A stretch of 20,000 nucleotides of DNA from an uncultured virus (IMG/VR IMGVR_UViG_3300047661_000097). Taxonomy: Duplodnaviria > Heunggongvirae > Uroviricota > Caudoviricetes. Of this stretch, positions 1-20,000 are shown one piece after another. The notes beneath the pieces are model-generated. The model was given only the letters and a program-made list of their open reading frames with translations. It was not told the origin of the DNA and made no database searches. The stretch is taken from the IMG/VR virus record IMGVR_UViG_3300047661_000097. The stretch is one strand, 5' to 3'. Positions within the stretch are counted from its first letter, which is position 1. The number at the start of each line of letters is the position of its first letter. The position numbers were made by a program, and so were the translations under genes.

Positions 1-254
1 TGGTCTTTCTCAAACAAATAGAGCTTTCTGTATAGCGCGTCGCGGTACTCGGCGCCTAACTGGCCAGTACAAGATCCTTCTTGCCCTTGGTCGCGAATTT
101 TCCCCATCCATTGCGAGGTTGTGGCCCGCACGGGTAGTTGCAATTGAGCAGGGGCATGAACCGCCAACAGGGTTCTAGCTGGCGAAAAAACATTATCCCG
201 ATAAAGTCCGTATCGCCTTCCGCTAGGCGAAGGTGTCAGCAAATCGTTTGCCAT
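1..254 (-). CDS. Papain-like C1 family cysteine peptidase, N-terminal part (runs off window)
   Basis: Own translation from ATG at 254 (GGAG SD upstream): MANDLLTPSPSGRRYGLYRD...LPVRATTSQWMGKIRDQGQEGSCTG; DQGxxGSC is the C1A catalytic Cys/oxyanion motif. Confidence 0.8.
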   Translation of the reverse strand, partial: MANDLLTPSPSGRRYGLYRDNVFSPARTLLAVHAPAQLQLPVRATTSQWMGKIRDQGQEGSCTGQLGAEYRDALYRKLYLFEKD

Positions 255-354
255 AGCATCTCCAATTTATGGCGGCCTCACAACTGCTTGTGCACCCTGT
301 CATTGGCATTCAGCGCAGCAAGAGCAGGGAAGCCGCCATCTAGGCGCGCCCAAA

Positions 355-906
355 TTAAATTTTGGCCGCGGTTAGGTTCAACTTCACGCACTCGCTATTC
401 CATTGCGCTTTGTAAGCACCTGGCCAAGTCGGATGCAATAAACTTGGGCCCGTTATTTTTACAGCCTTGTAGTGCACGCTGTTAACGACTTTTCTCCGGT
501 TTTCAACCTGCGCCGTTGACGTCAATTGCACGGTCAGCCCAAATGCACTCATAATTGTTTCAATGGCCGCGACTGCAATATCAACAAGCGCAGAGAAGGT
601 CGCCGTTGCCGGAATAACAGCCAAAACCGCCTCAACCGTATCAAGAGCGTCCGTTACGATTGCAGAAGTGCTGCCCGTTTTCCATTTCGCTTCAGCTTCC
701 TTCAAGGCAGTAATTGCACTGTCCAACGAGCTGACCCAAGTCGAGCTAGAATCAGCTAATTTTAAAATTGACAGTAGTGAATCAAGCACGGTGTTAAGAG
801 CACTGGTTACGTTAAAGGTGCAGCCTTCCATCAGAACAGTAGAAGGCAGAATGCTTGCGGCGGCGCCGGCAACAGCCGCATTTCTCATAAAGATCCGACG
901 GTTCAT
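355..906 (-). CDS. Twin-arginine (Tat) signal, probable lipoprotein, hypothetical
   Basis: MNRRIFMR-hydrophobic stretch-LMEGC lipobox-like; AAGGA SD upstream. Confidence 0.7.
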   Translation of the reverse strand: MNRRIFMRNAAVAGAAASILPSTVLMEGCTFNVTSALNTVLDSLLSILKLADSSSTWVSSLDSAITALKEAEAKWKTGSTSAIVTDALDTVEAVLAVIPATATFSALVDIAVAAIETIMSAFGLTVQLTSTAQVENRRKVVNSVHYKAVKITGPSLLHPTWPGAYKAQWNSECVKLNLTAAKI

Positions 907-915
907 AATTTCCTT

Positions 916-1182
916 TCATGGTTTGATTTGCGCTGCCCACAAGCTACCGGCTGAGGGTTGCGTAATCTGTGCTGCGTTATAAACCTGCGTGGGCGTAGCT
1001 GTTGAAACCGTGTAATTTAAATTAAGCCCGCTATTTCTTGTCTCGGAGCTTTGTTCTGTCATTGCCCACGGCATAGTTGATGGTAACGGCCTGTACGCCG
1101 CAATGGTTGTTTCTGAACCTCGCTCTCCCCTAGTTTGGTCCGAATCATTCAAACAGGCAAGAGCTGATTCTATTGCCCCCAA
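916..1182 (-). CDS. Hypothetical protein
   Basis: ORF fills the gap in a tightly packed minus-strand operon; no motif recognised. Confidence 0.4.
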   Translation of the reverse strand: MGAIESALACLNDSDQTRGERGSETTIAAYRPLPSTMPWAMTEQSSETRNSGLNLNYTVSTATPTQVYNAAQITQPSAGSLWAAQIKP

Positions 1183-1208
1183 TGATCGGTTCTTTACCTT
1201 GGGGGAAG

Positions 1209-1430
1209 CTAAAAAGGCCGAACAACAATTTCAACTTGCTCCAAGCGGTCAAGATACTCTGCCGGAATCGATCGCGCAGCTAAAATCGAAACCTCATCCG
1301 GAGTGGCCGCCAATTGCCGTGTTACATCAGTCAAAATCTCTGACTTACCTGCTGTTTCATTGCCTGCCGCATCCTTCTTTGGCTTGGGATGAAACAACAC
1401 CGCGTACTCAAACAACTTTCCTTTTGCCAT
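1209..1430 (-). CDS. Small hypothetical phage protein
   Basis: AAGGAG SD, protein-like composition, operon context. Confidence 0.75.
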   Translation of the reverse strand: MAKGKLFEYAVLFHPKPKKDAAGNETAGKSEILTDVTRQLAATPDEVSILAARSIPAEYLDRLEQVEIVVRPF

Positions 1431-1456
1431 ATTGGCTCCTTTTTTGCGTTCATATG

Positions 1457-1669
1457 CTATTCTTTGGCTAAAAATCGATCCAATAGCTTATGCATACATG
1501 CTTGGCCACAAAGATGTTGCGTGGTGGTTTCATTCAGTACTGCTGCATTGGCATCTTTCCATCGCATAATTTTCAAACCATACAAAGACTCCACCGCAAC
1601 AAACCATCGATTCGTTTCTTTGCGCTCTATATTGCAAATAGAGCAAAGATAAGTTCTTTTTATCGTCAT
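1457..1669 (-). CDS. Small Zn-finger-like hypothetical protein
   Basis: CxxC ... HLCGxxC; ATGA overlap with the upstream ORF. Confidence 0.7.
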   Translation of the reverse strand: MTIKRTYLCSICNIERKETNRWFVAVESLYGLKIMRWKDANAAVLNETTTQHLCGQACMHKLLDRFLAKE

Positions 1670-1875
1670 AGCGGAAAACGCTCCCGCCGAGCCATAACCA
1701 ACAAATCGGCCGCCTCAATCGCTTTTGTGGCTTCCGCACTGCTTGCACTACCATCCAAAAGGCATTCCACGCATTCTGACCAAAACTCGCGGTCGCATTC
1801 CATACGATAAGATTGTTCGTTTAACAACCTCATTTTCTCGCGTCTTTCAATCTTGTCTTGTTGGTTTTGGCTCAT
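1666..1875 (-). CDS. Hypothetical protein
   Basis: GAGG SD; stop overlaps the start of the next gene. Confidence 0.65.
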   Translation of the reverse strand: MSQNQQDKIERREKMRLLNEQSYRMECDREFWSECVECLLDGSASSAEATKAIEAADLLVMARRERFPL

Positions 1876-2251
1876 CTTTACGCACCTCGTGGTAATTAAT
1901 CCTTACGCTGCCTTTGCGTATATTGCACATGGCATGCGCCGCGCCATTGTACGGCTCCATCTTTCCTGTCTCACGGTTTAAACGCTCAATGCGATCATCC
2001 CGGTGCCCGGCGTCATAACCTCGACCATCTTGGTGCTCAAAAACCGCATCCGCAAGCCGCAACTGACCAGGGCAGTGTTTGATATAGCCTTCCAAACAAC
2101 AACGGCGATTCTGGCGCTCCCACATCACCCTAAGACGCCGCATATATTCGTCACGGCCTTCTTTAGTCAAAAGATTGCAAATTTCCCGTCCATTGGTCAA
2201 AACTCGAATTGTAGGCTTCAATTTGTTTTTCACGGCGCACCAGCCAACCAA
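1847..2251 (-). CDS. HNH endonuclease-like protein (start may be GTG at 2233)
   Basis: RCC...C...FEH...GG-like loop...NGAAHAMCNIRKGS: HNH-type pattern. Confidence 0.7.
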   Translation of the reverse strand: MVGWCAVKNKLKPTIRVLTNGREICNLLTKEGRDEYMRRLRVMWERQNRRCCLEGYIKHCPGQLRLADAVFEHQDGRGYDAGHRDDRIERLNRETGKMEPYNGAAHAMCNIRKGSVRINYHEVRKDEPKPTRQD

Positions 2252-2467
2252 TTAAGTTGTTTTTTCGCGATACTTATCAAAATCGTCGCAGGTAACCCAA
2301 TGCCCTATCGCTGGCGTATCTTCTGTCGGCATGGGGTTCATAGGGATGTTGCGGCCTTGCGGCGTCAACCACCATTCAATTTCAGCTTGGCAAATAACGC
2401 ATACCCCGTGGTCTGAAAAACGGTAACCTGCTAGCCGCATTCCATTCGCATTAGCAGAAAATGGCAT
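2252..2467 (-). CDS. Small Zn-binding hypothetical phage protein
   Basis: CxxC-xxIEW...TPQG...HWxTC pattern; GGAG SD. Confidence 0.7.
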   Translation of the reverse strand: MPFSANANGMRLAGYRFSDHGVCVICQAEIEWWLTPQGRNIPMNPMPTEDTPAIGHWVTCDDFDKYREKTT

Positions 2468-2572
2468 TTATCTTTCTCCCGAAAAAAGGGGAATCCAATT
2501 GCATACTTACGCCGGATCCCCCCCCTGCGCCCATACAAGCTGGCAGTGCCGGTAGTACCGTCAACTTGTTCG

Positions 2573-3385
2573 CTACCCTTGCGGCGCAAAACTTTGTTTG
2601 TCTAACTTGTCTCCGCAGCAAATTGTTAGAATTTCCCCCATATCATGAATGTGAATTGCTAACAATTCTTGCAGCCTTTTCAAATCATCAAAGGTTTCAG
2701 CACTTGTTACCGCCTGTGTCAGCCGAGGGATCGACTCGGTCAAAAAGCCCACCAGCGTCGGCCGGTCGTGGAATTCGGCGATCATCAGTTCAATTGCGTA
2801 TCCTTCATCGTCAATGCCGTGTTCCGCCTGCCAATCCTTTAATCCCTGCTCAATCACTTCCCGCTGCGCTTCTTTCACGCGCCATTTCATGGTGACGTAT
2901 ACTTCGCCCACTGCCTTGTTTTCTTGCCGGGCAGTTTCTAATACCAATTCGCCTTCAAAATCCCGCGTAGTCATGGTGGCCGCAGATCCAACAATGGCTA
3001 AATCCTTACGCGTTTCCATAGGCGCTACGGCCAATTGTTCAGCGTTTTCAATTGACATTGCAATGAACTGCTCTTTAGTCAAATGTTGAAAGCGTTCCGC
3101 CAAGCCAACCATCTTGTACCAGGTTGAACGGCCAATACCCGTTGACGCACGATAACTTTTTTCGCTGGCAAATCCCAAAACTTGCCAGGCGTTTGTTGTG
3201 CGCAAAAATGCGCCTTCCCAACCAATTTCCATCGAATGCTTACTAGCTTTGTGCCATGCTTGCCGTATGCAGCAATCACTTTCTTTTACCTGCAATTCAA
3301 GCTCAGCGCTTATAGCCAGTAATCCTTGCGGCGGCAATGTGGCATCCACCATTTGCAAACTTAGCCCATCACTTGCCATGCTCAC
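2573..3385 (-). CDS. Hypothetical protein
   Basis: 270-aa ORF with AGGAGG SD; no family recognised. Confidence 0.75.
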   Translation of the reverse strand: MSMASDGLSLQMVDATLPPQGLLAISAELELQVKESDCCIRQAWHKASKHSMEIGWEGAFLRTTNAWQVLGFASEKSYRASTGIGRSTWYKMVGLAERFQHLTKEQFIAMSIENAEQLAVAPMETRKDLAIVGSAATMTTRDFEGELVLETARQENKAVGEVYVTMKWRVKEAQREVIEQGLKDWQAEHGIDDEGYAIELMIAEFHDRPTLVGFLTESIPRLTQAVTSAETFDDLKRLQELLAIHIHDMGEILTICCGDKLDKQSFAPQG

Positions 3386-3413
3386 CTCCTTACCTTTTTT
3401 TCTTTTTAATCAT

Positions 3414-3650
3414 TTACTTTGTCCGCCATACTCTCAGTCCCCAATCGTCGTACTCTGCCATAAACTCCTTGTTGTTTTTCAATCCGTAGCGATAAACAGA
3501 AACGCTAGAAACGGGCGGAAATCCACTGTTACCTACATTCTGGATATAAATTGAATCGTTCGGTTCCATGTGCGCCAACTCAGGCACAATTTCCTCTGCT
3601 CCCGGAGTGTCGGTTGCAAGCAAAAAATTCTTTTCGACCCGTATCGTCAT
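3414..3650 (-). CDS. Hypothetical protein
   Basis: ATGA overlap with MTase stop; C-terminal GLRVWR motif. Confidence 0.7.
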   Translation of the reverse strand: MTIRVEKNFLLATDTPGAEEIVPELAHMEPNDSIYIQNVGNSGFPPVSSVSVYRYGLKNNKEFMAEYDDWGLRVWRTK

Positions 3651-5359
3651 ACGCTCTCCATTTGGTTGAATAGCGGCGCATCAGCTTCTATCCGTAGCTG
3701 TGCAATCTTTACGTAATCAGGATTCATCTCAATACCAATAAAATTGAATCCTTCACGTATAGCCGCAATTCCTGTGCTTCCCGAGCCCATAAACAAATCA
3801 AGAACTGTGCCTTTTGGCGGCGTCACTAATCGGCAAAGATAAGCCATTAGTGCTATAGGTTTGACCGTTGGATGGAAATTCTGCGCACTGCGGTCCGTTC
3901 CATCGGACTGAAAAGTCCCCGGCGATTGCGTTCCAGCCGACCACAGCAACGGTTTCTTGTCCATCGCTTCGCATCCGCGGTTACGCTCTTCGCGGCTTGC
4001 TTTCGCACAATAAATCAAACTATGTTGAAAGTCCTTCTCCCCATGTTCCAAGTTCTTCGGCATGATGCTGAATATGGCATTTACGACAGAGCCGTTCTGT
4101 CTGGAGAGGCTGGTCGTAATCTTCGTGATGCCGGTCTGCACACGGAGCACCACACTTTGTACATGGCCGATTTTTTGGGTCAAATCTTCGGGCGGCTGCT
4201 CGAGCCAGGACTTTCTTCCTAAACTCTGGATCGTCTCTGTAACGCTTGTTGCGATCTGCCTTAATTCGTTCAGCGTTACGTTCGTAAAAGGTTCCGGGAA
4301 GACGACCTTTAAGCGCAGCTCCACGGGGAGTGCCTCGCTGACTGCATGATCGAGAACAGTAGACGCGAGTTTGCTTGGCAGGCAAGAAAAGCCGTCCACA
4401 GAATGCACAAGGTTTGAGAGACCGCTTTGCTCCAGCCATTCTCTGTCCTCCAGTGAACAGGTTTTAAAGAACCGCGCTGCAGAGCCCTTATCGAGACGGG
4501 GTTCCCAACCATAGCCATTGGTCCCAAATTTCCCGTATACATTTTGCTGGGTGCGTTGGCCATCGTCGCTGGCACGTAGCTGCCCCGGCGCATCTGGAAA
4601 TGCTGCCAACACTTCGTCGCTGCCATCATGAATAACATTAGCTGGCCAGCGACCCAATTCCGGCGTGTTATACGGTGTACTACTCTCTCCAACAAACGAT
4701 TTAGCGCCGCTGGTTCGCCCGTAATTGTGGTGTGGAAGTTCTCCAGAAATTCGGCACGCATCGATATTCAACGCACCGGTTCTATACTCCAAAACATTGG
4801 CCGCCACGGTGCCCACCAGCGGCTTGCGAGCAACAACAATCGGCTCGTGCGCCGGTTTCAACGCTGTGCCAAATCCTTGCCACTGCTGCGCGGCATCGGT
4901 CGCTGGAGCCGTAATTGGTTGCGGCGGATAATCATAGCTAACCTTTCTCGTTTCGCTATAACGTTGCGTTGCTTTTCCACGCTTATAACGCGCAGGGGCC
5001 ACAATCGCCCGTTCCACCTTTGCGGCCTTATCGATCGCTTTTGATACGTCGACCGATTTAGGAAATCCGCTGCCATAGATCCACATAATCTGATCGCGGA
5101 TCTCGAATCCCGCATCTTCAACGGCACACGCCAGCCGGTGATACGTGCGGCTTCCGCCAAAGGCCAGCAGATAACCACCAGGCTTTAACACTCGCAATGC
5201 TTGCTTCCACATCAACACGGAATAAGAAATTCCAGTTGCATCCCACTTTTTCCCCATAAAACCAAGTTCATATGGAGGATCGGTAACGATGGAATCCACC
5301 GTCGCATCGGCCAGCGTTTGCAATTGCTCCATCACATCGCCCTCCAAAATTCGGTACAT
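3647..5359 (-). CDS. DNA N6-adenine/N4-cytosine methyltransferase (beta class) with an in-frame insertion
   Basis: TDPPY near the N-terminus, HPTVKP and DLFMGSGSTG near the C-terminus; likely start MYRILEGD at 5359 (GGAG SD), ORF track start 5389. Confidence 0.92.
   Translation of the reverse strand: MYRILEGDVMEQLQTLADATVDSIVTDPPYELGFMGKKWDATGISYSVLMWKQALRVLKPGGYLLAFGGSRTYHRLACAVEDAGFEIRDQIMWIYGSGFPKSVDVSKAIDKAAKVERAIVAPARYKRGKATQRYSETRKVSYDYPPQPITAPATDAAQQWQGFGTALKPAHEPIVVARKPLVGTVAANVLEYRTGALNIDACRISGELPHHNYGRTSGAKSFVGESSTPYNTPELGRWPANVIHDGSDEVLAAFPDAPGQLRASDDGQRTQQNVYGKFGTNGYGWEPRLDKGSAARFFKTCSLEDREWLEQSGLSNLVHSVDGFSCLPSKLASTVLDHAVSEALPVELRLKVVFPEPFTNVTLNELRQIATSVTETIQSLGRKSWLEQPPEDLTQKIGHVQSVVLRVQTGITKITTSLSRQNGSVVNAIFSIMPKNLEHGEKDFQHSLIYCAKASREERNRGCEAMDKKPLLWSAGTQSPGTFQSDGTDRSAQNFHPTVKPIALMAYLCRLVTPPKGTVLDLFMGSGSTGIAAIREGFNFIGIEMNPDYVKIAQLRIEADAPLFNQMESV
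4020..4439 (-). CDS. Zn-finger/HNH endonuclease-like protein nested in the MTase gene (alternate frame)
   Basis: CAFC...YCSRSC; CTKC...DRHHEDYDQP...LCRKCHIQHH; own GGAGGA SD at 4446-4451. Confidence 0.8.
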   Translation of the reverse strand: MAGAKRSLKPCAFCGRLFLPAKQTRVYCSRSCSQRGTPRGAALKGRLPGTFYERNAERIKADRNKRYRDDPEFRKKVLARAAARRFDPKNRPCTKCGAPCADRHHEDYDQPLQTERLCRKCHIQHHAEELGTWGEGLST

Positions 5360-5372
5360 TTGCTCTCCGCCG

Positions 5373-5603
5373 TTATCTGCTAAAAGCACACTTATTTTTT
5401 CTTAAAGATGCTTGCGCCATTCTGTCTTCAGCGTCCCACCGCAATGTATCCAATTCGCAAATACGGCTTAGCGCAATATTCCGGTCGAGCAAGTGATCGT
5501 CGGCGGCCTTGGCCAACGCCCGCCGAAAGAGTTTTAGCTCTAGCGGATTCATTGAAACCTTTACCCGCACTTCCGTCATATCTTTACCTTTCTTGCGCAT
5601 CAA
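5373..5603 (-). CDS. Hypothetical protein
   Basis: Overlaps the primase stop; operon context. Confidence 0.6.
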   Translation of the reverse strand: MMRKKGKDMTEVRVKVSMNPLELKLFRRALAKAADDHLLDRNIALSRICELDTLRWDAEDRMAQASLRKNKCAFSR

Positions 5604-7303
5604 TCAACCCAACTGGGTTTAGAAACGCCATGGATATTCGGATCAAAAGGCATTACATTTTCCAAAGGAGCTAACTTTAAATTCCCGCCCTCGTGCTGAA
5701 TAATGAATGAAATTGGCTCGCAAGACTCGGCCGCCTTGGTTTCAAACTCCGCCCTGCGCCGTAGCTTTTGTTCACCAGGGTTTTCTACCGTTAGCCCTAT
5801 GCTCCATTCCGTCCAACCGTAGATGGCGCTGGCGCCGCGGATTCGTGTAAAAAATCTTCCCGTCGCGTTTTCCTTGCTTACGTGGTGCACAATACCAATC
5901 GAGCATCCAGCCTCTTGCCCAATCTGGCCGATCTTCTTTACCACCTGCGCCATCTCGCCATTGTTGTTCTCATCGCGGTTATGTATGCGATTCAGCACAT
6001 CAAAAACTGCAAATTCTATTTGCCGGTCTTTTAAATCCAAAATCATGTTGGCAAGCTGCTCGTCATCGTCAACGTCAAAATCTCCAAGTTGCTCACGCGT
6101 GTTGATCCACAGCCACCCGCTAACGTCTTCTCGTAAGCCCTTGCCACGCAATAACGCTTGCACCCGCACCTTCGTTAGCACTGGCGAATCTTCGCGGCTA
6201 ATGTAGGCAGTGCGCACGCGGCGCGGCACCCTTCTTCCCAACCACGGCTCGCCCGATGCTAATGAAATCAACAGATCAAGCGCCGCCAGCGATTTTCCCG
6301 TCTTGGGCTCCGCGGCAATCAAGCCGTTACCGCCGACTTGAATAACGCCGTCCACCAGCCACTCAATCTCCGCATTGGCTGATTGCGCCCATTCCACCGC
6401 ATCTACAAGCCAGTTTTCTCGCTCGGTTGATGCCGTCCAGATCCTGGACTCGCGTATGCGCTTTTTCAGCTCCTCTGGTGAATGATTTTCAAGAAAATCG
6501 CTAACATCGCTTTTTTCCGGCAACTCGGAGAAGTCGACCATGCGCACGGCATAGGCAAACTTGGTAATCGCCGATGCCGCCGTCTCGGCATAAATCCGGC
6601 CAGGCTCGTCGTTATCGGCAAAGATGATGACTTGCTTGCCGGTAAAATACGGCGCGTAAGAATCCAGCCATTTTGGCGAATGTCCCTTTTGCCAAGCCCC
6701 GTCATGCGTTGTCGTCGCCGCAATCGAAAGCGCGTTTTCGGTGAACAAATTGGCATCAATTAGACTTTGGCAGTCTTTTTCGCCCTCACAATAAAACGCC
6801 ACATTGGCCTTGATTAAATCGGGCAGGTTGTACAGAATACGCCGCGTGCGGCTCCCATCCTTGCGATCGATTCCCAGCTTCCACTCGCCATTTTCAGGGT
6901 GAAACACGCGAAAAGTCTTCTCGCCAATTTCAGGCTCATAGCGCCGCTTTTGGAAAAGCGTCAGCCCGTTCTCGTCGCGGTAATCGTAAATGGCCGCCGG
7001 CACCCCTAAATTACTTTCTTCCTCGTACCAGCTGGCCGGCGTCGCGCCGGTAATCTTCGCGACATTCGCTTCGGCTTGCTCCAGGGAGCACGAAGAGAAT
7101 CTCGCTTCAAACTGAAAAAGATTGCCCTTCGCGCCGCAGGCATGGCAGTTAAATCCGCCGTTGCCGTCAAGGAAAAGCGTGCACGATGGATTCTTTTCGT
7201 CATGGAAGGCGCAGCGCACGGCAACTTTTTCGCGCGCCGGAATCCTTTGCCCAGGATGCCGGTGCTCGAAGTATTGCCGAATTTGCTCGAAGCTAAGCTG
7301 CAT
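5600..7303 (-). CDS. Primase-helicase (CHC2 Zn finger + TOPRIM + RecA-like/AAA_25 helicase)
   Basis: CAFH...CHAC; EGEKD; DND; AEPKTGKS Walker A; VHH...RGAS. Confidence 0.92.
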   Translation of the reverse strand: MQLSFEQIRQYFEHRHPGQRIPAREKVAVRCAFHDEKNPSCTLFLDGNGGFNCHACGAKGNLFQFEARFSSCSLEQAEANVAKITGATPASWYEEESNLGVPAAIYDYRDENGLTLFQKRRYEPEIGEKTFRVFHPENGEWKLGIDRKDGSRTRRILYNLPDLIKANVAFYCEGEKDCQSLIDANLFTENALSIAATTTHDGAWQKGHSPKWLDSYAPYFTGKQVIIFADNDEPGRIYAETAASAITKFAYAVRMVDFSELPEKSDVSDFLENHSPEELKKRIRESRIWTASTERENWLVDAVEWAQSANAEIEWLVDGVIQVGGNGLIAAEPKTGKSLAALDLLISLASGEPWLGRRVPRRVRTAYISREDSPVLTKVRVQALLRGKGLREDVSGWLWINTREQLGDFDVDDDEQLANMILDLKDRQIEFAVFDVLNRIHNRDENNNGEMAQVVKKIGQIGQEAGCSIGIVHHVSKENATGRFFTRIRGASAIYGWTEWSIGLTVENPGEQKLRRRAEFETKAAESCEPISFIIQHEGGNLKLAPLENVMPFDPNIHGVSKPSWVD

Positions 7304-8153
7304 TGCTTCCCTCGTAGGCCCGCATGCCGTTTTTTAATCCCCAGAGCTTTGAAGACATCCATCTGCCTTCGCCAAAAAACTTTTCAGGGCTCATCGGGGG
7401 CGCGCGCAGCTTTTCCCTTTTGGCGCAATCGCAATACTCTTTCCAGGCCACAATCATGCTGTCGCGAACGCCATCGAGATCCCCAGGATGTTCCTTGAGC
7501 GCGAATTTGGCTTGCTCGAAAAGCTGGTCCCTAGCCCATCGCGTGGTGGTTCCAATCGAATCAACCACGGCAGTTGCAATCATGTGTGCCTCGTCGTTTT
7601 CCGTAGAAGAAGCCGCGCGCAGCGCAGGGAGTGGTTCTGCGATATTCCGGAGATCCTCCGGAATTCCCCCCCCTGTTCCCTGTTCCCTGTTCCCTGTTCC
7701 CTGTTCCTGACGGAAATTCTCCGGCGGCTCTCCAGAAATTTCCGGTTGTTCCCCGGAATTTTCCAGGGGATTTCCAGAACTTTTTAGAGATTTTCTGGAG
7801 ATTTCCAGAGAATTTTTCCATAAGATATTCAATTTGCTTATTTTGCTTGGCGTGGGGTGGCTGATTCTTTGATGATTTGCAAAATTTACGATGCGACCAA
7901 ATTGCTTTTCTTTGTGAATACCGATCTCGACATAGCCAATGCTCACTAATTCGTTGAGCAGTTTTTTTATGTTTTTAAAATCTTTACGCAATGGGCACGT
8001 TCCAGCTCGCACTAAAGCCGGATTTGCGTTGAAAAATCCTTCGTCATCGGCATAGCAAAGCAACGCTTCCGCTAATAAATGCGCTGATGCAGACACAGAC
8101 GAAAGCCCTTCGTTTGAATTAAACTCGGGCTTGATTGACCTTATCCTTCCCAT
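7293..8153 (-). CDS. Phage replication initiator/replisome organiser
   Basis: MGRIRSIKPEF...ADDEG N-terminus typical of phage replication proteins; internal repeat tract; directly upstream of primase-helicase. Confidence 0.75.
   Translation of the reverse strand: MGRIRSIKPEFNSNEGLSSVSASAHLLAEALLCYADDEGFFNANPALVRAGTCPLRKDFKNIKKLLNELVSIGYVEIGIHKEKQFGRIVNFANHQRISHPTPSKISKLNILWKNSLEISRKSLKSSGNPLENSGEQPEISGEPPENFRQEQGTGNREQGTGGGIPEDLRNIAEPLPALRAASSTENDEAHMIATAVVDSIGTTTRWARDQLFEQAKFALKEHPGDLDGVRDSMIVAWKEYCDCAKREKLRAPPMSPEKFFGEGRWMSSKLWGLKNGMRAYEGSNAA
7671..7820. repeat. (CCCTGTT)x5 at 7671-7705 plus ~10-11-bp-spaced TTTCCRG-like repeats: probable iteron/ori region
   Basis: Repeats seen directly; position inside the initiator gene is analogous to lambda ori in O. 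Confidence 0.6.
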
Positions 8154-8171
8154 GCAAATGCCCTTATTTCT

Positions 8172-8819
8172 TTACGCTTTTAATTTTGAGGTAGGCTTCG
8201 ATAAATGCTCGCGCTGCGGGCACACAGATTGCGTCGCCGTACAGACGAAGCCGTCCAACACGGGCGGTGGCTCCTGTGGCGAGTGGAAACTCGATAGTTC
8301 TTCGGAAGCCACCCGCTTCAAAATCCATCCAGAGGCGGTCTTGAACTTTTTCAGTAAGGGATCGCCATAGCGTTTCAACCGGGACAGATGGGTGCAACAC
8401 AAGCCCTTGCGCTCCACTGGTTTTGAGCAATAGGCGCAATGCTTCAACCGTAGCGGTGTCCCCTCGTACCTCGGCGAGTGCAAGAGACGATGGCAGGAGA
8501 CGCACAAACTCTTCAAATTCTCGGGCGCGTTGTTCATCGGATCTTTGTCTTTGTGGTGTACGTGCAATTTGCAACTTGTCTTCCCACACCGCTCGCAAGT
8601 TTTCTTTACCGCCTTGCCCGATTGCCGCCGGCTGTTTTTGGCGTTGAGCACCTTGATCGTTCCTTCGTAATCCAGTGCCATGCACTTCCGGTTGCAATAA
8701 TGTCGCTGGAGAAAACTCGTTATGTTTTCCAACACGCCGTTCATCCAGCGCTTGCGATGAAGGAGTTCGCCGCAATAACGGCAATTTTTGATCGGGTCGG
8801 ATTTGGGCTTCGGAGGCAT
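8172..8819 (-). CDS. HNH endonuclease with Zn fingers nested in the C5 MTase gene
   Basis: CRYC...YCNRKC; CERC...LHVHHKDKDPMNNAPENLKSLCVSCHRLLH; starts immediately after the beta-chain stop (TAAATG). Confidence 0.85.
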   Translation of the reverse strand: MPPKPKSDPIKNCRYCGELLHRKRWMNGVLENITSFLQRHYCNRKCMALDYEGTIKVLNAKNSRRQSGKAVKKTCERCGKTSCKLHVHHKDKDPMNNAPENLKSLCVSCHRLLHSPRYEGTPLRLKHCAYCSKPVERKGLCCTHLSRLKRYGDPLLKKFKTASGWILKRVASEELSSFHSPQEPPPVLDGFVCTATQSVCPQREHLSKPTSKLKA

Positions 8820-9350
8820 TTACTTTTTCTTTTTCCGCTTCAGCGTTGCTGCTGCCCGCATCGCAAACAGATCCCATTGGTGCGGTATGCTCATCAACCA
8901 TCCAGACATACTTGGGTTCAACTGGCCGGAATTTACCGTCCCTGCATCCGATCCAGTCAGCATCTCGCCAGAAGCCGTTAAGCGGACCGGGCCGCTGGGA
9001 CACTCCGGAATTGTCCGCGCCATCTGATCCAATCCCATTTCGTCGATCCGGTTGCCCGACCGCGAACGAAAGCTGTCTACCGCTGGTGTCGGCCAGCCCG
9101 CTAGCAGTTTCACTTGGTTCTGTAGCTGTTCGCCCTTTTTGCCGCCGCCACGCTCCGCAAAACTTTTCTGGTTGGCTGTCCGGTAATCCCGTTCGGCCGG
9201 TGTCGCCCACGCCGCCAAGTTCGCTTGGCTGTGCAGTGTATCCGGCTTGCCCCGGTGCGCTCCCGCGCATTCCGAGTCTTCCGCTTTCGGCGTCGGCCAC
9301 GAAGTAAAGTCGCTGCCGGATGTGTGGCGCGCCGACGCTGCACGCTCCAA
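8820..9350 (-). CDS. C5 MTase small (beta) chain in an alternate frame, M.EcoHK31I-like
   Basis: Repeated WPTP/WATP segments and GQLNPSMSGWLMSIP (motif IX-like), which is missing from the alpha frame. Confidence 0.7.
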   Translation of the reverse strand: MERAASARHTSGSDFTSWPTPKAEDSECAGAHRGKPDTLHSQANLAAWATPAERDYRTANQKSFAERGGGKKGEQLQNQVKLLAGWPTPAVDSFRSRSGNRIDEMGLDQMARTIPECPSGPVRLTASGEMLTGSDAGTVNSGQLNPSMSGWLMSIPHQWDLFAMRAAATLKRKKKK

Positions 9351-9817
9351 ATACGAATCTTCCCAACGGCGTACGCTTCCGCTTCCAAGTCAGATTGAAC
9401 AAGGTCGAGCCAGCCGTATCCAATCGCCGCACGCACTTGCTCTCCAAAAATGACTGCAGGGTGGCACTGGCGGATGAGTCGCATCCAATCAGGCCAGAGG
9501 TGACGAGAGTCTGCAAACCCTTGTCCTTTGCCCGCGGCGGAAAAACTTGGGCATGGGCAACTTCCTGTCCACACTGGCCGTTCGTCTGGCCATCCGGCTT
9601 GTCGCAGCGCGAGTGACCAAAATCCGCCTCCAGCGAAGAAATGCGCTTGGGTATATCCCACAAGGTCTGCTGCTCGTACTTCGGTGATACTTCTGGCATC
9701 GACATCTCCAGCCGCAATGGCACCAGCTTTAATAGCTTCTCGAATAATTTCGGCCTTAAGCGGGTCGCATTCGTTGTAATAGGCAGACACAACAATCCAA
9801 TGCTTCAATTGGCAGGG

Positions 9818-10045
9818 TTAATATACTTGGCGCTCGTCGGCGCGTTCTTTCAGCCATCTTTGTACGTCGGCTGTTAGCCACCCAATCGCATGGGTGCCTA
9901 GTTTGACGGGCTGCGGAAAGAGGCCCTCCCGCTTTCGCGTGTCGATCGTGGCGGTACAAACGCCCAGCATCTCGGCTAACTGATTTTTACGCAGTATAAA
10001 GGGAAGGCGAGCTTGTAAGATGGACTTTTTCTTTTTGCGAGCCAT
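9818..10045 (-). CDS. alpA: AlpA-family HTH regulator/excisionase
   Basis: LRKNQLAEMLGVCTATID...GLFPQPVKLGTHAIGW..ADVQRW. Confidence 0.9.
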   Translation of the reverse strand: MARKKKKSILQARLPFILRKNQLAEMLGVCTATIDTRKREGLFPQPVKLGTHAIGWLTADVQRWLKERADERQVY

Positions 10046-10149
10046 GGATTAACCCCACAGCCATTATCGTTAGTTCTATTTTTTTTGCAAGATAGGTTGG
10101 CGGTGCAAATCCGGATGACCCTCTAACTTATAAACGTCTTTATTTGTCT

Positions 10150-10206
10150 AAGTCTTAAATGATCTTAAAAGTCAAAGAGAATTAGTCTTAAATGAACTGA
10201 AAAGTC
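10150..10206. promoter_or_regulatory. Two ~24-bp direct repeats upstream of alpA, probable AlpA/RDF binding sites
   Basis: AAGTCTTAAATGATCTTAAAAGTC (10150) and TAGTCTTAAATGAACTGAAAAGTC (10183), 33-bp period. Confidence 0.55.
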
Positions 10207-10216
10207 TACTCACTTA

Positions 10217-10261
10217 GGCGGCTGCGGAGGGGGGTTATCCACAGCTATTTCCACAGCCGCC
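10217..10261 (-). terminator. Stem-loop just downstream of the integrase
   Basis: GGCGGCTGCGGA...TCCACAGCCGCC 12-bp inverted repeat with one mismatch; no good U-tract. Confidence 0.45.
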
Positions 10262-10269
10262 CTTGTGCT

Positions 10270-11505
10270 TTATGCGACGATCTTCAATCTATGATCGCCT
10301 TGCTCTCTCAACTCATCTAGGGTATCAGCCCACTGCTGCATCATAGCCGTCCTATCTTCTAAATACAAGGCAAAGTTATAAGCCGCAGAAACCTTATCTT
10401 GCTTAACATGCGCCAGCTGCAATTCGATCTGTTCATGGTCAAAACCATGCTCGTGCAACCATGTCGACGCGATCGAGCGCCAGCCGTGGCCGGTCATGCG
10501 CCCCTTATACCCCATACAGTAGAGCGCATTCAAAACCGTGCTGTGGCACAGCGTTCCATTACCATGATGAGAGGCTTCAGGAAAAAGTCGGCCACTCTCG
10601 CCTGTTAGTTCATAAAGGCGCTTCAGCAACGCAACGGTCTGTGTAGCCAGCGGCACAATATGCGGCCGATTCATCTTCATGCGTTCGGGCGGAATGCGCC
10701 ATTGCTTTTGTTCCCAATCAATCTCCGACCAAAGGCCGCCGATTAATTCGCTTGTACGCACAAAGGTTAGGCTCAGTAGTTCCATGGCAATCCGCGTCAG
10801 CGCGTTGCCGTTGTAATCCCGCATATCGCAAAGCAATGCGGGAATCTCGGCAATCGGCAAATGCGCAAAGTGCTTCACCGTAGCTTTGCTTAAAATGCGA
10901 TCCGGCCGAATGCCGGCGGCGGGGTTCATTGGGATCAATCCGCGGTCGCAACCAAACTCATAAATTTGATTAATCGTTTGCAGCATACGACGGGCAACAT
11001 CGCGCGCGCCGTGCGCATCAATAGATTGGATTAATGCCACCAGTTCGATGCGGCTAATTTTCATCGGCGGCTTTTTACCAATAACCCCTAATACGTAGTT
11101 CATAAGCCGCGCTTCCATTTGCGTTGCATAACGAGGTGCCCTGTTGGCGTTCCACCAGTCAAGCCATTGCCGCGCCAGCCACTCAAACGTAAATAATGCC
11201 GTTTTTTTCTCTTCTACCAGTTTTATTTTCTGCTGTTCCTTTGTCTCTTTCCGCACGGCCATGGGATCAGTACCTTGCGCTAAAAGCAAACGAACATCTG
11301 CATGCCGCTTTCTTGCTTCCAACAGCGAAACGTCAGGGAATTTCCCTAAAGCCATCTGTTTCTGTTTGCCGTCAAACCAATACTTCCAACGCCACAGTTT
11401 GCCGCCGGCGGGCATTACTAGCAGATGCAAGCCCTGGCGATCAGGAATACGATACGGTTTCGTACGTGGCTTTGCTTTTTCGCATTTTAAATTTGTAAGT
11501 TCCAT
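10270..11505 (-). CDS. int: P4-like (IntA/IntS family) tyrosine integrase
   Basis: N-terminal arm-binding domain; catalytic R (FVRTSE), K, HGWR, LAH and Y (AAYNF) intact. Confidence 0.95.
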   Translation of the reverse strand: MELTNLKCEKAKPRTKPYRIPDRQGLHLLVMPAGGKLWRWKYWFDGKQKQMALGKFPDVSLLEARKRHADVRLLLAQGTDPMAVRKETKEQQKIKLVEEKKTALFTFEWLARQWLDWWNANRAPRYATQMEARLMNYVLGVIGKKPPMKISRIELVALIQSIDAHGARDVARRMLQTINQIYEFGCDRGLIPMNPAAGIRPDRILSKATVKHFAHLPIAEIPALLCDMRDYNGNALTRIAMELLSLTFVRTSELIGGLWSEIDWEQKQWRIPPERMKMNRPHIVPLATQTVALLKRLYELTGESGRLFPEASHHGNGTLCHSTVLNALYCMGYKGRMTGHGWRSIASTWLHEHGFDHEQIELQLAHVKQDKVSAAYNFALYLEDRTAMMQQWADTLDELREQGDHRLKIVA

Positions 11506-11523
11506 TCTCCATTTCTCCTCGGT

Positions 11524-12051
11524 TTAAGTGCTGCGTAAATTTGATGGTTTGCCAAACTCGTAAATTCGTTGAATCATCTGCAAATCCAGTTGGTCAGCTG
11601 AATTCGCTAAAAGCGGAGAATCCGTTGTGCTATTAAAGATTTCTGGAAAGCGCAAAGCAATTTCATTAAGCCACCACGCAAACCAGAGTTTTGCGCATCT
11701 GCTAAATAATTGCTTTCGCACCTGCGTGGCATTCTGTTGTAGCGCTATTGTTTTTCGTTGTAGCGCCGTCGTCTTTCGTTGTCGCTTTATTTGCTTCCGC
11801 GTTGCCATCGGATCGGTTCCGGCAGCAAGTTCCGCACGTGCTTTTGCATGCAGCGCTCGGGCCTGTAGTAATGAAACCTTAGGGTATTTTCCGAACGCCA
11901 TTTGTTTTTGCTTGCCGTCAAACCAATACTTCCAGCGCCACAATCTGCTGCCACGTGGAGTAACCAGTAAATGCAGACCGTTCCCATCAGACAGACGGTA
12001 AGGTCGCGCCGCTGGGCAAGCATTTTCGCATTTCAGATCAGTTAATTTCAT
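11524..12051 (-). CDS. Integrase arm-DNA-binding domain protein lacking the catalytic domain
   Basis: First ~85 aa closely parallel the integrase N-terminus (LWRWKYWFDGKQKQMA identical); no catalytic motifs. Confidence 0.85.
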   Translation of the reverse strand: MKLTDLKCENACPAARPYRLSDGNGLHLLVTPRGSRLWRWKYWFDGKQKQMAFGKYPKVSLLQARALHAKARAELAAGTDPMATRKQIKRQRKTTALQRKTIALQQNATQVRKQLFSRCAKLWFAWWLNEIALRFPEIFNSTTDSPLLANSADQLDLQMIQRIYEFGKPSNLRST

Positions 12052-12075
12052 TTCTTTTCAATTTGTGTTCTGCAG

Positions 12076-13166
12076 GTTGCATCTGTCCGATGCACTGCTA
12101 CTTTGTTGCTACTCCATTGCTTGCCGTTAACAATTGCTGTAAAGAGTTGCATCTGTCCGATGCACTACATGCTCGTCGCAACAACCAGCCGTATGTTTCT
12201 TCGTCGATGTTAGTTTGTTGCATCTGTTCGATGCACTCAAAATCTGTTGTTACCCCTCCAGATTCCAATTGCCTGATCCTCTGCTGTTGCATCTATCCGA
12301 TGCACTACAAACTTTGTTACTAATCGCCGCCCTGGCACTGGGCGTGTAAGCGGAGTTGTTGCATCTGCTCGATGCACTCAAAATCTGTGGCTACTTTGAT
12401 CGCCTAAACTCATGACTCACACTACCGAGTTGCATCTGTCCGATGCACTACAACTTCTTTGCTGCCCTGCGGTATGCGACTATTCGCTGAGCACTTCGAT
12501 TGTTGCATCTATTCGATGCACTACAGCTCCATTGCTACCCCATTGCTTGCGGTTGTCGCTTGCCGTTGCCAATAGTTGCATCTGTCCGATGCACTACAAC
12601 TTCTTTGCAACGACAACTGTTGTTGTTCACAACGTGGACACTGGTGTGTTGCATCTGTTCGATGCACTACAACTTCGTTGCAACTTGCGTTGGGAGTAGT
12701 CAATTCCTGCATAGTCCAAGTTGCATCTGTCCGATGCACTACAAATTCGTTGCAACGACTAACTGCGGAAAACGCGTCATGAGGCGTAGTTGCATCTGCT
12801 CGATGCACTGCACGCTCGTCGCAACTGCAAGGGACCGGGGCTACTTGCCCAGGTTGACACGTTGCATCTGTTCGATGCACTGCAAATTCGTTGCTGCAGC
12901 GGCCTATCATAGGAGGACGTTGCATCTATTCGATGCACAACAACTTCGCTGCAACGCTTCACATCGCCGAATACGTTTATGCCGGACGGTTGCATCTATT
13001 CGATGCACTACAACTTCGTTGCAGCGAATTCAACAAATTGTTCGCACTGGAGAAACTCGGTTGCATCTATTCGATGCACTGTACGTTTGTCGCAACGCCA
13101 GCAGCCATGTATATTTTTGCAGCTGATCAGTTACATCTGTTCGATGTACTGCACGATTTGGCAAAG
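12076..13166. CRISPR. CRISPR-like array 1: 16 degenerate 37-bp repeats, 15 spacers (32-36 bp, one of 21 bp)
   Basis: Repeats start at 12076, 12146, 12217, 12286, 12358, 12429, 12502, 12575, 12648, 12720, 12789, 12861, 12919, 12989, 13060, 13130; consensus GTTGCATCTRYYCGATGCACTACAACTTCGTTGCWAC. Confidence 0.93.
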
Positions 13167-13211
13167 AACGTTGAGGCATTGCGGCCGCCCCATGCCCGTA
13201 TGGACACTTTT

Positions 13212-13242
13212 ATTATACCTAAAAAATGCCCCAAAAAAACAA
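13212..13242 (-). promoter_or_regulatory. Possible sigma70 promoter reading into array 1 and the integrase genes
   Basis: Perfect TATAAT on the minus strand at 13212-13217; weak TTGTTT -35 with 19-bp spacing. Confidence 0.45.
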
Positions 13243-13560
13243 TTTGTTTGTTGCATTCCGAAAAAGCCATGGGAAAAATGTGTCACAAATATAGCACCAA
13301 AATTGCCCCCCTTGTAGAAAAATGTCTTTACGTCTCCAGGTCGAGGTTGAACAGGTAAAAGGGGGGCATATTTCCATTAAGTCCTTTATTTGTAATGAAA
13401 GAAAGGCATGGAATTGGTCGAGAAAGGTCAAGAAAAGTTTTGAATTGGAGTGGGTGAAAACATGGAATTGGCTCCTGAACGAGGATAGATTTCATTTTTG
13501 TTTTCAATAGCTTACAACGACAAAAATCAAATATAGCACCAAATATGGCACCAAAGACAC
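13220..13560. other. Probable attP region
   Basis: AT-rich; direct repeats AAATATRGCACCAAA at 13287, 13529, 13541 (arm-type-like); IHF-like TTTCAATAGCTTA near 13502; upstream of int. Confidence 0.55.
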
Positions 13561-13589
13561 AAATGGCCGATCAATGGTTCGATCGGCCA
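13553..13589 (-). terminator. Intrinsic terminator downstream of array 2 on the minus strand
   Basis: TGGCCGATC-N8-GATCGGCCA (13564-13589) followed on the minus strand by TTTGTGTCTTT. Confidence 0.6.
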
Positions 13590-13613
13590 CAAAATCTAAC
13601 TACTTGCTGCAGT

Positions 13614-14042
13614 GTTGCATCTGTACGATGCACTCTCGGGACGTTCAACGTAGTTGCATCTGCTCGATGCACTCTTGCAGTTTTCCGAGGTTGCATCTGC
13701 TCGATGCACTTCATGCTCGTCACAACGGTCGATACAGGCGGCTTTGTTGCAGACATGCGCCAAGTTGCATCTGTGCGGTGCACTCTCGGGCCGTTGCCAA
13801 TAGTTGCATCTGTCCGATGCACTCAAAGCCCGTCGCTACTTCAAAGACGTCTGTTGCAATTGAGTCGTCCTCGTTGCACCTGCTCGATGCACTGCACGCT
13901 CGTTGCAACGGCGCTTATCGTTACTAAAGCGGAGAAATGATCTGCGTTGCATCTGTTTGATGCACTAAAAACTCGTTGCTACACGAAGGATTTGTCCGAT
14001 TAACAGCAAGTGCTCTGTGTTGCATCTGCTCGATGCACTGCA
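13614..14042. CRISPR. CRISPR-like array 2: 8 repeats of the same family, three collapsed units
   Basis: Repeats at 13614, 13653, 13690, 13764, 13803, 13873, 13946, 14019 (last truncated). Confidence 0.88.
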
Positions 14043-14112
14043 TTGCGCTTTCTTCTTAATCACAAAAATAAATTTAGAAAAAAGCGCAACACACTGGTTG
14101 TCTTTACAACGA

Positions 14113-14439
14113 TCAATTAGGCTCGACATTCCCAAACTGCTCTTGCGGGATGACCGATGCCAAATCTTCATCATTTAAATTATCTGCTGGCAAAACAGAC
14201 ACATCTTTTGGCTTAGGAACAATCATCTTGTGTTCAAGCGTTTTTACGTAGGCTTCCAAATCCGACATACGAAACTTGTGCATGTACTTGCCAGTGTCTC
14301 CCATCGGGAAGGCGATCGAGGGCAAGATTCCGCGGCGCGCCATACGACGAATGGTCAGGGGAGCAAATCCAAGGTACTCAGCCGCCTCAACTGCACCAAC
14401 TAGCGGCTCCAGTTGCCGAGCAGTACTAATAACTTCCAT
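14113..14439 (-). CDS. HTH_17/MerR-like excisionase-type DNA-binding protein
   Basis: EAAEYLGFAPLTIRRMARRGILP...FRMSDLEAY; AGGAGG SD. Confidence 0.85.
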   Translation of the reverse strand: MEVISTARQLEPLVGAVEAAEYLGFAPLTIRRMARRGILPSIAFPMGDTGKYMHKFRMSDLEAYVKTLEHKMIVPKPKDVSVLPADNLNDEDLASVIPQEQFGNVEPN

Positions 14440-14544
14440 GGCAACCTCCTGTTGCCTTCTTAGCCCGTAATAGCCTTTTAAGAAGAAACTTACTTAATCT
14501 ATCCCTTTTTGAACCGTTTTTCAACAATTTATTAAGGTGAGCCT

Positions 14545-14700
14545 GTGGAAAAGAGGAAAAAGACGCTTCCCCCATACACTACAATGCCGAGCTGGCATCC
14601 GAGGAAGAGCCAGCCCGGCACCGCTATTCGGCACCGATTCACAGCGGTAGGGGTCAATTTACCGCCGGCAGCCGAAACAACGCGCCCGTAGGAACGCGCT
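14545..14700 (-). ncRNA. Candidate structured non-coding RNA
   Basis: GC-rich intergenic stretch with nested stems: 14585-14620, 14627-14676 enclosing 14644-14665, and 14679-14700. Confidence 0.4.
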
Positions 14701-14752
14701 AGCTTCATTGAAGAGAGATTCTTGTTCAAAGTCAACACCCTTTTTGAATTAA

Positions 14753-15439
14753 TCAGGCACGGAAATGAACCTTTTCAATCCTGTGCACCACAACCCCTGG
14801 AATCGAAAATCCTTCGCGATCAGCATCCGCCCGCTTATCCAGGTAACGCTGATTCGGAAGCAAAGCGATTATCGGCGCTTCGCTGGTATCGACTGCATGC
14901 ACCAACTCGGGAAAGTCAACCACTTCCGCATGAAAGCGCATACGATCCACCTTGCCACGCGTTTTCGCTGGTATAGTGCTCTGCATAATGGCAGGCACCG
15001 GCATCTCCCCTTCCGCATTTGCTGGTATAGCCGTCAGCATCGTCCGCATATGTTGCGCATCGGCTTCCGCATGTAGGCGCTCAAACTCCTGAATTGCAGA
15101 TGCCAACGCATCCTTGCTAGCGCTTACCGCATCTGCATCCGCATGCTCCATATCCAAAATCGGCTGCTTGAGATGGTCGATCGCTTGCTTGATCGGTTTA
15201 TAAAACTCAGTGATGCTTTTTGCCAACACTTGCAGCAGTCTTCCGGCTTCAATTGCCTTTTCACGGTCTTCGATACTAGCGATACCAGCGGTTACTATCC
15301 CAGAAGAAAGATGTAGTACCGTTTGCACCTCGTGACGCAACGCCGCCTGCTGAACATCAAAGTCCGTTGGCATCAGCAACTCAGGCTGCGCTACCGTTAA
15401 TTGCAGATCCGTAGGCTCAGGATCAAAATCGATTTCCAT
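14753..15439 (-). CDS. Hypothetical coiled-coil phage protein of the recombination module
   Basis: AGGAG SD; helical middle; C-terminal IPGV motif common in such phage proteins. Confidence 0.75.
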   Translation of the reverse strand: MEIDFDPEPTDLQLTVAQPELLMPTDFDVQQAALRHEVQTVLHLSSGIVTAGIASIEDREKAIEAGRLLQVLAKSITEFYKPIKQAIDHLKQPILDMEHADADAVSASKDALASAIQEFERLHAEADAQHMRTMLTAIPANAEGEMPVPAIMQSTIPAKTRGKVDRMRFHAEVVDFPELVHAVDTSEAPIIALLPNQRYLDKRADADREGFSIPGVVVHRIEKVHFRA

Positions 15440-15450
15440 TCCGCGTCTCC

Positions 15451-16110
15451 TTATGCCGCCAACTTGTAGCCGTGATTCATTTTCCAGATCGCCGAGTACG
15501 CCATGTACAAAAAAGTCTTTTCATCTTGAGAATCGTCGTAATAGATCGGTTTGACTCGGCCGTCCTTTTGAAGATGCAAAACTACGCGCAAGTACCGCGC
15601 CACGCTTTCCGTCGCTTTTGCCGCCAAAGCATAAGCCGCCGTCTGAAGCGCCCACGTCGGGCTCTCTTTTACGGCCGTTTTGAGATCAATAATGACGTTA
15701 CGGCGCATTCCCTGATATTCGATTGAACCTCGCTGGTCATACTGATAGCCAATCTTCATACCGAAAATTTCAAGAATCCCTTGCTGCTCGCAGGCACTCA
15801 ATTGAAATTTCATGTTGCGAAACCACAGCTCCGCGCCAACGACGTAGCCCATGGCGGCATCGTCTACCGTATTCCAATCCAAATTATCTTGAAGAAGTAG
15901 TTCTATGGCTTTATGTACGGCGATGCCAATTTCCGATTTATGATTCAATACATTGGGATCGACATCGCCGTAATCTACAAGGCCCAATATCTGAAAAATT
16001 TGCGTAACGCTGAGTATTTGATTCCCTAGTGCGTCACGGTAAACATGTCCAACAGGCTCAAACCATCCGCCAGGAATGCTAATCCTATTCGGTATCGGCC
16101 TTGGATTCAT
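15451..16110 (-). CDS. PD-(D/E)XK nuclease, phage exonuclease-like
   Basis: SVTQI, GIAVH, IIDLKT and LQTAAY motifs. Confidence 0.85.
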   Translation of the reverse strand: MNPRPIPNRISIPGGWFEPVGHVYRDALGNQILSVTQIFQILGLVDYGDVDPNVLNHKSEIGIAVHKAIELLLQDNLDWNTVDDAAMGYVVGAELWFRNMKFQLSACEQQGILEIFGMKIGYQYDQRGSIEYQGMRRNVIIDLKTAVKESPTWALQTAAYALAAKATESVARYLRVVLHLQKDGRVKPIYYDDSQDEKTFLYMAYSAIWKMNHGYKLAA

Positions 16111-16396
16111 CCTTTTTCTTCCTCGGAGAAGGAGTCCGCGGTTTGCCCTTAAAAACGTAAATAGTCCTGCCGTTTTTTGGGTAATGAACGCGCAAATCCA
16201 AATGATGGTTTTGGCTGTAATTGCGGATCACACGAGCCGCTTTATTCGCCAATATCCCAGTTTCATAATCCTCGGCAACAACAAGAGGCATTTTATCGTT
16301 GCCCAAAGACGTATTTCCGGCAGCTTCCACAATTTTCAAATACGGCTCGATCGGTGTCCGTTTCGGAAAGGCCGCACTATATTCCATTGTGCGCAT
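16085..16396 (-). CDS. Hypothetical protein
   Basis: GAGGAG SD; operon context. Confidence 0.65.
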   Translation of the reverse strand: MRTMEYSAAFPKRTPIEPYLKIVEAAGNTSLGNDKMPLVVAEDYETGILANKAARVIRNYSQNHHLDLRVHYPKNGRTIYVFKGKPRTPSPRKKKDESKADTE

Positions 16397-16439
16397 AATT
16401 CTTCTCCTCGGCAGGTTATACCCGCGAGGAAATAATAAA

Positions 16440-16688
16440 TCAATTCATGCGCAATCCGACACCATATTTTTTTTCGAGCTGTCGTAAATATTTTCCTACA
16501 CTCTCCGCTTCACGCATTTCTGCATAAACAAAGGGTGGAATGCCATCCCACCGGTAGCGAGATCCGTCCGTATACTTCACTTCCATTACCAAAGTATCGC
16601 GGTCATAGCCTGTTGCCGCCACGTGGCCGCTGTGCTCGACCGACTCTAAGGCAATAGCAATATTTCGTAAAGGGTCATTGTCACTCAA
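16440..16688 (-). CDS. KTSC domain protein
   Basis: VEHSGHVAATGYD...MEVKYTDGSRYRWDGIP...AESVGKY. Confidence 0.85.
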   Translation of the reverse strand: MSDNDPLRNIAIALESVEHSGHVAATGYDRDTLVMEVKYTDGSRYRWDGIPPFVYAEMREAESVGKYLRQLEKKYGVGLRMN

Positions 16689-17749
16689 TTTTCAAGCACC
16701 TCACCCTCGTCAAAATCACTGGGGCCTCCCTGCACGTTGCCCTCCGCCCATTTGCAAAGCGAATCATAGAGGTTTCGCGGCAGATCAGATACATGTTCTA
16801 CCCCTAACGGGTCCAAATATTCTCTTTTTAGATCCTCTTCCGTATGAACTTTATGGATACCAATAAGTTTATGGAGACGCTGCGCCAGCCCTTTACCGAT
16901 TGTTTGTTCCTGCAAGCGGTTTGCCGTTGTTACCTTGCCTTCCCCAAGCATCGTAGCGACGTTTGGGGGTATATCCGTTGGCTCGTCCGCCACGAGCACT
17001 GCATCAGGCTTTGCTGCGGTTTTATTTCTTTCCAGATCTGTCAGCAATTGTTCAAGATCTGGCACCGTCAGCGTTTTCGTATTTTCATGCCCTGGGAACA
17101 ATGCCTTAGCGCGTTGGCTTAATACGCGCCCATTTGGCTCAATAGCCTTGATCTTCGCGATAATCGCATCTCGACGATCCAGCAATTGTTCCGCTTCAGA
17201 ACGAGGAGCACTGGGTTCAGAAAATTGATTTGTTTTGGCTGGAGAGGGTTGGCGCACAGTCTTTAACGCTGGCGCGGGCGGTAAATCCTTTTGCGCATCA
17301 ATGTCTTCGTCAGCAACAATTCCCAACAAGCTGCAAAGGTCATAACGCCGGTTATACGTTGCATCGGTACCAACATCCTGCCGCGGTCCCGTCTCGATCA
17401 GCGCAAAGCCATCGCCGCACATCCATTCGCCACTTGAATGAATTAAATGCGTGACTACGCGCAGCTGATTCGCTACAAATATGTTTGGTTGAATGATTCC
17501 CAGTTCATGCTTTGTCAGCACAGGAAGCGCCATCGCCAGCACATCGGCTAAATCTGCGTATTTATAGTAGTAAGACTTTCCGGTTTTGGGGCTGTAAACC
17601 GTAGCCGTCTTGTTCTTCACTACTGGTTTAAATTCTGCTTGAGCTTGAATCAGCGCTGCCCAAAGATTTTTAATCTCCACAGAATGATGAAGTGCCGGTA
17701 CGTGCGCTACCGCTTGCCCAAAGTCGGTTTCTTCAAATTGTTCAACCAT
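16685..17749 (-). CDS. erf: ERF-family single-strand annealing protein
   Basis: ALIQAQ...YKYADL...HSSGEW...GTDATYNRRYDLCSLLGI..DEDID. Confidence 0.9.
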   Translation of the reverse strand: MVEQFEETDFGQAVAHVPALHHSVEIKNLWAALIQAQAEFKPVVKNKTATVYSPKTGKSYYYKYADLADVLAMALPVLTKHELGIIQPNIFVANQLRVVTHLIHSSGEWMCGDGFALIETGPRQDVGTDATYNRRYDLCSLLGIVADEDIDAQKDLPPAPALKTVRQPSPAKTNQFSEPSAPRSEAEQLLDRRDAIIAKIKAIEPNGRVLSQRAKALFPGHENTKTLTVPDLEQLLTDLERNKTAAKPDAVLVADEPTDIPPNVATMLGEGKVTTANRLQEQTIGKGLAQRLHKLIGIHKVHTEEDLKREYLDPLGVEHVSDLPRNLYDSLCKWAEGNVQGGPSDFDEGEVLEN

Positions 17750-17828
17750 TGCTTTTCCTTAAACGCAATGGCAGTCTACCGCAATTTTTTATAAGAACAA
17801 AAAGAGCACCTGATAGGTCGAGACAGGT

Positions 17829-18902
17829 CTAATTTGTTCCAATATGCGACTTCGTTTTGGCTTGAGCATGCGCACGTCTGCTGGTAAGTGCCGGCATTAC
17901 ACCACCACCAAGGTTTAGCTTTTGTCGCAGTTCGGTTTCAAGTTTAATAAAGATTTCGCTGTTTGATTTTAAAAACTCACGCGCGTTTTCTCGCCCTTGT
18001 CCGATACGCTCGCCGGCAAAGCAATACCACGCTCCAGATTTTTCAACAAGTCCGTTTAGAGCCGCTACATCAAGCACGTCGCCCTCGCGACTGACTCCTT
18101 CGCCATACAGAATGTCGAATTCCGCTTCACGAAAAGGAGCAGCGACTTTGTTCTTCGCTACCTTTGCCCTGGTCCGATTGCCGATTGCGGCTTCGTTAAA
18201 CTTTACGGGGCCAATACGTCTTATATCAATGCGTATCGAAGCATAAAACTTCAAGGCATATCCGCCGCTAGTAATCTCTGGATTGCCGTACCCCTGGTTA
18301 ATTTTTAGTCTGATCTGGTTGATAAAAATCAGCACGGTAGGCGATTTTTTTAAAACGCCGGAAAGTTTGCGCATTGCTTGCGACATCAGACGAGCTTGTA
18401 ACCCTACGTGCGCATCGCCCATTTCTCCATCTAGTTCGGCTTGCGGCACCAAGGCAGCGACAGAATCGACAACAAGCACGCTAATCGCGCCAGTCGAAAC
18501 CAGCTTATCGGTAATCTCCAAAGCTTCTTCACCAGAGTTCGGCTGCGAAACCAAAAGATTGTCTATGTCAACTCCCAGTTTCTTGGCATAACCGGGATCA
18601 AGTGCATGCTCGGCATCAACAAACGCAGCCAAGCCGCCTTCCCGTTGCGCTTGAGCAATGATTTGTAGCGCAATGGTAGTTTTCCCTGAAGATTCTGGGC
18701 CAAAGATTTCCGTAATGCGGCCGCGCGGCACGCCGCCTACACCCAACGCCATATCAAGGCTAACAGAGCCCGTCGACACCACATCGATTGGCATCAATGC
18801 TTCCTTCGAACCTAGTCGAATAATAGAACCTTTGCCAAATTTCTTTTCAATTAACGCCAGCGCTTGCTCAATACTTTTGGTTTGGTCTTCGGTATTAGTC
18901 AT
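17829..18902 (-). CDS. recA: Recombinase RecA (phage-encoded)
   Basis: [32 protein letters not shown]; full length; likely start MTNTED at 18902 (ORF track 18917). Confidence 0.97.
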
Positions 18903-18918
18903 CGGGCGTTCCCCCACC

Positions 18919-19017
18919 AGTCCAGGATCTGGACTGCATCTTTTGCAGTTTATCGCTATTCTTTTTATGGTCTAGATTGGTCGAGAAAAGTTGAGAACGG
19001 AGTCCAGATTCTGGACT
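18919..19017. promoter_or_regulatory. Two 17-bp palindromic operator-like sites AGTCCAG-N3-CTGGACT
   Basis: 18919-18935 and 19001-19017, in the divergent intergenic region upstream of recA. Confidence 0.7.
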
Positions 19018-19075
19018 ATTTTGCTTTACAAAAATTTGACTGGACGTAGATTGCATTTTGTCTTAAGCTGCGCCC

Positions 19076-19276
19076 ATGAGCAATCAAGCAAGCACGCAAA
19101 AATTAACAAAAGCCGACCCAAAATTTTATTCAAAGATTGCGGCAATCGCTGGCCAGAAATTGTTAAAGGAACGCGGCACAAAATATTTTTCTAAGCTGGC
19201 GGCAAGCAGCCACCCCCGAGATTCCTATAACGGTGGCAGGCCCAAAAAAATTAAGGATGAAAGCTGCGCCAGTTAA
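19076..19276 (+). CDS. Small basic protein resembling KGG/general-stress-repeat proteins
   Basis: Repeated FYSKIAAIAG / YFSKLAA segments, GGRPKK tail; followed by a hairpin at 19277-19297. Confidence 0.65.
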   Translation: MSNQASTQKLTKADPKFYSKIAAIAGQKLLKERGTKYFSKLAASSHPRDSYNGGRPKKIKDESCAS

Positions 19277-19306
19277 TTCGTCTGCAATATAGACGAAGTG
19301 TATTTT

Positions 19307-19841
19307 GTTGCATCTATTCGATGCACTACAATTTCGTTGCTGCCAGTCCGCACTTGCTTTCGGCCAGAGATCATCTCGTTGCATCTGTTCGATGCACTAT
19401 AACTTCGTTGAAGCTTGAAAAAGAGCGGAACATCTTTGCACAAACGATGTTGCATCTGCTCGATGCACTGCAACTTCGTTGCTAACTACCCTCTACCGCA
19501 AGTCAGGCTGATGTTCACCGGTTGCATCTATTCGATGCACTCCAACTTCGTTGCAGCGCGGCGGAGAAGCGGCAGAACTATCTTCTGATGCAGGTTGCAT
19601 CTATTCGATGCACTGCAAATTCGTTGATACAATCGTTATCTGGAACCGTGGTACTGGTTCTTCAGTTGCATCTGCTCGATGCACTCCAAACCCGTTGCTA
19701 CATAAATTCCATCCCTTACATCACCCCCCAAGATGTTGCATCTGTTCGATGCACTACAACTTCGTTGCTACCCTGATAAAAAAACTAAAAAGACACGCGC
19801 TATAGTTGCATCTGTTCGATGTACTACAAATTTGTTGCTAC
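19307..19841. CRISPR. CRISPR-like array 3: 8 repeats, 7 spacers (33-36 bp)
   Basis: Repeats at 19307, 19378, 19449, 19521, 19594, 19665, 19735, 19805. Confidence 0.92.
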
Positions 19842-19877
19842 CGCGGTCTTTGCGGCACTGACCCCTTTTAAAGGGGA

Positions 19878-19907
19878 ACTATATACTTTAGTCCCAACCG
19901 GTGTTAA
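19878..19907 (-). promoter_or_regulatory. Possible sigma70 promoter reading into array 3
   Basis: Minus strand TTAACA-N18-TATAGT; palindrome CCCCTTT-T-AAAGGGG at 19862-19876. Confidence 0.45.
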
Positions 19908-19916
19908 GGTTGGTGC

Positions 19917-20000
19917 ATGACTGATGAGCAGCAGCCAAGCACGGAACAACCCTCTGATATTGCCGACATCGGAACCCAACTCCATCAAATTGCAGACCGA
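19917..20000 (+). CDS. Start of an ORF running off the window
   Basis: ATG at 19917, open to the window end: MTDEQQPSTEQPSDIADIGTQLHQIADR. Confidence 0.45.
   Translation, partial: MTDEQQPSTEQPSDIADIGTQLHQIADR

Follow-up and report, generated by a model that had tools for sequence, protein, structure and literature searches.

A candidate hidden HNH element of the ShiLan type at a new site in a phage beta-class DNA methyltransferase gene

An HNH nuclease gene hidden inside the open frame of a phage methylase was first described in 2025, as the ShiLan domain in gp65 of mycobacteriophage ShiLan (Arsenault et al., 2025; PMC11855218); in its available text the study is computational throughout, proposes a tolerated loop in the methylase together with leaderless initiation of the nuclease, and lists homing and a full-length active methylase as future experiments. 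The same text reports that the open host frame of Pacc40 gp60 contains, out of frame (+2), an endonuclease ORF some 160 aa long. In Aeh1, the HNH gene mobE is situated inside the nrdA coding region, where host function is kept without splicing and a peptide from the insertion is used structurally, according to the available part of that report (Crona et al., PMC3045599), and the bypass in T4 gene 60, as outlined in the accessible portion of a preprint (bioRxiv 2022.08.31.505936), is a further non-splicing rescue of a host gene from a homing-endonuclease-linked insert. Our comparison with known systems also drew on the available portions of Gosselin et al. (2023; PMC9957025), PMC12613952 and bioRxiv 2025.01.02.630785. 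Judged by its sequence, the element reported here fits the architectural definition of ShiLan and is not the ShiLan element itself, since it occupies another site and encodes another HNH.

The window, by which we mean the whole 20,000-nt stretch that was analysed, is phage or prophage DNA with mostly minus-strand genes (recA, ERF, primase-helicase, integrases and two methylases). The ORF of the first methylase (Table 1), which likely starts at an ATG at 5356, is matched by Pfam N6_N4_Mtase (E 8.9e-32) and phrog_67 (E 1e-73), and its structure model resembles CcrM, M.BceJIV, M.MboII and M.RsrI (E 1e-10 to 3e-7). Its motifs follow the beta-class order of motif IV (DPPY), variable region and SAM motif, and DPPY, HPTxKP and GxG are invariant or nearly so in 52 invaded (insert-bearing) and 33 empty (insert-free) alleles. 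The family, the profile and the model define as a beta-class amino-methyltransferase what an earlier note, made from the letters of this DNA alone, had named as an adenine/N4C methyltransferase with a nested HNH gene.

Table 1. Positions in the window of the two methylase genes, their insertions and the nested nuclease genes
Feature	Position	Strand	Remark
Beta-class amino (N6A/N4C) DNA methyltransferase ORF	3647..5389	-	580 aa from GTG 5389, open through insert
Catalytic motif IV DPPY	5270..5281	-	invariant across 85 aligned methyltransferases
Predicted second helix of host-frame peptide	4331-4378	-	pLDDT about 58-69
Predicted amphipathic helix of host-frame peptide (model residues 362-384)	4205..4273	-	pLDDT about 58-69
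5' junction motif ARFF	4466..4477	-	last base 4466
Insertion element	4013..4465	-	453 nt / 151 codons, stop-free in methyltransferase frame
Shine-Dalgarno GGAGG of nested HNH gene	4447..4451	-	7 nt before ATG
Nested zinc-finger/HNH ORF	4020..4439	-	139 aa, frame +2 to methyltransferase, starts 26 nt into insert
N-terminal zinc knuckle C11/C14/C28/C32	4344..4409	-	invariant in 71 sequences
His-Me (HNH-type) core C93, C96, H104, H105, C118, C121, H122, H126	4062..4163	-	
3' junction motif YCAKAS	3995..4012	-	first base 4012
HPTVKP and SAM-binding motif DLFMGSG, methyltransferase C-part	3779..3874	-	pLDDT >90
C5 cytosine methylase	9808..8164	-	frameshifted near 9356
Second insertion, about 206 extra codons after RPVEP	8290..8913	-	open in host frame
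Second nested HNH ORF, 215 aa, frame +1	8172..8819	-	Pfam HNH_3 E 4e-4; phrog_7545 E 1e-7

Several further claims of the earlier note were borne out at this locus. The ARFF-YCAKAS motif is indeed split by stop-free codons, for which exact bounds could be set; in the host frame the insert begins with Lys and ends with Leu-Ile, so that intein ends are absent as claimed, and only 26 nt before the nested ORF and 7 nt after it lie outside the HNH gene, which leaves no space for a group I intron core. Likewise, the zinc-finger/HNH protein described as complete, in another frame and with its own Shine-Dalgarno (SD) sequence corresponds to the nested ORF and the GGAGG listed in Table 1. The host-frame translation of the insert had no PHROG match. 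In relatives R-F-x directly precedes YCAKAS, in place of which this copy has S-L-I. Excision by recombination of terminal repeats was considered and dropped for this copy, as DNA repeats of at least 14 nt, direct or inverted, are absent from 3900-4600. The probability of finding no stop in the host frame was 0.016 when the HNH codons were redrawn from the codon usage of the window and 0.59 when the HNH's own codons were permuted. A protein poor in Leu, Ile, Val and Met can easily keep this frame open, and since a host-frame stop requires a codon for one of these residues whose last two bases are TA or TG and which a purine follows, the single case is only suggestive: the open frame of this one copy is only moderately unusual, and the family data are decisive.

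The nested protein is matched by the endonuclease family phrog_2340 (E 1e-7), while Pfam gives it no name (best E 0.004, NinG), and its zinc knuckle weakly resembles FCS and YacG fingers. A model with a pLDDT of 91 consists of the zinc knuckle, two long helices and a core of two strands followed by a helix; a general-base His, metal-ligand His residues, a Cys4 zinc site and the beta-beta-alpha core of His-Me nucleases are all found, and D102, H104, H105, Y108, P111, C118, H122 and H126 are kept in 80 of 80 HNH sequences. A weak profile alignment (E 0.1) to C298/C301/H310/C329/C332/H333 of Cas5-HNH places H105 on H310 and H122 on H333; the available text on Cas5-HNH (PDB 8YB6, PMC11794572) gives H310 and D324 as essential. 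The structure search with the HNH model returned several HNH nucleases at Z 2.5-3.8 only, the best being the GVE2 HNH (Z 3.8), with T5 SciA at Z 3.0 (rmsd 2.3 over 59 residues), and Foldseek retrieved nothing at E <0.001; such weak matches do not indicate a different fold. Cas5-HNH, GVE2 and SciA share with the nested protein the Cys/His spacing of the His-Me core, but the latter differs by its short core loop, N-terminal zinc knuckle and long helices, and the matches are weak (E 0.1; Z 3.0-3.8); a literature search yielded no paper on T5 SciA. As in those nucleases, an acidic residue replaces the canonical Asn in most relatives (Glu in 51 and Asp in 11, n=80), with Gln in this copy, and position 116 is Trp in 77/80 relatives and Arg here. 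Arg for Trp116 together with S-L-I for R-F-x suggests that the window copy may be a weakened or decaying member of its family.

The likeness to ShiLan extends over the whole architecture. The gp65 protein belongs to the same methylase family (37-56% to the methyltransferase of the window in several blocks) and carries DPPY, GSGFPKS and SRFF motifs; its insert is in frame and stop-free with the HNH in frame +2 and no signs of an intein or intron, and patchy distribution, an insert end resembling the flank and a predicted looped-out helical hairpin are shared as well. In contrast, the ShiLan insert lies after TALKP, about 130 residues upstream, and gp65 has only a 4-residue loop at the ARFF/YCAKA site. 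The nucleases are unrelated, as only the 38-aa zinc knuckle aligns (BLASTP E 0.011); the insert has 151 codons here and 202 in ShiLan; and an ATG with an SD, or with a -10 box for a putative leaderless mRNA, is found here, whereas the ShiLan paper found no ribosome-binding site. At least 102 distinct non-actinobacterial inserts are known here, compared with about ten phages there. The host of the Pacc40 ORF, in turn, is the helicase part of a helicase-methylase fusion, and that endonuclease bears no significant likeness to our HNH. Aeh1 differs in that nrdA is cut into two proteins, while here the frame is continuous with an overlapping nuclease gene, and the features given for T4 gene 60 in the accessible text, namely about 50 nt, a stop or hungry codon after take-off, a stem-loop and matched codons, were not seen in our insert.

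Searches by likeness to the HNH alone led to 160 loci that were examined, the metagenome part being the best 80 of 144 matches, and HNH identity of at least 45% over at least 75 aa defined close relatives. All 155 close relatives among the matches listed are flanked by the methyltransferase at the same site, while the remaining five of the 160 are only distantly related, stand free of a host gene and show 2-4 stops in the corresponding frame; 11 of 12 further distant HNH matches also contain stops in that frame. Both junctions lie in one frame in 142 of the 155 loci, 12 are ended by contig ends, and a single one (L112) is out of phase through a one-base shift within its 5' linker. The 142 in-frame loci represent at least 102 distinct inserts of 136-243 codons, every one of the 102 stop-free in the host frame with the HNH in frame +2, and phase is kept in 102/103 distinct inserts across 26 different 5' linker lengths. 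GenBank phages gave only weak partial matches to the nested HNH (5 records), and the element turned up in no cultured phage there; Paraburkholderia phenazinium LMG 2247 (L188) is the one named bacterial isolate genome with the element among the matches listed. A literature search whose coverage mostly left out subscription papers brought up the two ShiLan papers, a genome announcement and an intein preprint; no paper on the ARFF/YCAKA site or this HNH lineage was found. On these alignments, we regard the loci as a widespread hidden-HNH lineage at a new site, from non-actinobacterial settings.

Insert-free homologues, alignment with which the earlier note had proposed as a check, were obtained by fetching 80 loci with the N-part of the methyltransferase (one being the window's own allele), of which 63 distinct empty alleles have both catalytic motifs; the set, chosen for resemblance to the methylase of the window, does not sample homologues at random. 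ARFF joins YCAKA directly, with no spacer, in 53/63, and the others carry loops of 4-17 aa (6/63) or tandem duplications of 40-55 aa (4/63), hence the site accepts HNH-free loops of 4-55 aa in ten of the 63. The methylases nearest to that of the window (L027, L028, L029 and L035) have no insert, and L035 resides in a syntenic phage. These alignments indicate that the insert is foreign to the methylase. Most homologues do without it and its host frame matches no PHROG, which speaks against a genuine methyltransferase domain, the outcome that the earlier note had named as refuting its reading.

Selection on the host frame was assessed in 81 representatives sharing <25% of 8-mers, with expected stops derived from synonymous redraws. 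Host-frame stops in homologues, a second outcome named beforehand as adverse, did not occur: 0 were counted against 182.6 expected, in family counts that kinship inflates, though silent sites are mostly scrambled (agreement 0.38 vs 0.26 at random), whereas the third frame contained 785 stops vs 653 expected. The codon contexts that would make such stops are missing from the HNH genes but frequent in methylase exons (for Leu-TG followed by A, as an example, 0 vs 160), and in the 5' linkers, which encode no HNH, the 1075 host-frame codons include 0 stops, compared with 38 and 95 for the other frames. Moreover, the 3' end of the insert repeats the R-F of the junction motif, with Arg at -3 in 74/81 and Phe at -2 in 63/81; this Arg is encoded by varied codons, identical in only 17/74, and in all 27 inserts whose HNH stop overlaps the host codon at -3, that stop is TAG (Arg 25, Ser 2), in contrast to other layouts, where all three stop codons are used. 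Position-specific bias is seen at HNH silent sites in 62/79 columns vs 20/198 exon columns; at HNH codon 62, for instance, the third base is T in 92% despite differing HNH residues, which yields Leu or Ile in the host frame. We consider it statistically shown, from these comparisons, that the methylase frame is selected to stay open and in phase, so that ribosomes translate the insert.

The peptide read in the host frame appears to be less constrained than the frame itself. Overall purifying selection on it was not detected, pN/pS being 1.11 for the host frame, 1.40 for the third frame and 0.31 for the HNH frame, which is under purifying selection (29 independent pairs), suggesting a loose constraint, as a loop would be expected to have; nor did the host-frame peptide display a conserved catalytic set. 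The stretch over HNH codons 54-76 is more amphipathic in the host frame than stop-free nulls in 59/80 sequences (mean z 0.72), while neither the HNH core (mean z -0.13) nor the segment preceding it (mean z 0.15) showed such an excess, so we speak of a modest bias towards an amphipathic helix that is open to shared ancestry. In the AlphaFold model (85 rows), the methyltransferase core has a pLDDT >90, the insert mostly <50 and YCAKAS 84-92; two helices are predicted in the host-frame peptide (Table 1), and no intein fold is present in the methylase model. The model is compatible with a looped-out insert without proving such a loop.

With respect to the integrity of the invaded methylase, contig ends truncate the ORF around 15 of the 102 distinct inserts, which leaves 87 judgeable. 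Catalytic and SAM motifs fall within one ORF in 80/87 (77 by pattern, 3 by eye), so the inactive enzyme that the earlier note had also listed as speaking against it does not emerge at the sequence level; in two of these 80, L113 and L146, the catalytic motif is changed to DSPY or DCPY. Five of the 87 alleles are split into two ORFs elsewhere, in L136, L245 and L198 by another HNH-like gene, and two (L124 and L126) are plainly frameshifted elsewhere in the methyltransferase.

As for expression of the HNH, a start codon precedes the first zinc knuckle in 102/102 inserts, with an ATG available in 95. An SD-like motif was recognized in 37/81 representatives, the class to which the window copy belongs. 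The motif TAnnnT is located 5-8 nt before the start in 27/44 SD-less vs 0/37 SD elements (background 1.6%; Fisher p 3e-10), and TTGCTT or TTGATT occurs 17 nt upstream in 10 of the 27. With such spacing transcription would begin at the ATG itself, a leaderless layout. The motifs point to a sigma70-like promoter that would give a leaderless HNH mRNA in many SD-less elements; at the window locus a promoter scan detected nothing on the minus strand.

Mobility was approached with a tree of methylase exons from which the inserts had been removed (119 rows, 56 invaded and 63 empty). The invaded/empty label requires 16 changes on this tree, 7 of them forced by starred branches, a count from which the direction of change (gain or loss) is not readable, and the window's allele is found within starred groups of otherwise empty alleles. 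The HNH of the window is closest to those of L002 and L003 (64%). In conserved columns the methylases of these two agree with that of the window at only 55-57%, against 72% for the nearest empty relative of the window methylase. On the other hand, invaded alleles are clustered (16 changes vs about 40 when shuffled) and HNH and methyltransferase identities correlate (Spearman 0.47), so vertical descent and loss also contribute; much of the inheritance is vertical, and some empty alleles may be losses. In L237, a nonsense codon interrupts the HNH and the host frame is still open.

Taken together, we think it probable that the insert is a ShiLan-type hidden-HNH homing element whose host methylase is read through a tolerated loop without splicing. 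Inserts of the family share one site in phage beta-class methyltransferase genes, and ribosomes, on the statistical evidence, translate the methylase frame across them. The methylase would then be a single long protein, active unspliced, in which the insert, flanked by the duplicated R-F motif, loops out of the variable region that separates the catalytic part from the SAM-binding part. The HNH would be made separately, from the internal SD in SD-bearing elements including this copy and from an internal sigma70-like promoter with a leaderless mRNA in many others, and it would nick or cut an empty allele carried by a co-infecting phage or prophage, whereupon repair would copy in the insert, which splits the recognition site. 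The family data support the core of what the earlier note had put forward, a mobile, intron-less and intein-less HNH whose dual coding leaves the host gene unharmed. The tolerated loop is favoured among the two outlets left there for the methylase; bypassing is not supported, as there is no stop after take-off, this copy has no matched landing codon, and residues of the insert are selected in the host frame.

The signs of removal at the protein or RNA level were surveyed across the family. His-Asn/Gln appears in the last 12 residues of 0/81 inserts, the +1 residue is Tyr, and the first residue is Lys in 37/81 and Lys, Phe, Ala or Tyr overall. The insert had no Rfam match at gathering score, its last base is G in only 26/81, and element-specific pairing of insert ends was no better than pairing between different elements (p 0.40); terminal codons as in the T4 gene 60 bypass are identical in 2/81, and no stop is present. 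RNA runs X18-X20 are contigs with 6-12% of words, so their uncovered parts and missing joints prove nothing. Three RNA-library contigs, all short, cover the methylase gene: a 182-nt contig of X19 (4429-4610, no differences) spans the 5' junction unspliced, which is weak evidence as DNA carry-over is uncontrolled, and one lies inside the insert; an insert-skipping joint was not seen, at sparse cover and hence with little weight. Against this background we find it highly unlikely that the insert is removed or skipped in the RNA, as a small intron of a novel type or by bypassing between duplicated Phe codons. The duplicated R-F could serve as a take-off/landing pair, Phe standing at both ends in 63/81, and with so few contigs a minor spliced form is possible; yet skipping would not require 0 stops in about 150 codons, this copy has Leu at the would-be landing Phe, and the Arg before the landing Phe would be skipped and is nevertheless conserved as an amino acid. 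Hardly credible in our view is an unusual self-excising or self-cleaving host-frame peptide giving a spliced or two-chain methylase: the residues at both ends of the insert, the lack of a conserved host-frame catalytic set and the absence of an intein fold all disagree with it, even though the 3' exon begins with Tyr-Cys, Cys lies one residue from the junction in 56/81, and two-piece methylases do exist where other HNH genes split the gene.

Other explanations concern what the two proteins do. The invaded methylase might be impaired or dead, its frame kept open for some other reason, such as to avoid polarity on genes downstream or to maintain translational coupling, with the HNH riding in a dispensable gene. 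Orphan phage methylases are dispensable according to the available text of PMC11855218, and the pN/pS above 1 of the host-frame peptide, the altered catalytic motifs of L113 and L146, and the C5 methylase of the window, which is frameshifted with its insert still open, are all in line with such a state. We nonetheless judge it unlikely, because Arg-Phe is rebuilt at the 3' junction through varied codons and the choice of HNH stop, the three methylase motifs are nearly invariant in invaded and empty alleles alike, and plain frameshifts are confined to two judgeable alleles. A domesticated pair, in which HNH and methylase form a compact restriction-modification-like or phage-exclusion module, would account for the confinement of the HNH family to this methylase (155/155, among the matches listed), for its own expression signals and for the correlated distances of the two proteins. 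Such a module is very improbable to us, given that most homologous methylases lack the HNH (53/63 no spacer), that the position of the HNH within the gene is invariably the same codon junction, a trait of homing elements, and that the HNH nonsense mutation of L237 is tolerated.

Besides the ARFF/YCAKA insert, the C5 cytosine methylase of the window contains another (Table 1). The ATG of its HNH immediately follows the stop codon of ORF 9350..8820, an overlapping reading frame of the family, and the host frame stayed open in 0/5000 and 1/5000 null draws. A 15-aa spacer occupies the RPVEP site in 30 distinct homologues (74 loci examined, many off-pattern), whereas Komagataeibacter phage phiKX1, L295 and L298 carry an insert there with the host frame open; Staphylococcus phage CUB-EPI_14 has a related HNH hidden in its C5 methylase, gp45, and the C5 gene of the syntenic L259 is free of the frameshift near 9356. 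As far as the alignments tell, the C5 element is a second hidden HNH, independent of the first. The earlier note mentions neither this element nor the published ShiLan layout.

The 2025 paper had, in its available text, only those few closely related copies and argued from missing splicing signs only, whereas the present family supplies population-level evidence, drawn from codon statistics, for a host frame that is translated and selected. What appears new here, by comparison of sequences, is the site, the nuclease lineage, the selected 3' R-F duplication, the modest helix bias and the -10 boxes (27/44 SD-less). SD sequences in some elements and -10 boxes for a leaderless mRNA in others offer a candidate answer to the expression question of the ShiLan paper, and the family defines an empty target site usable for a cleavage or homing assay. 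Hidden nucleases of this kind escape gene callers, and the methylases that host them appear to carry a 150-residue 'domain' that is another gene. More tentatively, and with somewhat less than even confidence, we surmise that the element cures its own damage, with R-F rebuilt, a helical hairpin joining the junctions and a leaderless promoter in many members, and that the design arose repeatedly, twice in this window. If true, the 3' R-F would be partly written with the HNH's own stop codon and HNH silent sites would be tuned for an amphipathic hairpin; one stretch of DNA would hold three codes, a splicing-free alternative to introns and inteins, with two origins in the same phage genome that differ in frame and in methylase class.

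The cytosine (C5) methylase gene of the window carries a second hidden HNH, that is, a nuclease ORF nested out of frame in a methylase gene whose own frame is free of stops, and the same C5-methylase site is also invaded in phiKX1, L295 and L298 (L-numbers denote loci fetched as relatives of window genes), with the host frame open in all of them. This C5 methylase is further affected by a one-base frameshift, which disrupts two reading frames, that of the methylase and that of its conserved overlapping ORF, while the region is intact and insert-free in the syntenic relative L259.

At ARFF/YCAKA, the insertion site in the beta-class amino-methyltransferase of the window, loops of 9-17 aa without HNH were found in L088, L040, L086 and L090. 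The L088 loop is similar to both ends of full inserts, and L088 groups with an invaded (insert-bearing) allele, on which grounds this loop may be a deletion remnant of a full insert. Natural tandem duplications of 40-55 aa, each ending in a second GSxARFF, occur at this site in L027, L029, L062 and L075, showing that it both tolerates and generates duplications. Splits at other sites were observed in L136, L245, L114, L198 and L127, where the amino-methyltransferase is encoded by two overlapping ORFs; a different HNH-like gene lies between these ORFs in L136, L245 and L198, and no gene separates them in L114.

Coordinates of the features discussed (window positions unless a locus is named)
Feature	Position	Strand or frame	Basis or remark
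Second hidden HNH, frame +1, in C5 methylase	insertion 8290-8913; ORF 8172-8819	-	sequence
One-base frameshift	~9356	-	L259 intact
134-aa ORF	1847-2251	-	Cys/His spacing
Short low-complexity repeat	7670-7707		within replication-initiator-like ORF 8153..7293
Integrase-like ORF; shorter ORF	10270-11505; 11524-12051	-	annotated by eye
Two CRISPR-like arrays	12076-14040; 19307-19840+		repeat and spacer pattern
HNH inside open C5 methylase gp45, Staphylococcus phage CUB-EPI_14	L255:2501-2953	frame +1	unannotated

The Cys and His spacing of the 134-aa ORF is suggestive of another nuclease, and Pfam and PHROG searches with this ORF returned no match. The low-complexity repeat attracts numerous unrelated contigs from all four sequencing runs compared with the window.

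In the two CRISPR-like arrays, a degenerate, semi-palindromic repeat ~37 nt long occurs 31 times, with unique spacers of 32-37 nt and a period of ~71; the first array is broken at ~13170-13600. An Rfam search gave no match, no cas gene was seen within the 20,000-nt window, and the spacers matched neither the window nor the fetched loci. By eye, the shorter ORF precedes the integrase-like ORF, their N-termini are similar, and the pair adjoins the first array.

In the cultured phage CUB-EPI_14, gp45 offers a possible experimental model for the hidden-HNH layout.

Follow-up and report, generated by a model that had tools for sequence, protein, structure and literature searches.

How can an HNH endonuclease gene lie inside a conserved methylase gene of a phage, in another reading frame, without leaving a stop codon in the frame of its host? 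The locus was found in the window, i.e., the whole stretch of 20,000 nucleotides analysed here, which forms the final 20 kb of a single contig of 76,216 bases with phage-like ORFs. Near-identical DNA is present in metagenome runs from peat and permafrost; the RNA runs X15-X20 contain only 5-13% of the words. The gene order on the minus strand is integrase, AlpA, C5 methylase, a 286-aa ORF, primase-helicase, and N6/N4 methylase. Three frames are nested at the C5 methylase: the host frame (alpha), beta, and HNH, the latter two both being in frame +1 of alpha. The features are as follows.

9357..9790, minus strand: N-terminal part of the C5 methyltransferase alpha (motifs I-VII: FFAGGG, TGSCPC, GEQV), with a likely GTG start at 9790
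9356..9357, minus strand: one extra base (T) compared with KIVLGA of L001, by which alpha changes frame immediately ahead of motif VIII; copies of the phage differ in it
8164..9355, minus strand: C-terminal frame of alpha with motif VIII (HIRQR), a linker over beta, the read-through of the HNH insert, and motif X (by translation; phrog_363, E=9e-18)
8820..9350, minus strand: beta chain, 176 aa, TTG start, nested in alpha in frame +1 (phrog_31772, E=1e-25; phrog_1008)
8872..8907, minus strand: upstream copy of a dual-coding segment, beta reading kept and alpha reading lost (profile scores: beta +8, alpha -23)
8817..8834, minus strand: junction of the beta stop and the HNH start (AAAAAGAAAAAGTAA-ATG), likely a site of translational coupling
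8172..8819, minus strand: HNH endonuclease ORF, 215 aa, in frame +1 of alpha (PHROG HNH, E=1.4e-7)
8254..8289, minus strand: downstream copy of the dual-coding segment (FPLATGATARVG), alpha reading kept and beta reading lost (profile scores: alpha +37, beta -25)
8227..8262, minus strand: motif X of alpha (RVGRLRLYGDAI), in the same frame as DGKFRPVEP and FPLA

The N-terminal part of alpha matches Pfam DNA_methylase (E=8e-9) and phrog_363 (E=9e-44) and has viral relatives of up to 80% identity. Past the frameshift, its frame continues to a stop codon at 9110. Intact full-length alpha homologs with the same insert exist (e.g., P0030 and P0034-P0037). As for beta, both of the matched families are annotated as DNA methyltransferase. 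The chain contains WPTP/WATP repeats, a motif-IX-like GQLNPSMSGWLMSIP, and a Lys-rich tail at its end, and it resembles the RLTP..RLQGFP of single-chain hosts. Its frame is open in 58 of 58 insert-free segments, and no match was found for it among PDB sequences. The alpha and beta segments are numbered here by the C5 motif scheme (I-VII, VIII, IX, and X). The alpha N-terminus is also open in frame +1 over 148 codons, as in three of 80 relatives, and a false 543-aa protein is therefore reported by ORF callers. A promoter and terminator scan of 8100-10300 gave nothing above shuffles.

The first-pass annotation had noticed about 208 codons between DGKFRPVEP and FPLA, elements said to be normally near-adjacent. 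Both statements are borne out. A single minus-strand frame contains DGKFRPVEP (8940-8914), FPLA (8289-8278), and RVGRLRLYGDAI (8262-8227), and the gap from PVEP to FPLA is 208 codons. Measured from DGKxRP to RLxxYG, the span is 229 codons in the window. It was measurable in 64 of the 80 viral relatives closest to the alpha N-terminus, with 23-24 codons in 63 of them and 51 in the remaining one (L001). The HNH family of the insert is absent from all 80 relatives.

What is the insert? A 215-aa HNH starting right after the beta stop had been proposed. The position of the start holds, since the ATG directly follows the beta TAA (8822-8820), but only about the first 170 codons of the ORF are HNH; the last ~40 (about residues 171-215) are a run-on over the host motif X. 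In the AlphaFold model, confidence is high to about residue 170 and pLDDT is ~50 for residues 171-215. Among 28 homologs, most are 157-180 aa in length. A comparison with L082, which retains 233 bases of the insert end plus motif X at 92% identity to the window, divides the ORF similarly. In the insert, six of six changes are silent for HNH. From 8284 to 8203, eight of nine changes are silent in alpha and all nine alter the HNH frame; thus, the ORF continues past the end of the HNH for its last ~40 codons. In the related phage L082/L083 (2502-2734), this 3′ end of the HNH insert with motif X lies directly behind the AlpA gene and the remaining methylase is deleted.

The HNH ORF has an N-terminal Cys cluster, an HNH core (H88, N96, N101, C106, C109, H110, and H114), and a C-terminal CxxC/CxxH. 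Its Pfam HNH matches score just below the gathering cut-off, and 16 of the 28 homologs carry a Pfam HNH label. Eight residues (H88, H89, N96, N101, C106, C109, H110, and H114) are invariant in 27 aligned rows. A Foldseek search with the model gave no PDB match at E<=0.001, and four-base palindrome counts revealed no target site (observed/expected 0.81-1.14). The protein is likely a homing endonuclease, judging from its site, its distribution, and the invariant H88, N96, N101, and H110. In each of 17 two-frame loci, the beta stop is followed after 0-2 codons by the first HNH Met, and the upstream sequence is purine-rich. It is likely that the HNH start is coupled translationally to the beta stop.

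Is the open host frame a matter of chance? The frame had been described as stop-free over the HNH gene, and it contains no stop codon in the window. Synonymous shuffles of the window HNH expect 15.5 stops with the codon usage of the genome or 7.9 with its own codons, and none of 4000 shuffles was free of stops under either scheme. Thus, the stop-codon depletion that the first-pass annotation proposed to measure is real. The third frame has 10 stops versus 10.4 expected. Scans with an HNH alignment gave 160 loci, 159 with a profile match and 38 scoring above 100 bits, a cut chosen post hoc from the gap between 103 and 62 bits. Since these loci were found by HNH likeness, the search itself did not select for an open frame. 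The host frame is open in all 38 loci above the cut and, over short stretches, in 21 of 121 weaker, core-only matches. For 33 non-redundant members (of 39 sequences, window included; <80% identity, median 41%), the host frame has no stop versus 195 expected, while the other frame has 218 versus 207. In these 33 members, the third codon position before AA, AG, or GA is T in 0 and C in 511 cases; elsewhere it is T in 868 and C in 936. With loci added later, the host frame is open in 65 of 65 (duplicates and the window included), the other frame in none, and a motif-X pattern follows downstream in 64. Shorter members lacking the N- or C-terminal Cys cluster also keep the host frame open (L248, L261, L266, L273, L276-L279, L245, L190, L087, and L194). 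These results showed that stop codons are avoided throughout the family by synonymous choice, with C and never T before AA, AG, or GA. A chance origin is ruled out by the window shuffles together with the family counts.

It was also considered that motif X is translated separately from a start within the insert. Host-frame ATGs exist at 8901, 8877, and 8328, and functional split C5 methylases are described in PMC2836561. However, the ATG nearest to motif X (8328) has no purine-rich leader. Moreover, all 23 C-ending at-risk codons of the window HNH are distributed across HNH codons 5-172, and stop avoidance therefore extends over the whole insert. A separate motif X, like a chance open frame, is extremely unlikely.

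Which genes are the hosts? The open host frames of the family read as C5 methylases. By pattern, 34 of the 65 loci are flagged as two-frame, and the rest are mostly single-chain enzymes. In the single-chain hosts, the HNH gene immediately precedes motif IX, except in L191-L193, where it lies between IX and X. Thus, neither the position nor the host type is uniform: the family occurs in single-chain and in two-frame (M.EcoHK31I-like) hosts, always near motifs IX/X. Among the 33 other two-frame loci, 26 have an alpha intact from the N-terminal motifs to motif X, six have no N-terminus on the DNA analysed, and one is the twin of the window. Two cultured phages are included in the family. Komagataeibacter phage phiKX1 (LC644975.1) combines beta and a short HNH with an intact alpha, the frame of which is open over 549 codons; its annotation contains beta and a small fragment, and neither the full alpha nor the HNH. 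In Staphylococcus phage CUB-EPI_14, gp45 is of the single-chain type; the methylase is annotated there and the HNH is not.

The most probable explanation, to which I assign a probability of about 80%, is that a two-frame C5 methyltransferase gene received a likely homing HNH gene between its motifs IX and X, and that alpha has been kept stop-free and is translated through the insert without splicing. According to this scheme, a free-standing HNH gene would enter the phage methylase gene, stop codons would be kept out of alpha, and the HNH DNA would be read as a loop of ~200 residues up to motif X. The HNH protein itself would be produced through the coupling to the beta stop. It would nick or cut insert-free alleles at the motif IX/X sequence, and repair would copy the insert in. 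Splitting of the site into two diverged copies may make an invaded allele immune, and the alpha/beta enzyme presumably stays active despite the loop. The first-pass annotation had instead proposed that the endonuclease is overprinted on the methylase frame. This direction should be reversed: an existing HNH gene would have been inserted and the host frame kept open across it.

If the insert were an unrecognised self-splicing intron or intein, it would be removed from the RNA or the protein. Phage HNHs are often carried by group I introns, and duplicated-looking ends are considered a possible sign of an intron, according to PMC11855218. However, profile searches gave no Rfam match anywhere in the window, and the 543-aa host-frame ORF matched no Pfam family and therefore shows no intein domain. 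In addition, the insert consists almost entirely of HNH coding sequence and the beta tail. An insert spliced out of the RNA would not need the absence of stops observed across the family. Self-splicing is thus very unlikely, and translation through the insert is preferred.

How did the insertion affect the overlapping genes? In insert-free genes, a single stretch encodes FPLAHGAPARVG of alpha and SRWLMGLPPEWD of beta simultaneously. In two-frame carriers, this dual-coding motif-IX segment is present twice, as in the two copies listed above. All 16 loci score higher for beta in the upstream copy, and 13 of the 16 score higher for alpha in the downstream copy; in the three exceptions, the register is shifted by extra residues. 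The downstream copy of L248 still matches the insert-free consensus at 33 of 36 bases. The duplication may be a target-site duplication, or the end of beta may have been carried in by the element.

The copy in the window has a further peculiarity: the extra T puts motifs I-VII in one frame and motifs VIII to X in another. The extra T is present in L081, which is 100% identical to the window, and in contigs of the runs X1 and X4. It is absent from contig 13 of the run X12, which has no other difference over 9225-9900. The frameshifted allele was thus found in two of the three runs covering the site; no contig of X14 extends over it. The X12 contig belongs to a chain of overlapping contigs of similar depth that carries the HNH insert with one substitution; the intact X12 state is accordingly assembled from three overlapping contigs, not from a single one. 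Alpha is continuous from motif I to motif X in the X12 allele and in 26 relatives, and it is broken in the window allele. Since the X12 allele is otherwise identical, the break is likely recent. Broken alpha alleles were found among the relatives too (L008, L022, and L050). An assembly error is an unlikely cause, as the extra T is shared by L081, X1, and X4, although these possibly come from the source of the window. Programmed frameshifting was also set aside; no slippery run was seen and an intact allele exists. It is likely that the recent frameshift inactivates alpha of the window, with beta and HNH staying readable, and that the open frame downstream of the break reflects selection up to the break. 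One may speculate that the TTG at 9366, which is in the motif VIII-X frame and has GGAAG nine bases upstream, allows a restart. Because alpha is frameshifted upstream in the window, the read-through noted by the first-pass annotation would lead to a working enzyme only in the intact allele and the relatives.

Is the HNH gene mobile? A host tree of the N-terminal domain was made with 13 carriers and 26 insert-free rows (<82% identity, chosen from 57). It is a short tree from a quick search, with 136 columns and 39 rows, and half of its inner branches are open. The carrier label needs 10 changes on this tree versus 11.0 when shuffled, and a single carrier clade is rejected (p-AU 0.0009). The carriers are scattered across the host tree, matching the prediction for homing. 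Recombination inside the methylases could also be a cause of the scatter. The nearest row to the window is L001, which has decoupled segments and no HNH. This closest relative has 28 extra codons after DGKFRP, forming a separate beta end before the alpha motif X. Loss of the HNH gene by deletion would give this state; so would a precursor.

The HNH could instead be domesticated, i.e., the methylase and the nuclease would be a co-inherited pair (restriction-modification-like or directed against competitors), and the loop would be a functional part of alpha. The HNH family has been found only within C5 methylase-like frames, which would fit such a pair. Near the insert end, next to motif X, all 13 two-frame loci that have the motif (of 16 in total) share a host-frame Trp, and all 13 share a host-frame Ser, which would fit a functional loop. 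Both residues depend on a T in the third position of HNH codons, for which the background frequency is 0.44, and the same host-frame positions are variable in single-chain hosts. The two residues hint at a selected element of the loop, with relatedness only partly removed from the comparison. A count of Trp in 40 of 41 rows of the alignment A3 was set aside as biased, its rows having been found with a host-frame query; therefore, only the Trp count from the HNH-found loci was used. On the other hand, the column-averaged excess conservation of the host-frame loop (+0.13 to +0.17) does not exceed that of a non-overlapped control (+0.10 to +0.24). The scatter of carriers, the insertion at more than one position in single-chain and two-frame hosts alike, and the presence of the HNH beside a frameshifted alpha in the window phage also argue against domestication, which is unlikely.

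A bolder form of the homing explanation is only tentative and rather doubtful. A homing HNH family specialised in C5 methylases may have both separated an overlapping gene pair and created a selected alpha element, the fixed W-x-S by motif X, overprinted on the nuclease gene. If this is true, the insert is a route to separately encoded chains of two-frame methylases, at which L001 and L261 hint: the former has segments that are still decoupled with the HNH gone, while the latter has motif X joined to beta. In L261 (IMGVR_UViG_3300036806_000090, ~270-1770), the frame of beta extends over the read-through loop and motif X, and alpha ends after DGKARPVEP, with a frameshift near the end of beta. 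This arrangement is either a different split of the enzyme or an assembly error.

Is the arrangement already known? A hidden HNH within a methylase frame is in print for gp65 of mycobacteriophage ShiLan. Its layout is described by computation only in the report of Arsenault, Gosselin, and Gogarten (2025, PMC11855218), and the patchy spread of the element is described in that of Gosselin et al. (2023, PMC9957025). As far as described in PMC11855218, the two systems agree in several respects: homologs have no such insert, the insert is ~200 codons long and contains no stop in the host frame, its HNH is encoded in a different sense frame and is flanked by zinc-finger-like Cys clusters, marks of introns or inteins are missing, the distribution is patchy, and the end of the insert resembles the flank. 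In contrast, ShiLan gp65 has a DPPY motif (amino-methylase type) with the HNH in frame +2 of the host, while the hosts here are C5 methylases and the frame is +1. The start also differs: the ATG here would be coupled to the beta stop, and a leaderless GTG is proposed for ShiLan in PMC11855218. Against the family profile, the ShiLan HNH scores 20.7 bits (core only) and the window HNH 261, and ShiLan is not among 14 tblastn matches. The C5-hosted HNH is thus of the ShiLan type in kind, and not the ShiLan element, as HNH family, host class, and frame are all different.

The window itself contains a second candidate. The N6/N4-type methylase (3647-5389, minus strand) has a nested 139-aa HNH-like ORF (4439-4020) in frame +2, which is the frame of ShiLan. 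This methylase shares motifs with ShiLan gp65, and its insert is at another site. For genome codons, a stop-free host frame has a probability of 0.025; for the codons of this HNH itself, the probability is 0.60. The first-pass annotation regarded the two HNHs of the window as independent. This view was confirmed by their core-only likeness (BLASTP 21 bits; 5 bits for the other HNH against the family profile), their different frames, and the different classes of their methylases. It had also suggested from the two cases a general strategy in phage methylases. Here the open host frame is a rule throughout the C5-hosted family, and the N6-type case is weak alone.

The two-frame host has its own precedent. 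According to the passages of PMC2836561 on M.EcoHK31I, its beta contains motif IX and lies in another frame wholly inside alpha (motifs I-VIII and X). The likeness is to this described layout, i.e., motif IX in an alternate-frame ORF inside alpha. Those passages describe no HNH insert for M.EcoHK31I. The TRD is placed in alpha in that paper, while beta here also has WPTP repeats. These repeats likely act in target recognition. Homing endonucleases out of frame or antisense within phage inteins are described in another report (bioRxiv 10.1101/2025.01.02.630785). There, too, the host frame is open through the insert and a different frame encodes the endonuclease. As described there, the intein inserts have splicing domains, while none was detected in the C5 insert.

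No paper on the C5-methylase HNH family was found in the literature searched, the coverage of which leaves out most subscription journals. Free-standing homing endonucleases also split phage genes, as in Aeh1 nrdA/mobE, where an intron-less HNH lies inside a coding gene. That host gene is cut into two proteins, while the host frame here is continuous. New here are a distinct HNH family, the C5 hosts, frame +1, and the three-gene overlap; the principle has been published. The ShiLan observation of 2025 is extended to C5 methylases, another frame, and a three-gene overlap. With strong statistics at the family level, the locus shows how a homing nuclease could reside in a conserved gene without splicing. 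As the annotations of phiKX1 and CUB-EPI_14 exemplify, such genes are missed. These two cultured phages make loop translation, enzyme activity, and HNH homing directly testable.

The window has other features outside the methylase genes. CRISPR-like arrays exist at 12075-14058 and 19306-19870, and at 32930-34043 of the genome C1; no Rfam match was found for the arrays in the window. The repeat (GTTGCATCTGTTCGATGCACTACAACTTCGTTGCAAC-like, ~36 nt) is present in 32 copies at a spacing of ~70-73 nt with degenerate 3′ halves, and its core has 35 matches in seven clusters genome-wide. A 175-aa ORF with an arm-binding domain only (11524-12051, minus strand) directly precedes a full tyrosine integrase (10270-11505, minus strand) with a similar N-terminus. 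A full cellular-type recA (17829-18917, minus strand; Pfam E=3e-127) adjoins ERF and PD-(D/E)XK genes.

Follow-up and report, generated by a model that had tools for sequence, protein, structure and literature searches.

In Cas12 and TnpB systems, the RNA scaffold lies 5' of the guide. Type V-M (V-U1) systems are built around Cas12m, which the available part of its published description presents as lacking acquisition genes, using a crRNA of 50-60 nt and binding DNA without cutting it; Cas12m proteins with an intact triad are described there as also failing to cut (PMC11013384). The closest described biology to that reported here is the Cas12r-CRISPR of Thermus Lalka phages. In the accessible text of that preprint, a type V system carried by a temperate phage combines degenerate repeats with spacers against integrative mobile elements, involves no tracrRNA, keeps 26 nt of the repeat in the crRNA, works with a single repeat and is found on a phage without adaptation genes (bioRxiv 10.64898/2026.04.20.719267). 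According to the same text, repeats of the Lalka system measure 29 bp, its effector is a 564-aa protein of a different TnpB branch, its PAM is ARG and each phage has a single short array, whereas the system presented here has 37-nt repeats, a probable 5'-TYC PAM, many arrays per phage and, in some cases, an I-C-like adaptation module. Viral repeats standing without cas genes are also known as RNA anti-CRISPRs (Racrs) and virus-borne mini-arrays, for which the part of the source at hand indicates that the Cas-binding portion is what matters (PMC10651486). The arrays here differ from Racrs in being long and regular, with spacers of normal length that have targets. A full-text literature search found no description of this phage Cas12m-like system, which may have been published elsewhere.

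The window, by which we mean the whole 20-kb stretch of viral DNA that was analysed (20,000 nt), carries the gene set of an integrative phage-like element. Its genes, all on the minus strand, include a methyltransferase, a primase-helicase, a replication initiator, an integrase and a truncated integrase copy, and further an HTH/excisionase-like protein, exonucleases, ERF and RecA. Within it lie 32 copies of a 37-nt repeat, every one on the plus strand, split into arrays of 16 (A), 8 (B) and 8 (C) copies. Each copy joins a 21-nt block, here called the handle, to a variable half of 16 nt. We consider it quite probable that these are leaderless, phage-borne type V arrays, transcribed on the minus strand, in which selection acts on the hairpin of the repeat only and the guides are directed against rival elements with a 5'-TYC PAM. 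The features concerned are the following.

12076..13166, minus strand: array A, 16 repeats of 37 nt and 15 spacers of 21-36 nt; divergence 0.42 in the variable half and 0.075 in the handle; no leader motif
13614..14055, minus strand: array B, 8 repeats with uneven spacing; variable-half divergence 0.58
13614/13653/13690 and 13764/13803: back-to-back repeats of array B, 0-2 nt apart
19307..19841, minus strand: array C, 8 repeats and 7 spacers; variable-half divergence 0.25
12612..12647, minus strand: spacer with a protospacer in a 3739-nt RNA-library contig
13983..14018, minus strand: spacer matching the Telmatobacter bradus chromosome
13563..13590, minus strand: terminator-like hairpin, 12-bp stem and T-rich tail, from a consensus scan only
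19878..19907, minus strand: sigma-70-like promoter match, TTAACA-18-TATAGT, 10/12, from a consensus scan only
14113..14439, minus strand: HTH/excisionase-like gene, the same-strand neighbour immediately upstream of array B
11524..12051, minus strand: truncated integrase reduced to its Arm-DNA-binding domain, the same-strand neighbour immediately downstream of array A

Array A adjoins the truncated integrase at its start, and array C lies beyond RecA, in the position that an effector-adjacent array holds in a related phage (order array, RecA, ERF). No effector, cas1 or any Cas-like protein was found within the 20-kb window, and the frame left open at its right edge does not encode the C-terminus of an effector. 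G001, the nearest record, is 99.98% identical to the window and is not independent evidence, because it is the same phage.

Inspection of the 32 copies, which were placed by periodicity and independently of the handle pattern, reveals a repeat of two very unequal parts. Positions 1-21 consist of GTTGCATC, a 5-nt loop and GATGCACT, and a degenerate form of this pattern occurs at 34 sites in the window versus 2.2 expected from shuffles, 32 of the 34 being array copies. Each of positions 1-9 and 13-21 contributes 1.7-2.0 bits of information; the figure falls to 0.9-1.2 bits at loop positions 10-12, lies at 0.2-1.5 bits over positions 22-37 and is 0 in the flanks. Off-consensus cells number 154/512 in the 16-nt half versus 6/512 in the handle without its loop (Fisher p = 1e-43), a 26-fold difference between two halves of one 37-nt unit, and a uniform spread of deviations over the 37 positions is rejected on a formal alignment (chi-square p = 1e-29). 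All 32 of the 37-mers are distinct, as are all 32 of the 16-nt halves; the handles take only 12 distinct forms. An earlier note on this DNA had described a nearly invariant 21-nt handle joined to 16 diverse base pairs and had proposed per-position information and a test for evenly distributed mutation as checks, and both bear the description out. Repeats in arrays A and C are spaced 69-73 nt apart with one exception of 58 nt, and their spacers, each unique, measure 32-36 nt; array B is irregular.

Read on the minus strand, the repeat consists of 16 variable nt, then AG-UGCAUC-loop-GAUGCA-AC, then the spacer. The copy at 13130 does carry the compensatory exchange that the earlier note had pointed out, in which a G-C stem pair has become A-U. 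The note had also proposed a covariation analysis over homologous phages, and in 238 unique repeats of relatives the six stem pairs contain 32 compensated Watson-Crick cells. Single-sided changes in the same set comprise 17 A.C and 9 G.T cells and 0 transversion mismatches. The observed pairing was reached in 0/300 shuffles, double changes are independent at four pairs (A-U 4-18, C-G 7-15, U-A 8-14 and G-C 6-16), and the handle stem is 99% paired. That is to say, the stem covaries. A second hairpin in the 16-nt half was considered and rejected; it folds well in the consensus copy, shows no covariation and is paired at 62%, which is no better than the shuffle level. By covariation and comparison with shuffles, no conserved structure was found in this half.

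Arrays built on the handle pattern recur in numerous IMG/VR contigs as well as in a few genomes of Acidobacteriaceae, including the complete genome of Telmatobacter bradus, with some phage contigs holding up to 50 repeats per genome in 4-5 arrays. In several contigs the neighbour of the array is a protein of 745-770 aa with a C-terminal zinc ribbon and RuvC motifs. The protein at L108:2907-5144 is of the TnpB/Cas12 type and contains a Pfam Cas12f1-like TNB domain (7.7e-7). When a profile of 22 family members was compared with the PDB, Cas12m chains matched best (23vw_A at 2.4e-20, followed by 3.9e-14 and, for Cas12m2, 1.3e-9), with sequence similarity to Cas12m limited to the C-terminal part (about a third; ~340 aa). 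PADLOC assigned scores of 2e-26 to 2e-28 with its Cas12u1 (V-U1) model, and its V-F (Cas12f) model does equally well, at 7.8e-29 for a lineage-f protein. An AlphaFold2 model of the effector (pLDDT 83.3, pTM 0.63) returned four Cas12m structures as the top Foldseek matches, ahead of Cas12f and TnpB (E 3e-19 to 1e-15; TM 0.49-0.58 when normalised by target length), at about 14% identity in structural alignment. Most family members hold a D/E-E-D RuvC triad: the RuvC-I residue is D in 12/22 sequences and E in 6/22, the RuvC-II residue is E in 20/22, and the RuvC-III residue is D in 19/19 sequences with that region. In public data the family forms 103 sequence clusters, none of which is named Cas, and its ESM Atlas matches are generic TnpB-like clusters only. 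From profiles and the structure model, the effector appears to be a Cas12m-like type V protein of ~750 aa, with Cas12m as its nearest relative.

Effector and repeat occur together in the relatives. Of 52 effector loci, 41 were examined, leaving out 1 duplicate and 10 with a gene fragment at a contig end, and 36 of the 41 have at least 248 nt of downstream sequence and form the usable set. Co-oriented arrays of this repeat follow the effector in 30/36 of these loci, which are not independent because they include repeat samplings of identical phages. The array starts 8-211 nt past the effector, or about 2.1-3.0 kb past it where adaptation genes intervene, and in L152 the effector match runs at its end into the first repeat. 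Arrays in the opposite orientation are present in 4/36 loci, all of one lineage, and no array in 2/36; false opposite-strand arrays of L153, where the handle is near-palindromic, were excluded from these counts. The provirus G019 presents the order effector, cas4, cas1, cas2, about 180 bp and then 11 identical repeats, and its adaptation proteins score best as type I-C kinds (Cas4c, Cas1c at 1.4e-142 and Cas2c). The cas1 gene also adjoins the effector in L151 and L162, giving three lineages in all; none of the remaining effector loci examined has it. The cas4-cas1-cas2 locus showed no Cascade or Cas3 genes, and no cas6 or cas9 was seen beside any array. The repeats are type V CRISPR repeats, tied in relatives to the Cas12m-like effector. 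The earlier note had likened the repeat to those of Cas12j/Cas12m-like and Cas12f systems; the effector of the relatives is nearest to Cas12m.

How the system compares with V-M can now be set out. Among solved structures, Cas12m ranks first both in the profile comparison and in the structural one, most loci here consist of effector plus array with no other cas genes, and one would expect, by analogy, a single crRNA whose 5' part derives from the repeat, together with a 5' PAM. Three V-M traits fail. The effector here has 745-770 aa versus about 600 for Cas12m, that is, about 150 more; cas4-cas1-cas2 accompany it in three lineages; and Cas12m repeats are described with two stems, whereas one stem is maintained here. 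The setting differs as well, since these arrays reside on temperate phages with at most 50 repeats in 4-5 arrays per genome. We do not file the system as V-M: on sequence and model evidence it appears to be a type V-like, tracr-less system nearest to V-M. Possibly it belongs among the predicted variants, V-U6 to V-U45, named in the available part of one survey (PMC10691335). The adaptation module resembles that of type I-C, in that the Cas4c, Cas1c and Cas2c models score best, the spacers measure 33-36 nt and the protospacer flank fits the 5'-TTC given in the accessible text on I-C (PMC8406640), but it differs in being attached to a class 2 effector with no Cascade or Cas3 seen.

The arrays are read on the minus strand of the window, which settles an orientation that the earlier note had left undecided. 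A leader motif, the direction of the cas operon and the strand of the window genes all agree on this. The leader motif, (T/A)(T/C)CGC(G/T)(A/T)ACC, was defined after inspection of array flanks. Six lineages have it outside the terminal repeat, on the side of the 16-nt half and at a distance of 44-47 nt; in L065 the distance is 34 nt, beside the effector of lineage b it is 7 nt, and in G019 the motif falls in the interval from cas2 to the array. Repeats adjoining the motif are the most uniform. Position and adjoining uniform repeats together constitute the behaviour of a leader, and thus indicate transcription on the minus strand of the window. Followed along the direction of the G019 cas operon, the repeat runs 16 nt, hairpin, AC and spacer. 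Given minus orientation, each repeat is thus made up of 16 variable nt, the hairpin and AC, with the spacer after it. Promoter-like and terminator-like sites, as consensus matches only, fit the minus reading, with the promoter-like match at 19878..19907 directly upstream of array C and the terminator-like hairpin at 13563..13590 directly downstream of array B; sigma-70-like sites found by the scan number 3 versus 1.3 expected. The note had cited promoters and terminators in favour of minus; the wobble variants at 13764 and 19805 that it had cited in favour of plus are outweighed in the larger set of repeats. Wobble counts were tried as an orientation test and proved too weak. Among the 238 unique repeats, 17 wobble cells fit minus and 9 fit plus, which is weak either way, and the single-sided stem changes of the window give 1 G.U and 2 mismatches on minus versus 2 G.U and 1 mismatch on plus.

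The leader motif has 0 matches in the window, so that all three arrays are leaderless, and arrays with and without the motif differ. Among distinct arrays of at least 4 repeats, which are not phylogenetically independent, the 16-nt half diverges by a median of 0.088 in the 10 leader-bearing ones versus 0.369 in the 29 leaderless ones (Mann-Whitney p = 7e-5), and without two near-duplicate rows the contrast holds at 9 versus 28 arrays (p = 9e-5). Four leader-bearing arrays stand at or near zero, with 0.0 for arrays of 22, 11 and 7 repeats and 0.05 for one of 5 repeats. Handle divergence is low in both groups (medians 0.035 and 0.098). Taken by lineage, mean divergence in 12/12 lineages is 4-17% in the handle and 36-69% in the 16-nt half, where handle conservation in relatives is biased upward because their copies were gathered with a pattern tolerating at most 4 substitutions in the 21-nt block. 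The simplest reading is that whole-repeat uniformity is a by-product of integrase copying at the leader and that, once copying stops, only the part held by the effector stays under selection. The contrast between leader-bearing and leaderless arrays supports the earlier proposal that selection acts on the crRNA handle alone and that the arrays are in use and not decaying. The accompanying proposal that repeats are not copied by Cas1-Cas2 agrees with the leaderless arrays of the window but does not extend to the family, which uses Cas1-Cas2 in three lineages. One pattern is not predicted by a simple leader model: in a leaderless array of 23 repeats in lineage b, the most uniform repeats occupy the end opposite to the presumed promoter side.

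A mosaic origin of the 16-nt halves from other lineages was considered and rejected, since most halves of the window have their nearest neighbour within the window. Sub-types of the 16-nt half are interleaved along array A. No orthologous arrays of intermediate divergence from which rates could be taken were found, arrays common to several contigs being essentially identical, and distinct lineages have no spacer in common.

Protospacers were found for 7 spacers, 2 from the window and 5 from relatives, 3 of the 7 matches being weak, with E values of 4e-4 to 5e-4 per genome in a search of 301 genomes. The hairpin-side flank reads G-R-A in 6/7 cases, and likewise in the seventh after a shift of 1 nt. 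Expressed in the sense of the crRNA, this flank is 5'-TYC (n = 7), located 5' of the protospacer on the handle side, and it agrees with the 5'-TTC PAM that the available text reports for type I-C (PMC8406640). Matches were obtained for only 2 of the 27 window spacers of at least 21 nt. For the spacer at 12612-12647, window positions 12617-12648 match a 3739-nt contig with 1 difference and a hairpin-side flank of G-A-A; the contig is present in two RNA libraries (runs X17 and X18), and the spacer has 0 matches in IMG/VR. The spacer at 13983-14018 matches the T. bradus chromosome at 31/36 positions, with the 21 hairpin-proximal nt perfect and a G-A-A flank (E 3.3e-5 per genome, 301 genomes searched). 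Its target is an ORF of unknown kind in an ICE-like region, between an Xre/ImmA-type regulator and an SNF2 helicase and near a TrwC relaxase. A spacer of G010, a 26.9-kb element, matches 35/36 positions 12 kb away in the same ICE-like region. When 227 unique spacers were compared with the phage DNA of the relatives, one match was obtained, from the MAG locus L065, in a conserved phage gene homologous to the window ORF at 2573-3385. No match was found between the window arrays and INPHARED phages, and array C gave repeat-level or short matches only against the 301 Acidobacteriaceae genomes. In G021 the match is weak and at repeat level only. Judged by these matches, the guides are likely aimed at rival mobile elements, with a 5'-TYC PAM.

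Contigs from four peat RNA libraries cover parts of arrays A, B and C; these contigs are unstranded and carry no end information, and such libraries may contain DNA. In DNA data, 14 runs hold 94-99% of the sampled words of window positions 11000-20000, with 9 of them possibly the source of the window DNA, and the arrays are therefore widespread and stable as sequenced. Among the 301 species genomes of Acidobacteriaceae, an array was found only in T. bradus (9 handles), and effector fragments in one genome only. T. bradus keeps a 7-repeat array with a leader motif, and the queries used found no effector homologue, TNB protein or Cas1 in it. Two viral records rated 100% complete contain 27 and 30 repeats and have no effector, TNB protein or Cas1. 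From T. bradus and these two records, arrays without an effector in cis are common, and use in trans is thus possible. The phage of the window probably has access to an effector, encoded either in cis beyond the window or in trans.

The following mechanism would unite these observations. The arrays would be transcribed on the minus strand of the window, and the 21-nt block that closes each repeat at its 3' end, made up of AG, a 6-bp stem, a 5-nt loop and AC, would be what the effector recognises. This block would be kept as the 5' handle of the crRNA with the following spacer as its guide, and the upstream 16 nt would be cut off or left unbound. Both the assignment of the conserved block as the mature 5' handle and the putative processing site are inferred from the pattern of conservation. 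The 16 nt would be relevant only to the Cas1-Cas2 integrase, which would copy whole repeats at the leader. As the window arrays have no leader and gain no spacers, nothing would renew the 16 nt, which would drift, and the hairpin would be held by purifying selection together with compensatory changes.

An alternative in which the arrays act as RNA anti-CRISPR decoys, with many handles soaking up a Cas12m-like effector of the host or a rival and the sequence between handles irrelevant, has several points in its favour. Phage repeat mimics that inhibit Cas proteins are reported in the part of that work available (PMC10651486), conservation here appears confined to the presumed protein-binding hairpin, the window has no effector, array B contains handles with almost no spacer between them, and two complete viral records combine 27 and 30 repeats with no effector or cas1. 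We nevertheless regard decoys as improbable as the main explanation: spacer length in arrays A and C stays within 32-36 nt, as in arrays derived from adaptation, 2 window spacers and 5 spacers of relatives match other elements with a consistent flank motif, and many related phages encode the effector beside such arrays. Decoy and retargeting roles are also compatible with each other. If the arrays were instead dead remnants, with the hairpin conserved through mutational bias or a DNA-level role, then the lack of effector, cas1 and leader in the window, the mutual difference of all 32 repeats and the disorder of array B would be expected. This reading is very unlikely given the 26-fold excess of deviations (154 versus 6 of 512 cells) within one 37-nt unit, independent compensatory changes at four stem pairs, recurrence of the half-versus-half contrast in 12 lineages and coverage of the arrays by RNA-library contigs.

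Reading the arrays on the plus strand, so that the hairpin would become a 3' handle after the spacer with Cas6-like or type II-like processing, strains credibility further. It would accommodate two of the three single-sided stem variants of the window, which are G.U-compatible on plus only, and the 23-repeat array of lineage b, which is uniform at its plus-strand 5' end and degenerate at its 3' end. Set against these are the leader motif on the other side in seven lineages with uniform repeats adjoining it, a cas operon and 30/34 effector-adjacent arrays co-oriented with the minus-type reading, the full-set count of 17 cells for minus versus 9 for plus, the general position of the Cas12/TnpB scaffold 5' of the guide and the lack of any cas6 or cas9 seen beside an array. 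Least credible of all is that the hairpins are DNA sites, such as iterons or partition or recombination sites bound by a phage protein, and not RNA elements. The element is palindromic and the arrays do lie beside integrase, excisionase-like and recombination genes, but a canonical array of this very repeat follows cas12-cas4-cas1-cas2, a PAM-like motif flanks the protospacers of the spacers, and the stem covaries so as to retain pairing and not sequence.

Under the favoured reading, that of leaderless type V guide arrays, we offer one further suggestion tentatively and rate it as possible but doubtful: guide-only arrays may be shared among mobile elements, such that leaderless guides load a Cas12m-like protein supplied by a co-resident prophage and silence rivals. 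Silencing would be expected over cutting, because cutting an integrated target would kill the lysogen. If this were true, phages and small circular elements that bear tens of leaderless guides without an effector, such as the complete records of 26.9 kb (with terminal repeats) and 35.4 kb, would turn the DNA binder of another element on rivals, for example ICEs on the same chromosome, and conservation of the handle alone would mark prolonged use in trans with no adaptation.

In natural arrays the part of the repeat that the effector requires is normally concealed, because the integrase maintains all copies as identical. The 32 copies in one phage, together with several hundred in its relatives, constitute a natural mutational experiment. 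Its result points to a minimal handle of 21 nt for an uncharacterised, apparently Cas12m-like protein of 750 aa, with a likely 5'-TYC PAM, and this handle may serve as a design rule when a compact RNA-guided protein is tested for DNA binding or cleavage. For peat Acidobacteriaceae, the arrays, which some elements carry as guides with no effector, point to a lineage of temperate phages bearing up to about 50 guides per genome, likely directed against other mobile elements.

Inspection of the 16-nt halves of the window repeats, the diverged part beside the conserved handle hairpin, reveals sub-types such as ..GCTCGTCGCAAC and CAAAATCTGT.., exemplified by the copies at 12146, 12789, 13060, 13690 and 13873 versus those at 12217 and 12358. 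These sub-types are interleaved within and between arrays rather than in blocks, a sequence pattern that suggests unit shuffling or duplication on top of point drift. In array B, some repeats lie back-to-back with 0-2 nt between them (13614-13839), and a 61-nt repeat-repeat unit is duplicated (13614-13674 and 13764-13824, 84% alike). Array A holds one spacer of just 21 nt (12898-12918; repeat spacing 58).

The window also carries two integrase genes, the truncated copy directly following the full one, and a motif, TGGTCGAGAAA..GTTxxGAA, common to two sites:

10270-11505, full tyrosine integrase
11524-12051, truncated integrase copy, Arm-DNA-binding domain only
13415-13444, TGGTCGAGAAA..GTTxxGAA, between arrays A and B
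18968-19007, TGGTCGAGAAA..GTTxxGAA, in the region upstream of RecA

The integrase pair may represent two elements in tandem or a duplication of the integrase 5' end. The shared motif is possibly an operator. For one window spacer, a 32-nt match (window 12617-12648) was observed on a 3739-nt contig from two RNA libraries. This contig, at a depth of about 112, may be the transcript of a DNA element or else an RNA replicon.

Two arrays of relatives combine identical repeats with the leader motif, which is found beyond the variable-half side of the terminal repeat:

L048:9931-10396 (chromosome 1031870-1032335), Telmatobacter bradus, 7 identical repeats
L076:10001-11629, IMG/VR record G010, 22 perfectly identical repeats

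In the complete T. bradus genome, which also contains ICE-like targets of phage-borne spacers, the queries used found no effector homologue, TNB protein or Cas1. G010 is a small circular element with terminal repeats, of equal assembled length in three samples, and its 26,902 bp hold neither cas1 nor an effector; spacer uptake would need to occur in trans.

Alignment of the effector family (alignment A1) shows that 6 of the 22 proteins, among them the effector beside cas4-cas1-cas2, have Glu rather than Asp at the RuvC-I catalytic position (residue 447 of the first sequence). Three short family members are missing the RuvC-III and zinc-ribbon part.

In seven effector lineages, a single handle hairpin lies 16-24 nt 5' of the effector start codon, co-oriented with the gene:

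L150:4957-4977, co-oriented solitary handle
L156:3965-3985, co-oriented solitary handle
L158:2831-2851, co-oriented solitary handle
L161:1378-1398, co-oriented solitary handle
L162:3958-3978, co-oriented solitary handle
L180:3964-3984, co-oriented solitary handle
L186:3963-3983, co-oriented solitary handle

The solitary handle presumably resides inside the effector 5' UTR, where it could allow the effector to bind or cut its own mRNA, that is, autoregulation; alternatively, a guide-like RNA could be produced from the start of the effector's own gene.
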